A DNA stretch of 64,000 nucleotides from an uncultured Pelagibacteraceae bacterium. Lineage in GTDB: Bacteria; Pseudomonadota; Alphaproteobacteria; Pelagibacterales; Pelagibacteraceae. The notes below the pieces were generated by a model. The model made no database searches. It was not told where the DNA came from and was given only the letters and a program-made list of their open reading frames with translations. Positions 1-64,000 of the stretch are shown one piece after another. The stretch is from assembly GCA_902523895.1 (NCBI GenBank), contig CABZAZ010000002.1, positions 34,313 through 98,312 on the forward strand. Reading direction: 5' to 3'. The stretch's first letter is position 1; every line of letters starts with the position of its first letter. The translations under genes were made by a program, and so were the position numbers.

Positions 1-2
1 AA

Positions 3-899
3 GCAGGGAAGGTTTCATCTTTTTTAACAATTCAAGAAGGCTGTGATAAGTTCTGTCATTTTTGTGTAGTTCCTTACACTAGAGGACCAGAATACTCTAG
101 ACCACCAAGTCAAATTTTGGATGAAGCAAAATATTTGGCGGACAACGGTGTGAGAGAAATAACTCTATTAGGTCAAAATGTTAATGCTTATGAAAGTAAT
201 GGTTTTCGTTTATCAGATTTAATATCAAGTATTGAAAAACTAAATGAAATTAAAAGAGTTAGATATACAACATCTCATCCAAAAGATATGACCAATGATC
301 TGATTGAAGTTTATAAAAGTTCTAACAAACTTATGCCACTTGTGCATTTACCAGTTCAAAGTGGATCAAATAAGATATTAAAATTAATGAATAGAAATCA
401 CTCTATTGAGAATTACCTTGAAACATTTAATAAGCTTAAAGAAATTAATTCAAAAATAGAATTTTCAAGCGATTTTATAATAGCCTACCCTGGGGAAGAA
501 AATCACGACTTTGAAGATACTTTAAAGTTAATCAAAAAAGTAAAGTTTATAAATTCTTATTCTTATATTTTTAGCCCTAGACCCGGAACTGTCTCTGAAA
601 ATTTAAATTTGATTGATAAAAAAACTTCATTTGAAAGGTTAGACAAAATTCAAAATGAGTTATTTGAAAATCAGATTCAAAAGAATAAATCTTTAGAAAA
701 CAGTATTGTTGAAGTATTAACTGAAAATTTTACAGAGGATAAAACTAAAACATTTGGAAGAACTAAGTACATGACATCAGTAATCTTTGATGGTAAGAGA
801 AGCGATATTGGAAAAATCGCGCGAGTAAAAATTCACAAAAGTAATAGAAGTACTTTATTTGGTAAAATTGTAAGTAATTCTAATCAGAAAGTTGCATAA
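3..899 (+). CDS. miaB: tRNA-2-methylthio-N6-dimethylallyladenosine synthase MiaB (5' truncated by window)
   Basis: Frame is open from position 3: ...IQEGCDKFCHFCVVPYTRG (radical SAM CxxxCxxC), LLGQNVNAY, HLPVQSGS, C-terminal TRAM-like domain; upstream of phoH. Confidence 0.95.
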   Translation, partial: AGKVSSFLTIQEGCDKFCHFCVVPYTRGPEYSRPPSQILDEAKYLADNGVREITLLGQNVNAYESNGFRLSDLISSIEKLNEIKRVRYTTSHPKDMTNDLIEVYKSSNKLMPLVHLPVQSGSNKILKLMNRNHSIENYLETFNKLKEINSKIEFSSDFIIAYPGEENHDFEDTLKLIKKVKFINSYSYIFSPRPGTVSENLNLIDKKTSFERLDKIQNELFENQIQKNKSLENSIVEVLTENFTEDKTKTFGRTKYMTSVIFDGKRSDIGKIARVKIHKSNRSTLFGKIVSNSNQKVA

Positions 900-901
900 A
901 T

Positions 902-1897
902 TTGAGTGGAATAACAAAGAAAAATATTGATCAGGCATTAAAGTTTGTTTACTCGGAGAATAACTCTTTAAGCGTAATATTTCATGATAATGATCTGTTA
1001 ATGGGTGTTGTTGGTGAATTTAATAAAAATTTACAGGAACTCGAAAAGATCGCCAAATGTAGTTTATATTCAAGGGGAAATTCTATTCTTATAAAGTCAG
1101 ATCCAGAAACAAATGAAAAAGTAAAGAATGCAATCCAATTTTTGGTTAAACAATTTATTAATAATGGAAATATTGAAAATAAAGATATACTTTCTTCGGT
1201 AGACAAATTTATGATAAACGAAAAGATTAAAAATAATAATGTAACAGATATAATTAAAACTCCTAAAAAATCTATAATTCCCAGATCTGAAAAACAAAAG
1301 AATTATGTCAGAGCTTTAAGGCAAAATGATATTGTAATTTCCGCTGGACCAGCAGGAACAGGTAAGACGTTTTTAGCTGTTGCCGTCGGTTTGACTATGC
1401 TTTTGGAGAAAAAAATTGAAAGAATAATTTTATCAAGGCCTGCAGTTGAAGCTGGAGAACGTTTAGGATTCTTACCCGGTGACATGAAAGAGAAAGTAGA
1501 CCCTTATTTAAGACCCTTGTACGACTCTTTATACGACCTTTTTGATTTCGAAAAGATTCAAAGAATGATTGAGATTGGAGATATAGAAATTGCACCATTG
1601 GCTTTTATGAGAGGTCGAACTCTTAAAAATTCCTTTGCAATTTTAGATGAAGCACAAAATGCAACAGATACTCAGATCAAAATGTTTCTTACTCGTATAG
1701 GTGAAAATTCCAAGATTGTAGTTAACGGAGATCCAACCCAAATTGATTTACCTAACAAAAGTATGTCTGGATTAGTCAGATCAAAAGAATTACTTGGGCA
1801 TTTAAAAGAGATTTCAATAGTTGATTTTGATCACTCAGATGTAGTCAGACATCCGCTCGTATCAAAAATAGTAAAAGCATACTCAAATAATGATTAA
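902..1897 (+). CDS. phoH: PhoH-family ATPase (YbeZ)
   Basis: GPAGTGKT P-loop, RPAVEAGERLGFLPGD, DEAQN motifs; miaB-phoH-ybeY synteny. Confidence 0.95.
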   Translation: MSGITKKNIDQALKFVYSENNSLSVIFHDNDLLMGVVGEFNKNLQELEKIAKCSLYSRGNSILIKSDPETNEKVKNAIQFLVKQFINNGNIENKDILSSVDKFMINEKIKNNNVTDIIKTPKKSIIPRSEKQKNYVRALRQNDIVISAGPAGTGKTFLAVAVGLTMLLEKKIERIILSRPAVEAGERLGFLPGDMKEKVDPYLRPLYDSLYDLFDFEKIQRMIEIGDIEIAPLAFMRGRTLKNSFAILDEAQNATDTQIKMFLTRIGENSKIVVNGDPTQIDLPNKSMSGLVRSKELLGHLKEISIVDFDHSDVVRHPLVSKIVKAYSNND

Positions 1898-2351
1898 AAT
1901 TAGTGTCTTCTCTGAGGAGAAGGCTTGGTCAAAAAAATTTAAAAATACAGATATTTTTTTTAAAGAAATTTGTAAGGCTTTTCCAAAGAAATACAAATTT
2001 CCAAATAAAAAAGTAGCGTTCAGCTTATTACTTTCTAATAATAAAAACATTAAAAAATTAAATAAAAATTTTAGAAATAAAAATAAATCTACTGATATTT
2101 TATCTTTTCCACTCAATAAAAAAAAAAAATTTTCCAAAAATACGTATTTGGGAGATATTATAATTAGTTATAATTATTTAAATAAGCCTAAATCTCAGGA
2201 TTTAGAGTCATTTAAACAAAAAACTATTAAAATTTTTATTCATGGTTTTCTTCACCTTTTAGGTTTTAATCATATAAAAAATAAAGATTATTTTAAGATG
2301 TTAAGAGAAGAAAATTTTATATATAAACATGTAAAGTCTAAAATAAATTAA
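1890..2351 (+). CDS. ybeY: rRNA maturation endoribonuclease YbeY
   Basis: TDILSFP, LGDIIIS, HGFLHLLGFNH zinc motif. Confidence 0.95.
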   Translation: MIKISVFSEEKAWSKKFKNTDIFFKEICKAFPKKYKFPNKKVAFSLLLSNNKNIKKLNKNFRNKNKSTDILSFPLNKKKKFSKNTYLGDIIISYNYLNKPKSQDLESFKQKTIKIFIHGFLHLLGFNHIKNKDYFKMLREENFIYKHVKSKIN

Positions 2352-2352
2352 T

Positions 2353-3897
2353 TTGAAAAAAAAAATTTATATCGACTCAATTACTTTAATTTTACTAGGT
2401 TTCTTCTCATCATTAAGCTTGCCTCCATTTAATTATATTCTAATTAATTTTTTAACTTTTAGTATTTTTTATATTCTTTTGAAAAAAATTTTTGAGACCA
2501 GTAAAAACAAAAAATTATTTTTTCTTTATGGTTGGTTATTTGGACTTGGATATTTTACAAGTAATCTTTATTGGATTTCTATTTCATTAACCTTTGATGA
2601 AAGCTTTAAGTTTTTGATTCCTCTGACTATAATTTTAATTCCAGCTTTTTTAGCCCTATTTTATGGGTTATCTTCATTTTTATTTTTAATCCTAAATCCA
2701 AAGAAAAATTTAAGCTCCTTTTTCCTTTTTTCTTTAATATTTGGAACTATTGAATTCATTAGAGGAACCATAATGACTGGATTTCCATGGAATTTAATTG
2801 CTTATAGTTTTTCTAATTATATTGAAATTTTAAGTATTACTTCGATTATAGGTACTTATAGTTTTAATCTTTTTTGCATTTCTCTTTTTGCTAGCACTTC
2901 ATTTTTTTTCTTAAGAGAAAGCAAAAAAGAAATTATTGTTTGTATTTTATTCCTCATAATAACTTTATGTTTTTATTTTTTTGGATCTCAACGATTGGAA
3001 AAATTTAACAATATTGAAGCTAATAAATTAAATTACAAACTAAGAGTTATTAGTTCAAATGTTAGTATTGATAGATTTTATAACGATACTGATCCTATTT
3101 CAGTAATTAATGATCTTATTAAAATCAGTTCACCACAAAAAAATGTAAAAACAATTTTTATTTGGCCCGAGGGTATATTGCCAGACATCTCAAAAGACCA
3201 ACTAGAGGAATATAAATTTTTATTTGAGAATGAATTCAATGAAAATCACATATTATCAATTGGGATCAATGATATAAAAAAAGAAGGTCAAATTATTAAA
3301 TATTTTAATTCATTAACAATTTATAATCACAACCTTGAAATATTAAATTCATACAATAAAGTTAATCTGGTTCCCTTTGGTGAGTTCTTACCCCTTGAAA
3401 AAATGCTGAGCATTATAGGATTAAAGACAATCACTAATAATTATCAATCTTATTCAAGAGGAGAAAAAAGAAATATCATAGAAGTGAATAAAAATGATTT
3501 TTCAGTAAGACTATTACCACTTATTTGTTATGAAATAATTTATAGCGGAAATATTTTTAATAGTAGAGATTTTGATTTTATTGTAAATATTTCTGAAGAC
3601 GGTTGGTTTGGTCAGTCTATAGGTCCTCATCAACATTTTGTGCACAGTATTTATAGAGCTATTGAAAGTGGCAAATATGTTTTAAGATCTGCTAATAATG
3701 GAATAACCGCAATAGTGAATCCCATGGGAGTTGTCGAAAAACAAGTTGATTTAAATCAATCTGGTTTTGTTGATTTATCTGAAACAAAAAAAATAGAGCC
3801 AACAATATTTTCAAAATATGGAAATAAAATTTTTGCAATTGTAATTTTATTGTATATTTCTTTAATATTTTCATTTAATAGAATTAGAAATGAGTGA
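2353..3897 (+). CDS. lnt: Apolipoprotein N-acyltransferase
   Basis: Multi-TM N-terminus, [20 protein letters not shown] nitrilase-fold motifs. Confidence 0.93.
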
Positions 3898-5059
3898 TTT
3901 AAAAAACTATCTTTTTACTAGCGAATCTGTTTCTGAAGGACATCCAGATAAAGTATCTGATAGAATTTCAGATATGGTTGTTGATACTTATATTTCTCAA
4001 GATCCGTATTCTAGAGTAGCTTGTGAAACGCTAACCACCACTAATAAAGTTGTTTTAGCGGGTGAGGTTAGAGGACCAGAAATTAAAAAAAATGAATTAA
4101 TTGAAAAAGTTAGAGCCTGTATTAAAGATATTGGTTATGACCAAGAGGGTTTTACTTGGAAAGAAGCCACTAAAATTGAATCTCATTTGCATTCGCAGTC
4201 TGCTGATATTGCAATGGGAGTAGATTCCTCAGGTAACAAAGATGAGGGTGCTGGAGACCAAGGTATTATGTTTGGGTATGCGTGTAATGAAACTGATGCA
4301 TTAATGCCTGCACCAATTTATTACTCTCATAAAATTTTAAGACTAATGGCCGAGGATAGAAAATCTGGAAAATTAAAAAACATTGAACCAGACTCTAAAA
4401 GTCAGGTAACTTTTGAGTACACAAACGGCAAGCCCTCTAAAGTTAAATCAGTGGTTATTTCGTCTCAACATTCTGCCGATGTAAATCAAACCCAAGTGAG
4501 AGATTTATTGAGACCATATATGATAAATTCAATACCAAAAAATTTTCTTGAAGATTTTAATGAGGACGAATTTTATGTGAATCCAACTGGTAATTTTGTA
4601 ATCGGTGGGCCTGATGGAGATTGTGGACTTACAGGAAGAAAAATTATAGTTGACACTTATGGTGGAGCAGCACCACATGGAGGAGGAGCATTTTCAGGAA
4701 AAGATCCGACAAAAGTTGATAGATCAGCTGCTTATGCTGCCAGGTATATTGCAAAAAATATTGTGGGATCAAAAGTTGCAGATAAATGTTTAATTCAATT
4801 AGCATATGCAATTGGAGTGTCAAAACCATTATCAATCTATGTAGATTTGTTTGATAAAGATTTAGATAAAAATAAATTTGTTTTAGAAAAAATTAATGAA
4901 AATTTTGATTTGAGCCCAAGAGGGATTAGAGAAATGCTGAATTTAAATAAACCAATTTATGAAAAAACAGCAGCCTATGGCCATTTTGGAAGAATGCCTG
5001 AGGATGATGGCTCATTTTCATGGGAAAAAACTGATAAAATTACTCTTTTTTCCAAATAG
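3890..5059 (+). CDS. metK: S-adenosylmethionine synthetase
   Basis: [35 protein letters not shown]. Confidence 0.98.
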
Positions 5060-5065
5060 TAAGAG

Positions 5066-5093
5066 TTGAATTAAAAAAAAACTTTATTATATT
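5066..5093 (+). promoter_or_regulatory. Candidate sigma70 promoter of nusA operon
   Basis: TTGAAT (5066-5071), 16 bp spacer, TATATT (5088-5093). Confidence 0.5.
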
Positions 5094-5115
5094 GCATTCA
5101 AATTGTTGAATTTAC

Positions 5116-5142
5116 AAAATGGGCATATGCCCATTTTTTTTT
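5116..5142 (+). terminator. Terminator-like hairpin in nusA leader (rimP-leader-like attenuator)
   Basis: Perfect 22-bp palindrome AAAATGGGCATATGCCCATTTT (5116-5137) running into a T-tract to 5142. Confidence 0.75.
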
Positions 5143-5154
5143 GGGATAAATTAA

Positions 5155-6708
5155 ATGTTAAATAAAAGAGCAGACAAACTTGAATTACTAAGAATCGCAG
5201 AAGCTGTTGCGCTGGAAAAATCGATTGATAAAGAGTTAATAATAAGTTCGATGGAAACGGGCATTGCAAAAGCTGCTAAGTCCAAATTTGGCCAAGACAA
5301 TGAAATCAAAGTTTCAATTAATAGAGAAAGCGGTGATATTGAAATTTTTAGAAAGCTAGTAGTTTCAGAGAAACCTGAAAATTCAAACACTGAAATCAAA
5401 CTTGAGGATGCTATAAATTTAAATAGCATCAATAAGGAAAAAAATATAGGTGACGAGGTTTTACAACCTTTGCCATCTTTTGATTTTGGAAGAATTGCTG
5501 CACAAATTGCAAAACAAGTTATAAATACTAATGTAAGAGAAGCAGAGCGTGATAAACAGTTTAATGATTATGTTGATAAAAAGGACACTATTTTAAGTGG
5601 CATTGTTAAGAGATTAGAATTTGGAAATATAATAGTAGATCTAGGAAGAACTGAGGCAATTATCCAAAAAAATGAGCTCATTCCCAGAGAAATTATTAAG
5701 GCTGGTGATAGAATAAAAGCATATTGCTTTGATGTTAGAAGAGAACAAAGAGGTCAGCAAATTTTCTTATCAAGAGCGCATCCAAAGTTTATGGAAAAAC
5801 TTTTTATTCAGGAAGTACCGGAAATATATGATGGACTTATAGAGATAAAATCTTCTTCCAGAGATCCTGGTAGTAGAGCAAAAATTTGTGTCAAAGCTAT
5901 AGAAGCCTCACTAGATCCTGTAGGAGCATGCGTTGGAATGAGAGGATCAAGAGTACAAGCTGTTGTAAATGAACTTCAAGGAGAGAAAATTGATATTGTA
6001 AATTGGTCAGAAGATCCAGCAATTTTAGTTTCAAATGCATTATCACCTGCTGATGTTTTAAGGGTTAATGTTGACGTTGATAGAAAAAAGCTTGATGTGA
6101 TTCTGACAGAAGAAAATTTAAGTAAAGCTATTGGAAGACGTGGTCAAAATGTGAGATTAGCTACTAAATTATTAAATTATGAAATAAATATTATGACTGA
6201 TAAAGAGGACTCAGAAAGAAGACAATTAGAATTTAAAGAAAAAACAGAAAACTTTGTTAAAAATTTAGAATTAGATGAAACTTTAGGTCAATTACTTGTC
6301 GCAGAGGGTTTTTCCACTATAGATGATATTAAAGATAGTTCGGTTGAGAGCCTTTTGAAAATTGAGGGTATTGAAGAAGATACTGCCAAAGCTCTTATCG
6401 AAAGAGCAAAAGAATTTCATGAAAAAGATCAGGAGGATATTTCAAAAAGAATTAAAGATCTTGGGCTTGAAGAATCATTAATTAATTTAAAGGGATTAAC
6501 TCCAGGAATGTTAGTGACATTAGGGGAGCAAAATATTTTAAAGTTAGAAGATTTTGCAGATTTAGCATCTGATGAGTTGACTGGAGGTTATGATATTGTC
6601 AAAGGTACAAAAATTAAAATTGAAGGTTATCTTGAAGATTTTGCGTTATCAAAAGATGAAGCGGATGAATTAATTATGTCAGCAAGAAGTATTGTTTATA
6701 AAGATTGA
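5155..6708 (+). CDS. nusA: Transcription termination/antitermination factor NusA
   Basis: FGRIAAQ, S1/KH domains, DPVGACVGMRGSRVQAV, AIGRRGQNVRLA, acidic C-terminal repeats. Confidence 0.98.
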   Translation: MLNKRADKLELLRIAEAVALEKSIDKELIISSMETGIAKAAKSKFGQDNEIKVSINRESGDIEIFRKLVVSEKPENSNTEIKLEDAINLNSINKEKNIGDEVLQPLPSFDFGRIAAQIAKQVINTNVREAERDKQFNDYVDKKDTILSGIVKRLEFGNIIVDLGRTEAIIQKNELIPREIIKAGDRIKAYCFDVRREQRGQQIFLSRAHPKFMEKLFIQEVPEIYDGLIEIKSSSRDPGSRAKICVKAIEASLDPVGACVGMRGSRVQAVVNELQGEKIDIVNWSEDPAILVSNALSPADVLRVNVDVDRKKLDVILTEENLSKAIGRRGQNVRLATKLLNYEINIMTDKEDSERRQLEFKEKTENFVKNLELDETLGQLLVAEGFSTIDDIKDSSVESLLKIEGIEEDTAKALIERAKEFHEKDQEDISKRIKDLGLEESLINLKGLTPGMLVTLGEQNILKLEDFADLASDELTGGYDIVKGTKIKIEGYLEDFALSKDEADELIMSARSIVYKD

Positions 6709-6718
6709 GAGATGAGTT

Positions 6719-8890
6719 ATGGAAAACAAAAAAATAAAATTAACTATTTCAGGCAAACCAAAAAAATCAATTAAGAGCTTCACATCTTCAAAATCTCAAG
6801 AAAGTCGATCAGTAATAATCGAAAAACCACAGAATAAATTTTTAAGAAAAGGAAGCTCATTTAGACCAAGTAAACCAATATTTACTCCAAAAATTCAGAC
6901 TAATTCAAATGACTTTGAAAGAAGAAAACTTGCTGAACAGAGAGCTACAAAAAGATTAAAAGATGAAGGAATTAAAAAAGATAAGAAATTAAAAATTGGA
7001 TCAAAAAAAAGAGAAGTGAAATTAACGGTATCTAGAGCCCTGAGTGACGAGATTGAGGCAAGGGAAAGAAGCTTAGCTTCAGTAAAAAGGGCTAGGGAGA
7101 AAGAAAATAAAAATCAAAATAAAGATCAAACTAAAGATAACTTAAAACCAATTAAAAGAGATATTAACATACCTGAGGCTATAACAGTAAGAGAATTGGC
7201 TAATCGTATGGCTGAACAATCTAGCAATGTTATTAAGTATCTGTTTGGGATGGGAGTTACAGTTACAATTAATCAAACTCTAGCAGCTGACACAGCTGAA
7301 TTTTTAGTAAAAGAGTTTGGTCACAACCCAATCAGAGAGGAAAAAGCAGAGGAAATAATTCAAAAGATAAAAGCTTCTAGGGCTGAAAATTTAAAAAACA
7401 GGCCTCCAATCGTAACAGTAATGGGGCACGTTGATCATGGAAAAACTTCTGTTTTAGATGTTTTGAGAAGTGCAAATGTTGTTTCAGGAGAATTCGGAGG
7501 TATAACTCAACATATTGGTGCATATCAGATTGAAAGTAAATCAAACAGAATAACATTTATAGATACTCCAGGTCACGCAGCATTTACAGAGATGAGAGCC
7601 AGAGGGTCAAAACTAACAGATGTTGTTGTTCTCGTTGTAGCCGCTGATGACGGAGTAAAACCTCAAACTGTAGAGTCAATTAAGCATGCAAAAGCTGCTA
7701 ATGTTCCTATTGTAGTTGCAATAAATAAATGTGATTTACCAGATGCAGATCCACAAAAAATTAAAAATCAGCTGCTAGAGTATGAGCTGATTGCAGAGGA
7801 TTTATCTGGTGACACGCTAATGGTTGAAATTTCCGCAAAGAAAAAATTAAATCTTGATAAATTGATAGAAGCAATCGTGCTTCAATCAGAAATACTTGAT
7901 TTAAAAACAGATTTTGATTCAAAAGCTACAGGGGTTGTTTTAGAGTCAAAAATAGATGTTGGTAGAGGACCTGTAGCAACAATAATTGTTACAACAGGAA
8001 CATTAAAAAAGGGTGACTATTTTGTAAGTGGATTAAAATGGGGAAAAGTTCGTGCAATAATCAATGATAAGGGAAAAAGTATTAATGAGGCGCTACCGTC
8101 TACCCCGGTGGAAATTTTAGGAATTAATGGTGCGTCAAAAGCTGGTGATGACTTCATAGTTTTAGAAAGTGAAAAGGAGGCAAAAACTCTAAGTGGGAAT
8201 AGAGCTCAAGAGAAAAAAGATGGAAAAAATCCACTAACTTTTGCTACTCAAGAGTCTGCTTTTACAGATAAATCTTCAAAAGAACTTAACATGATAATTA
8301 AATCTGATGTACATGGATCCTCGGAAGCAATCAAAAATGCGATAAATCAAATTAAGCATGAAGAAGTAAAACCAAAAATTATTTTGGCTGATATTGGAAT
8401 GATTACTGAAACTGATGTTACATTAGCCAAAGCCTCTAATGCAGTGCTTATAGCTTTCAATGTAAAACCTAGTAAAGAGGCAAAAAAACTTGCAGAGAAT
8501 GAAAATATTAAGATTTCCTCTTATAATATTATTTACGAGGTTTTAGATTATATAAAGCAAAAAATGTCAGGTTTGTTAGCTCCGGATATTACCGAAACAA
8601 TTATAGGTACAGCACAAATCTTGGAAATTTTTAAGGTTTCTGGAGCAGGAAAGGTTGCTGGATCAAAAGTTATTGACGGTGAAATTTTAAGTAGCTCAGA
8701 TGTAAGAATAATAAGGGATGGTTCAATAATATTCACAGGAAAAATTGGTTCAATTTTTAGAGAAAAAAATCAGGTAAAACAAGTTGCTAGTGGGCAAGAA
8801 TGTGGAATTACTGTAAAAGATTACATAGATTTTAAAAAAAATGATACTATTGAAGCTTTTAGTGTAAAATCTGAAGAAAGGTCTATTTAA
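6719..8890 (+). CDS. infB: Translation initiation factor IF-2
   Basis: RPPIVTVMGHVDHGKT, DTPGHAAF, NKCD. Confidence 0.98.
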   Translation: MENKKIKLTISGKPKKSIKSFTSSKSQESRSVIIEKPQNKFLRKGSSFRPSKPIFTPKIQTNSNDFERRKLAEQRATKRLKDEGIKKDKKLKIGSKKREVKLTVSRALSDEIEARERSLASVKRAREKENKNQNKDQTKDNLKPIKRDINIPEAITVRELANRMAEQSSNVIKYLFGMGVTVTINQTLAADTAEFLVKEFGHNPIREEKAEEIIQKIKASRAENLKNRPPIVTVMGHVDHGKTSVLDVLRSANVVSGEFGGITQHIGAYQIESKSNRITFIDTPGHAAFTEMRARGSKLTDVVVLVVAADDGVKPQTVESIKHAKAANVPIVVAINKCDLPDADPQKIKNQLLEYELIAEDLSGDTLMVEISAKKKLNLDKLIEAIVLQSEILDLKTDFDSKATGVVLESKIDVGRGPVATIIVTTGTLKKGDYFVSGLKWGKVRAIINDKGKSINEALPSTPVEILGINGASKAGDDFIVLESEKEAKTLSGNRAQEKKDGKNPLTFATQESAFTDKSSKELNMIIKSDVHGSSEAIKNAINQIKHEEVKPKIILADIGMITETDVTLAKASNAVLIAFNVKPSKEAKKLAENENIKISSYNIIYEVLDYIKQKMSGLLAPDITETIIGTAQILEIFKVSGAGKVAGSKVIDGEILSSSDVRIIRDGSIIFTGKIGSIFREKNQVKQVASGQECGITVKDYIDFKKNDTIEAFSVKSEERSI

Positions 8891-9258
8891 TGGCAGACAG
8901 GATAGGTAGAGCAGCATCGCAAAGACAGCTTAGAGTTGGTGAGATGATAAAGCAATCTTTAAGTATGATTTTTATTAGAAATGAAGCTAAAGTTCCGAAC
9001 TTAGATACTAATACTATTACGGTTACTGAAGTAAGAATGAGTCCAGATTTAAAAGTCGCGAAGGCATATGTGCTTCCATTAGGTGGAAAAGACGCTGAAG
9101 AAACAATTTATGTTTTAAAAGAGTATTCATTTTTAATAAGAAAAATTCTATCACAAAAAGTGGTTACAAAATTTTTGCCAAAATTACTTTTTAGAAAAGA
9201 TGAGTCTTTTGAGTATGCGGAAAAAATAGAAAATTTAATCAAACAAACAAATAAATAG
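8890..9258 (+). CDS. rbfA: Ribosome-binding factor A
   Basis: RQLRVGE, ITVTEVRMSPDLKVAKAY, PKLLFRKD; follows infB. Confidence 0.95.
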   Translation: MADRIGRAASQRQLRVGEMIKQSLSMIFIRNEAKVPNLDTNTITVTEVRMSPDLKVAKAYVLPLGGKDAEETIYVLKEYSFLIRKILSQKVVTKFLPKLLFRKDESFEYAEKIENLIKQTNK

Positions 9259-9270
9259 GAATAAAGAGTC

Positions 9271-9519
9271 ATGAACAAAAAAATACAAGAATTAGCAATG
9301 CATGATAAAGATACAGGGTCTTCTGAGATACAGATTGCTTTGCTAACAGAAAAAATTGAAAATCTCTCTGAACATATTAAACAATTCAAAAAAGACAAAC
9401 ATTCTTCAGTTGGATTGTTGAGAGCGGTTAACAAAAGAAAAAAATTGTTAGAATACCTTAAGAAAAATAAAATGGATTCTTACAAAAATGTACTGTCAAA
9501 ATTGAATTTGAGAAAATAA
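9271..9519 (+). CDS. rpsO: 30S ribosomal protein S15
   Basis: DTGSSEIQIALLT, HIKQFKKDKHS..GLL. Confidence 0.96.
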   Translation: MNKKIQELAMHDKDTGSSEIQIALLTEKIENLSEHIKQFKKDKHSSVGLLRAVNKRKKLLEYLKKNKMDSYKNVLSKLNLRK

Positions 9520-9576
9520 AAATCAAGATAGATAGAACGGAATGAAACGAAAAGAACGAAAAGAAATGGAAATGAA

Positions 9577-11643
9577 ATGTTTAAAGTATACAAGAAGGAA
9601 ATTGAAGTAGCAGGCAAAAAGATAAGCTTAGAGACAGGCAAAATAGCAAGACAGGCAGATGGAGCAATAATAGCAACATGTGGAGAAACAGTTGTTTTAG
9701 CAACAGTCGTGGGAGCAAAAAAAGTAAATCCAGATATGGATTATTTTCCATTATCTGTAAATTACCAGGAAAAATATTATGCAGCTGGAAAAATTCCAGG
9801 TGGATATTTCAAAAGAGAGGCAAGGCCAACTGAAAGTGAAACGTTAATTTCAAGATTAATTGACAGACCTATTAGACCATTATTCCCAGATGAATTTAAA
9901 AATGAAGTTCAGTTGTTACCAACTGTAATTTCTTATGATAAAGAAAATGAAGCTGATATTTTATCTATTACAGCATCTTCAGCAGCATTAGCAATTTCAG
10001 GTATGCCATTTATGGGACCGGTAGGAGCTTCTAGAGTTGGATATATTGATGGAAAATATATTTTAAACCCATCAAAGATTGATTTGGAAAAATCAAAATT
10101 AGATTTAGTTGTAGCAGGTACAAAAGATGCTGTGCTAATGGTTGAGTCTGAAGCAAATGGTTTAACAGAGGAAGAGATGTTAAATGCAGTTAAATTTGGT
10201 CATGAAGGTTTTGTTCCTGTGATTGAAATGATAGAAGAACTTGCAAAAGAATGTAGAAAACCTGAATGGACTGTTGAAATGAAAGATCTTTCAGAAGTGA
10301 AGAAAAAACTTGAAGAAACATTTACTGAAGATCTTAAAAAAGCTTTCGCGACCAGAGATAAACAAGATAGATCAAACCAAATTTCAGAGATCACTGATAA
10401 AGCTAAAAAGCTTTATGAGGAAGATGAAAATTATACTGATCTCGATGTTAACTCTGAACTAAAAAATCTTGAAAAGAAAATTGTAAGGACTGATATTTTA
10501 AAAAATAAAAATAGAATTGATGGAAGGGGTTTATCTGATGTTAGACCTATCTCATGTGAGGTTGGAATTTTACCAAGAACGCATGGTTCAGCTTTGTTTA
10601 CTAGGGGAGAAACGCAAGCAATAGTAACAGCTACTCTTGGCACATCTGATGATGAACAAAGAATTGAAAGCTTAGATGGATTACAAAGAGAAAGGTTTAT
10701 GCTTCATTATAATTTTCCACCTTTTTCTGTTGGAGAAACTGGAAGAATAGGCACCGGTAGGAGAGAAATAGGACACGGTAAATTAGCATGGAGAGCTATA
10801 CATTCCTCATTGCCACCTAAAGAGTCTTTCCCATATACTTTTAGAGTAGTCTCAGAAATTACAGAGTCGAATGGCTCTTCCTCTATGGCTACTGTCTGTG
10901 GTACTTCACTAGCATTAATGGATGCAGGTGTTCCCATTAAAGAACCAGTAGCGGGTATTGCAATGGGTTTAATTAAAGAAGGTAAAGATTTTAGCGTATT
11001 ATCCGATATTTTAGGTGATGAAGATCATCTTGGAGATATGGATTTCAAGGTTGCCGGAACTAAAGATGGGATTACTTCACTTCAAATGGATATAAAGATA
11101 ACAGGTATTACATTTGAAATCATGGAACAGGCTTTAAGTCAAGCTAAAGAGGGAAGAGTTCACATTTTAGGAGAAATGAATAAAGCGTTGTCTAAATCTA
11201 GGGAAGATGTTGGAAAATATACTCCAAAAATGGAAAAGATTACGGTGGATAAAAAAGATATTGCAGCTGTTATAGGAAAAGGAGGCGCATCAATCAGAGA
11301 AATTGTTGAAAAATCAGGAGCTAAAGTTGACGTAAATGATGAAGGTGTAGTTACAGTTTCAGCACCAGACGAAGAGTCAAGAAATTCTGCCATGCAAATG
11401 ATTAAAGATATTACTGCAAAACCAGAACTAGATAAGATTTATTCCGGTAAAGTAATGAAAATCATGGAATTTGGAGCATTCGTGAATTTTTTAGGTAAAC
11501 AAGATGGACTAGTTCATATTTCAGAATTGGCAAACAAAAGAGTTGCTAAAGTTACCGATGTAGTTAAAGAAGGCGATGAAGTGAAAGTAAAAGTAATTGG
11601 TTTCGATAGAGGTAAAGTTAAGCTTTCTATTAAACAAGTTTAA
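9577..11643 (+). CDS. pnp: Polyribonucleotide nucleotidyltransferase
   Basis: [45 protein letters not shown] and S1 domains. Confidence 0.98.
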
Positions 11644-11696
11644 ACTGAATAACAGTTTTTTAGAACGGCTCTTTGAGCTATTTGATTAATCTGAGT

Positions 11697-12470
11697 ATGA
11701 GAAAGATAAGTTGGTATTATAAATTTTTAATCTTTAAATTAAAAAAGAAAACCAACTTGGATAACTTTGTTTTTAAAAAAAATCAATCGCTTGATCAAAT
11801 TTTTAATTATTTTGGCACTGACAAAGGAACGCAAGTTAAAGATCCTTATAGTAAAGTAAAAAAAAAGAATCTAGGTCACGGATTTGGAAAATTTTACGAA
11901 AAGCATTTTAAAAAATTTAAAAAAAGAAAATTTAATTTCCTTGAAATAGGTACATGGGAAGGAGCATCATTAGCTTCTTTTTATTTTTATTTTATAAATG
12001 CTAATATTCATGGCATAGATAGAAACTTTAAAAATAAATATGAGTCTAAAAGAATAAAATTTAATTATTGCGATACCACTAATTTTTCAGACCTAAGAAT
12101 TTTTAAAAAAAAATTTGAGAAAAAAAAATTCAAAATTATAATTGATGATGGATCTCACCTTTTAAGCAATATTCTACAAAATTTAAATTTTTTTTTTAGA
12201 TTTTTGGAAAAAGGGGGATTTTATATTATTGAGGACTTTAATCATCCTAAGTATTTTCATTACCTGAATGATACTAAGGGTAAAGAATTTTATGTTAATG
12301 AAGTTATAGATAATTTTAGAAAAAAAAAATTATTTAAATCAGAAATACTCCAAAAAAATGATCAAAAATTTTTTTGGGATGAAATTAAAGAAATTCATGT
12401 GTATAAAGGAAATGCTTTAAAATCTAAAAGAAATATATCTGATATTTTATTTTTGAAAAAAAATGATTAG
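11697..12470 (+). CDS. Class I SAM-dependent methyltransferase, substrate unknown
   Basis: GTDK, FLEIGTWEGASL, IHGID, IIIDDGSH, GGFYIIED motifs; ATG at 11697 preferred to TTG at 11673. Confidence 0.75.
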   Translation: MRKISWYYKFLIFKLKKKTNLDNFVFKKNQSLDQIFNYFGTDKGTQVKDPYSKVKKKNLGHGFGKFYEKHFKKFKKRKFNFLEIGTWEGASLASFYFYFINANIHGIDRNFKNKYESKRIKFNYCDTTNFSDLRIFKKKFEKKKFKIIIDDGSHLLSNILQNLNFFFRFLEKGGFYIIEDFNHPKYFHYLNDTKGKEFYVNEVIDNFRKKKLFKSEILQKNDQKFFWDEIKEIHVYKGNALKSKRNISDILFLKKND

Positions 12471-12481
12471 TGTTTATAATT

Positions 12482-13267
12482 TTATCTAATATTCTTAGGG
12501 TCAGGCATCCCAACTTTGTTATATCCAGCGTCAACATAGTGAATCTCACCAGTAACTCCATTAGCAAGATCACTCAGCAAGTATAATGCAGAATTTCCAA
12601 CATCATGAATATCTACATTTCTTTTTAAAAAAGAATGGTCTTCATTCCATTTATATAAAAATTTTGCATCTCCTATGGCAGAGGCCGCTAATGTTTTTAT
12701 AGGTCCAGCACTAATTGCGTTAACTCTAATGTTTTTAGTTCCTAAATCTCTAGCTAAATATTTTACACTAGCTTCAAGAGCAGATTTGCAAACTCCCATT
12801 ACATTGTAATTTGGAATTGCCTTTGTTGACTCGTAAGTCAAAGTCAGCATGCTGCCACCATTTTTCATAACTTTTGATGCTTCTTTAGCAACTTCAGTAA
12901 ATGAAAAGCATGAAATCAACATACTTCTTAGAAAATTTTCTCTAGTAGTATTTAAATATTCACCAGACAATTCTGATTTATCTGAAAATGCAACAGCATG
13001 AACTACAAAATCAATTTCTCCCCATTTAGCTTTTATATTTTCAAATAATTTAGTTACTTCCTCTCTATTTTCAACATCACAACTGAAAGTTAATTTTGAA
13101 TTCAATTTTTCTGATAAAGGGATCACTCTTTTTTTTAATGCATCTCCTAAGTAAGTAAACGCAAGTTCTGCCCCAGCTTCTGCAAGTTTTTGAGATATAC
13201 CCCAGGCTATGGATCTTTCATTAGCAACACCCATTATCAATCCTTTTTTGCCCTTCATTAAACTCAT
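12482..13267 (-). CDS. fabI: Enoyl-ACP reductase FabI
   Basis: GLIMGVANERSIAWGI, YNVMGVCKSALE, SAGPIKTLAA. Confidence 0.96.
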   Translation of the reverse strand: MSLMKGKKGLIMGVANERSIAWGISQKLAEAGAELAFTYLGDALKKRVIPLSEKLNSKLTFSCDVENREEVTKLFENIKAKWGEIDFVVHAVAFSDKSELSGEYLNTTRENFLRSMLISCFSFTEVAKEASKVMKNGGSMLTLTYESTKAIPNYNVMGVCKSALEASVKYLARDLGTKNIRVNAISAGPIKTLAASAIGDAKFLYKWNEDHSFLKRNVDIHDVGNSALYLLSDLANGVTGEIHYVDAGYNKVGMPDPKNIR

Positions 13268-13269
13268 AA

Positions 13270-14481
13270 CTAAACCTTTTCAAAAATTAAAGCTGCATTA
13301 GTTCCACCAAACCCAAAACTGTTTGACATTACTGTATTTAAAGTTACTCCTGTTTCAGTTTTAGCGACTATTGGGAATTTTTTCGCTTCATCATCCATTT
13401 CATTAATATTTGCAGAGCCAGTAATAAAATTATTTTTCATCATAATTAAACAATATATTGCCTCATGAACAGATGCTGCTCCTAACGGATGTCCGGAAAG
13501 AGATTTAGTTGAACTAATTTTTGGAATTTCCGATCCAAAAGTCTCTTTTACAGCATTTAACTCTGTAATATCTCCAACTGGAGTAGATGTTCCATGTGTG
13601 TTTATGTAATCAATTTTATTTTTTGCTGTCGCCATAGCCATTTTCATACATCTAACAGCTCCCTCACCTGATGGTGCTACCATATCATATCCATCTGAGG
13701 TTGCTCCATAGCCAGTTAATTCTGCATAAATTTTTGCTCCTCTAGCCTTAGCGTGTTCATATTCTTCAAGCACTAATACCCCTCCGCCTCCGGCAATTAC
13801 AAAACCATCCCTTGTTTTATCATAGGCTCTTGATGCAGTCTCAGGCGTATCATTGTATTTTGATGATAAAGCAGTCATAGCATCAAACATTGCAGTCATT
13901 GCCCAATGTATTTCTTCACTTCCACCAGCAAAAACAATATCTTGTTTACCCAATTGAATTAATTCCATAGAATTTCCAATACAATGTCCACTTGTTGCAC
14001 AAGCTGAACTCATAGTGTAGTTAGTGCCTTTAATTTTAAATGGCACAGCAAGAGTAGCAGAAGCTGTGCTTGCCATTGTTCGTGGCACAATAAAAGGTCC
14101 CATAAGTTTTGGTGTTTTAGCTCGTGTTTTATCAGCAGCTAAAATAACATTTTCAATTGAGGGGCCACCTGAACCCATTACAATTCCTGTTTTAAAATTA
14201 CTTATATCTTTCTCCTCTAAGCCGGAGTCTTCAATTGCTTCTTTCATGGCTATATAATTATATGCTGAACCAGAACCCATAAATCTAATTGTTTTTCTAT
14301 CTATATGATCCTCTAGTTTAATGTTTGGTTTACCATGAACATGGCTTTTTAAATTGTGCTCTTTATATTCTTCTGCAAAAGAAATTCCTGATTTAGAGTT
14401 TAATAAAGATTGATATACTTCCTCTTGATTATTACCCAAACAAGATACTACCCCTAAACCAGTTATTACCACTCTTCTCAT
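13270..14481 (-). CDS. fabB: 3-oxoacyl-ACP synthase I
   Basis: [34 protein letters not shown]; fabA-fabB-fabI synteny. Confidence 0.95.
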
Positions 14482-14981
14482 TATTTAAATAAACCTACTT
14501 TTAAATTGTCAGCTGAATATATTTTTTTCTCATCAGCAAGTAATACCCCATTAGCAAGACCAACAGTTGTTCCTCCAGGCGACATTATTTTTTTCATATC
14601 TATTTCATATCTTACATTTTTAACATTTTTTAAAACTTCACCTGTAAATTTAACAGTACCAACTCCTAAAGCCCTTCCCTTACCAGGATTTCCTTTCCAA
14701 CCTAGGAAAAAACCAACTAATTGCCACATAGCATCTAATCCTAAACATCCTGGCATTACAGGATCTTCCTTAAAGTGACAATCAAAAAACCAAAGATCAT
14801 TTTTAATATCTAACTCAGCTTTTAGTAAACCTTTTTTAAAAGCTCCCTTGTCGTCGTTAATTTCTGTAATTCTATCAAACATAAGCATTGGTGGAAGAGG
14901 TAATTTAGCATTACCAGGACCAAATAATTTCCCTTCACCACAATTAATTAGTTCATCGTATGAGTAAGAGTTTTTTTTCAT
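14481..14981 (-). CDS. fabA: 3-hydroxyacyl-ACP dehydratase/isomerase FabA
   Basis: [37 protein letters not shown]. Confidence 0.97.
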
Positions 14982-15040
14982 AAAATTGAATACTCTTATT
15001 TACTTGATTTTGTAACTATATAATATAATTATAATACTTG

Positions 15041-15057
15041 TTTAGAATAATTTTAAC
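15041..15057. promoter_or_regulatory. Putative Irr-binding ICE box upstream of irr
   Basis: TTTAGAA-TAA-TTTTAAC versus ICE consensus TTTAGAA-N3-TTCTAAA (2 mismatches). Confidence 0.55.
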
Positions 15058-15075
15058 TAACAATTTGCTTAAAAA

Positions 15076-15474
15076 GTGAAATATATAGAAAAATTAAGAA
15101 ATTCTGGATTAAGACCTACTAAACAAAGGCTACAGATATGTGAGGTTCTGTTTAATACGGAGAGAACATTTCATTTCACAATAAATGAGTTAGAGCAAAA
15201 AATTAAAGATAAAATAGATAACAAAATATCTTTGGCAACAATCTATAATACAGTTCATGCTTTTGAAAAAAAAGGATATTTGAAGCAAATCCCTGTAAAC
15301 TCAAACCAAACTTATTTTGACACAAACATTACTGATCATCATCATTTTTATAATTTGAAAGATGGAAATTTGATCGATTTAGAAAACTCTGATGTAGGAC
15401 CCATAAATATTAAAAAAAAAATTAATGGTAAAAAAATCAAATCTATTGAAGTTCTTGTCAAACTCGAAGATTAA
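15076..15474 (+). CDS. irr: Iron response regulator Irr (Fur family)
   Basis: GLRPTKQR, ISLATIYNT, YFDTN..DHHHF (Irr HHH motif); divergent from fabA as in many alphaproteobacteria. Confidence 0.85.
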   Translation: MKYIEKLRNSGLRPTKQRLQICEVLFNTERTFHFTINELEQKIKDKIDNKISLATIYNTVHAFEKKGYLKQIPVNSNQTYFDTNITDHHHFYNLKDGNLIDLENSDVGPINIKKKINGKKIKSIEVLVKLED

Positions 15475-15507
15475 TTAATCAATTTATTAAGCGTCATTAT
15501 TAACCAA

Positions 15508-15536
15508 TTGACAGCTATTTAGAACCATTATAAACT
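15508..15536 (+). promoter_or_regulatory. katG promoter with overlapping ICE box
   Basis: TTGACA (15508-15513), 17 bp, TAAACT (15531-15536); TTTAGAA-CCA-TTATAAA (15518-15534) is one mismatch from the ICE consensus. Confidence 0.75.
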
Positions 15537-15568
15537 GCAAAAATAATCAATCTAATCATGGGGAGTAA

Positions 15569-17806
15569 ATGAGTACTGAAAATTTTAAAAATAAATCTTT
15601 TAAATCTAATGAGTTAAGCAAATGTCCTTTTACAGGCGCAGGCACACCTGCAAAGTTTTCTGCAGGGAGAGGTCAAACGGTAAGAGATTTCTGGCCAAAT
15701 AGTTTGAATCTCAAAATTCTTAGTCAGCATTCTAATTTATCGAACCCTATGGACAAGAAATTTAATTATGCGAAAGAATTTAAAAAACTTAATTACAAAG
15801 CGTTAAAAAAAGATTTAAAAAAATTAATGACAGACTCACAAGAATGGTGGCCTGCAGATTATGGTCATTATGGTCCTCTATTTATCCGATTAGCTTGGCA
15901 CGCTGCAGGAACTTACAGGACTGGTGATGGTAGAGGTGGTGCCGGTACTGGCAATCAAAGATTTGCTCCGCTCAATTCTTGGCCAGATAACGTGAATTTA
16001 GATAAAGCAAGGTTACTTTTATGGCCAATCAAAAAAAAGTACGGAAGAAAAATTTCATGGGCAGATTTATTTATATTAGTTGGAAACGTAGCATTAGACT
16101 CCATGGGTTTTAAAACTTTTGGTTTTGGTGCAGGTAGAACGGACATCTGGGAACCAGAGGATGATATTTATTGGGGTTCAGAAAAAGAAATGCTAGGTGT
16201 TGAGAGATACAGTGGAAAAAGAGATTTAGAGCAGCCGTTAGGTGCTTCTCACATGGGCTTGATTTATGTAAATCCACAAGGTCCAGACGCGAATCCAGAT
16301 CCATTACTAGCAGCACATGACATCAGAGAGACATTTGGAAGAATGGCTATGAACGATTATGAAACAGCAGCCTTAGTCGCTGGAGGACATACTTTTGGAA
16401 AATCGCATGGAGCAGCATCAGAGTCATACAAAGGTCCAGATCCAGAAGCTTCAAAACTTCAAGATCAGTCTACTGGATGGAATAGTGGATATAAATCTGG
16501 AAAAGGTGTTGACACTATTAGCAGCGGTATAGAAGGTGCTTGGACTCAAAATCCTATTAAATGGGATATGGGTTATTTAGATTGTTTATATGGTCATGAT
16601 TGGGAATTAACAAAAAGCCCAGCTGGAGCTCATCAATGGACTCCAAAGAAAAATGGTCAAAAAATTAAAATGGTTCCTGATGCACATCAGAAAGGTGTGC
16701 TTCATCCACCAATGATGCAAACAACAGATATATCAATGAAAGTTGATCCGAGTTATGGACCAATTACAAAGCATTTTCATAAAAACCCTAAAGAGTTTCA
16801 TGATGCATTTGCTCGGGCATGGTTTAAATTAACTCATAGAGATATGGGTCCAAGAGTTTGTTACTTGGGTAATGAAGTTCCAAAAGAGCAATTAATTTGG
16901 CAAGATCCAATTGATAAACCAAAGTACAAACTTAAATCAAAAGATATAAAAGATTTAAAAAACAAAATTTCTAAATCAAAAATATCAATTTCAGATTTAG
17001 TTTCTACTGCATGGGCATCAGCGTCAACATTTAGAGGATCAGATAAGAGAGGTGGCGCTAACGGTGCAAGAATAATGTTAGAACCACAAAAAAGCTGGGC
17101 TGTGAATAATCCTAAGAAACTATCAACTGTGGTTAAAGCTTTGAATAAAATTAAAGATCAATTTGATAATAAAAAGAAAAGTGTATCAATGGCAGACTTG
17201 ATTGTCTTAGCTGGTGGTGTTGGCATTGAGATGGCTGCTAATAAGGCAGGGTATAAAGTTAATGTTCCATTTTCAGCAGGCAGAGGAGATGCAAGACAAG
17301 ATCAAACTGATATTCATTCTTTTGGTCTTCTTGAGCCTCAGGCAGATGGTTTTAGAAACTATCTAAATGGTGGAGCTTCAAATGTCTCAGCAGAAGAAAA
17401 ATTGGTTGATAAAGCACAACTAATGGGCCTGACTGCACCAGAAATGACAGCACTTATAGGCGGTATGAGAGTTTTAAATACTAACTATGATGGTTCAAAT
17501 TATGGGGTTTTTACAAATAAACCTGGTTCTCTTACTAACGATTACTTCGTAAATCTATTGGACATGAATACTACATGGAAAGAGGAAGATAAATCAGAAC
17601 AAACTTTTGTTGGAAAAGACAGAAAAACTCAGAAAAATAAATGGAAAGCAACAAGAGTTGATTTGATTTTTGGTTCAAACTCTCAACTAAGAGCTCTAGC
17701 AGAAGTTTATGCCTGTGAGGACTCAAGTGAAAAATTTGTCAAAGATTTTATAGCTGCATGGGTAAAAGTTATGAATTCTGATCGTTTTGATTTGAAATTA
17801 AATTAA
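15569..17806 (+). CDS. katG: Catalase-peroxidase KatG
   Basis: [57 protein letters not shown]; SD GGGGAG. Confidence 0.98.
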
Positions 17807-17829
17807 ATTTGAAAAAAAGATAAAGTTAT

Positions 17830-18426
17830 ATGGCAACAGCAAATTTTGAGGATTTTTACGAAGTTCCAGATCTTAATTTTGATATTTCAAAGTTAAAAGA
17901 TGACCTGGATAAAATTTTGAAATTAAAAAAATTTAATACACCAGGTGTTACACATTTTGGTGCAATTCCAATAAACCAAATTCCAAATGATAAGAGCTCA
18001 GTTGAAGGTAATAATATTAGAGGAAAATATTGGACAATTGCAGATGATACTGGAAAAGAGGTTTCAAGAGATGTTGATATAGATGAGTCAAAATATACGC
18101 AATTAATTCCTGAATTTGAAAATACATATTTTGCAGAAGTTTACAGTATATTAAGCAAGAGATTTAAATTAGGAAGGGTAAGGCTTTTATTAAAAGAACC
18201 TAGATCTACTTTGAGTTGGCATAAAGATCCAGAATGCAGACTTCATGTGCCCATAATCACTAATAAAGGGTGTTCAATGGTCATAGAGAATGTTGCTAAA
18301 CATTTACCTGCAGATGGAAAAGTTTGGATTACAAATAATACAAAATATCATAATTTTTTTAATGGAGGTGAACAGGCTAGAATACACCTTGTGGCTTGTG
18401 TTCTTGAAAGTCCTTTTAAAAATTGA
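17830..18426 (+). CDS. Aspartyl/asparaginyl beta-hydroxylase-like Fe(II)/2OG oxygenase
   Basis: GRVRLL..PRSTLSWHKD (HxD), RLHVPIITN, HNFFNGG..RIHLV distal His and 2OG-binding Arg. Confidence 0.75.
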   Translation: MATANFEDFYEVPDLNFDISKLKDDLDKILKLKKFNTPGVTHFGAIPINQIPNDKSSVEGNNIRGKYWTIADDTGKEVSRDVDIDESKYTQLIPEFENTYFAEVYSILSKRFKLGRVRLLLKEPRSTLSWHKDPECRLHVPIITNKGCSMVIENVAKHLPADGKVWITNNTKYHNFFNGGEQARIHLVACVLESPFKN

Positions 18427-18668
18427 TGGAAATTACTAAGGGAATATTTCAGGCATCTCATAATATTTACAAAAATAATAAAGGCTCTCTACTAAGAACT
18501 GTTATTTACACAATTGGCCATTTTGTAATTGCGATCACTGTCTTAATGTTAGTGGCAGATGTATCTCTTATAATTGCACTAACTGATGCTATAGTTGAGC
18601 CAATCGCAAATTCAATTTGGTATTTTATTTTAGATAAATGGTGGACAAGTAAGTTAAAAAATAAATAA
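18426..18668 (+). CDS. Small membrane protein, DUF2061-like
   Basis: SLLRTVIYTIGHFVIA...EPIANSIWYFILDKWW pattern; ATG overlaps upstream TGA. Confidence 0.65.
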   Translation: MEITKGIFQASHNIYKNNKGSLLRTVIYTIGHFVIAITVLMLVADVSLIIALTDAIVEPIANSIWYFILDKWWTSKLKNK

Positions 18669-18690
18669 TTCAATTATAACAAAAAATAAA

Positions 18691-18740
18691 GCAATTAGTA
18701 ATCATTCGCAAAAAAAAATTGCTATTAATAATCATTCGCA
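18691..18740. repeat. Tandem 20-bp direct repeat, each copy containing a Fur-box-like 7-1-7 element
   Basis: GCAATTAGTAATCATTCGCA (18691-18710) and GCTATTAATAATCATTCGCA (18721-18740), 18/20 identical, 30-bp period. Confidence 0.8.
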
Positions 18741-18784
18741 CGAATAACTGTTGAATTTAATAAAATTATATTTATTTTTTTGAA

Positions 18785-18964
18785 ATGCAAATAGAAAACT
18801 ATAATTGTAAAAAGTGTGGACTAACAATTTCTTCAACTTGTTCTAAATGTGATAAAATTGTTGACGTTGAAGTTCTTGATGATGGTTGTATCGTTCAGAA
18901 AACAAAATGTTTAGACTGTGCAAATACTCCAGTGATCAAGGATGTTTGTGAACAACAAAAGTAG
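18785..18964 (+). CDS. Unannotated 59-aa cysteine-rich protein (8 Cys, three CxxC)
   Basis: Manual translation MQIENYNCKKCGLTISSTCSKCDKIVDVEVLDDGCIVQKTKCLDCANTPVIKDVCEQQK; fills the gap before the convergent SH3 gene. Confidence 0.8.
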   Translation: MQIENYNCKKCGLTISSTCSKCDKIVDVEVLDDGCIVQKTKCLDCANTPVIKDVCEQQK

Positions 18965-19000
18965 TCTAACATTAAAATATATAAGTCGAGTAGATCAAGA

Positions 19001-19441
19001 TTAATTCACACCCCAGGATTTTTCTATTTTAATCCATCCCTTAAAGTTTCCAGTTTTCACCTTACACCAATCACCAATACAATTCTGTACTAACAAAACT
19101 CTACCCTTTTCTATTTTTGCTAAAGGTTTTGAAAAATTTGTTGGCTTGCTAAACAAAATTTTATCGATCTTTGGTATTAAAGAATTTACTTTTTTGAGTT
19201 GAGAGACATGTATCCATCCACTATTATTTTTGAAATCGATAATCCTCCTAAAATTTTCTTTTTTATCAATCTGTTTAATAGGTAAATTAATTTTTTTATA
19301 GATATATTTTATAGGATACTCAAATCCTGGACCATATCTTACATTTACTTTGTTTTTTTTTAATGAGAGAAAAGTATCGTTTGCAAAAGCATTTAATGGA
19401 AAAAAAATCCAGAGAAAAATTAGAAAATATAACTTTTTCAT
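19001..19441 (-). CDS. Secreted bacterial SH3-domain protein
   Basis: Signal peptide (..NAFA), VNVRYGPG..YPI, GWIH, tandem SH3-like repeats ending WCKV..GWI. Confidence 0.85.
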   Translation of the reverse strand: MKKLYFLIFLWIFFPLNAFANDTFLSLKKNKVNVRYGPGFEYPIKYIYKKINLPIKQIDKKENFRRIIDFKNNSGWIHVSQLKKVNSLIPKIDKILFSKPTNFSKPLAKIEKGRVLLVQNCIGDWCKVKTGNFKGWIKIEKSWGVN

Positions 19442-19455
19442 TATTAAACTAAACC

Positions 19456-20193
19456 TTATTTTCTATTAAATTTAACTTTTCTAAAATTAAGATTTAAAAG
19501 ATCAATAATTAATATTTGATTTTTTAAAGTTTGCCCAATTTTCATAATCATCTTTAAGGCTTCATTTGCTTGAGTTGTTCCTACAATTGATGCAGTTGTG
19601 CCAAGAACTCCCTCAAATTCACAATTTAGGTTATCGTCTGAAATTTCATTTTTTTGGTAGAAACTTTTTAAAGAAGCTGTTTTTTTATCAGTAAAATCAA
19701 ATGCAAATACATGACCATCAAATTTACTAATTGCCCCTGTCACCAATTTTTTTTTCAATTTTATACAGAAATCATTAATTAAAAATTTTGTCTTAAAATT
19801 ATCTGAACCATCAATTATTATTTCATAATCTTTAATTATATTTTTGATATTATTCTTATTGAGTCTTGATTTGTAAGTTTTAATTTTAGCAGATGGATTT
19901 ATATCTCTCAGTTTTTTCGCAGCTACACTAACTTTTGATTTATTTATATCTTTAGAAGTAAATAAGCTTTGTCTATGTATGTTGGAAAGGTTTACGATAT
20001 CATTGTCAACAAGACCAATAGTTCCAATACCAGCTCTTACTAGATTTTCTGCAGCAGGACAACCTAAACCTCCAACACCAACAATTAAAATTTTAGAGGA
20101 TAAAATTTTTTTTTGACCTCTCGCACCTATATTTTTTAAAACTAATTGTCTTGAGTATCTTTCAATTTGAGATTTGTTAAGACTTTCTCTCAT
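19456..20193 (-). CDS. HesA/MoeB/ThiF-family adenylyltransferase
   Basis: ERYSRQL, GVGGLGC, LSNIHRQ, DGSDNF. Confidence 0.9.
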   Translation of the reverse strand: MRESLNKSQIERYSRQLVLKNIGARGQKKILSSKILIVGVGGLGCPAAENLVRAGIGTIGLVDNDIVNLSNIHRQSLFTSKDINKSKVSVAAKKLRDINPSAKIKTYKSRLNKNNIKNIIKDYEIIIDGSDNFKTKFLINDFCIKLKKKLVTGAISKFDGHVFAFDFTDKKTASLKSFYQKNEISDDNLNCEFEGVLGTTASIVGTTQANEALKMIMKIGQTLKNQILIIDLLNLNFRKVKFNRK

Positions 20194-20627
20194 TTACCAG
20201 TTGAGCCAAAACCACCTGCTCCTCTGATTGACTCTGGAAGTTCATTTGTTTCTTCTAGATCCATTTTTATAACTGGAGTTAAAATCATTTGAGCAATTCT
20301 ATCGTTGTTATTGATCTTAAAACTTTTGTTACCATGATTAAATAAAATAACTTTTATTTCTCCTCTATAATCACTATCAATTGTACCAGGTGTATTTAAA
20401 ACACTAATATTGCTTTTTGCCGCTAATCCTGACCTTGGTCTTATTTGAATTTCATACTCTTTAGGAAACGCGACTGATAATCCGGTTGGTATTAGGCACG
20501 ACTCGCCTGGTTTTAATTCAATTGATTTATCTATAAATGCCATTAGATCCATGCCAGATGCACCATTAGTTTTATATGATGGTAATTTAACAGAAGGTTT
20601 TAATTTTTTTACTAAAACTTTAATCAT
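20190..20627 (-). CDS. dut: dUTP diphosphatase
   Basis: ASGMDL, RPRSGLA, PGTIDSDYRGEI, RGAGGFGSTG. Confidence 0.98.
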   Translation of the reverse strand: MIKVLVKKLKPSVKLPSYKTNGASGMDLMAFIDKSIELKPGESCLIPTGLSVAFPKEYEIQIRPRSGLAAKSNISVLNTPGTIDSDYRGEIKVILFNHGNKSFKINNNDRIAQMILTPVIKMDLEETNELPESIRGAGGFGSTGK

Positions 20628-21826
20628 TAGTTTAAATGATTAATAATTTTTTTAACTAATTCATCTGAAATTTCTGATTTAGATTTATACTTAAGTCTTT
20701 CTATTTTTTTATTTTTATAAAGAATTGATACTTCATTAAAATCTGATTCAAAACCAATTGATTTATTTGATACATCATTTGCAACTATCCAGTCACAATT
20801 TTTTTCACTTAGTTTTTTATTAGCATAGTTTTCTAAATCATTCGTTTCAGCTGCAAAGCCTACCACAAGTTTTGGTCTTAAGGAGTTATGATTAGAGACA
20901 TAATCAAGAATATCGACATTTTTTTCCAAATCTAAACTAATTTCATCTTGTTTCTTTATTTTTGTTTTAGAAATTTCTTTTACTTTATAATCACACACTG
21001 CTGCTGAAAATATTGCTATTTCGGCTGGTAAACTTTTAAGTGTCGATTGAAACATTTCTTCAGCAGTTTCAACTTTGATCAAATTGATATCATTATTTAT
21101 TTCTAAGTTTGTTGGTCCTGAAATTAAAGTTGTTTCAAAACCTTTTTTTGATAATGATTTCGCAATTTCATAGCCTTGCTTACCACTGGATTTGTTAGAT
21201 ATATATCTTACTGGATCGATGTACTCTTTGGTTGGTCCTGCGGTCACGATTGCCTTTAATTTATTTTTTTTCTTTAAATTTTTGAAATAAATTTTAAGCT
21301 TATCTATTATATCTTTTGGTTCCGACATTTTACCTTCACCGTATTCTCCACATGCCATATCTCCAATTTCAGGGCCAATTAATTCATAGTTATAGGTTTT
21401 TAGTTTTGTTATATTTTGTTTAGTAGATTGATGTTCCCACATTCTTACATTCATTGCAGGAGCAATAAAAATTTTTTTGTTTGACGCAAGAGCAACAGTT
21501 GAAGCTAAATCATCTGAACTTCCGCTAGCAAGTTTAGATATTGTATTAGCTGTTGCAGGTGCAATTAAGATAAGATCTGCCCATCTTGAAAGACTAATAT
21601 GATCCATCTCTGCCTCATTTTCTATACTAAAAAGATCCTGATAAACTTTAGATTGAGATAATGAGGTAATTGAAAGAGGTGTAACAAATTTAGCACCACT
21701 TTTAGTAAGAATTGTTTTGATAATTACACCATCCTTTTTTAAAAGTCTGATTAATTCAAGACTTTTATATGCAGCTATACCTCCACAAATTATTAATAAG
21801 ATTTTTTTATTATTCAAGTTACCCAT
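20627..21826 (-). CDS. coaBC: Phosphopantothenoylcysteine decarboxylase/ligase
   Basis: GGIAAYKS, APATAN, PAMN, ACGEYGEG, TAGPT..IDPVRYISNKSSGKQG. Confidence 0.97.
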   Translation of the reverse strand: MGNLNNKKILLIICGGIAAYKSLELIRLLKKDGVIIKTILTKSGAKFVTPLSITSLSQSKVYQDLFSIENEAEMDHISLSRWADLILIAPATANTISKLASGSSDDLASTVALASNKKIFIAPAMNVRMWEHQSTKQNITKLKTYNYELIGPEIGDMACGEYGEGKMSEPKDIIDKLKIYFKNLKKKNKLKAIVTAGPTKEYIDPVRYISNKSSGKQGYEIAKSLSKKGFETTLISGPTNLEINNDINLIKVETAEEMFQSTLKSLPAEIAIFSAAVCDYKVKEISKTKIKKQDEISLDLEKNVDILDYVSNHNSLRPKLVVGFAAETNDLENYANKKLSEKNCDWIVANDVSNKSIGFESDFNEVSILYKNKKIERLKYKSKSEISDELVKKIINHLN

Positions 21827-21834
21827 GGAGTGAA

Positions 21835-23400
21835 TTAAAATACCAATAGACCAAAAATTACAAGGACTAAAAAGCCAATAATAGATTGATTTCTAAAAGC
21901 AGTCATTTCTGATTTTTTTGTATTCAAAGCAGTATAAGAGTTTGAATTTTGTGGAATTTGGCCACTAGCCAAATATGTTAGAGCTTGATTAGCTTTGTCC
22001 ATTATTTCTGGGAATTCTGGTAATCTTTTAATAACTTCAGAAGTGCTTTGGATTGTCTCACTAATCGTAGTCATAGGATCTTTTGTTTCTCTTAACCAAT
22101 TTTCAAGAACAGGTTTAGATGTAGTCCAAATGTTTGTATTAGGATTTAATTTTCTAGCTACCCCTTCCACAACGACCATTGTTTTTTGTAGCATCAGAAG
22201 TTGAGGTTGCGTTTGCATGTTAAATTTCTCTGTAACATCAAATAATTGTTTTAATAATTTTCCACCAGAAATATCTTTTACTGTTTGACCAAAAATTGGT
22301 TCACCAATTGATCTTAGGGCCTGAGCAAGGTCATCGATCGGAACTTCTTTAGGAACCAGTCCAGCAACTAAATGCACTTCTGCTACTTTACGATAATCTC
22401 TTTGAATAAAACCAAATAATATTTCTGCCAAAAATCTTTTACTCATTTTATCAAGTCTACCCATTATTCCAAAATCAATTGGAACTATATGACCATTATT
22501 ATCTATAAATATATTTCCTTGATGCATATCAGCGTGAAAAAATCCATCTCTCACTGCATGTCTTAGAAAATTTTGAATAATGTCGTTTGCGATTTTTTCA
22601 GTATTTAAATTTCTTTTTTTTAGCTCCTCAGTTTCCCTAATAGAAACTCCATCGACCCAATCTAATGTCATTACATTTTCACTTGTAAAATTCCAATAAA
22701 TTTCTGGAACTCTAAACCCAACATCATTTTTAGTATTTTCTGCGTATTCATTAGCTGCAGCTGCTTCAAATCTTAAATCCATTTCTAAATTTGTTATTTC
22801 TTTAAGTAAAAAAACTACTTCGACCAATTTTAATCTTTTTGTCTTTTTAATAAACGACTCTACTAAAAAAGCAAAAAGCATAATTGCATCAATTTCATCA
22901 TTAAAAATTTTTTTAATATTTGGCCGTAAAATTTTTATCGCAACATCCTTGATAGTACCATTATCGTTGATTTGAGCTTTATGGACTTGAGCTATGGAGG
23001 CTGCTGCAACAGGTTCACTTAAATTGATAATTGAGTTATATGTCTCATTTCCTAAATCATTTTTGACGATTTCTTTAGCTTGTATAAGTGAAAATGGTGG
23101 CAATTTATCCTGAAGACTCTCTAGTTGTTTTGAGAGATCCTCACCAATTATATCTGGTCGCGTAGCTAAAAATTGTCCAAGTTTGATAAAAGTTGTACCC
23201 ATAGACTCCAAGGAGTCTGCCAAGTTCTTGCTTTCACTTTTATTAAAATCTTTTTTTTTAGGTGTAAAAGATATTGATAAAAATTTAAACAGTAATGTGA
23301 TTGCTAATGGCGGCTTTTGAAACTTTGAGATTATCTCTAATATATTTGAATGAGCTATTTTTCGTCCAAGTTTAAATAAAGTTATAATTTTTTTTATCAT
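21835..23400 (-). CDS. ubiB: Ubiquinone biosynthesis protein kinase-like UbiB
   Basis: FIKLGQFLATRPD, AAASIAQVH, FFHADMHQGN, DFGIMG; ATG at 23400 overlaps the ubiE stop. Confidence 0.95.
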   Translation of the reverse strand: MIKKIITLFKLGRKIAHSNILEIISKFQKPPLAITLLFKFLSISFTPKKKDFNKSESKNLADSLESMGTTFIKLGQFLATRPDIIGEDLSKQLESLQDKLPPFSLIQAKEIVKNDLGNETYNSIINLSEPVAAASIAQVHKAQINDNGTIKDVAIKILRPNIKKIFNDEIDAIMLFAFLVESFIKKTKRLKLVEVVFLLKEITNLEMDLRFEAAAANEYAENTKNDVGFRVPEIYWNFTSENVMTLDWVDGVSIRETEELKKRNLNTEKIANDIIQNFLRHAVRDGFFHADMHQGNIFIDNNGHIVPIDFGIMGRLDKMSKRFLAEILFGFIQRDYRKVAEVHLVAGLVPKEVPIDDLAQALRSIGEPIFGQTVKDISGGKLLKQLFDVTEKFNMQTQPQLLMLQKTMVVVEGVARKLNPNTNIWTTSKPVLENWLRETKDPMTTISETIQSTSEVIKRLPEFPEIMDKANQALTYLASGQIPQNSNSYTALNTKKSEMTAFRNQSIIGFLVLVIFGLLVF

Positions 23401-24104
23401 TAAACTTTCCAACCACTATGTATAGATACTATTCCATTAGAGAAGTTCCTGTAATTGCATTTTTGAAATTTTTTGACTTTCATATATTGTAAAAGCTCCT
23501 CTTGATTGACAAAATTATCAATACTTTCAATAAGATAATCATAAGGCTCTCTTTGTCCAACGACGTATTTACCAACTAAAGGAATTAATTTTGAATAATT
23601 TTTATAGATAAGTTCTAAGTTTTTATTTTGTATTTTGGAAAATTCTAAACAAAAAAATCGTCCACCTTTTTTTAAAACTCTATATGCCTCTGATAAAGAT
23701 TTATCTAAATTTTTTGTATTTCTTAAGCCAAAACTAATCGTATAAAAATCAAATGAATTACTTTTGAGGGGGAGTTTTTCTGCACTGGAAATTATCCATT
23801 TTATATTTTTATAATTTTTTAGCTTTTCTTTTCCTTTGGATACCATTCCTCTATTTGGGTCGATGCAGGTAATATGATTATTGATATTAGTGTTATCTAG
23901 ATAAAGTTTTCCTATATCTCCAGTACCGCAAGCAACATCAACCAGGCTTTTATTTTTTGATGGTCCCATCATATTGATTAAGTTTTTTTTCCACAGTCTA
24001 TGTATTCCAAAAGACATAAAATCATTCATTAAATCATATCTATCAAAAACTTGATTAAATACGCCCTGAACTAACCCTTTTTTATTTTGAAGATGTTGTT
24101 GCAT
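23400..24104 (-). CDS. ubiE: Ubiquinone/menaquinone C-methyltransferase UbiE
   Basis: YDLMNDFMSFGIHRLWK, DVACGTGD, ISFGLRN, LEFS. Confidence 0.95.
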   Translation of the reverse strand: MQQHLQNKKGLVQGVFNQVFDRYDLMNDFMSFGIHRLWKKNLINMMGPSKNKSLVDVACGTGDIGKLYLDNTNINNHITCIDPNRGMVSKGKEKLKNYKNIKWIISSAEKLPLKSNSFDFYTISFGLRNTKNLDKSLSEAYRVLKKGGRFFCLEFSKIQNKNLELIYKNYSKLIPLVGKYVVGQREPYDYLIESIDNFVNQEELLQYMKVKKFQKCNYRNFSNGIVSIHSGWKV

Positions 24105-24137
24105 TTTTAATTAATTATTCATTTAATATAATAGTAA

Positions 24138-25001
24138 ATGCCAGAATTACCAGAAGTAGAAATAGTCCGACAATCTTTATTAAAAAATATAAAAGGTAAA
24201 AAAATCAATAAAGTTTTGGTTAGAAATAGAAACTTAAGATTTAAATTGGAAACCTCCTTTGAAAAAAAGCTAAAAAATAAATTTATTTCAAATATCAAAA
24301 GATTTTCAAAATATTTGATTATTGAGCTGGAGAATAAAAGTTTTTGTATAGTCCATTTAGGAATGTCAGGAACAATTCACATTATTAAAAATAAAAAAAA
24401 TAATCTTCCCACTAACACTAGTTTTTATAATTCACCAAATTTGCCCAAAAATCACAATCATGTTGAATTTTTCTTTAAGAATATCAAGTTAGTTTATAAT
24501 GACCCTAGAAGATTTGGCTATTTCAAATTTTTCAGTGATTTTAATAGTCTAAAAAAAAAGTTTAAAAGTTTTGGTCCAGAACCCTTTAATAAAAAATTTA
24601 ATTTAAAGTATTTGATTAATTATTTTAAAAAAAAAGATAAGAATATAAAAAATTTTTTATTAGATCAAAATTTTGTTTCTGGAATCGGAAATATTTATGC
24701 GAGTGAAATTTTATATTTATCAAAAATTAATCCCTCAATTCCAGCTAAATATTTAAAAAAAAATCAATGCAAAAATATAGTAATAAATTCAAGAAAAATT
24801 TTGCGAAATGCTATAAATAAAGGTGGATCAACCATAAGGGACTTTAAAAATACAAAAGGCGATCAAGGTAATTTTCAAAAAGAATTTAGGGTTTATGGTA
24901 GAGATAAACAAAAATGTAAAAGATTTAAATGTTCGGGAACAATTAATAAAATAACTCAATCAAATAGATCAACATTTTTGTGTGAAATTTGTCAGAAATG
25001 A
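24138..25001 (+). CDS. mutM: Formamidopyrimidine-DNA glycosylase
   Basis: MPELPEVE, HLGMSG, DPRRFG, GIGNIYASE, C-terminal zinc finger; TATAAT at 24127 suggests a leaderless mRNA. Confidence 0.97.
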   Translation: MPELPEVEIVRQSLLKNIKGKKINKVLVRNRNLRFKLETSFEKKLKNKFISNIKRFSKYLIIELENKSFCIVHLGMSGTIHIIKNKKNNLPTNTSFYNSPNLPKNHNHVEFFFKNIKLVYNDPRRFGYFKFFSDFNSLKKKFKSFGPEPFNKKFNLKYLINYFKKKDKNIKNFLLDQNFVSGIGNIYASEILYLSKINPSIPAKYLKKNQCKNIVINSRKILRNAINKGGSTIRDFKNTKGDQGNFQKEFRVYGRDKQKCKRFKCSGTINKITQSNRSTFLCEICQK

Positions 25002-25012
25002 TAAATATATTA

Positions 25013-25041
25013 TTGACCAGGCCTATTTAAGCGGTTATACC
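25013..25041 (+). promoter_or_regulatory. Candidate rpsT promoter
   Basis: TTGACC, 17 bp, TATACC. Confidence 0.5.
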
Positions 25042-25052
25042 CCTGCAAAATT

Positions 25053-25313
25053 ATGGCTAATACAAAATCAGCAATTAAAAGAATTAGACGAATAGCTAAA
25101 CAAACTGCAGTTAACAAGGCGAGAAAAAGTAAATATAAAATTGCATTAAAAAAGATGAACGCCCTAATTGAAAATAAAAAAAAAACCGAAGCTTTAAAGT
25201 TCTTACCTAAGTTGAATTCTGAGTTAATGAAGATTGCTAAAACTGGAATTATAAAAAAACAGAATGCATCTAGGAATGTATCAAGAATTACAAAGAAAAT
25301 TACTTCTCTTTAA
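25053..25313 (+). CDS. rpsT: 30S ribosomal protein S20
   Basis: MANTKSAIKRIR..N..RKS; GIIKKQNASR. Confidence 0.96.
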   Translation: MANTKSAIKRIRRIAKQTAVNKARKSKYKIALKKMNALIENKKKTEALKFLPKLNSELMKIAKTGIIKKQNASRNVSRITKKITSL

Positions 25314-25586
25314 ATCTTACACCTCAAGTTGATTCAACTCCAATAATACGCTTCATGTATGAAGAAAAAATTTTATTTCACAATATTTAGATTTAGTAAA
25401 AAGGTTATATATTTAATTCAATCATAAATTTTATTTTTTTTTTGATGCATAAAAAATTTTTTTGTCAAAGAATTTTTTAAAAAAAAATTTTTACACAATC
25501 CTAGATTTAATTTTTTTTTGTTAAATTAAAATAATTTGTTGCAAAATTTTTTATTATAGTTCTAACTGAATGTTCTCCAATAAATT

Positions 25587-26993
25587 ATGAATAATTCACG
25601 ATTTAACAAAAATATAGAAAAGATAAATTTAGATTGGACCACGATACAGTCTGAAATTAAAGTAAAATTGGGAACAGATATTTATGAAAGCTGGATAAGA
25701 AAAATTAATTTCGTTGAGGAGTTTAATAATTATTTATTGTTATCAGTTCCTACGAGATTTATTCGTGATTGGATTACTTCAAGATATCTTGATCAGATTT
25801 TGCAAACTATAAAAAAACATAAAAAAGAAATAATTAGAATTGAATTTAAGATTATCGATGATGATGCAAATAATGATGAAAAATCAATTGATTTAAAAAA
25901 ACATAATCCAAATGGAAAAATCTCGTTTATAAAAGACTCTTATCTTCAATATAATCGAATAGACCCTAATAAAAGATTTGAAAATTTTTTGATAGGCTCG
26001 AGTAACAAAATAGCATTTGAAGCTTCGAAAAAAGTATCTGAAAATATTTCATATTATAATCCTCTTTATATTTATGGAGGAGTTGGTCTGGGTAAAACCC
26101 ATTTGCTCAATTCTATAGGTCATAAACTTAATGAAAGTAAAAAAGTAATGTTTATATCTGCTGAACGTTTTATGTATCAATTTGTAAAGTCTATTAAATC
26201 TAATGATATGGTAAAGTTTAAAGAATATTTTAGAAATACTGATGTTTTACTAATAGACGATATTCAGTTTATGAATGGTAAGGAGGCAATGCAAGAAGAG
26301 TTTTTTCATACTTTCAATGCACTTCTAGATAAAGGTTCACAAATTATTGTATCTGCAGATAGACCACCAAATAAACTATCCAGAATTCAAGAGAGAATTA
26401 AATCAAGATTTTCTGGAGGACTTGTAGTTGATATCCAAAAACCAGAATATGATTTGAGAAGAAAAATAATTAATTATAAAATTAATGAGTTGATAAATCT
26501 TTATTCTGATAATTTGAATATCTCTGAGGAGATACAAGATTTTTTAAGCAGCAAGGTAACTACTAATGTTAGAGAGTTAGTTGGAGCTATTAATCGAATA
26601 GTTTCATTTTCCAGAATCTATAAAAAATTACCAAGTCTATCTGAAACTAAAATTATATTGAAAGACTTACTAAATTTAAACGACAATATCGTAACGATAG
26701 ACTCTATACAAACTATTGTTTGTAAATTTTTTAAGATAAGTAAAAATGAAATGCTATCTTCAAGAAGATCTAGATATCTAGTAAGACCAAGACAAACAGC
26801 TATTTATTTAACTAAAATATTGACAACAAAATCTCTTCCAGAAATCGGACGTGAATTTTCAAATCGTGACCACACAACCATTATTCACTCAGTAAAAACT
26901 ATTGAAAGGTTAAAAGAAAAAAATCCTGATATGAACGATAACATTAACAAATTGAAAAATATCATACTGTACAATAAAGAGAATGAGATTTAA
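25587..26993 (+). CDS. dnaA: Chromosomal replication initiator DnaA
   Basis: NPLYIYGGVGLGKTHL, LLIDDIQF, QEEFFHTFN, SLPEIGREF..RDHTTIIH. Confidence 0.98.
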   Translation: MNNSRFNKNIEKINLDWTTIQSEIKVKLGTDIYESWIRKINFVEEFNNYLLLSVPTRFIRDWITSRYLDQILQTIKKHKKEIIRIEFKIIDDDANNDEKSIDLKKHNPNGKISFIKDSYLQYNRIDPNKRFENFLIGSSNKIAFEASKKVSENISYYNPLYIYGGVGLGKTHLLNSIGHKLNESKKVMFISAERFMYQFVKSIKSNDMVKFKEYFRNTDVLLIDDIQFMNGKEAMQEEFFHTFNALLDKGSQIIVSADRPPNKLSRIQERIKSRFSGGLVVDIQKPEYDLRRKIINYKINELINLYSDNLNISEEIQDFLSSKVTTNVRELVGAINRIVSFSRIYKKLPSLSETKIILKDLLNLNDNIVTIDSIQTIVCKFFKISKNEMLSSRRSRYLVRPRQTAIYLTKILTTKSLPEIGREFSNRDHTTIIHSVKTIERLKEKNPDMNDNINKLKNIILYNKENEI

Positions 26994-28095
26994 TATTAAT
27001 CAAAAAGAGCTTCAACAAGCTTTAGGATATTGTCAGGGAGTTATAGAAAAAAGGAGTACTTTACCAATACTTTCCAATGTTTTATTAGACGCTAGTGAGT
27101 CCAAGTTAACAATAACTGCCACAGATTTAGATTTAGTTTTTATTCACCAAATTAAAGATGTTGAGATTTTAGAAGAAGGAAAAACAACTACAACATCTTC
27201 GACAATGTTTGATATTGTAAGGAAGTTCACCCCAGATAAAAAAATTAATTTATCTTTAAATAGCGAAAACAAACTTAAATTAGAGTCACACAAATCCATA
27301 TTTAATTTAAATTGTATTAATTCTTCTGAGTTTCCATTGACTGATGAAAATTTCAATCAAAATGAGTTTGTAATTAATTCAAAACTATTTTTGAAGCTTC
27401 TTAATAAGTGTAAGTTTTCAGTCTCAAATGACGAAACAAGACATTATTTAAGTGGAATATATTTTCATCAAACAGAAGTTGAAGATAAGATTTATCTTAC
27501 AGCAGTTGCAACCGATAGTCACAGGATGTCAATTTCAAAAATTAGATTAAATGAAAAAATAAGCTTTGAGCCAATTATTCTTCCAAAAAAAACTATTTTT
27601 CAACTTTGCTCTTTATTAGATGATTTTGATGGTGATGTTAAAATATCTAATTTGAAATCAAAAATCAAATTTGAATTATCAGAAAGTATTTTAATATCTA
27701 AATTAATTGATGGTAAGTTCCCTAACTATATCCAAGTAATACCAAAAAATAATCAAAAAAAATTAGAGACCGATCTCAAATCATTTTTAGGATCTGTGGA
27801 TCGTGTAGCGTCAGTATCACTTGATAAAAAAGATGGTGTAAAATTTAAATTATCAGAAAACTCACTAAACTTGTCAGTAAATAATGCAAATAGTGGAGAT
27901 GGTAATGAAACTTTAAATGTGAAGTTTAATCATGATTTACAGATAAGTTTTAATTCGAGATATCTAATTGATGTTGCGTCACAGCTTGATGGAGAAAAAA
28001 TTGAAATATTTTTTAACGACTCTGGATCTCCAGCATTAATAAAAGATCCAAGCGATTTTGATAGTATTTATGTCGTAATGCCGATGAAAGGTTAA
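26983..28095 (+). CDS. dnaN: DNA polymerase III beta clamp
   Basis: STLPILSNVLL, ATDSHRM, SKLIDGKFPNY, VVMPM. Confidence 0.97.
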   Translation: MRFNINQKELQQALGYCQGVIEKRSTLPILSNVLLDASESKLTITATDLDLVFIHQIKDVEILEEGKTTTTSSTMFDIVRKFTPDKKINLSLNSENKLKLESHKSIFNLNCINSSEFPLTDENFNQNEFVINSKLFLKLLNKCKFSVSNDETRHYLSGIYFHQTEVEDKIYLTAVATDSHRMSISKIRLNEKISFEPIILPKKTIFQLCSLLDDFDGDVKISNLKSKIKFELSESILISKLIDGKFPNYIQVIPKNNQKKLETDLKSFLGSVDRVASVSLDKKDGVKFKLSENSLNLSVNNANSGDGNETLNVKFNHDLQISFNSRYLIDVASQLDGEKIEIFFNDSGSPALIKDPSDFDSIYVVMPMKG

Positions 28096-28793
28096 TTTAT
28101 AAGATCTAATTCCGAGTAAATTCTATTTTCTAAAGTTTTTAAAAATTCCTCTTTTTCTAAGTTTTTATTTATCCTAGGTATGATTGATATTGTAATAGTT
28201 TTATTAGAAACTTTTCTTCCTAATTTAGGCCAAACATGCCCAGAGTTTATTGCAATAGGTTGACATGCAACATTAAGCTTTTCATAAATTCTAGTTGCTC
28301 CTTTTTTAAAAGGTGGCCTCTCATTTGGTAAAACTCTTGTTCCTTGAGGAAAAATAATCAGAGGTCTATCTGAACTTGTAATCACGTTTGAAATTTCATC
28401 ATAGAAACTAAGATTATCTTTTGTTATTTGACCTCTCTTAATTGATATAGAACCAATCTTTTTTAGATACCATCCAAATATAGGAATTAGTAATAATTCT
28501 TTCTTAAGGATAAATACTGGTGAGTTAAATAAAGTTTGAAGAAAGAAAGTTTCAAACATTGATTGATGTGATGCTGCTATAAAAAATTTTTCATCTTTTA
28601 TAATATTTTCAGTTCCTTTAATTATGATTTTTGTTGAGAGAAAAAATTTCAAACAGAAACCGGTCCAGTGACCCATTAATTTACCACCTAATAGCACTAC
28701 TTGTTTAGGTAAGAAAAAAGAGGGTAAAAAAAATATTGAAATAATAACAATTCCAGTAAAAAAAAATAATGAAAATATAAAGTTTCTTAACAT
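28092..28793 (-). CDS. plsC: 1-acyl-sn-glycerol-3-phosphate acyltransferase (PlsC family)
   Basis: SHQSMFET (HxxxxD-like), KKEL..IPIFGW, FPQGTR. Confidence 0.8.
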   Translation of the reverse strand: MLRNFIFSLFFFTGIVIISIFFLPSFFLPKQVVLLGGKLMGHWTGFCLKFFLSTKIIIKGTENIIKDEKFFIAASHQSMFETFFLQTLFNSPVFILKKELLLIPIFGWYLKKIGSISIKRGQITKDNLSFYDEISNVITSSDRPLIIFPQGTRVLPNERPPFKKGATRIYEKLNVACQPIAINSGHVWPKLGRKVSNKTITISIIPRINKNLEKEEFLKTLENRIYSELDLIN

Positions 28794-28804
28794 TTTATCA
28801 AAAG

Positions 28805-30019
28805 CTAGATTATTTCTATGTGCTTTTGTCTTTTTCTAATTACATTAATTTTAGAACCTTTAACTAATAATTCTATAGGTTTAGGTCTGAGATTGTAATT
28901 AGAACTTAACGACATGCCATAAGCACCAACATCACATATAGCTATTAAATCTTTTTCTTTTAATTTTTGAAATTTTTTTAACGTTATAAATTTATCGGTA
29001 CTTTCACAAATTGGACCAACAAATTCGTAAGTTTTATTTGACATCTTACTAGATTTTACTACTGGCAATGTCCTATGAAATGCCCCATATAGTGCTGGTC
29101 TCATTAGATCATTCATTGCAGCATCTAAAATTATAAATTTTTTTCTCCCACTATCTTTAATGTAAATGACTTTACTTATCAATGTTCCAGTATTGCCAAT
29201 TATAGATCGACCAGGTTCAAATATAATTTTTACTTTATGTTTTTTAAGAAAATTATTTATTGCATTGTTATACTTTTTATAGTCGAGTTTCTTATCTTTA
29301 TAAGAATAATTAATACCCATGCCTCCACCCAAATCAATAAATTCAAATTGATGATTAGTTTTATCCAAGATGTAGCTAACAGCCTTAAGCATTTTTCCAT
29401 AGGGCTTATGATCTAAAATTTGACTTCCAATGTGAACACTCAAACATTTTAAGTCTATATTTTTTGAATTTTTACAAAAATCTACAATTTTACGAAATGT
29501 ATCTTTATTTACTCCAAATTTATTCTCTTTTTTTCCAGTAGAAATTTGATTTAGTGTTTTTGCATCTGTGTTTGGATTAAGTCTAACACCAACTCTAACT
29601 TTTTTATTTTTTAATTTCGCAATTCTATTTATTTCTATTATTTCACTTAGAGACTCAGCATTAATTAGTAATATTTTTTTGTTAATTGCAAAATTTAGTT
29701 CACTAGAAGTTTTTCCAACTCCAGAAAAGACTATTTTATTGGGTTTTATTCCTGCTTTTAAGGCTATCATAAGCTCACCTAAAGAAACTACATCAGCTCC
29801 TAAACCAAATTTTTTAATTTCTCTAATTAAATTAACATTAGTATTAGATTTAACTGCAAAACAAATTAAAGGTGAAAAAGATTTAAAATTTTCTTTAAAC
29901 CTATTTACATTTTCTTTTAATTTTGAATATGAATAACAATAAAAAGGTGTTCCAAATTTTTTGGCTATTCGCTGAAAATTGACTTTCTCTACTGCCAGTC
30001 TTTTTTTTATATATTTCAT
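28805..30019 (-). CDS. lysA: Diaminopimelate decarboxylase
   Basis: FAVKSN, HIGSQ, DLGGG, EPGR, GPICES, GAYG. Confidence 0.96.
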   Translation of the reverse strand: MKYIKKRLAVEKVNFQRIAKKFGTPFYCYSYSKLKENVNRFKENFKSFSPLICFAVKSNTNVNLIREIKKFGLGADVVSLGELMIALKAGIKPNKIVFSGVGKTSSELNFAINKKILLINAESLSEIIEINRIAKLKNKKVRVGVRLNPNTDAKTLNQISTGKKENKFGVNKDTFRKIVDFCKNSKNIDLKCLSVHIGSQILDHKPYGKMLKAVSYILDKTNHQFEFIDLGGGMGINYSYKDKKLDYKKYNNAINNFLKKHKVKIIFEPGRSIIGNTGTLISKVIYIKDSGRKKFIILDAAMNDLMRPALYGAFHRTLPVVKSSKMSNKTYEFVGPICESTDKFITLKKFQKLKEKDLIAICDVGAYGMSLSSNYNLRPKPIELLVKGSKINVIRKRQKHIEII

Positions 30020-30150
30020 GAAATTTTGTTAGTTAAAATTGTTGATACTTTAATTTCTTCAATTGAGGATTTATATTCAGGATCACCTTTCTTCCCACAA
30101 GAAACTAAAATACAGCAAACTAAAATAACAAATGTAATTTTTTTAATCAT
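30016..30150 (-). CDS. Small outer-membrane lipoprotein, LptM/YifL/LppL-like (44 aa, missed by ORF track)
   Basis: MIKKITFVILVCCILVSCGKKGDPEYKSSIEEIKVSTILTNKIS; lipobox LVS-C followed by GKKG; ATGA overlaps at both ends, between argH and lysA. Confidence 0.85.
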   Translation of the reverse strand: MIKKITFVILVCCILVSCGKKGDPEYKSSIEEIKVSTILTNKIS

Positions 30151-31538
30151 TTTGACTTTTTATATTTCCTTATCATTTTTTTGATATTATCAAAAGATGT
30201 TCCACCATAAGATTTTTTAGAATTAACAGAATTCTTTAAATCAAACACTTTTAATACATCATTTGTTAATGTCGGTTCTATCTTTTTTAAGTCTTGTAAG
30301 GACAATTCGTTCAGTTTTTTCTTTTTTTTTTCAGCTAAATTCACTAGCAAAGCTGTTTTTTGATAAGCCTCTCTGAAAGAAATTGAATTATTTTTTACAA
30401 GATAATCGGCTAGATCTGTTGCAGTGATGTATCCTGAATATGCTAGTTCTAGCATCCTTTTTTTATTAGGACTTACATTTTTAAGAATCTCATTAAATAT
30501 TTTTAAACTTTCAAAAAGTACATCAAAGGACCTAAAAATAATTTCTTTATCATCTTGAAGATCTTTGAAGTACGAAAGAGGCAATCCTTTTAGTATAGTA
30601 AACATAGAAAATAAATTGCCAAAAGTAGTTCCTGATTTACCTCTTAGGTACTCTAAGAGGTCAGGATTTTTTTTTTGTGGCATTATTGAGGAGCCAGTTA
30701 CTATTTTATCTGAAAGATTTATTAAATTGAAACCGTCAGAATTCCAAATAATTAATTCCTCAGCAATTCTTGACAAATGCAATGAACAAACAGAGGAGCT
30801 GTAAAGAAAATCTAAAACAAAATCTCGATCTGCTACAGTATCGATTGAATTATTTGTTGGCCTTTCAAAACCAAGTTTTTTTGTCGTATAATTTCTGTCA
30901 ATATTAAATGAAGTTCCAGTTAATGCAGCAACACCTAATGGGTTTTCATTTAAACTGTCTAGATTACTCTTAAATCTGTCTTTGTCTCTTTTAAACATCT
31001 CTACGTATGCCATTAGATAATGTGCAAATGAAACTGCTTGTGCATTTTTTAAATGAGTAAAACCCGGCATAATAGTATCTACATTTTTTTCAGCTAACTT
31101 AATTGAGTTGTTTATTACGTTATTTAACATTACACTTATTTTATGATTTGCAGATTTAATCCAGATTTTAAAGTCAGTAATTACTTGGTCATTTCTAGAT
31201 CTGGCTGTGTGAACATAACCAGCTTCTTCACCGATTATCTCAAATAGTCGTTTTTCAATATTTATATGAATGTCCTCATATTTTTTACTAAATTCAAATT
31301 TTTTATTAGATATTTCTTTTTCAATTTTATTTAGTCCATAAATTATTTTATTTTTTGTTCTAAAAGAAATAATTTTTTGTTTAAACAACATTTCTACATG
31401 GACAATAGAACCATTTATGTCTTCTTTATAAAGTCTTTTATCTATATCAATAGAGCTACCTATTTTTTGTGAGAGATTAGACGAATTATTTCTAATTCTT
31501 GTATTCCATATTGTCTGGTTGTTTTTATTTTTTACCAT
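30147..31538 (-). CDS. argH: Argininosuccinate lyase
   Basis: HTARSRNDQ, PGFTHL, GSSIMPQKKNPD. Confidence 0.97.
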   Translation of the reverse strand: MVKNKNNQTIWNTRIRNNSSNLSQKIGSSIDIDKRLYKEDINGSIVHVEMLFKQKIISFRTKNKIIYGLNKIEKEISNKKFEFSKKYEDIHINIEKRLFEIIGEEAGYVHTARSRNDQVITDFKIWIKSANHKISVMLNNVINNSIKLAEKNVDTIMPGFTHLKNAQAVSFAHYLMAYVEMFKRDKDRFKSNLDSLNENPLGVAALTGTSFNIDRNYTTKKLGFERPTNNSIDTVADRDFVLDFLYSSSVCSLHLSRIAEELIIWNSDGFNLINLSDKIVTGSSIMPQKKNPDLLEYLRGKSGTTFGNLFSMFTILKGLPLSYFKDLQDDKEIIFRSFDVLFESLKIFNEILKNVSPNKKRMLELAYSGYITATDLADYLVKNNSISFREAYQKTALLVNLAEKKKKKLNELSLQDLKKIEPTLTNDVLKVFDLKNSVNSKKSYGGTSFDNIKKMIRKYKKSK

Positions 31539-31562
31539 GATAATTAATTATACCTTTTTAAA

Positions 31563-32072
31563 ATGAGATTATTAATAATATTTATTTTAATGCTATCAAA
31601 TTCTTTTGCTAGTGATGCTACTGAAATAAAAAATTTAGTCATAAATAAAGAGTTAAAAAATTACAGTGATATAACGTTTTTAGACATCAAAAATAAAGAA
31701 TTAAACTTAAATGATTATAAGGGAAATCTAGTTTTATTGAATTTTTGGGCAACTTGGTGTGCTCCATGCAAAGATGAAATGCCATCTTTGGATTTATTAA
31801 CTAAAAATTCTAATTTGAATAATCTTAAGGTATTTCCTATAAACATTGGTAAGGATACTTATCAAAAATCTTTAACTTTTTTTGAAGATTTGAAAATAAA
31901 AAATTTAGAAATATATTTTGACTCCCCTAATACATTGGCCAAGAAATTCAAATTGAGAGGTCTTCCTACAACTATTTTTTTTAATAAAGAAGGACAAGAG
32001 TTTGCAAGAATAATTGGATCAATCGACTTTATTGATGAAAAATTTATTAATTGGTTAAGTGATTATAATTAA
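31563..32072 (+). CDS. TlpA-family thiol-disulfide oxidoreductase
   Basis: LLNFWATWCAPCKDEMPSL, GLPTT; N-terminal signal/anchor. Confidence 0.92.
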   Translation: MRLLIIFILMLSNSFASDATEIKNLVINKELKNYSDITFLDIKNKELNLNDYKGNLVLLNFWATWCAPCKDEMPSLDLLTKNSNLNNLKVFPINIGKDTYQKSLTFFEDLKIKNLEIYFDSPNTLAKKFKLRGLPTTIFFNKEGQEFARIIGSIDFIDEKFINWLSDYN

Positions 32073-32272
32073 TTTTTAAAAAAATATGCAAAAGCTACTA
32101 AGGCTATAATTGCTATAAATTGTAGCAAGACTCTTAATTGCATTAATTTATTAGAGTATTTTTTACTTGTTTCTCCACCTTTAAATAAAGTTCCAATACC
32201 AAGAATTAAAACCAAACCAACTGCCACAAGCAAAATTATAGATAAAATTTTTACTAATATTCCAGAAATCAT
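32069..32272 (-). CDS. Twin-transmembrane small protein (HIG1-like)
   Basis: Two TM helices, SNKLMQLRVLLQ motif. Confidence 0.85.
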   Translation of the reverse strand: MISGILVKILSIILLVAVGLVLILGIGTLFKGGETSKKYSNKLMQLRVLLQFIAIIALVAFAYFFKN

Positions 32273-32326
32273 AAAATTATAGTAGGCTGTTTTATAGATA
32301 AAAAAACATAAATCAATTACTATGCT

Positions 32327-32980
32327 ATGACATTTTGCCTTGATACAACCATTATAAAACCAGAAAAAGATGTGAAAATTGAAAACGCAGTTATTTTACT
32401 TCATGGGTATGGAGGTGATGGCAAAGATATAAGTATGCTTTCTTTAAACTGGAAAAGGCACCTTGCAAATACAATTTTTCTCTGTCCAAATGGTCACGAA
32501 CCTTGTCCAATAAATCCATCTGGATATCAATGGTTTGATCTTACAAAAGATGATCCAAAGTATATCTTAGAGGAGTCAATTAAGGCTGAAAAAAAACTCA
32601 ATCAATTCATAAATGAAATAAAGATTAAATATAATTTGGAAAATAATAACATTTGTTTGTCTGGTTTTAGCCAAGGATGTATGATGTCAATTAACCTAGG
32701 ACTTACATCTAAGAGCAAGTTTAGTTGTGTAGTAGGTTTTTCTGGTAAGATTATAGATCAAGAAAACCTAATGCAAAGAAAAAAAACGCCAACAAGTATC
32801 TTACTAATTCATGGTGATTCTGATCAAGTTGTCTCACCTAACCATATGTTAGAGGCAAAAGATTTTTTTATTAGATCAAATATTGAAATAGAGACCCATT
32901 TAATTAAAAATTGTGATCATCATATTCCAATAGAGGCCTCTAGTATAGCATTAAATTATATTTTAAAAAAATTTAAATGA
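32327..32980 (+). CDS. Phospholipase/carboxylesterase (alpha/beta hydrolase)
   Basis: LLHGYG, GFSQG, HGDSDQVV, HHI. Confidence 0.9.
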   Translation: MTFCLDTTIIKPEKDVKIENAVILLHGYGGDGKDISMLSLNWKRHLANTIFLCPNGHEPCPINPSGYQWFDLTKDDPKYILEESIKAEKKLNQFINEIKIKYNLENNNICLSGFSQGCMMSINLGLTSKSKFSCVVGFSGKIIDQENLMQRKKTPTSILLIHGDSDQVVSPNHMLEAKDFFIRSNIEIETHLIKNCDHHIPIEASSIALNYILKKFK

Positions 32981-33025
32981 ATGCTAAATATTGAATTCAT
33001 TTTTTATTTAAGTTAAAATTAAATT

Positions 33026-33595
33026 GTGAATAATTTTATTGAACAAGATGTGTCATTAGAAAAATGCCCTGCGTTGGTTTTAAACGCAGATTATAGACCT
33101 TTAAGCTATTACCCTTTATCATTATGGTCTTGGCAAGATACAGTAAAGTCAGTTTTTTTAGATAGAGTAATTATAGTTAGTAGTTATGATAGAATTGTTA
33201 GAAGTCCATCCTTTAAAATGCAGCTTCCAAGCGTTATTGCTCTCAAAGATTATATAGTACCACAATCTCAACCAAGTTTTACAAGATTTAATGTCTTTTT
33301 AAGGGATAAATTTTCTTGTCAATACTGCGGAAGTGGGCAGGAATTAACTTTTGACCATCTTTTACCAAGATCTAAAGGTGGAGAAACACACTGGGATAAT
33401 GTTGTTACAGCATGTTCTGCATGTAATGTTAAAAAAGGTGGAAAATTATTAAAATCTTCAGGAATGAAACTCAATCAGTATCCATATCAACCATCAACAG
33501 AGGACTTACATAGAAATGGTAAGAATTTTCCCCCAAATTATTTACATAAAAGTTGGATGGACTATTTATATTGGGATGTTGAGCTTGAGGCTTAA
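33026..33595 (+). CDS. HNH endonuclease family protein
   Basis: LVLNADYRPL, RDKFSCQYCG, LTFDHLLPRSKGG..WDNVVTACSACNVKK. Confidence 0.92.
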   Translation: MNNFIEQDVSLEKCPALVLNADYRPLSYYPLSLWSWQDTVKSVFLDRVIIVSSYDRIVRSPSFKMQLPSVIALKDYIVPQSQPSFTRFNVFLRDKFSCQYCGSGQELTFDHLLPRSKGGETHWDNVVTACSACNVKKGGKLLKSSGMKLNQYPYQPSTEDLHRNGKNFPPNYLHKSWMDYLYWDVELEA

Positions 33596-33597
33596 AT

Positions 33598-34128
33598 TTA
33601 AATTTTTTCAGAAATATTTATTGCTAATTTAGATCCGGTTTTAATAATTCTATCCATTATAGAGTAAAAACCTTTTTTTGTTGCACCCTCCTCATAAGCA
33701 ATGTCCTTATGATCTAATTCATCTTGTCTAAATTTTGTAATTTTCTTCTTTAATTCTTCTTCTTCAGGACCTAGCTGATTAATTTGATCTAAATAATGTT
33801 TATCTATAACTTCTTCAACAGATGCGGTACACAGCATTGCAGCTTTTTTACCTAATAAAGTAGACCCAAATCCTAATCCAACTCCTAATAAATCCCATAA
33901 AGGTAAAAATTTTGTTGGTTCAATGTTTCTTTTTTTTATTTCGTTCTCAAAAAATTGACAATGTTCAATCTCATGCTCTTTCATATCCTCAATTTTTTTT
34001 TTCAATTCATCATTTTTAACAATAGTATTTAAAGCTAATAATTGACCCTCATATATTTTCACAGCACCTCTCTCACCAGCATGGTCAACCCTAATAAACT
34101 CCTGTACTCTTTTATTTGTTTTTTTCAT
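33598..34128 (-). CDS. coq7: Demethoxyubiquinone hydroxylase Coq7 (di-iron)
   Basis: IRVDHAGERGAVKIYEGQ, ExxH motifs, VEEVIDKHY, DELDH. Confidence 0.93.
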   Translation of the reverse strand: MKKTNKRVQEFIRVDHAGERGAVKIYEGQLLALNTIVKNDELKKKIEDMKEHEIEHCQFFENEIKKRNIEPTKFLPLWDLLGVGLGFGSTLLGKKAAMLCTASVEEVIDKHYLDQINQLGPEEEELKKKITKFRQDELDHKDIAYEEGATKKGFYSIMDRIIKTGSKLAINISEKI

Positions 34129-34597
34129 ATTTATTAAAGATTTTTAAAAGTGTTATAATAAACAATAAACTAATGACAATATTAATACTTGTGAGTGATA
34201 ATCCAAAAATCCTAAATGTCACATCTCTGCAGCTTATTGTTTTCTCACTTAATTGTTTAAGCAAATCTTCTTTGGTGAAACTTTCAGTTAAACCTTTTAC
34301 TCCACAAACAGATGACTCCTGAAAAAACCCCTGTTCAATTCCAAAATGGTAGAATGAAATTGCAAAAGAGAAGGTAAAAGTAAGAATTAGTAGTAAAACA
34401 AAGAATTTTTGATTTTTTTTAATTAAAAAGATCGACATTATTATCATGATACTTAATCCATAAGGAATTCTCTCTATTAAACATAAATTACAAGGCTGAT
34501 GTCCAAGGGCATATTCGATAAAAAAAGCAGAAACTAAAGCAATAAAGCTAAATAAAAAAATTATCTTTAAATAAAATTCAGCTTTTAAATTAAACAT
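34112..34597 (-). CDS. dsbB: Disulfide bond formation protein B
   Basis: PCNLCLIER, second Cys pair, four TM helices. Confidence 0.88.
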   Translation of the reverse strand: MFNLKAEFYLKIIFLFSFIALVSAFFIEYALGHQPCNLCLIERIPYGLSIMIIMSIFLIKKNQKFFVLLLILTFTFSFAISFYHFGIEQGFFQESSVCGVKGLTESFTKEDLLKQLSEKTISCRDVTFRIFGLSLTSINIVISLLFIITLLKIFNKYEKNK

Positions 34598-35195
34598 TAG
34601 ATTTAAAAATTAGATAAACTACTAATCCAACAATAACAATTAATATTCCAATTATCGTAAACCATTTTGACCCATGTTTATCCATAAATTCACTAAATAG
34701 ATCTCCAAACTTATAAGAGAGATATGACACTAAAAAAAATCTTAATCCTCTAGAAATTAAGCTTATTAAAACAAAAATTAAAAAGTTAAAACCTATGAGA
34801 CCACTCGCAATCGTAAAAACTTTATAAGGAAGAGGTGTAAAACCTGCTAAAAAAAGTATTCCTAGCCAAGCATAAAAACCGTCATTTCTAATTAGGCTTT
34901 CTTTTATATTATTTAGTTTATTCTCATAACCATAAAAATTCATGATTTGAGCTCCAAACTCAAAAAAGAATGCTCCAATTATATAACCGAGCATGCCACC
35001 TAAAACTGAAAATATTGTTGTTATTAGAAAAATTTTTTTAAAATCAGTTTTTTTGGAGATTACCATTGGAATAACCATAACGTCAGGAGGAATAGGAAAA
35101 AATGAACTTTCAACAAATGACACAATCGCCAAATAGTATTTAGAACTTTTGTGACCTGCCAAATCTAAACATTTTTTGTAAAGATTTTTAAACAT
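34590..35195 (-). CDS. YqaA/DedA-family membrane protein
   Basis: SFVESSFFPIPPD, AGFTPLPYKVFTIASG, SRGLRFF. Confidence 0.9.
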   Translation of the reverse strand: MFKNLYKKCLDLAGHKSSKYYLAIVSFVESSFFPIPPDVMVIPMVISKKTDFKKIFLITTIFSVLGGMLGYIIGAFFFEFGAQIMNFYGYENKLNNIKESLIRNDGFYAWLGILFLAGFTPLPYKVFTIASGLIGFNFLIFVLISLISRGLRFFLVSYLSYKFGDLFSEFMDKHGSKWFTIIGILIVIVGLVVYLIFKSNV

Positions 35196-35253
35196 TTTTT
35201 GGTTTTAATATAATTTTAGTTCTTATACTATTTAATATATTATTTAACAATCC

Positions 35254-35338
35254 GGGCGAATGGCGGAACTGGTAGACGCGCACGACTCAAAATCGTGTTT
35301 CGCAAGAAGTGAGAGTTCGATTCTCTCTTCGCCCACCA
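35254..35338 (+). tRNA. tRNA-Leu(CAA)
   Basis: GGGCGAA/TTCGCCC acceptor stem, anticodon arm CACGA-CT-CAA-AA-TCGTG, long variable arm, GTTCGA T-loop, encoded CCA. Confidence 0.97.
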
Positions 35339-35342
35339 AATT

Positions 35343-37043
35343 ATGCAATTAAATAGAATAAATAGTTTAGTAGAACTTTTTTTTACAAAGTATAAAGAAA
35401 TAAACTCAGTTGCTGATAAGCCATTTTTAAAATGGTTGAAAGAAAACAAAAAAGATTTTTTGACTTGGGAGCAAGTTTCAACAAAAATTCAAATTTTATC
35501 TGAATATTTAAAAGCAAATTTATCGGATGGAGACCGATGTATCCTATTATCTGAAAATCGACCTGAGTGGCTTATCTCTGACATATCAATTATGAACGCA
35601 GGTGGGGTTACGGTGCCTTTATTTACAACTTATTCAGAGAAAGATTATGAATACATCATTAATGACTGTAAGCCAAAAATTTGTATCGTCTCCAATGAAA
35701 CCCAATTAAACAAAATAAAAAAATTTATCTCGGATGAAATAAAAGTTTTATCTATTGAAAACATAAATAGAAAAGTCGAGAATATAGAAAATATTTTCGA
35801 TGAATATTCTAAAAAAAAGAAATCAAGTACTGATTTAATTTTTAATCAAAACCTTGAAAGGAAAGATCTTGCTTGTATAATTTATACATCTGGAACAACT
35901 GGTAATCCTAAAGGAGTAATGCTCAGTCATGGAGGAATTCTATCAAATTGTGAGGGAGCTCAAGAAATATTAAATCAATTAGTTCAAAATAGTGAACCTA
36001 CTTTTTTAACATGGTTGCCTTTGTCTCATTCATATGAGCATGCAGTTCAATTTGTTCAAATCTCGTTTGGTGCAAAAATTTATTATGCTGAAAGTCTAGA
36101 GAAGTTATTATCCAACATGTCTATTGCAAAACCCACTATTATGACAGCAGTGCCAAGATTTTATCAAAATTTGTACAGTAAAATTTCAATGAATTTTTCA
36201 AAGCAAAAAGGTTTTAAGAAAAAACTGATATCTTCCACTATCTCAATTGGAACTAAAAAACTGAATGGTGGGAATTTAACGTTGAAAGAAAAATTAATTA
36301 ATTTTTTTTGTGAAAAACTGGTGAGAAAAAAGATTAAAAATCAATTTGGTGGAGAACTAAAGGCCTTTGTATCTGGGGGTGGCGCTTTGGACCAAAAAAT
36401 TGGAGAATTTTTAAATGCTATAGGATTGCCCACCCTCCAAGGCTACGGTCTTACCGAAGCCTCACCTGTGGTAAGTTGTAATATTCCAGGAAAAATCAAA
36501 ATCGAGACAGTTGGACCTCCTTTTAAAACAAATCAGGTAGATATAGCTGAGGATGGTGAAATTTTAGTCAAAGGTGAGAATGTAATGCTTGGTTATTGGA
36601 ACATGGAAAAAGAGACAGCCGATGTCATAAAGAATGGTTGGTTGCATACTGGTGATATTGGAGAGATTACACAAGATGGAAATTTAAAAATTACTGATAG
36701 AAAGAAAGAAATAATAGTTAGTCTTGGAGGAGACAACATTTCACCATCTAAAATTGAGAATTTATTATGTTTAAATGAAAAAATTAAACAAAGTTTTGTT
36801 TATGGAGATAAAAAAACTTATTTAGTTGCATTAATTGTTTCTGAAAGTAAAGAAAATAGAAAAAATATTGAAATTTATTTAGAAAACTTAAATAAAACTT
36901 TATCTTTAGTTGAAAAAGTTAAAAAATTTAAATTAATTGAAGAAGAATTTACAATTGACAATGGAATGTTAACACCAACATTGAAATTAAAAAGAAAAAA
37001 AATCTTAGACAAATATAAAGATGATTTGGAAAAACTTTATTAA
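35343..37043 (+). CDS. fadD: Long-chain-fatty-acid--CoA ligase
   Basis: IYTSGTTGNPKGVML, QGYGLTE, GWLHTGDIG, TPTLKLKR. Confidence 0.88.
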   Translation: MQLNRINSLVELFFTKYKEINSVADKPFLKWLKENKKDFLTWEQVSTKIQILSEYLKANLSDGDRCILLSENRPEWLISDISIMNAGGVTVPLFTTYSEKDYEYIINDCKPKICIVSNETQLNKIKKFISDEIKVLSIENINRKVENIENIFDEYSKKKKSSTDLIFNQNLERKDLACIIYTSGTTGNPKGVMLSHGGILSNCEGAQEILNQLVQNSEPTFLTWLPLSHSYEHAVQFVQISFGAKIYYAESLEKLLSNMSIAKPTIMTAVPRFYQNLYSKISMNFSKQKGFKKKLISSTISIGTKKLNGGNLTLKEKLINFFCEKLVRKKIKNQFGGELKAFVSGGGALDQKIGEFLNAIGLPTLQGYGLTEASPVVSCNIPGKIKIETVGPPFKTNQVDIAEDGEILVKGENVMLGYWNMEKETADVIKNGWLHTGDIGEITQDGNLKITDRKKEIIVSLGGDNISPSKIENLLCLNEKIKQSFVYGDKKTYLVALIVSESKENRKNIEIYLENLNKTLSLVEKVKKFKLIEEEFTIDNGMLTPTLKLKRKKILDKYKDDLEKLY

Positions 37044-37160
37044 ATTAATAAATTATTTGATTATAAAGCGCATAAACATTAACTTTTTTACACTTTAGAT
37101 TGTAAAAAAATTTTTATTTTAAATTTTATTTTTTTTAAAATTAAAACTTTAATTAAAGAA

Positions 37161-37189
37161 TTGACATAACGTATATAAAAAAATAAAAA
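37161..37189 (+). promoter_or_regulatory. Candidate sigma70 promoter for the basic-peptide gene
   Basis: Consensus TTGACA at 37161-37166; TAAAAA(T) 17 bp downstream; AT-rich upstream region. Confidence 0.6.
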
Positions 37190-37191
37190 TA

Positions 37192-37224
37192 AGTTAATTA
37201 CGAATCATTTTGATTCGTTTAACT
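37192..37224 (+). promoter_or_regulatory. 5'-leader inverted repeat containing two GANTC sites
   Basis: AGTTAA-tt-ACGAATCA-ttt-TGATTCGT-TTAACT. Confidence 0.7.
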
Positions 37225-37241
37225 AAAAAAGGGAGCTAAAG

Positions 37242-37319
37242 ATGCCTAAGAGAAGAAAAAAAGCAAAGAAGGCTAAGAAAAAAGCTAAGAAAAAAGCTAA
37301 AAAAAGAAGAAGAAGATAA
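37242..37319 (+). CDS. Unannotated 25-aa protamine/histone-H1-like basic peptide
   Basis: MPKRRKKAKKAKKKAKKKAKKRRRR; SD GGGAG 6 nt upstream; own promoter and terminator. Confidence 0.85.
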   Translation: MPKRRKKAKKAKKKAKKKAKKRRRR

Positions 37320-37337
37320 TAACTTAGTATTCTTTAT

Positions 37338-37382
37338 AAAAAACGCTTCTCATAACTTTATGTGTGAGAGGCGTTTTTTTTT
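37338..37382 (+). terminator. Intrinsic terminator (probably bidirectional) between basic peptide and carD
   Basis: A6-CGCTTCTCATA-loop-TGTGAGAGGCG-T9; two G:U pairs form only in the + strand RNA. Confidence 0.85.
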
Positions 37383-38244
37383 AATCCTCAATAGTCTCCT
37401 CTACTTCAGAAATCGAGTCTTCAACAGGTAATTCAGAACTTGTAGAAGATTTAGTGACTTTAGTTTCAGGTTGTTCCTCTTTTATTAAATTTCTTTTGAG
37501 AGCTTTATCTAACTTTTTTTGTGTTTCTTCTCTTGACACATTCAATACAATTTGAAACTCAGATAAAATTCTATCATAAGCTTTTTCAAAAAGTTGTCTT
37601 TCACTATAAGATTGATCAATCATTAAATCGTCACCTTTATTTAAATCTCTTACGACTTCTGCAAGTTCATAAATTTTACCTGATGAAATTTTCGCTTCAT
37701 ATTCTTGAGCTCTTCTACTCCACATTGATCTTTTGATTTTTGGTTTACTTTTTAAAATTGAAATACTTTTATTTACTTGATTAATTGTTGATAGAGGACG
37801 TAAATGCAATTGTTTATTTACTGGAACCATTCCGTTAGCTTTATCTTTCTCAAATTTAATAATATATGTCTCTACATCAATCCCACCAATATTTATTTTC
37901 TTAAATTCTGTAATTTGACCTACCCCATGTTTAGGATAAACAACATAATCTTTTATCTTGTATTCTCTTTTTTCAGTATTTTGTTTTTTTACTTTTTTTA
38001 TTTCTGGTTTAACTTCATTATTTTTGGAGATTCGAAGATTCTCTGATTTGGTCTCAATTTTCTTCTCTGCTTTAGTAGTTATTTTTTTTGTTAATTTTTT
38101 TGAGGTTTTTACAGATTTTATTATTTTAACCTTTTTTGACTTTAATTTTTTATTTTGTTTTTTTATTTTTTTTGAATTTGATTTTGGTTTAACTTTTTTT
38201 TTAAAGGTTTTCTTTAAAATACTTTTCAAACTTATTTTGCTCAT
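37381..38244 (-). CDS. carD: CarD/CdnL RNA-polymerase-binding factor with Lys-rich N-terminal extension
   Basis: [13 protein letters not shown], conserved W (MWSRR), [28 protein letters not shown]; start uncertain (38244, 38259 or 38286). Confidence 0.9.
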
Positions 38245-38527
38245 CTTTAAATTTTTCATGATCCGATGGGGGATCTTTTTTCTCATTTATATTAGGCCAG
38301 ATCTCAGAATATTGTTTATTGATATCAAGCCATTTTTCACTACCTGGTTCAGTATCTGCTTTTATTGCATCCACTGGACACTCAGGTTCACAAACGCCAC
38401 AATCTATACACTCATCAGGTTTAATTACAAGCATATTTTTTCCCTCGTAGAAACAATCTACCGGACACACTTCAACACAATCCATCAGCTTACATTTTAT
38501 GCATTTATCATTTACTATGTATGTCAT
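38201..38527 (-). CDS. fdxA: Ferredoxin FdxA (7Fe type)
   Basis: [46 protein letters not shown]. Confidence 0.96.
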
Positions 38528-38940
38528 TACAATATTTTTTTCTTTATTTTTTCTTTGATATCTCCCATTATCTTATTGTCAATATATAATAAGCCAGTTA
38601 ATCGTCTCATGAGATTTGTCTCATAAATATCAGCCTCATTATTTGAATAAATAATTTTCCAAAGCGTTTCAATTATTTTAATTTTATTTTGTTCCTTCAT
38701 ATTTTTAACTTCTTTAGTAAAATCTAGTATTTGATTTGAATCTTCTTCGATTTTCTTTCCTTCTATTAATATTCTCTCAATATTTTCAGGATTGGCACCT
38801 ATTTCTTTGAGTGCTTCCTTAATAATTTTTTTTTCAATTTCTGAATAATTTTCGTCTATTTTGGCAGCATGTATTAACAATGCTGCAACTTTTGTTAAAT
38901 CCTCGTGATCATCATTATTATTTTTATTATTAAAAAACAT
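38527..38940 (-). CDS. TerB-family protein
   Basis: [33 protein letters not shown]. Confidence 0.8.
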
Positions 38941-38944
38941 TAAT

Positions 38945-41422
38945 TCAATTAAATTGTAAATTTTTTAAAACCTTAAAAGGATTTTCTTTTATAATTTTTT
39001 TATTTTCTTTTTTAATGCTCTTTTTTGGCGCATATTTAAAGAATATCTCTTTATCTTTTTGTATAACTTTATAATTCATAGATTTGAGCAAATGTTTAAA
39101 ATTTTCCTTACTACATCCTAATAAATTTAACATTTCAGGAATAACTTTGATTTCTTTTGTGTTTTCTTTTCGTAAATTAATAATTTGTACAAACAATCTT
39201 TCCAAAATATCAATACGAACATAAAAATTGTTAAATTTTTCAAAACCACAAAGTAACATAAAATTTCTATTTCTAGGTTTATTGTCATCTAAAAAGTTCA
39301 AACCAAAAGTTGGAGGTTTTAATTCAAAATATTTGTTATGATAATTTTTCCATAGCAAGGTTCTTAAAGAAACTGCCTCAGGTTTTATTAATTTGTAAAG
39401 AAAAATATGATATCTCCCAAATTTAACACCCAGGTCTCTTAAAATCTTCCTGTCATTTTGTTCTAACTCTTTTAAAAAATCTGAAACTTGATCTCTCTTA
39501 ATCACACCATTATTTTCATAAAGCTGATAAGCAAGTGCTTTTACAGAGGGATTTTTTTCTTTAAGATCTTTTAAGTTAAAAAGACTTTTTAATGTCAAAG
39601 AAATTTTATTTTTCAGCCATTTTTCTAAAAAATTTAGAAGTTTACTTCTTTGCACTTGTTCAAGCATTTCATCAACTAATAATTCAATATCGGGGTTTAA
39701 ATAATCTTTCCCAGAAACTAGTTTAGCAATTGAGGCATCGTTCCAATAAATCTTAAAATCATTTTTAAGTTCAATCAAACCATTGTCGATTAATAATTGT
39801 ACTCTTTTTTCAAGTTCTGGACCTACAGTTTGTCTTGCTGCTTTTTTAAGTGACTTAATGTCAGTTTCCAGCGCACCTTTCTTAAGGTCAAGTTCTAGTT
39901 TTAAACCATTTATTTTTCCAATAAATTGTTCATCAATTATTACATCATTATTTTCTAAAATTTTTGTATTAAAACTCATATCTTGTTTTAATCCTCTAGC
40001 AAGAACACTTGCTCTTTTATCAATAAAAGTTTTTGTAAGTTCTTCATGAAGTCGATCTGAAAGCTTGTCCTCTAATTTTTTTGTTTTCTCTATCCAATAA
40101 CTTTGATTTTCAACCCAATTGTTTTTATTCGAAACATATGACCAAGTTCTTACATTTGCAATTCTATTTGCTAAAGAGTCTACATTTCCCTCAATTTTAT
40201 CAAGTTTCATCAATTGTAATCGCATAAAATCATTTGTTATTTTGCCTTTTGATCCATTTAAAAAATTGAATACTTTTTCTACAACCTCAATGTGATTTCC
40301 ATACGTTTTTTTGACAAAGTCAGGAATTTGGCAACATTCCCATAGCAGCATTAATGTTTCTTTAATATTTGAAACATTATATAAATCTAACTTTCTTATG
40401 AAATACTTAAGAACTTTTTCATCTTCACATTCATGAATTTTTTTAAGCCAATTTTTATTTGGTTTCTCCTCTAGTGATTTTAATAATGCTAAGGGGTTAT
40501 TAAAATTTAAGTTAGAGTTTCTCCAAAATAAAGTTTGTATTTTTTCAAATTTGTGATTTTCTAATAATTCAACCTCTTCAGCTTTAATTTCTTTACAACT
40601 TCCAGTGACTCCAAAATTACCGTCGTTCAAATATCTACCCGCTCTTCCTGCTATTTGTCCCATTTCAGACAAATTTAATTTTCTTAATTTTTTTCCGTCA
40701 AATTTTTTTAAATTTGAAAAATAGATTTGATCTAAATCCATATTTATACCCATACCAATTGCATCTGTAGCCACTAAAAAATCAACATCACCTGATTGGT
40801 ATAACTCTACTTGAGCATTTCTAGTTTTAGGACTTAAAGATCCCATAACAATTGCAGCTCCGCCTTTTTGTCTTCGTATCAATTCTGCAATTGCATAAAC
40901 TTCTTCAGTAGAAAAAGCTATAACTGCTGTTTTTCTATTTATACGTGAAATTTTTTTGTGACCCGAGTAAGTGAGTTTAGATAATCTTTTTCTATCAATG
41001 AATTCTATATCTTCATTTAATTTTGAAACTATTCCTTTAATTGTGTTTGAACCCATAAACATCGTAAGTTTACTTCCTCTCATGTTAAGTAATCTATCTG
41101 TAAAAATATGACCTCGTTCATGGTCTGCACACATTTGAATTTCATCAACACCTACGAATTCTAAATCTTTATCTATTGGCATTGACTCTACTGTGCACAA
41201 AAAATATTTAGCATTTGAAGGTATAATTTTTTCTTCACCAGTTATTAAAGCAACTTCATCATATCTAGTTTTTTTAATAACTTTGTCATAGACTTCTCTA
41301 GCTAAAAGTCTTAATGGAAAACCAATCATCCCAGTATCAAAAGAGAGCATTGTTTCTATTGCCAAATGAGTTTTACCGGTATTTGTTGGACCAAGCACTG
41401 CCGTAATTTTATTTTTATTCAT
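38945..41422 (-). CDS. SUV3/MgpS-like DExH-box helicase
   Basis: LGPTNTGKT, DEIQ, VATDAIGMGIN, QIAGRAGR; helicase-fdxA-carD synteny. Confidence 0.9.
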   Translation of the reverse strand: MNKNKITAVLGPTNTGKTHLAIETMLSFDTGMIGFPLRLLAREVYDKVIKKTRYDEVALITGEEKIIPSNAKYFLCTVESMPIDKDLEFVGVDEIQMCADHERGHIFTDRLLNMRGSKLTMFMGSNTIKGIVSKLNEDIEFIDRKRLSKLTYSGHKKISRINRKTAVIAFSTEEVYAIAELIRRQKGGAAIVMGSLSPKTRNAQVELYQSGDVDFLVATDAIGMGINMDLDQIYFSNLKKFDGKKLRKLNLSEMGQIAGRAGRYLNDGNFGVTGSCKEIKAEEVELLENHKFEKIQTLFWRNSNLNFNNPLALLKSLEEKPNKNWLKKIHECEDEKVLKYFIRKLDLYNVSNIKETLMLLWECCQIPDFVKKTYGNHIEVVEKVFNFLNGSKGKITNDFMRLQLMKLDKIEGNVDSLANRIANVRTWSYVSNKNNWVENQSYWIEKTKKLEDKLSDRLHEELTKTFIDKRASVLARGLKQDMSFNTKILENNDVIIDEQFIGKINGLKLELDLKKGALETDIKSLKKAARQTVGPELEKRVQLLIDNGLIELKNDFKIYWNDASIAKLVSGKDYLNPDIELLVDEMLEQVQRSKLLNFLEKWLKNKISLTLKSLFNLKDLKEKNPSVKALAYQLYENNGVIKRDQVSDFLKELEQNDRKILRDLGVKFGRYHIFLYKLIKPEAVSLRTLLWKNYHNKYFELKPPTFGLNFLDDNKPRNRNFMLLCGFEKFNNFYVRIDILERLFVQIINLRKENTKEIKVIPEMLNLLGCSKENFKHLLKSMNYKVIQKDKEIFFKYAPKKSIKKENKKIIKENPFKVLKNLQFN

Positions 41423-41596
41423 TTCTATCTTTGGTATGCTTAATATTTTACCTACAAGATCTAGTTACTCGTAAAGAACAAAAATAGACTAAAACATGAC
41501 CGAATCGTTCTTTAAAAAGTTCTCATTTCAAATTCTTAAAAGATTTAGTTTAACATAATATAATTTATTGTCCAAATTACCAACAAAGACAAAGTC

Positions 41597-42001
41597 TTAA
41601 GACTTAATCTTAAGAATTTTCCAAACTCCAGAGGCAGATGTGATTATTTTGTTATTACATTTTAATTCACAAAATAAAAATACTAAAGTTTTTGTTTTTT
41701 TTAAAATTTTTACATGCCCTATAATCTCATCACCAATTTTTGAAGCACCGATATATTTAAGATCTAATGAAATTGTCACACATGGTGCATTTTGGGCACT
41801 ACGATGCGCTGCTGTTCCTGCTCCAGCATCTATCAAAGCTGCCAAGTATCCTCCATGGGTTATACCTGCTGCATTTAAATGATTTTCATTAATAACCGAT
41901 TTAAATTCATATTCATTTTCAGAGATATTTCTAAACATAACTCCACCATTATGTTTCATAAACCCATGTTTTAAACTTATTTGTTCAAATGAATCAGACA
42001 T
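41597..42001 (-). CDS. PaaI-family thioesterase
   Basis: HLNAAGITHGGYLAALID hotdog motif. Confidence 0.9.
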   Translation of the reverse strand: MSDSFEQISLKHGFMKHNGGVMFRNISENEYEFKSVINENHLNAAGITHGGYLAALIDAGAGTAAHRSAQNAPCVTISLDLKYIGASKIGDEIIGHVKILKKTKTLVFLFCELKCNNKIITSASGVWKILKIKS

Positions 42002-42007
42002 AATTTT

Positions 42008-42106
42008 TTAAAGTATAAAAGTTAAAACAATTAAAACTATAAGAATAATCATAAAAAAATAAATAACAGACATTTGAAGAGAAGATTTAATCAGCCATTT
42101 TAACAT
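42008..42106 (-). CDS. Unannotated 32-aa single-pass membrane peptide
   Basis: MLKWLIKSSLQMSVIYFFMIILIVLIVLTFIL; SD TAAGGT upstream; fills the tRNA-Arg to PaaI gap. Confidence 0.55.
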   Translation of the reverse strand: MLKWLIKSSLQMSVIYFFMIILIVLIVLTFIL

Positions 42107-42121
42107 AATTTACCTTAATAA

Positions 42122-42198
42122 TGGTGCGCCTGCTAGGAGTCGAACCCAGAACCTCCTGGTCCGTAGCCAAGCGCTCTATCCAGTTGAGCTACAGGCGC
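42122..42198 (-). tRNA. tRNA-Arg(ACG)
   Basis: Reverse complement GCGCCTGTAGCTCAACTGGATAGAGCGCTTGGCTACGGACCAGGAGGTTCTGGGTTCGACTCCTAGCAGGCGCACCA. Confidence 0.97.
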
Positions 42199-42279
42199 AT
42201 TTTTAAATTTTATTTATTATTGTATATCATTTTTTAGTGTATTTTAATGGTAAGACAAATTTAAATTATCTAAATTATT

Positions 42280-43455
42280 ATGAATGACTCATTGAATGAA
42301 GTTGTAATTGTAGAAGCTATTAGAACTCCAATTGGAGCTTATAAAGGGTCTCTTAAAGAAGTAAGTGCTGACAAGTTGGGATCAATTGTTATTAGGGAAA
42401 TTTTGAGAAAAAGTAAATTAGATAAAGATGATATTGATGAGGTAATTATGGGCCAAGTACTCACAGCTGGTGGAGGCCAAAATCCTGCTAGACAGGCTGC
42501 GATAAATGCAGGTATAAATATTTCTAAACCAGCCCACATAGTAAACCAAGTTTGTGGCTCTGGACTTAGAGCTGTAATCTCAGGTTATCAATCAATTAGA
42601 TTAGGAGAGGTAAAGAATGTGATTTCTGGTGGTCAAGAAAACATGTCATTAGCTCCACATTCAATTTTTTATCGGGATAATAAAAAAATTGTAGAGAAAC
42701 ATTTGATAGATACAATGATACATGACGGATTGATAGATGCATTTAATAATTATCATATGGGTGTTACTGCTGAAAATGTTGCAAAGAAATTTAATATTTC
42801 AAGGGTAGATCAAGATAAATTTGCATTAAATTCTCAAAAAAAAACAGAAAATGCAATTAATACTAATAGATTTAAGGAGGAACTAATTAAAATAAATCAA
42901 CCTGGTATCAATCTTGAAAAAGATGAACATCCAAGAAAAGATCTTACTAAATCAGATTTAGAAAGGCTAAAAGCAGTATTTCTAAAAGATGGAACTGTGA
43001 CACCTGGAAACTCATCAGGAATTAATGATGGTGCTGCTGCTTTATTATTAACCACTTTAAAAGAGGCTAAAAAAAAATCAATTCAACCGTTAGTAAAGAT
43101 AACTTCATGGGCTTCAGTTGGAGTTGATCCAACCTTGATGGGTCTTGGGCCAATAGAGGCTGTGCGTGAAGCTGTTAAAAAAGCAAAATGGAATCTGAAT
43201 GATATAGATCTTTTTGAAATTAATGAAGCTTTTGCTGCTCAAAGCATTGCAGTAATTCGTGAGTTAAATATTGATGAGAATAAAGTTAATGTTAATGGAG
43301 GAGCAATAGCTTTAGGCCATCCAATAGGAGCATCAGGTGCCAGAATATTAGTTACTCTTATTCATGAAATGATAAAACAGAGAAAGAATAAAGGATGCGC
43401 CACACTATGCATAGGCGGTGGAATGGGTCTAGCCATATGTGTTGAGAGAATTTAA
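42280..43455 (+). CDS. Acetyl-CoA C-acetyltransferase (thiolase)
   Basis: [28 protein letters not shown]. Confidence 0.95.
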
Positions 43456-43667
43456 GAATTAATTTTTTTAAATTTCTCTTCAAGTAGAATTTTTTGTATC
43501 CAAATTTTAGCATCAATGTAAGTGCTTTCTTTTGGCTGTAAGAGTGTATTTAATAACTTTTTAATCATTTTTGAAGGATACATCAGAAGAGTGTCAAAAA
43601 ATTGAGCAGAATGTGTTAAAATTAACAATTAAGTAAAATTATATAGTGTATAAGATCTAAATATTAA

Positions 43668-46600
43668 ATGAGTGAAAAACTATTAGTACCCGATATAGGT
43701 GACTTTGAAAATGTAGAGGTCATTGAATTGCTTGTTAAAGAAGGCCAAAAAATTACCAAGAACGATCCAGTAGTTACTATAGAAAGTGATAAATCGAGTG
43801 TTGAAATACCTTCAACGTTATCAGGCATAATTGAGACAATAAAAGTTAAAGTAGGTGATAAAGTTTCAAAAGGTGATTTAATTTTGAATATTTTAGGGTC
43901 AAATGAAGAAAATTCCTCAACAAAAACTATTCCAAAAGATACTGAAAATTTGATTATAGAGGCAGAAAAATCATTAGAAAAAAAACAAGAACAAATCATC
44001 GATACAAATAATATTGAGAGAAAAAAAACAGAAATAATTCAAGTAGTTAATGAAGGTGATATTGATCCATTAGAAACCAATGAATGGTTAGACTCGCTCA
44101 CTGCAGTTATCGAAAAAGATGGAAATCAGAGAGCCCATTATTTAATAAAGGAATTAATAAATAAAGCTTATATGGAGGGTGCAAATATTCCCTATACTCA
44201 AAACACACCTTATATAAATACAATTCCAGTTGACGAAGAGAAAAAATCAAACGGTGATCAAAATATTGAGAGAAGAATTCGGTCATTGATAAGATGGAAT
44301 TCTGCAGCAATGGTTGTTCGCGCAAATAAGAAATTTCCTGAACTTGGAGGACATATTGGAACATTTGCATCTGCAGCTACACTTTATGATGTAGGAATGA
44401 ATCATTTTTGGAGAGCAAAAAATAATAAATTTGGAGGAGACTTAATTTATTTTCAAGGACATAGCGCTCCAGGTATGTATGCAAGAGCATTTCTTGAGGG
44501 AAGACTTAATGAAAAACAATTAGATAGCTTTAGACAAGAAGTTAATCCAGGAGGTCTATCATCTTATCCACACCCTTGGTTGATGCCAAATTTTTGGCAA
44601 TTTCCCACAGTCTCAATGGGTTTAGGACCAATGTTGGCCATTTATCAAGCAAGATATATGAAATATTTGATTAATAGGGGTCTCATCAAAGATGAAGGAC
44701 GAAAAGTGTGGGCTTTCTTAGGAGATGGGGAAATGGATGAACCGGAGTCTTTAGGAGCAATTGGTTTAGCAGCTAGAGAAAAATTAGATAACCTAATATT
44801 TGTGATCAATTGTAACCTTCAAAGATTGGACGGGCCTGTGAGGGGTAATGGAAAAATCATACAAGAACTAGAGGGTATTTTTAGAGGAGCTGGATGGAAT
44901 GTTATTAAAGTAATTTGGGGTTCTTATTGGGATCCGTTATTGGCTAACGATAAAACTGGGCATTTAATTAAAGTTATGAATGAAACTGTCGATGGAGAAT
45001 ATCAAGCAATGAAAGCAAGAGATGGAGCTTATGTGCGAGAAAAGTTTTTTGGCAAATATCCTGAAACTAAAGAGTTAATCTCAAGCCTTTCAGACAAAGA
45101 TATATGGAGATTGAATAGAGGCGGACATGATCCTCACAAAGTTTTTGCAGCTTATGATAAAGCCTCAAAGAATATTGGAAGCCCAACAGTTGTGATTGCC
45201 AAGACCATAAAGGGATATGGGATGGGCAAAAGTGGTGAGAGTGTAAATACTACACATCAAACTAAAAAATTAGATATAGACGATTTGATGTATTACAGAG
45301 ACAGGTTTGATGTTCCTTTAACTGATAAACAGGTACAAAATATTGAGTATTATAAGCCAGACCAAAATTCACCTGAAATAAAATATATCAAAGAAAGAAG
45401 ACTTCAATTAGGAGGATTTATCCCAGAGAGAACTACTTATGCAAAACCCATTAAAGCTCCTCCAAAAAACATTTTTGACAATATGAAAGAGTCAACAGGT
45501 AAAAAAGAAATGTCGACTACTATGGCATTAGTAAGAATGCTTACTAATCTTCTGAGAGATAAAAATGTTGCCTCAAGATTAGTACCAATCATTCCTGATG
45601 AGGCGAGAACATTTGGTATGGAGGGTTTTTTTCAAAAAATAGGTATTTATGCTCACGAGGGACAAAAATATGAACCTGAGGACTCCGCACAATTAAGTTC
45701 ATATAGAGAAGAAAAAAGTGGACAAGTTTTGGAGGAAGGAATTAATGAGGCAGGTGCAATGTCTTCATGGATTGCTGCAGGCACTTCATACACAAATCAT
45801 GATATTGAAATGATCCCTATCTATCTTTTTTACTCAATGTTTGGTTTTCAAAGAATAGGAGATTTTGCTTGGGCAGGAGCAGACAGTCAATCAAGAGGGT
45901 TTTTAATTGGTGCTACTGCTGGGAGAACAACATTAGCGGGAGAAGGTTTACAACACCAAGATGGACATAGTCATTTAATGGCATCAACTATTCCAAACTG
46001 TAAGTCTTATGATCCAACATTTCATTATGAACTAGCAACAATCTTTAGAGAAGGATTGAAAAGAATGCATGAGAAGAAAGAAAATATTTTTTATTACATT
46101 ACAACAATGAACGAAAATTATCCTCATCCTGCTATGCCAACTGAAAAATCGTGTGAAGAAGGTATTTTAAAAGGAATGTATAAAATTAAAGAATTTAACA
46201 AATATAAAAAAACCAAAATTCAGTTTCTAGGATCGGGCACAATTTTAAGAGAAATGATAGCTGGTGCTGAGATTCTACAAAAGGAATATCAAATTGATAG
46301 TGAAGTTTGGAGCGTAACTAGTTTTAATGAATTAAGAAGAGATGGCTTAGAGGTTGAAAGGTATAATTTATTAAATCCTGAAAAAGAACCAAAAAAATCA
46401 TATGTTGAAAGCTGTTTAGGCAAAACTGAAGGTCCAATTTTGGCTGCATCAGATTATATGAGGATGAATTCAGACCAAATTAGACCTTATATTAACAAGA
46501 GCTTTTATTCGTTAGGAACAGATGGATTTGGTCGAAGTGATACCAGAAAAAATTTGAGGAAGTTCTTTGAGGTTGATAAAGAACATGTCGTTGCATATGG

Positions 46601-46706
46601 ACTAAGTGTTTTAGCTAAAGAACAATTAATTGCATCTAAATATGCTCAAGAGGCAATAAAGAAGTATCAAATTGATAAAGATAAACCAATGCCGACAAAA
46701 TTATAA
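43668..46706 (+). CDS. aceE: Pyruvate dehydrogenase E1, homodimeric type, with N-terminal lipoyl domain
   Basis: ESDKSSVEIPS lipoyl motif followed by DIDPLETNEW, GGHIGTF, SYPHP, GDGEMDE, GEGLQHQDGHS. Confidence 0.96.
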   Translation: MSEKLLVPDIGDFENVEVIELLVKEGQKITKNDPVVTIESDKSSVEIPSTLSGIIETIKVKVGDKVSKGDLILNILGSNEENSSTKTIPKDTENLIIEAEKSLEKKQEQIIDTNNIERKKTEIIQVVNEGDIDPLETNEWLDSLTAVIEKDGNQRAHYLIKELINKAYMEGANIPYTQNTPYINTIPVDEEKKSNGDQNIERRIRSLIRWNSAAMVVRANKKFPELGGHIGTFASAATLYDVGMNHFWRAKNNKFGGDLIYFQGHSAPGMYARAFLEGRLNEKQLDSFRQEVNPGGLSSYPHPWLMPNFWQFPTVSMGLGPMLAIYQARYMKYLINRGLIKDEGRKVWAFLGDGEMDEPESLGAIGLAAREKLDNLIFVINCNLQRLDGPVRGNGKIIQELEGIFRGAGWNVIKVIWGSYWDPLLANDKTGHLIKVMNETVDGEYQAMKARDGAYVREKFFGKYPETKELISSLSDKDIWRLNRGGHDPHKVFAAYDKASKNIGSPTVVIAKTIKGYGMGKSGESVNTTHQTKKLDIDDLMYYRDRFDVPLTDKQVQNIEYYKPDQNSPEIKYIKERRLQLGGFIPERTTYAKPIKAPPKNIFDNMKESTGKKEMSTTMALVRMLTNLLRDKNVASRLVPIIPDEARTFGMEGFFQKIGIYAHEGQKYEPEDSAQLSSYREEKSGQVLEEGINEAGAMSSWIAAGTSYTNHDIEMIPIYLFYSMFGFQRIGDFAWAGADSQSRGFLIGATAGRTTLAGEGLQHQDGHSHLMASTIPNCKSYDPTFHYELATIFREGLKRMHEKKENIFYYITTMNENYPHPAMPTEKSCEEGILKGMYKIKEFNKYKKTKIQFLGSGTILREMIAGAEILQKEYQIDSEVWSVTSFNELRRDGLEVERYNLLNPEKEPKKSYVESCLGKTEGPILAASDYMRMNSDQIRPYINKSFYSLGTDGFGRSDTRKNLRKFFEVDKEHVVAYGLSVLAKEQLIASKYAQEAIKKYQIDKDKPMPTKL

Positions 46707-47971
46707 TGTCAAAGAAAGATATAAAAGTTCCAAATATTGGTGAATTCAAAGATGTGGAAGTCATCGAAGTTTTAATTAAAAAAGGTCAAAAAATAAAAAA
46801 GAATGATCCATTGATAACTATAGAAAGTGATAAATCAAGTGTGGAAATACCATCTTCTGATGATGGAACCATAATTTCTTTGAATGTTAAAATTGGAGAC
46901 AAGGTATCGGAAGGTGATAAAATTATTGAAATTGAAAGTGAGAAAGAAATAAAAGAAACAAGTGCTCAAGAATTACCAAAAAGTCAATTACCAAAAGAAA
47001 TAAAAAAAAATGATGTAAAAAAAACCAATGAGTCAGAAAATATAATAGTTAAAGATTTTTCTACAAAAGCTTCTGCTTCACCAAAAGTTAGAAAATTTGC
47101 AAGAGAACTTGGAGTTAATATCAACAAAGTCCCTGGCAGTGAAAGACAAGGTAGGGTTACTGAGAGTGATGTAAAATTATTTGTTGCATCTAAATCTGAC
47201 AAAAGTTTCAAAGATCAAAATACAACTGAACAAAAAATTGAACTAGAGTATTCCCATTCAGATTTTGGAGAAGTAGATATTAAAGATATTCCCAGAGTAA
47301 AAAAGTTGTCATCTAAATATCTAATGAATTCTTGGACAAAAATTCCTCATGTAACCAATCATGATGAAGCTGATATAACCGAATTAGAGGAATTTAGAAC
47401 TTCTCTTACGGACGTATATACTGGTGAAAAAAAAAAAATTACACCATTAGCTTTCATCGTAAAAGCATTAACAACATCATTAAAAAAATTTCCAAATTTT
47501 AATACATCAATCGATCAAATTGAAAACGGTAAAATGACTGTTAAAAAGTATTATCATATTGGAATAGCAGTGGATACACCACATGGTTTGATGGTTCCTA
47601 AATTAAGAAATGCAGATAATAAAAATATTTCTTTGATAAGCACAGAATTAAAAAAAATCAGTCAGCAATGTAGAGATCTTAAAATTGATAAAAGAGAGCT
47701 ATTCGGAGGTTCTATGACGATAACTAGCCTAGGGGGAATTGGGGGATCTTTTTTTACCCCAATTATAAATTATCCTGAAGTTGCTATTTTAGGAGTAGGA
47801 AGAGCAGAAAAAAAACAAGTATTCATGGATGGAAAATTTGTAACGCGTACTATGTTGCCACTTTCACTATCTTATGATCATAGAATTATTGATGGTGCGG
47901 AGGCAGCTCGATTTAATAATGATTTAAAAGAAAATCTTGGTAAAAATTTTGCTTATAAGTTAGCCGTTTGA
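46706..47971 (+). CDS. aceF: Dihydrolipoamide acetyltransferase E2
   Basis: One lipoyl domain, ASPKVRKFARELG binding domain, SYDHRIIDG. Confidence 0.95.
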   Translation: MSKKDIKVPNIGEFKDVEVIEVLIKKGQKIKKNDPLITIESDKSSVEIPSSDDGTIISLNVKIGDKVSEGDKIIEIESEKEIKETSAQELPKSQLPKEIKKNDVKKTNESENIIVKDFSTKASASPKVRKFARELGVNINKVPGSERQGRVTESDVKLFVASKSDKSFKDQNTTEQKIELEYSHSDFGEVDIKDIPRVKKLSSKYLMNSWTKIPHVTNHDEADITELEEFRTSLTDVYTGEKKKITPLAFIVKALTTSLKKFPNFNTSIDQIENGKMTVKKYYHIGIAVDTPHGLMVPKLRNADNKNISLISTELKKISQQCRDLKIDKRELFGGSMTITSLGGIGGSFFTPIINYPEVAILGVGRAEKKQVFMDGKFVTRTMLPLSLSYDHRIIDGAEAARFNNDLKENLGKNFAYKLAV

Positions 47972-47979
47972 TAAAAATT

Positions 47980-48876
47980 ATGTCTAAAAGCGTTTCATTG
48001 TTGAGTGCTTTGCTGTGTACATTTATTTGGGGAACTACATTTATTGCTCAAGACACTGGCATGGATGATATTGGTCCGTTTACATTTAATGCAGTAAGAT
48101 TTTTTGTGGGTTTTTTAGCAATTCTACCTTTAGCATTATTATTTGAGACTAAAAAATTTAAATTAGAATTTAAAACTAGTTTTAGATATTTTGTTATTCT
48201 ATCTTTTTTAATAGGATTATCATTATTTTTAGGATCGGCATTGCAGCAAGTAGCTCTGCTTTACACAGATGTAGCTAATGCTGCTTTCTTTACGATTTTT
48301 TATGTTCCGATGGTACCAATTATTATTTTTATATTTAAGAGAGAGTCATTGCACTGGAGTGTATGGCCTTCAGTTATTTTATGTTTAATTGGTGGGTATC
48401 TTTTAACCAATTTTTATGATGCCACAGTTAGACTTGGAGACACTTTGGTCATTCTTGGAGCATTATTCTGGAGCACTCACATCATATTTACTGGAATGAT
48501 TGTTAAAACATACAACTTACCTTTAACATTAGGTGCAATCCAAACTTTATTAGTGGCTTTATTTTCTTTTATTATTGGTTTGATTTATGAAGAATTTGTA
48601 ATTGAAAATATTCTCAACGAGATAGACTCTATACTATATGCAGGAATTTTATCAGGTGGCTTTGCATTCGTTTTACAAATTTACGCTCAAAAAAACATAA
48701 CACCTGCACCAGCAGCCATAATTTTTTCATTAGAAGGTGTATTTGCAACTATCGCAGCATGGGTTTTATTAAGTCAAATTTTAGATTTTAATAATATATT
48801 AGGTTGCTTGTTCATATTGTGTGGTGTTTTAATTTCTCAATTATTACCCTTGATGAGGAAAATAAATTATCAATAA
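47980..48876 (+). CDS. DMT/EamA-family transporter
   Basis: IWGTTF, about 10 TM helices in a duplicated EamA pattern, SLEGVFA. Confidence 0.88.
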   Translation: MSKSVSLLSALLCTFIWGTTFIAQDTGMDDIGPFTFNAVRFFVGFLAILPLALLFETKKFKLEFKTSFRYFVILSFLIGLSLFLGSALQQVALLYTDVANAAFFTIFYVPMVPIIIFIFKRESLHWSVWPSVILCLIGGYLLTNFYDATVRLGDTLVILGALFWSTHIIFTGMIVKTYNLPLTLGAIQTLLVALFSFIIGLIYEEFVIENILNEIDSILYAGILSGGFAFVLQIYAQKNITPAPAAIIFSLEGVFATIAAWVLLSQILDFNNILGCLFILCGVLISQLLPLMRKINYQ

Positions 48877-49623
48877 TAAAACTAAAGCAATAATAATTCT
48901 ATAAACTACGAATACGCTTAAAGAAAAATTCCTTACATATCTTATAAAATATTTGACTGTGATAAATGAGAAAATAAAAGAAAGAGTAACTGCAATTAAT
49001 AATAAATAATTAAATTCAGTAGACTGTTGTACAGCATCTTGAAGACCTAAAAAACTTGCCCCTGCTAACGCGGGTATAGATAATAAAAAGGCGATTTTGC
49101 TTGAGTCAACTCTATTAAATTTTAGAAATCGAGCTGCTGTTAAAGTTATTCCTGCTCTACTCACACCAGGTATGAGGGCTAAAATTTGAAATAAACCTAT
49201 GAATAATATTGATTTTATATTCAAGTCAGTTGAAATATTATGATCGGTATCTCTTTTATCTGATAAAAATAGGACTAAACCAAAAAATAGAGTTGTCCAT
49301 GCAATAATTTCTATATTTCTTAAAAGATTAATTATTTCGATTGAATATATTATATATCCAAAAATTATAAGAGGTATTGATCCAACTAAAATCAAAACCA
49401 AAAGTTTTTGATTATTTCTTAAATTTAGTAAATCTTTTTTAAAGTAATAGATTATTGCAAATAAAGAACCCAAGTGCAGACCAATATCAATGAATAAAGA
49501 GCTTGAGCTAAAATCATAAAAATTTGATATTAGGATTAGATGGGCTGAAGAGCTAATAGGTAAAAATTCAGAAATTCCTTGGACCGCAGAAAGAATTAGT
49601 ATTTCTATAAAATCTTGAAGCAT
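48844..49623 (-). CDS. uppP: Undecaprenyl-diphosphatase
   Basis: QGISEFLPISSSAH, ALIPGVSRAG. Confidence 0.95.
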   Translation of the reverse strand: MLQDFIEILILSAVQGISEFLPISSSAHLILISNFYDFSSSSLFIDIGLHLGSLFAIIYYFKKDLLNLRNNQKLLVLILVGSIPLIIFGYIIYSIEIINLLRNIEIIAWTTLFFGLVLFLSDKRDTDHNISTDLNIKSILFIGLFQILALIPGVSRAGITLTAARFLKFNRVDSSKIAFLLSIPALAGASFLGLQDAVQQSTEFNYLLLIAVTLSFIFSFITVKYFIRYVRNFSLSVFVVYRIIIALVLLLIIYFPHQG

Positions 49624-49729
49624 AAAGATGTCGTAACTTAAAAAAAATTCATTTTAAACAATTCGATTTAATCATAATAGGTATGCAAAAAATAAATTTC
49701 TTACATTTTATGCTAAATAGCGTTAATTA

Positions 49730-49750
49730 TAGGTCATAATTATTGACCTA
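49730..49750. promoter_or_regulatory. Inverted repeat, candidate operator upstream of gltDB
   Basis: TAGGTCA-N7-TGACCTA with perfect arms. Confidence 0.55.
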
Positions 49751-49806
49751 AATAATACTTTTATTACTAAAAACAATGTATAATTTGCCGAAAATTTAAA
49801 GATTCT

Positions 49807-51246
49807 ATGACTGATAAAATGTTAAAATTTGTGAAAATAGGTCAACAAACTCCACCTAAAAGAAAGATTGGCACAAGAAAAGATGATTTTAATGAGATCT
49901 ATGACGAGTTTGTAACTAAAAAAGCTGAGGAACAATCAAGCAGATGTTCTCAATGCGGAGTTCCATTTTGCCAAGTACATTGTCCCTTAAGCAACAATAT
50001 TCCAGATTGGTTAAAACTTACAGCTGAGGGAAGATTAAAAGAGGCCTACGAATTATCTCAAAGCACTAACAATATGCCGGAGGTGTGTGGAAGAATTTGT
50101 CCTCAGGACAGATTGTGTGAGGGTAACTGCGTTATTGAGCAATCAGGACATGGAACAGTTACTATTGGTTCAGTTGAGAAATATATTAATGATAAAGCAT
50201 GGGAACAAGGCTGGGTTAAACCAATTTCTCTAAAACATGAAAAAGACCAAAGTGTTGGAATAATTGGTGCCGGTCCTGCAGGATTGGCAGCCGCTGAGCA
50301 GCTAAGGAAAAATGGATATAAAATTACTGTTTATGATCGATATGATCGCGCAGGTGGATTATTAATTTATGGAATTCCAAATTTTAAACTTGAAAAACAT
50401 GTAGTTGAGCGAAGAACAAAGTTGTTAAAGGATGGTGGGATAAAATTTATTCAAAATTTTGAAGTTGGCAAAGATGCAACTCTAGAACAGTTACGAAAAA
50501 AACATGATGCAATTTTAATAGCGACGGGTGTATATAAACCAAGAGAAGTTGAATTACCTGGTAATGATTTAGGTAATATTTTTCCTGCAATGGAGTTTTT
50601 GACAGCATCAAATAAAAAAGGCCTAGGAGATAAAGTGGAGTTATTTGATAAAGGAATTTTAAACGCTGAGGGAAAAGATGTTGTCGTGATAGGTGGTGGT
50701 GACACAGCAATGGATTGTGTAAGAACTTCAGTAAGACAAAAAGCAAAATCGGTAAAATGTTTATATAGAAGAGATAAAGAAAATATGCCTGGATCTTCTA
50801 GAGAAGTTGCAAATGCTGAGGAAGAGGGTGTAGAATTTGTTTGGCTTTCTAGTCCAAAAGAATTTAAGGGAAAAAATAAAATCGAAAATTTAGTTGTTAA
50901 TCAAATTGAATTAGGTGAACCAGATGAATCAGGAAGACGAAAACCAGAAATTAAAGAAGGTTCAGAATTTATGGTGAAAGCCGATATGGTAATCAAAGCT
51001 CTTGGATTTGATCCAGAAAATTTACCATTATTATTTGATGCACAAGAGTTACAAGTAACAAAATGGGGAACAATTAAAACTGATTTTAATACGATGGAAA
51101 CAAATCTAAAAGGTGTTTTTGCTGCAGGAGATATTGTAAGAGGAGCGTCGTTAGTAGTATGGGCAATCAAAGATGGGAGAGATGCAGCTTCTTCTATGAA
51201 AACATATTTAGAAAATATGCAATTAAAAAAAACAAAAGTAGCTTAA
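49807..51246 (+). CDS. gltD: Glutamate synthase small subunit
   Basis: RCSQCGVPFCQVHCP, GRICPQDRLCE, GAGPAG, GGGDTAMDC. Confidence 0.97.
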   Translation: MTDKMLKFVKIGQQTPPKRKIGTRKDDFNEIYDEFVTKKAEEQSSRCSQCGVPFCQVHCPLSNNIPDWLKLTAEGRLKEAYELSQSTNNMPEVCGRICPQDRLCEGNCVIEQSGHGTVTIGSVEKYINDKAWEQGWVKPISLKHEKDQSVGIIGAGPAGLAAAEQLRKNGYKITVYDRYDRAGGLLIYGIPNFKLEKHVVERRTKLLKDGGIKFIQNFEVGKDATLEQLRKKHDAILIATGVYKPREVELPGNDLGNIFPAMEFLTASNKKGLGDKVELFDKGILNAEGKDVVVIGGGDTAMDCVRTSVRQKAKSVKCLYRRDKENMPGSSREVANAEEEGVEFVWLSSPKEFKGKNKIENLVVNQIELGEPDESGRRKPEIKEGSEFMVKADMVIKALGFDPENLPLLFDAQELQVTKWGTIKTDFNTMETNLKGVFAAGDIVRGASLVVWAIKDGRDAASSMKTYLENMQLKKTKVA

Positions 51247-54200
51247 TGGAAAATTATAAAAAAAATTTAGAGTTACTCACAAAAAATCATGTTTATTCAA
51301 AAGAGATGGAACACGATGCTTGTGGAGTTGGTTTAATCGCATCTACAGAAGGAAAAAAATCTAGGGCTATAGTTGAGTATGGAATTGAAGCTTTAAAAGC
51401 AGTTTGGCACAGAGGTGCCGTTGATGCAGATGGTAAAACGGGTGATGGAGCTGGAATACATGTTGAAATTCCTAAAGACTTTTTTATAGAAAAAATACAA
51501 GTTACCGGACACGATTATGATAATTCTGAAATTTGTGTAGGAATGATTTTTTTACCCAGAAATGACTATTCAGCGCAAGAGAGTTGTAAAACAATAGTTG
51601 AGAGTGAACTAACTAAAAATAATTTTAGTATATATGGTTGGCGACAAGTACCGGTAAATTCAAAAGTTTTAGGGGAAAAAGCTCTTCAAACCATGCCAGA
51701 AATCATACAAGTTCTTTTTAAACCTAATGATCCAAATTTATTAGATAAAAACTTAGAGAGAAAAATTTATGAAATAAGAAAGAGAATTGAAAATAAAGCT
51801 TTTGATGCCTCATTGAATAATTTTTATATTTGTTCAATTAGTTCAAAATCTATAATTTATAAAGGGCTATACTTAGCAGAGTCTTTATCTGATTTTTATT
51901 TAGATCTTAGAGATTCAAGATTTATTTCAAGATATGCAATTTTTCATCAAAGATTTTCAACAAACACCGCACCGAGCTGGAGCTTAGCCCAACCATTTAG
52001 GGCCATAGCGCACAATGGTGAGATAAATACTTATAAAGGTAATAAAAACTGGATGAAAGTTCACGAACAGGAAATGAGTAGCCCACTTTTCGAGGACATA
52101 GAAAATTTAAAACCAGTAATCCAAAAAGGTGTCTCTGACTCTGCAGCGTTAGATAATGTATTTGAATTATTAAATAAATCAGGCCAATCTGCACCATTAG
52201 CTAAATTAATGCTAGTACCGGATGCATGGTCAAAAAAAAATAAGACATTATCAAAAAGTCATCAGCAATTATTTAATTTTTTAAATAGCACAATGGAACC
52301 ATGGGATGGACCTGCTGCTATTGCTGCTACAGACAATGAATGGGTTATAGCTGCAAATGATAGAAATGGTCTTAGGCCTTTGAGATATGCCATTACAAAA
52401 GACAAAATGATCTTCGCAGGCTCAGAAACAGGAATGATTGATTTAAATGAAAAAAAAATTTTAACCAAGGGAAGACTTGGTCCTGGTGAAATTATCGGGG
52501 TTAGAATTGAAAAAGGTAAAGTTTTTTCTAATAGCCAAATAAAAGATTATTTGGCTAAAGAATTTAAACACTTCAATTCTCAAATAATTGATCTAGATGA
52601 AAAATTGTTAATTTCCAATGAAAAACATAATTTTGATGGCGAAAGCCTAAGGAGAAGACAATATACTTTCGGAATAAGTTTAGAGGATCTAGAACTTATC
52701 TTACATCCAATGGCAGAAGATGCAAAAGAAGCAACAGGTTCCATGGGTGATGATACCCCTTTAGCTGTGTTATCTGATAAGTATAGACCACTTTACCATT
52801 TTTTTAGACAAAATTTTAGCCAAGTAACTAATCCGCCAATTGACTCTTTAAGAGAAAATAAAGTGATGAGTTTAAAAACTAGATTCGGAAATTTAGGTAA
52901 TATTCTTGATTTTGATACTTTAACTAAAGAGAATATTTATGTTTTAAATAGCCCTATTCTATCAAATTCACAATTTAATAAGTTCACTAATTTTTTTGGT
53001 AAAAATTCAGTAACTATTGATTGTTCATTTTCACAAGATGACAATTTAGAAAATTCTATTAACAGGATCCAAAAAGAGTCTGAAATTGCAGTAAGACAAG
53101 GCATTACTCAACTGATTTTAAGTGACAAAAATCTCTCATCTGAAAGATTGCCAATGCCTATGTTATTATGTGTCGGAGCCATAAACACATTTTTGATACA
53201 AAAAAAATTAAGAGGTTATGTTTCTATAAATATTCAGTCTGGAGAGGCTATAGATACTCATTCGTTTGCAACATTAATCGGAGTTGGAGCAACTACAGTA
53301 AATCCATATCTGGCTTTTGATAGTTTATATCAAAGATATGAAAAAAAACTTTTTGGCCAATATAGTTTTGATCAGTGTGTACAACGCTACATTAATTCAG
53401 TTAATGCGGGTTTATTGAAGATAATGTCAAAAATGGGGATTTCAGTTTTAAGTTCTTACAGAGGTGGATGTAATTTTGAGACAGTAGGATTGAGCAGAAC
53501 AGTTGTAAATGAATACTTTCCTGGAGTTACCTCAAAAATTTCAGGTATTGGTTTAGTTGGAATTGAAAAAAAAATAAGAGAAATTCATAAAGAAGCATTT
53601 GAAAGTACAGAAACTATATTGCCAATTGGAGGTATTTATAGATATAGGAAAAACGGAGAAACACATCAATATCAAGGAAAGCTAATTCATTTATTACAAA
53701 GTGCTGTAGGCTCTAATTCATATGAAGCATATAAAAAATATGCTGATGGTATATATAATTTACCACCAATAAATTTGAGGGATCTAGTTGATTTTAGAAA
53801 AAAAAAATTAGGCCCATCAATTAACTTATCAGAAGTTGAACCAATAGAAAAAATATTAAAAAGATTTGGTAGTGGAAGCATGTCCCACGGTGCTTTATCT
53901 AAAGAAGCGCATGAAACACTCGCTATTGGAATGAATAGAATTAAAGGAGCTTCTTGTAGTGGTGAAGGTGGAGAAGATGCAGAAAGATTTAAAGTGATGG
54001 ATAGTGGTGATAGTGCAAATTCTAGAGTTAAACAAATTGCATCTGCTAGATTTGGTGTGACTGTAAATTACTTGAATAATTGTAATGAAATAGAAATCAA
54101 AATGGCACAAGGCGCTAAACCAGGGGAAGGCGGTCAGTTACCTGGCTTTAAAGTAACAAAGGAAATTGCAAGACTACGACATTCCACACCAGGAGTAACA

Positions 54201-55751
54201 CTAATTTCTCCACCTCCACACCACGATATTTACTCGATAGAAGATTTGGCACAACTGATTTATGATTTGAAGCAAACAAATCCAAAAGCACGAGTTGGCG
54301 TTAAGTTAGTCGCATCATCAGGAATCGGAACCATCGCTGCAGGTGTAGCTAAAGCGAAAGCAGATATTATTTTAATTTCGGGTCATAATGGAGGAACAGG
54401 CGCAACTCCTCAAACAAGTGTCAAATATGTTGGAATACCTTGGGAGATGGGTCTCACTGAGGCAAATCAGGTTTTAACATTAAACAATTTAAGACACAAA
54501 GTTACATTGAGAACTGATGGTGGTATTAAAACTGGAAGAGATGTTGTTATTGCTGCAATGATGGGAGCAGAAGAATATGGAGTTGCTACAACAGCTCTAG
54601 TGGCAATGGGATGTATAATGGTAAGACAGTGCCACTCAAACACTTGTCCAGTAGGTGTTTGTACACAAGATGAAAAATTAAGAGAAAAATTTACCGGTAC
54701 TCCAGACAAGGTTGTAAATTTATTCACTTTTATTGCATCTGAAGTAAGAGAAATTTTAGCCGAATTAGGTTTTAAATCATTAAATGATATTATTGGAAGA
54801 ACTGATTTATTAATGCAAGTTAATAAAGCTTCACCAAATTTAGATGATTTGGATTTAAATCCGCTATTTGTTCAGGCAGACCCAGGAAACAATAAAAGAT
54901 ACTGCGAGTCGTTGGAGATCAATAAAGTACCAGAAACATTAGACCAGGAAATTTGGCCAGAAATAGAAAAATCTTTAGATAATTCAGAAAAAGTTGAGAA
55001 AGAATTTATTATCAAAAATACAAACAGGGCAGTTGGTACAAGAATTTCACATCATCTTTACAAAAAGTATGGTTACGAAAAACTTAATGAAAATTTTCTT
55101 ACATTAAATTTCAAAGGTTCTGCGGGTCAGTCATTTGGTGCTTTTTCATCAAAAGGATTAAAATTAAATCTTAAAGGGGATGCAAATGATTATGTCGGCA
55201 AGGGATTGTCAGGCGCTACAATCTCGATAAAACTTTCGGATGAAAGTAATTTAATCTCTAATGAAAATACAATCATCGGAAATACAGTTCTGTATGGAGC
55301 TACTTCAGGTAAACTTTTTGCTGCTGGTCAGGCAGGTGATAGATTTGCTGTAAGAAATTCTGGTGCAACTACAGTTATTGAGGGTTGTGACTCAAATGGT
55401 TGTGAGTATATGACTGGAGGAACAGTGGTCATTTTAGGAAATGTTGGTGACAACTTTGCAGCTGGCATGACCGGAGGTATGGCATTTATCTATGATAAAT
55501 CTAATGAGTTTGAGAAAAAAGTAAATCCAGATTCAGTTGTTTGGCAAAATGTTGAGACAGATTATTGGACAAGTTATTTAAAAGAATTAATTTTAGAACA
55601 TTCAAAGGAGACAGGATCGTTGATATCAAAAAATATTTTTGAAAATTTTGAAGTTGAAATTAAAAATTTTGTTCAGGTTTGTCCAAAAGAGATGATTAAT
55701 AAACTTAAAAACCCAATTACATTTAAGTCTAAGATCAAAGAAGTTAGTTAA
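51246..55751 (+). CDS. gltB: Glutamate synthase large subunit
   Basis: EHDACGVG, HQRFSTNT, EPWDGPA, AQGAKPGEGGQLPG, CHSNTCPVG; likely ATG at 51246 overlaps the gltD stop. Confidence 0.98.
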   Translation: MENYKKNLELLTKNHVYSKEMEHDACGVGLIASTEGKKSRAIVEYGIEALKAVWHRGAVDADGKTGDGAGIHVEIPKDFFIEKIQVTGHDYDNSEICVGMIFLPRNDYSAQESCKTIVESELTKNNFSIYGWRQVPVNSKVLGEKALQTMPEIIQVLFKPNDPNLLDKNLERKIYEIRKRIENKAFDASLNNFYICSISSKSIIYKGLYLAESLSDFYLDLRDSRFISRYAIFHQRFSTNTAPSWSLAQPFRAIAHNGEINTYKGNKNWMKVHEQEMSSPLFEDIENLKPVIQKGVSDSAALDNVFELLNKSGQSAPLAKLMLVPDAWSKKNKTLSKSHQQLFNFLNSTMEPWDGPAAIAATDNEWVIAANDRNGLRPLRYAITKDKMIFAGSETGMIDLNEKKILTKGRLGPGEIIGVRIEKGKVFSNSQIKDYLAKEFKHFNSQIIDLDEKLLISNEKHNFDGESLRRRQYTFGISLEDLELILHPMAEDAKEATGSMGDDTPLAVLSDKYRPLYHFFRQNFSQVTNPPIDSLRENKVMSLKTRFGNLGNILDFDTLTKENIYVLNSPILSNSQFNKFTNFFGKNSVTIDCSFSQDDNLENSINRIQKESEIAVRQGITQLILSDKNLSSERLPMPMLLCVGAINTFLIQKKLRGYVSINIQSGEAIDTHSFATLIGVGATTVNPYLAFDSLYQRYEKKLFGQYSFDQCVQRYINSVNAGLLKIMSKMGISVLSSYRGGCNFETVGLSRTVVNEYFPGVTSKISGIGLVGIEKKIREIHKEAFESTETILPIGGIYRYRKNGETHQYQGKLIHLLQSAVGSNSYEAYKKYADGIYNLPPINLRDLVDFRKKKLGPSINLSEVEPIEKILKRFGSGSMSHGALSKEAHETLAIGMNRIKGASCSGEGGEDAERFKVMDSGDSANSRVKQIASARFGVTVNYLNNCNEIEIKMAQGAKPGEGGQLPGFKVTKEIARLRHSTPGVTLISPPPHHDIYSIEDLAQLIYDLKQTNPKARVGVKLVASSGIGTIAAGVAKAKADIILISGHNGGTGATPQTSVKYVGIPWEMGLTEANQVLTLNNLRHKVTLRTDGGIKTGRDVVIAAMMGAEEYGVATTALVAMGCIMVRQCHSNTCPVGVCTQDEKLREKFTGTPDKVVNLFTFIASEVREILAELGFKSLNDIIGRTDLLMQVNKASPNLDDLDLNPLFVQADPGNNKRYCESLEINKVPETLDQEIWPEIEKSLDNSEKVEKEFIIKNTNRAVGTRISHHLYKKYGYEKLNENFLTLNFKGSAGQSFGAFSSKGLKLNLKGDANDYVGKGLSGATISIKLSDESNLISNENTIIGNTVLYGATSGKLFAAGQAGDRFAVRNSGATTVIEGCDSNGCEYMTGGTVVILGNVGDNFAAGMTGGMAFIYDKSNEFEKKVNPDSVVWQNVETDYWTSYLKELILEHSKETGSLISKNIFENFEVEIKNFVQVCPKEMINKLKNPITFKSKIKEVS

Positions 55752-56490
55752 TTATAATTTTTAACTCTTTTTTTAATATACCTAACCATTTAGGTGAAGA
55801 TAAGCTGTGATCACCATTTTTAATGATAACTAATTTTTTTTTTGAATTTACGAAAATTTTTAAAATTTTTTTGGAATAACTGACAGGGACAGACTCATCC
55901 TTTTGTCCATGAACCATAGTAATCTTTAATTTGTCGTAAATTTTTTTATGAAATACTTTATTTTTCCGGCCATCTTTAATTAGTTGTAAAGAGATTGGAT
56001 ATTCATAATTTCCATGCCTTAAGTTGATAATCCCGTTTTTTGTTATTTCTTTTTTCATTTTTTTTGAAAATTTGTTCCACATTAAACCTTCTAAAAATTG
56101 AGGCGCAGAACCAATTCCTAGAAACCCCACGATCTGTTTTTTAAAAAATTTAAACTGATTCAAAGAAATCCAAGCACCCATGCTAGAACCAATTAATATA
56201 ATTTTATTTTGTTTTACGATTTTTCTAATTAGTAATGCTGTTTCTTTAGTCCATTTTGAAATATTACCATTCGTAAATTTACCAGATGATTTTCCGTGAC
56301 CAGAATATTCTAACGCAAGAAAACCAAGTTTATTTTTTTTAGCAAAGTTAAAAAATGCAATCGGTTTTTTACCCTCTAAATCAGACATAAAACCGGGTAA
56401 AAAAACAATGTAAGGTGTATTTTTTTGGTTGTATTTCATATATCTTAATTTTTTTGATTTATTTATTTTAAAGTAATTGAATTTATTCAT
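55744..56490 (-). CDS. Alpha/beta hydrolase (ABHD10-like)
   Basis: FLPGFMSD..GKK, YSGHGKS, GSSMGAW, GDHSLS. Confidence 0.88.
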   Translation of the reverse strand: MNKFNYFKINKSKKLRYMKYNQKNTPYIVFLPGFMSDLEGKKPIAFFNFAKKNKLGFLALEYSGHGKSSGKFTNGNISKWTKETALLIRKIVKQNKIILIGSSMGAWISLNQFKFFKKQIVGFLGIGSAPQFLEGLMWNKFSKKMKKEITKNGIINLRHGNYEYPISLQLIKDGRKNKVFHKKIYDKLKITMVHGQKDESVPVSYSKKILKIFVNSKKKLVIIKNGDHSLSSPKWLGILKKELKIIIN

Positions 56491-56532
56491 AAAAGTTTAT
56501 TAGTTATCTCTATTATTATATAATCTAAATGT

Positions 56533-57687
56533 ATGTCGTCGAATATAAAAGTTTTGCAAGTCATTCCAAAACTAGGTTACGGAGGTGCAGAAACTGGATG
56601 TTACGATATTGCTCATTATTTACCAGAAAATGGGTGTGAGTCTTTCATAGTTACAAGTGGTGGGGAATTAACAAAATTCATTGATAAAAAAAAAGTAAAA
56701 CTGATTAAACTTCCAGTGCATAGCAAAAATCCATTACTGATTTTGATAAATACAATTTTATTAATTGGGATAATTTTGTTTTTTAAGATTTCAATAGTTC
56801 ATGCAAGAAGCAGAGCACCTGCTTGGTCTTGTTTAATAGCGACAAAGTTAACAAATAGAAAGTTTGTTACAACATTTCATGGCACATATAATTTTAGTGG
56901 AAAGTTAAAAAAATTTTATAATTCTGTAATGGTAAGATCAGATTTAATAATTGCAGGATCAAATTTTATTTTTTCTCATATAAAACAAAATTATTCCAAA
57001 TTAATTACACCAAAAAAAAAATTTTTAGTTATTTTTAGAGGGATAAATATTGATTATTTTGATTCATCTACAAAATTAGAAAATGATGAAAAAGATTTGC
57101 TTCAAAAATGGAATATAAATGACAAAAAAAAAATAATTTTGATGCCAGGTAGGCTTACTTGGTGGAAAGGACAAGAATTATTTATTGAAGCAATCAACCT
57201 AGTTAAAGTTGAATTAGGTTATGAAGCTTTTCATGCGGTTATACTGGGAAATGAACAAGGGAGAGATCTATATAGAAAAAAATTAATACGTCTTACTGAA
57301 CAGCACCGTTTAACAAATCAAATTAAATTTATAGATCATTGTGAGGATATGGCATTGGCATATAAAGTTTCTGATATAATTGTATCTGCCTCAATAGAAC
57401 CAGAAGCTTTTGGAAGAGTAGCAGTAGAGGCACAATCTATGCAAAAATTAATCATAGCTAGTAATATTGGAGGATCTAACGAAACGATTATTGATGAAAA
57501 AACGGGCTTTTTATTTAAATCAGGAGATGCAGCATCTTTGAGTAAAAAAATAATTCGTGGATTAACAATGGACGAAACATCTAAAAATATAATGGGCAAA
57601 GAAGGAAGAAGCAATATAATAAAAAAATTTAATGTTGAAAAAATGTGTTTTTCTACATATTCAGAGTATAAAAGATTATTGAACTAA
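56533..57687 (+). CDS. Glycosyltransferase family 4
   Basis: GGAE, HARSRAPAW, PGRLTWWKGQ, EAFGRVAVEA. Confidence 0.92.
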   Translation: MSSNIKVLQVIPKLGYGGAETGCYDIAHYLPENGCESFIVTSGGELTKFIDKKKVKLIKLPVHSKNPLLILINTILLIGIILFFKISIVHARSRAPAWSCLIATKLTNRKFVTTFHGTYNFSGKLKKFYNSVMVRSDLIIAGSNFIFSHIKQNYSKLITPKKKFLVIFRGINIDYFDSSTKLENDEKDLLQKWNINDKKKIILMPGRLTWWKGQELFIEAINLVKVELGYEAFHAVILGNEQGRDLYRKKLIRLTEQHRLTNQIKFIDHCEDMALAYKVSDIIVSASIEPEAFGRVAVEAQSMQKLIIASNIGGSNETIIDEKTGFLFKSGDAASLSKKIIRGLTMDETSKNIMGKEGRSNIIKKFNVEKMCFSTYSEYKRLLN

Positions 57688-59607
57688 ATGCCTATAATTA
57701 CTTTATCAGATGGAAAAAATATTGAATTCCCAAAAGAAGTTACAGGTTTAGATATTGCAGAAAAAATAAGCAAGTCATTGTTGAAACAAGCATTGATAAT
57801 GAGTGTTGATGGTGAGCTAAAAGATCTTTATTTTTCAATAAAAAAAGACTGTTTGGTAAAAATTTTTACCGCAAAAGATCCTGAGGGTCTTGAAGTTATT
57901 AGACATGATACTGCTCACATTATGGCCATGGCTGTTCAAGAATTATATCCTGGTACACAAGTAACTATAGGTCCAGTAATTGAAAATGGTTTTTACTACG
58001 ATTTTGCTCGAAAGGAACCCTTCACTGAGGATGATCTAAAAAAAATAGAAAAAAAAATGTCAGAAATAATTGACAAAGATGTAAAAACAAGAAAAGAGGT
58101 TTGGAAAAGAGATAAAGCAATAAGCCATTTCAAAAAGATTGGTGAAAAATATAAAGCAGAGATAATTAAGAGTATTCCTGAGAGCGAGGAGTTAACTGTT
58201 TATCATCATGGTGATACTTGGCATGATTTGTGTAGAGGTCCACACTTAGTTTCTTCTGGAAAAATTGGCAAGGCTTTTAAACTTACAAAAGTTGCAGGAG
58301 CATATTGGCGAGGAGACTCAAAAAATGAAATGTTACAAAGAATTTATGGAACTAGTTGGGCATCTCAAAAAGATTTAGATGATTATTTAAAAAGAATTGA
58401 AGAAGCGGAAAAAAGAGATCATAGGAAACTTGGTAAAGAAATGGATTTATTCCATTTTAGAGAAGAGAGCCCAGGATCTGTTTTCTGGCATGAAAAGGGT
58501 TGGGCATTATTTCAAAAATTAATTAATTATATGAGGGCACGCCAAGATGCAGCAGGATATAAGGAAGTAAACACTCCAGAGGTATTAGATAGATTGTTAT
58601 GGGAAAAGTCAGGGCATTGGGAAAAATATGGAGAAAACATGTATACTTCTGAGACTCCTGATGAAAAAGTTTTTGCTATAAAACCCATGAATTGTCCGGG
58701 TCATATACAAGTTTTTAATCAAGGCTTAAAAAGTTATAGAGATTTACCGTTAAGAATTACAGAATTTGGTAAAGTACATCGATATGAACCTTCAGGAGCT
58801 CTTCATGGACTACTAAGGGTAAGAGCTTTTACACAGGACGATGCACATATTTTTTGTTCAGAGGACCAAATTACTAGTGAGTGTTTAAATGTAACTAATT
58901 TAATTTTAGATATTTATAAAGATTTAGGTTTTGAAAAGGTAGTTTTGAAATATGCTGATAGGCCGAAAGTAAGAGTAGGCGAAGATAAAGTTTGGGATAA
59001 AGCTGAAGCATCACTACTAGAGGCAGTTAAAGCAACAAAATTAGAATATAGTATTAATAAAGGAGAAGGTGCTTTTTATGGTCCGAAAATAGAATTTGTA
59101 TTAAGAGATGCAATTGGCAGGGATTGGCAATGTGGAACAGTGCAAGTTGATTTAAACTTACCCGGAAGATTGGATGCGTCTTACATCGACAAGGATGGAA
59201 CAAAAAAAGTTCCCGTAATGTTACATAGAGCATTGTTTGGATCACTAGAAAGATTCATTGGAATTTTAATTGAAAATTACGCAGGTAAATTTCCATTTTG
59301 GATATCTCCCCTTCAAACAGTAGTAATTCCAATTTCAGAAGATTTTAGTGAATATGCAAGTAGAGTTTCAAAAAAAATAAAAGAAGTTGGTATGACTTCT
59401 ATAGTTGATTTAAAGAATCATAATTTGAATTATAAAATTAGAGAACATTCGCTTGCAAAAGTCCCTATTTTATTAATTTGTGGTAAAAAAGAAGTTGACA
59501 CTAACTCAGTAACTATTAGAAAGTTGGATTCTAATAAACAAGAAAATATGCAATTAGAAAAATTTTTAAAAACATATTCTGCTTTAAATAAAGCGTCTTC
59601 AATTTAA
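57688..59607 (+). CDS. thrS: Threonine--tRNA ligase
   Basis: TGS domain, DLCRGPH, RDHRKLG, KPMNCPGH, GAFYGPK. Confidence 0.98.
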   Translation: MPIITLSDGKNIEFPKEVTGLDIAEKISKSLLKQALIMSVDGELKDLYFSIKKDCLVKIFTAKDPEGLEVIRHDTAHIMAMAVQELYPGTQVTIGPVIENGFYYDFARKEPFTEDDLKKIEKKMSEIIDKDVKTRKEVWKRDKAISHFKKIGEKYKAEIIKSIPESEELTVYHHGDTWHDLCRGPHLVSSGKIGKAFKLTKVAGAYWRGDSKNEMLQRIYGTSWASQKDLDDYLKRIEEAEKRDHRKLGKEMDLFHFREESPGSVFWHEKGWALFQKLINYMRARQDAAGYKEVNTPEVLDRLLWEKSGHWEKYGENMYTSETPDEKVFAIKPMNCPGHIQVFNQGLKSYRDLPLRITEFGKVHRYEPSGALHGLLRVRAFTQDDAHIFCSEDQITSECLNVTNLILDIYKDLGFEKVVLKYADRPKVRVGEDKVWDKAEASLLEAVKATKLEYSINKGEGAFYGPKIEFVLRDAIGRDWQCGTVQVDLNLPGRLDASYIDKDGTKKVPVMLHRALFGSLERFIGILIENYAGKFPFWISPLQTVVIPISEDFSEYASRVSKKIKEVGMTSIVDLKNHNLNYKIREHSLAKVPILLICGKKEVDTNSVTIRKLDSNKQENMQLEKFLKTYSALNKASSI

Positions 59608-60153
59608 GTGGCAGATTTTAAACAAAATTATTTTCAGAGAAGAACTAAAGATCGTGGTCCTAGATCTAATAATAGAATTTCATCTCCAGAGGTTCAGGTA
59701 ATAGCAAGTGATGGTGAAAATTTAGGAGTCTTGAGTACAAATGAAGCCATCTCCAAGGCTAAAAATCAAGGTTTAGATTTAATTGAAATAGCTCCCAATG
59801 CCAATCCTCCAGTCTGTAAGATTATGGATATGGGTAAATATAAATATGATGCACAAAAAAAAGCAAATCTCGCGAAGAAAAAACAAAAAATTATTTCTTT
59901 GAAAGAAATAAAGATGAGACCAGTTACAGAAACCCATGACTATGAGTTTAAAGTTAAAAATGCAAAAAAATTTATTGCTAAGGGTGACAAAGTAAAATTT
60001 ACAATAAGATTTAAAGGTCGAGAACTTCAGCACTCACATTTAGGTAATGAGTTAATGACTAAGATTAAAGAGGATATGAAGGAAATAGGCAAAGTTGAGT
60101 TACATCCTAAATTTGATGGAAAGCAAATGATAATGGTAATTCAGCCTTTATAA
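59608..60153 (+). CDS. infC: Translation initiation factor IF-3
   Basis: LDLIEIAPNANPPVCKIMD, KEIKMRP, KVKFTIRFKGRE; GTG start. Confidence 0.96.
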   Translation: MADFKQNYFQRRTKDRGPRSNNRISSPEVQVIASDGENLGVLSTNEAISKAKNQGLDLIEIAPNANPPVCKIMDMGKYKYDAQKKANLAKKKQKIISLKEIKMRPVTETHDYEFKVKNAKKFIAKGDKVKFTIRFKGRELQHSHLGNELMTKIKEDMKEIGKVELHPKFDGKQMIMVIQPL

Positions 60154-60205
60154 GGCTTAATAGTGGTTGTAAATCGACTACATTCTTTGTATAAAATCGC
60201 AAATT

Positions 60206-60412
60206 ATGCCTAAACTTAAAACAAAAAGCTCAGCAAAAAAAAGATTTAAAATTTCTGCCAGAGGTAAGGTAATAACAGCACAAGCAGGTAAAAGGCATGG
60301 TATGATCAAAAGAACAAATTCTCAAATTAGAAAATTAAGAGGCACAACTACTATGTCTAAACAAGATGGTAAAATAGTAAAATCGTATATGCCTTATAGT
60401 TTAAGAGGTTAA
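60206..60412 (+). CDS. rpmI: 50S ribosomal protein L35
   Basis: [15 protein letters not shown]. Confidence 0.97.
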
Positions 60413-60413
60413 T

Positions 60414-60770
60414 ATGGCTAGAGTCAAAAGAGGTGTTACTAGTAAAGCAAAACATAAAAAAGTTTTGAAAGCTGTAAAAGGCCAATGGGGCAGAAGAAAA
60501 AATACTATTAGAGTTGCAAGACAAGCTATGGAAAAGGCTATGCAATATGCCTACAGGGATCGTAGAAATAAGAAAAGAGATTTTAAATCACTATGGATAC
60601 AAAGAATTAATGCTGGGGTGAGAGCAGAAGGTTTGACATATTCTAAGTTTATTAATGGATTAAATAAATGTGGAATAAAAATTGATAGAAAAATTCTAGC
60701 AGAGATAGCGTATGATAGTCCAGAAGCCTTTAAAACTATCGTCCAAAAAGCTCAATCTGCTTTAAATTAA
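60414..60770 (+). CDS. rplT: 50S ribosomal protein L20
   Basis: [30 protein letters not shown]. Confidence 0.98.
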
Positions 60771-60813
60771 TCTTCACTATTGTTTTATTTCTCTGAAGAA
60801 ATAATCTGTAAGA

Positions 60814-61881
60814 ATGTCAGATCTTAAAAAAATAAAAGATGAATTTCTTTCAAAACTTAGGGAAAAATTAGATATTTCAGAAATAAACCAAATTAAGTCT
60901 GACCTATTTGGTAAAAGTGGATTAATTTCAATCGAATTTAAAAAGATTGGAACAATTGCAGAGTCAGAGAGAAAAAAATTTGCTTCTGACTTAAACATTA
61001 TAAAAGACGAACTTCAAGATTTAATAAACTCAAAAATGAAAGATATTGAAAGTGCTGAAATTAACAAAAAATTGGAAAAAGAAAAAATTGATATTACTTT
61101 ACCTGAGAGATCATTTGTTCGAGGAAAAATTCATCCAGTTTCACAAACTATTGATGAAATATCATCAATTTTTTCCGAAATAGGTTTTAGTGTTGAGGAA
61201 GGGCCAGATGTTGAAAATGAATATAATAATTTTACAGCATTAAATACTCCAGAAAATCACCCGGCTAGAGATATGCATGATACTTTCTATCTAGATGAAA
61301 AAAAGCAGAAACTTTTACGAACACATACTTCTCCAGTTCAAATAAGAACTATGTTGAAAGATAAGCCACCATTTAAAATTATTGCACCCGGAAGAACCTA
61401 CAGATCAGATAGCGACCAAACACACTCACCAATGTTTCATCAAGTTGAGGGACTTCATATAGATAAGAATATAAATATGGGTCATTTAAAAGGATGCCTA
61501 AATTATTTTATCAAAGAGTTTTTTGAAGTAGATAAAATTAAGATGAGATTTAGACCAAGCCATTTCCCTTTTACAGAACCATCTGCAGAAGTTGATATCG
61601 GATACGAGATGAAAGATGGGAAAATTATAATAGGAGAGGGCAACCAATGGTTAGAGATTTTAGGGTGTGGGATGGTTCATCCAAATGTTTTAAAAAATGT
61701 TAAAGTTGATCCAATAAAGTTTCAAGGATACGCATTTGGTATTGGAATTGATAGGCTTGCTATGCTGAAATATGGGATAAATGATTTAAGAGCTTTTTTT
61801 GATTGTGATTATAGATGGCTAAATCATTTTGGATTTGATCCACTAGATGTACCTACGAATTATAGAGGCCTTAGTCGATGA
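60814..61881 (+). CDS. pheS: Phenylalanine--tRNA ligase alpha subunit
   Basis: [32 protein letters not shown]. Confidence 0.98.
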
Positions 61882-64000
61882 AAATAACTTTCGATTGGTT
61901 AAAAGATCATTTAAAGACAAATTTGAAAGAAAAAAATCTTTTAGACCAACTTACCAACATAGGTTTAGAGGTAGAGAGTGTAGACAGTCTTTCTGCTGAT
62001 AATGGACTATTCAAAGTTGCTGAAATCATAAAAACTGAAAAACATCCAAATGCAGATCGACTAAAAGTTTGCGAGGTAAATATTGGAGAAAATGAAATTA
62101 AAAAAGTTGTGTGTGGTGCAAAAAATGCAAAAGAGGGATTGCTTACTATATACGCTCCCCCAGGTGCAACTATCCCCAAAACTAAGATGAAATTAGTGAT
62201 TGCTAAAATAAGAGGTGTTACTTCCTATGGAATGCTTTGCTCTGAGTCTGAATTAAATTTGTCTGAAGAAAGTGAGGGAATTATTGAATTACCAAAGGGA
62301 TATAAAAAAAATATTGGTAAAAGTTATTTTTCACAATCAAAATCACATCTTATTGATTTATCTATAACGCCTAATAGACCAGATTGTCTTGGAATTAGAG
62401 GAATTGCTAGAGATCTTGCTGCATCAGGTTTTGGAAGATTAGTAGATTTAAAAGAAAAAAAAATTAATTCAAAAAACAAACATACTTTAAAGGTAAAGAT
62501 TAAAAAGGAAAAAAATCAAGGATGTACTGCATTTGGGAGTTGCTTAATAACAAATGTGAAAAATTCTGAGAGCCCAAAATGGCTTAAAGATAAATTAATT
62601 TCAGTTGGTCAAAAGCCAATATCGGCAATAGTTGACGTTACAAATTATGTCATGCTTGATATGAATCGTCCATTACATGCATATGACGCTGATAAGATTA
62701 ATGATGGTATAATTATTCGAAACTCTAAGTTAGGAGAGGAATTCAAAGCACTTGATAACAAAAATTATAAACTAGAGAGTGGCATGTGTGTTATTAGCGA
62801 TAGCAAAGGTGTTTTAGGACTTGGAGGAATAATTGGTGGCACTAGATCTGGCACAGAATTTCATACAAATAATGTATTACTAGAGTCAGCTTATTTTGAG
62901 CCAGGATCAATAAGAAATACAGCAAAAAAATTAAATCTTGATACTGATGCGAAGTTTAGATTTGAAAGAGGTATAGATCCGTTATCAATTGAAGATGGTT
63001 TAAATAAAGCTGCAAGATTAATAAAGGAGATTTGTGGTGGTGAAATTAGTAAAGTAGATATTCAAAAAATAGAACCTTACAAGATAAAGAAAATTATATT
63101 CAAACCAAATATTTTTGAAAAAATATCTGGTTTTAAAATCTCTTTAAAAGAAATGATTGAAATTTTAGAGAATCTTGGTTTTGGAATAAAAAAGGATAAG
63201 AAATTTCTTAAATTATCTGTTCCTTCATGGAGACCAGATATCTCACAGGAAGTAGATATTGTTGAGGAGTTGGTAAGAATAAGTGGTTATGAAAAGATAA
63301 AGTATATTGAGCCAATTAAACAAAGAAAAAAATCTACTTTAAATAAATATCAGAAATTATTTCATTTTTTACAAAGATCAGTTGCATCCAAAGGTTATTT
63401 AGAGGCGATCACTTGGTCGTTCTCAGACCAACGTTATAATGATTATTTTAGAGATGCAAAAAAAGAGATTAAAATTATTAATCCTATTAGTTCAGAATTA
63501 GGAGTTTTAAGGAATTCTATATTTTCGAATTTAATCATGTATACGAACAAAAATCTCGACAGGGGTTTTAAGGATTTGTCAATATTTGAAATAGGTCCTA
63601 TTTTTAATGGATCTAATCCTGGTGAACAGAATACAGTAGTTTGTGGTTTATCAGCTGGGAAAAAATCAAGATTGTCTTGGATTGAAAAAGAAAGAAACGT
63701 AGATGTATTTGACGTGAAAAGAGATGTAATCCAAACTTTAGTTGAAGCTGGTTATGACTCTCAAAAATTTTTTATTGATAGTAAAACACCTAATTATTAT
63801 CATCCTGGCAAATCAGGGAGATTATTTTTAAATAATGAAAAAAACCAAATAGCTGCATATTTTGGAGAAATACACCCTAACATTCTAAAGCAGATTGATA
63901 TTAAAACAGAGTCTTTAGTTGGTTTTGAGATTTTTATGGATAATTTAAAATTACCGGAAAAAACTCTAAATGATCTAAAAGTAAAATTTTCATTTTCTGA
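61878..64000 (+). CDS. pheT: Phenylalanine--tRNA ligase beta subunit (3' truncated by window)
   Basis: ATGA overlap with pheS; [53 protein letters not shown]. Confidence 0.96.

Follow-up and report, generated by a model that had tools for sequence, protein, structure and literature searches.

A conserved lysine-rich mini-gene facing carD in Pelagibacterales, with a putative GcrA box and a predicted antisense RNA, as a candidate nucleoid peptide gene

The interval between a fadD-like gene and carD in an uncultured Pelagibacteraceae bacterium is as roomy as a preliminary description of this DNA had held (337 bp, which ranks fifth in size among the 34 gaps left by a rough calling of ORFs), which raises the question of what it is spent on. 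That description had proposed a complete expression cassette for a stand-alone, protamine/H1-like peptide of 25 aa with either a nucleoid-condensing or a ribosome-associated role. Here we ask whether this is a gene, what may control it and which partner its product may bind. The window is the whole stretch of 64,000 nt that was analysed; it belongs to a 0.95-Mb, 79% complete genome (G000). Genera are numbered g1 to g10 below, f2 is a family, and C and L numbers denote contigs and loci.

A basic mini-gene and its conservation

The reading frame does translate into the K/R-rich, acid-free peptide that had been described (13 K, 6 R, 4 A, M and P), with the Shine-Dalgarno sequence (SD) 6 nt before the ATG (Table 1), and its K+R fraction of 0.76 ranks first among the 8,886 small ATG ORFs of the genome. 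RNA contigs of metatranscriptomes from four studies cover positions 37165-37368 in 4/4 runs, which were chosen for holding the gene and whose contigs give neither strand nor level and could stem from DNA. Contig depth over the gene is far above that of the flanks in three of the four runs, a kind of depth that cannot rank genes, and 37063-37164 is without cover in three of them.

Table 1. Features of the peptide locus and its predicted RNA partners (window coordinates unless a contig or locus is named)
Feature	Position	Strand	Remarks
-35 hexamer TTGACA	37161..37166	+	sequence; conservation
Weak -10 region, 17- or 18-nt spacer	37184..37190	+	
Putative GcrA/CcrM box 1, TGATTCG, about +9	37201..37207	-	kept order-wide
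Putative GcrA/CcrM box 2, TGATTCG, about +19; same as 3' arm of leader hairpin	37211..37217	+	varies between genera
Core of 5' leader hairpin, extending to about 37192-37224	37200..37218	+	
Shine-Dalgarno GGGAG	37231..37235	+	
Predicted rhtB RNA binding site	37231..37251	+	RNA at G000:C4:47852-47898, - strand
25-aa K/R/A peptide gene	37242..37319	+	second stop 37320-37322
Intrinsic terminator, likely bidirectional	37338..37382	+	folding; conservation
fadD-like AMP-binding enzyme, upstream neighbour	35343..37043	+	not conserved there in family f2
carD/cdnL, convergent neighbour in all genera	37381..38286	-	
g5 hairpin RNA, about 45 nt	L415:1493-1542	-	also L421, L422, L423, L445

Conservation was followed along three routes. 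A DNA-similarity search gave 30 loci, 28 of which span the site; all 28 hold an intact ORF of 21-30 aa, and the 11-mer from SD to ATG is invariant in these close relatives (28/28). Picking loci by carD only, an intact K/R/A(/P/T) gene faced carD at 26 of 27 loci, in all 10 Pelagibacterales genera sampled, the remaining locus stopping at a contig edge. A scan of GTDB genomes yielded at least 120 loci with a search pattern that fixed the box, the SD and the first codons, so that conservation is tested only by the remainder of the frame. Among the matches listed, 104 were intact, one was cut by a contig end, one (L181) had lost 1 nt in an A-run, and 14 were unrelated; the latter, considered as homologues, were dropped as chance matches. 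Frame and SD are thus kept across the order, part of the check that had been asked of this locus, and the feared frameshifts are absent from 104 of the 105 complete loci among the matches listed.

The 104 listed loci encode 50 peptides of 19-44 aa built only from K, R, A, T, P, G, S and M (53% K, 22% R, 17% A). Overall, length ranges from 19 to 91 aa and changes by in-frame repeats, being 20-35 aa in g1, 21-24 in g8-g10, 31-32 in g6, 33-44 in g5 and 37-58 in g7, while the forms of family f2, at the same genomic place, reach about 76-91 aa with AAPKKK repeats. The gene contains A-runs of 6-10 nt, and its indels are nonetheless in frame; the distance from stop to terminator takes 12 values, most of which differ by non-multiples of three. 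Together, these patterns strongly support a conserved protein-coding mini-gene with the composition of a histone H1 tail, and we regard it as almost certain, judging from sequence, that the gene is real and translated.

Several observations accompany this picture. The one-base loss in L181 (301-460) falls in the first A-run and may be a sequencing error or a true inactivation; locus L158 has a frameshift like it, the two being perhaps not independent and perhaps sequencing errors. The f2 forms (L111-L113, L115-L118) start with a conserved N-terminal extension of 9 residues, two of them acidic and three hydrophobic, whose first codons contain a purine run resembling an SD. In CarD itself (window:37980-38286, - strand), the N-terminus is extended by a long stretch rich in lysine, and the C-terminal tail is acidic.

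Protein-similarity searches were uninformative owing to the low complexity of the peptide. Pfam, NCBIfam and PDB gave no family match for the peptide, and Pfam at E<=10 returned 0 families for the 25-aa form and five orthologues of 44-91 aa, a search whose HMMER bias filter makes it a weak test of low-complexity sequences. The ESM Atlas has the 84-aa form among its "hypothetical proteins"; the Atlas model of the peptide has a pLDDT of 0.41, and the nearest named cluster carries HC2 on 23% of its members with a score of 0.89, which is a lead only. Outside the order, 30 loci from further alphaproteobacterial families, taken from 30 of the 111 genomes that had a match, showed a basic small ORF near carD in 0/30 cases, and 24 of 24 viral matches, considered as phage copies, held neither the peptide gene nor the hairpin.

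Promoter, leader hairpin and a putative GcrA box

With 3 promoter-like sites against 3.9 expected, a consensus scanner did no better than chance, and it found 0 terminators; the support for promoter and terminator therefore comes from folding and conservation. TTGACA is present as claimed, and TTGAC recurs in 103 of 104 orthologous loci among the matches listed, the exception being cut by a contig end; TAAAAA follows at 17 nt in 78 of these 103, and transcription is predicted to start near 37196. The leader stem-loop folds as claimed (z -3.9, equalled in 1 of 200 shuffles), and the 3' hairpin with its U9 tract has a z of -6.6 that 0/200 shuffles matched, with a terminator present in 102/104 orthologous loci among the matches listed. 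The preliminary description had the G:U pairs of this terminator form in the + strand RNA only; the + strand does fold better (-21.4 vs -15.1 kcal/mol), but the - strand also folds and ends in a U6 tail, and the element probably serves convergent carD too. The "complete" cassette is borne out by folding and conservation but not by the scanner, and its -10 hexamer is weak. A CarD-dependent "-7T-less" promoter was considered and dropped, the -10 hexamer being ambiguous and unlike between genera.

The 5' arm of the leader hairpin (CGAATC, box 1 on the other strand) stands 38-42 nt from the -35 in 26/26 of the carD-picked gene loci. The hairpin occurs in every genus, and the sequence of its 3' arm changes yet pairing remains; box 2, which lies in this arm, reads GATTCG in 81, GATTTG in 17 and otherwise in 5 of the 103 listed loci. 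TGATTCG is given as the consensus for GcrA on CcrM-methylated DNA (PMC4647560), with a working range of +5 to +30 (PMC9976885), and GANTC methylation is described as following the cell cycle in Pelagibacter (PMC9516812). Both gcrA and ccrM are encoded in G000, gcrA was found in 5/5 other genera, and a YGAKTCK box lies at +5 to +30 relative to the predicted start. The likeness to Caulobacter GcrA/CcrM promoters extends to the top-ranked TGATTCG, to this range and to the presence of two boxes as at mipZ; the string "hup" is absent from the main text of the Caulobacter study (PMC4647560). The leader element thus likely serves twice, as a box in DNA and as a hairpin in RNA, and we consider it likely that the GcrA box is functional.

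In g5, g7 and f2, which have the longer peptides (L099-L101, L103, L104, L106, L107, L111-L118), a second predicted leader hairpin covers the SD, whereas nothing of the kind masks the SD in g1 and g8-g10. Such a hairpin could possibly provide control of translation in cis.

An rhtB-family RNA predicted to pair with the start site

A weak Rfam match on the opposite strand of the peptide locus led to a full member of the rhtB family (RF01814) elsewhere in the genome, on contig C4 (89.3 bits, cut-off 55). This family was described in 2009 by Meyer et al. (PMC2704228) as a hairpin whose loop is conserved, a possible rhtB-linked regulator or terminator for which that description gives no target, followed by a U-tract in about half of the motifs. 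The C4 element departs from the published rhtB motif by a promoter of its own, another gene downstream and a target predicted in trans; the 5' part of the Rfam model corresponds to promoter DNA. Just upstream of the 47-nt hairpin, on the antisense strand, an extended -10 occurs in 47 of 53 loci. A second copy of the SD/start motif in G000:C4, initially a candidate paralogous peptide gene, was rejected, since its ORF is unconserved (7-24 aa) and the motif lies on the strand opposite the rhtB RNA.

The loop of this RNA can form 14 perfect pairs over the SD and AUG of the peptide mRNA and, after one mismatch, 6 more. Among 17,238 starts, the peptide mRNA is its best trans partner, at -34.5 kcal/mol compared with -25.5 for the best of 40 shuffled loops. 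The RNA is present in 104 of 109 g1 genomes (the unpublished G118 included) and in 0 of 36 others, the syntenic gap in g8 and g10 being short and without hairpin. Hfq was found in 0/5 genomes. In 42 of the 104 listed loci, those starting ATGCCT, the mismatch at +4 is uncompensated. Because the RNA also pairs with start sites of genera that do not have it (g8, -34; g5, -29 to -32), part of the fit must be inherited. The metatranscriptome contigs, which give no strand, barely cover the rhtB RNA in 3/4 runs.

A further test is offered by the base directly before the AUG, which is A instead of G in 8 of the 104 listed loci; four of those eight genomes yielded the rhtB RNA, and all four carry U for C in it. 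Among 401 genomes of the genus, 16 have the A form (a 17th match was unrelated). Eleven of them, which may overlap the four just mentioned, hold both gene and RNA, and the two have changed together in 11/11, with 0 discordant cases; the other five (59-85% complete) hold one part only, the partner being absent in either form. A 60-row CarD tree, which draws on a single short gene from a group that recombines, requires 5 changes to explain the A state (bootstrap 4-5), and strong branches force at least 2 of them. The A state would thus have changed at least 2 times, and likely 4-5.

In g5, the start site differs and the rhtB RNA is absent. An unrelated hairpin RNA is encoded at another locus in 5 of 6 g5 genomes, flanked by DUF502 and cyclophilin-like genes, and TAGACA precedes it by 35-36 nt in 5/5. 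It has no match in Rfam, and it pairs with g5 start sites at -31 to -41 but with those of g1 only at -14 to -18. Genome G062 lacks the RNA at that locus, and its peptide start differs. Neither start-site patterns nor two syntenic loci revealed an antisense RNA in g6-g10 or f2, where a wobble-rich or divergent one could escape such a search.

The rhtB RNA and its target thus display the sequence pattern of a trans-encoded antisense RNA of the IhtA type: a separate locus, an own promoter and complementarity to the start codon region that covaries. On these grounds it is very likely that the rhtB RNA represses translation of the peptide. If, on the contrary, the locus were a low-complexity A-rich spacer and the rhtB element a mere terminator or the relic of an inverted copy, the chance-level promoter scan, the frameshifts in L181 and L158 and the U-tract that Meyer et al. 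report for about half of the motifs would all fall into place. But such a spacer would not account for order-wide conservation of the frame, compensatory change, a second independent RNA or a promoter of the rhtB RNA's own, and we give it almost no credence.

Some 30-40 nt upstream of the rhtB hairpin, loci L062-L091 share a conserved palindromic AT-rich motif with an ATGCA core, a candidate site for a regulator of the RNA. Searches of the open-access literature showed no account of the peptide gene or of a target of the rhtB RNA; Additional file 2 of Meyer et al., which lists coding sequences that had been missed, might name the ORF.

Links to HU, the probable ligand and related systems

Two kinds of signal connect the peptide gene with hupA, the gene for HU. 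First, a TGATTCG box stands 38-42 nt from the -35 of the hupA promoter in 11/11 genomes of g2-g7 (six genera), against 0/20 genomes of g1 and g8-g10 and a background of 26 in 1,021 starts; both orientations occur, as they should for a site that acts as DNA. Second, in pairing with the rhtB loop, hupA ranks 2 among 1,016 long-ORF starts, a rank that was 52 or worse in 40 shuffles. Its duplex of -21.5 equals the mean best match of shuffled loops (-21.7), and therefore one genome proves nothing. Across genomes, the start motif CYGGAGCTAAA is present in 162 of 186 g1 genomes versus 0 of 64 others, and it is fixed though its distance to the AUG varies, whereas the groES and groEL spacers vary freely; SD-anchored 11-mers come in 2 variants in 15 genomes for hupA, 7 in 16 for groES and 6 in 14 for groEL. 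Pairing with hupA is absent for the g5 RNA, and a single evolutionary event may underlie the restriction of the motif to g1. On balance, we lean towards hupA being a second target of the rhtB RNA. The best long-ORF partner of the loop is the start of a gene with a glutamate-synthase domain (PF01645; G000:C9:23412, +; L053), at -24.6, a match that recurs in many g1 genomes and may mark a third target.

These energies could also be read the other way round, namely that the transcript is an abundant sponge that titrates the rhtB RNA and frees hupA, the ORF being incidental; after all, the peptide site binds at -34.5, stronger than the hupA site. This is quite improbable given that nine genera lacking the rhtB RNA retain the ORF and that its indels stay in frame, and sponging may at most be a side effect in g1.

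The model that we moderately favour instead is that of a cell-cycle-timed, antisense-repressed K/R/A polycation that coats DNA like a free histone H1 tail. A sigma70-type promoter with its TGATTCG box, a leader hairpin, an SD, an ORF and a terminator, all kept across the order, form the gene; GcrA acting on the CcrM-methylated box would tie its output to chromosome replication; and the 47-nt hairpin RNA, through an exposed anti-SD/anti-AUG loop and Hfq-free pairing over 14-20 nt, would very plausibly shut off initiation. With hupA perhaps also dampened by the rhtB RNA, the peptide and HU might make up one nucleoid module. The Arg-rich ends and the Lys/Ala middle would neutralise and bridge DNA, and if only charge and length count, repeats could come and go. 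Having no hydrophobic or acidic residue, the short forms should be able neither to fold nor to cross a membrane.

Of the two roles originally proposed, the nucleoid one is favoured over the ribosomal one, since length varies from 19 to 91 aa by repeats, whereas a basic peptide of 27 aa in the same organisms is fixed, and since the gene shares regulatory signals with hupA. The 27-aa peptide (G000:C6:27680-27763, +; L387-L390) is near-fixed in sequence, has the same length in 5/5 genomes of 3 genera, was not found in one f2 genome and has no Pfam, NCBIfam or PDB match; it behaves like an unannotated small ribosomal protein. Free change of length argues for charge-based binding of a long polyanion rather than of a ribosomal pocket, as for Hc2 (PMC2848022), and the two separate links to HU together with a replication-coupled box point to DNA. 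DNA thus seems rather the likelier main ligand.

There is, nevertheless, a smaller but real chance that the gene and both its controls are as outlined and the peptide acts on RNA, be it as a general chaperone, as a ribosome-surface or hibernation factor or as a polyamine substitute. A polycation would be unable to tell DNA from RNA, and the short forms match small basic ribosomal proteins in size. Moreover, the KPAA repeats of Pseudomonas PhaF are described as binding mRNA (PMC12818456), and binding of DNA or RNA has been reported for HctA. However, a pocket-filling ribosomal protein, or one like the fixed 27-aa peptide, would not span an almost five-fold range of length; Pfam, NCBIfam and PDB gave no match; and the common signals are those of hupA, not of groES, groEL or csp. 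Binding or tethering of another polyanion, such as polyphosphate granules, has a parallel in H1-like AlgP, described as spacing such granules (PMC9239181), and a small nitrogen store would suit the 1.24 side-chain N per residue of the peptide (0.34 in the proteome); but a cell-cycle box and links to hupA would be unexpected for a store, and we hold both proposals to be improbable.

Carrying the DNA-coating model further, we tentatively envisage a free "H1 tail" that shrank during streamlining from about 90 residues to about 20 and that compacts the SAR11 chromosome as one module with HU, by way of a GcrA box in six genera and of Hfq-independent antisense in the main Pelagibacter genus, antisense control having arisen twice in SAR11 (rhtB and g5) and separately in Chlamydia. 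If true, this would bear on nucleoid compaction in SAR11 and add a hidden nucleoid protein to a dominant ocean bacterial group, hidden in that trypsin would shred it and that none of 10 orthologue sequences is present among 15 billion called proteins. The rhtB family, an orphan since 2009, would gain a target and a mechanism within a trans-acting sRNA circuit in bacteria with Hfq found in none of five genomes; the natural allele pairs make the claimed RNA target directly testable, and concrete GcrA targets would be offered for study of the SAR11 cell cycle.

Protamines are arginine-dominated; in the SAR11 peptide lysine outweighs arginine, so that of the "protamine/H1-like" label the H1-tail half holds and the protamine half is limited to size and net charge. 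The small basic ribosomal proteins eL41, bS22/mS38 and bTHX have a fixed length and sequence; the peptide resembles them, too, in size and net charge, but its length is not fixed and it matches no such family or PDB entry. Type I toxin-antitoxin systems comprise a hydrophobic membrane peptide and a linked antisense RNA in a patchy distribution, and this class was rejected, as there is no hydrophobic stretch, the RNA is unlinked and the gene is order-wide. A winged-helix globular domain like that of linker histone H1 did not emerge for the peptide, which has no Pfam or PDB match and an Atlas model of low confidence. With Hc2 (HctB) and the KPAA tails of AlgP and PhaF it shares K/A/P repeats and a size that varies with repeat number (PMC2848022, PMC9239181, PMC12818456), the repeats being free of acidic residues except for two in the f2 N-terminal extension; unlike them, it is much shorter and stand-alone, has Arg clusters at both ends and does not match Pfam HC2. 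The closest parallel in design is Chlamydia HctA (Hc1), an H1-like protein whose translation is blocked by the trans sRNA IhtA, with its loop over the AUG and more than one target (PMC3469542, PMC4355289). Both systems combine a basic H1-like protein with a separately encoded RNA over the AUG and more than one target, predicted in our case. They differ in that the SAR11 peptide, of 19-91 aa, has no sequence match to Hc1, in that pairing spans 14-20 nt including the SD, whereas that of IhtA is described as spanning about 7 nt without use of the SD, and in that free-living SAR11 adds a GcrA box and HU as a predicted second target. Thus, the SAR11 peptide would work like HctA under IhtA while not being a member of that family by sequence.
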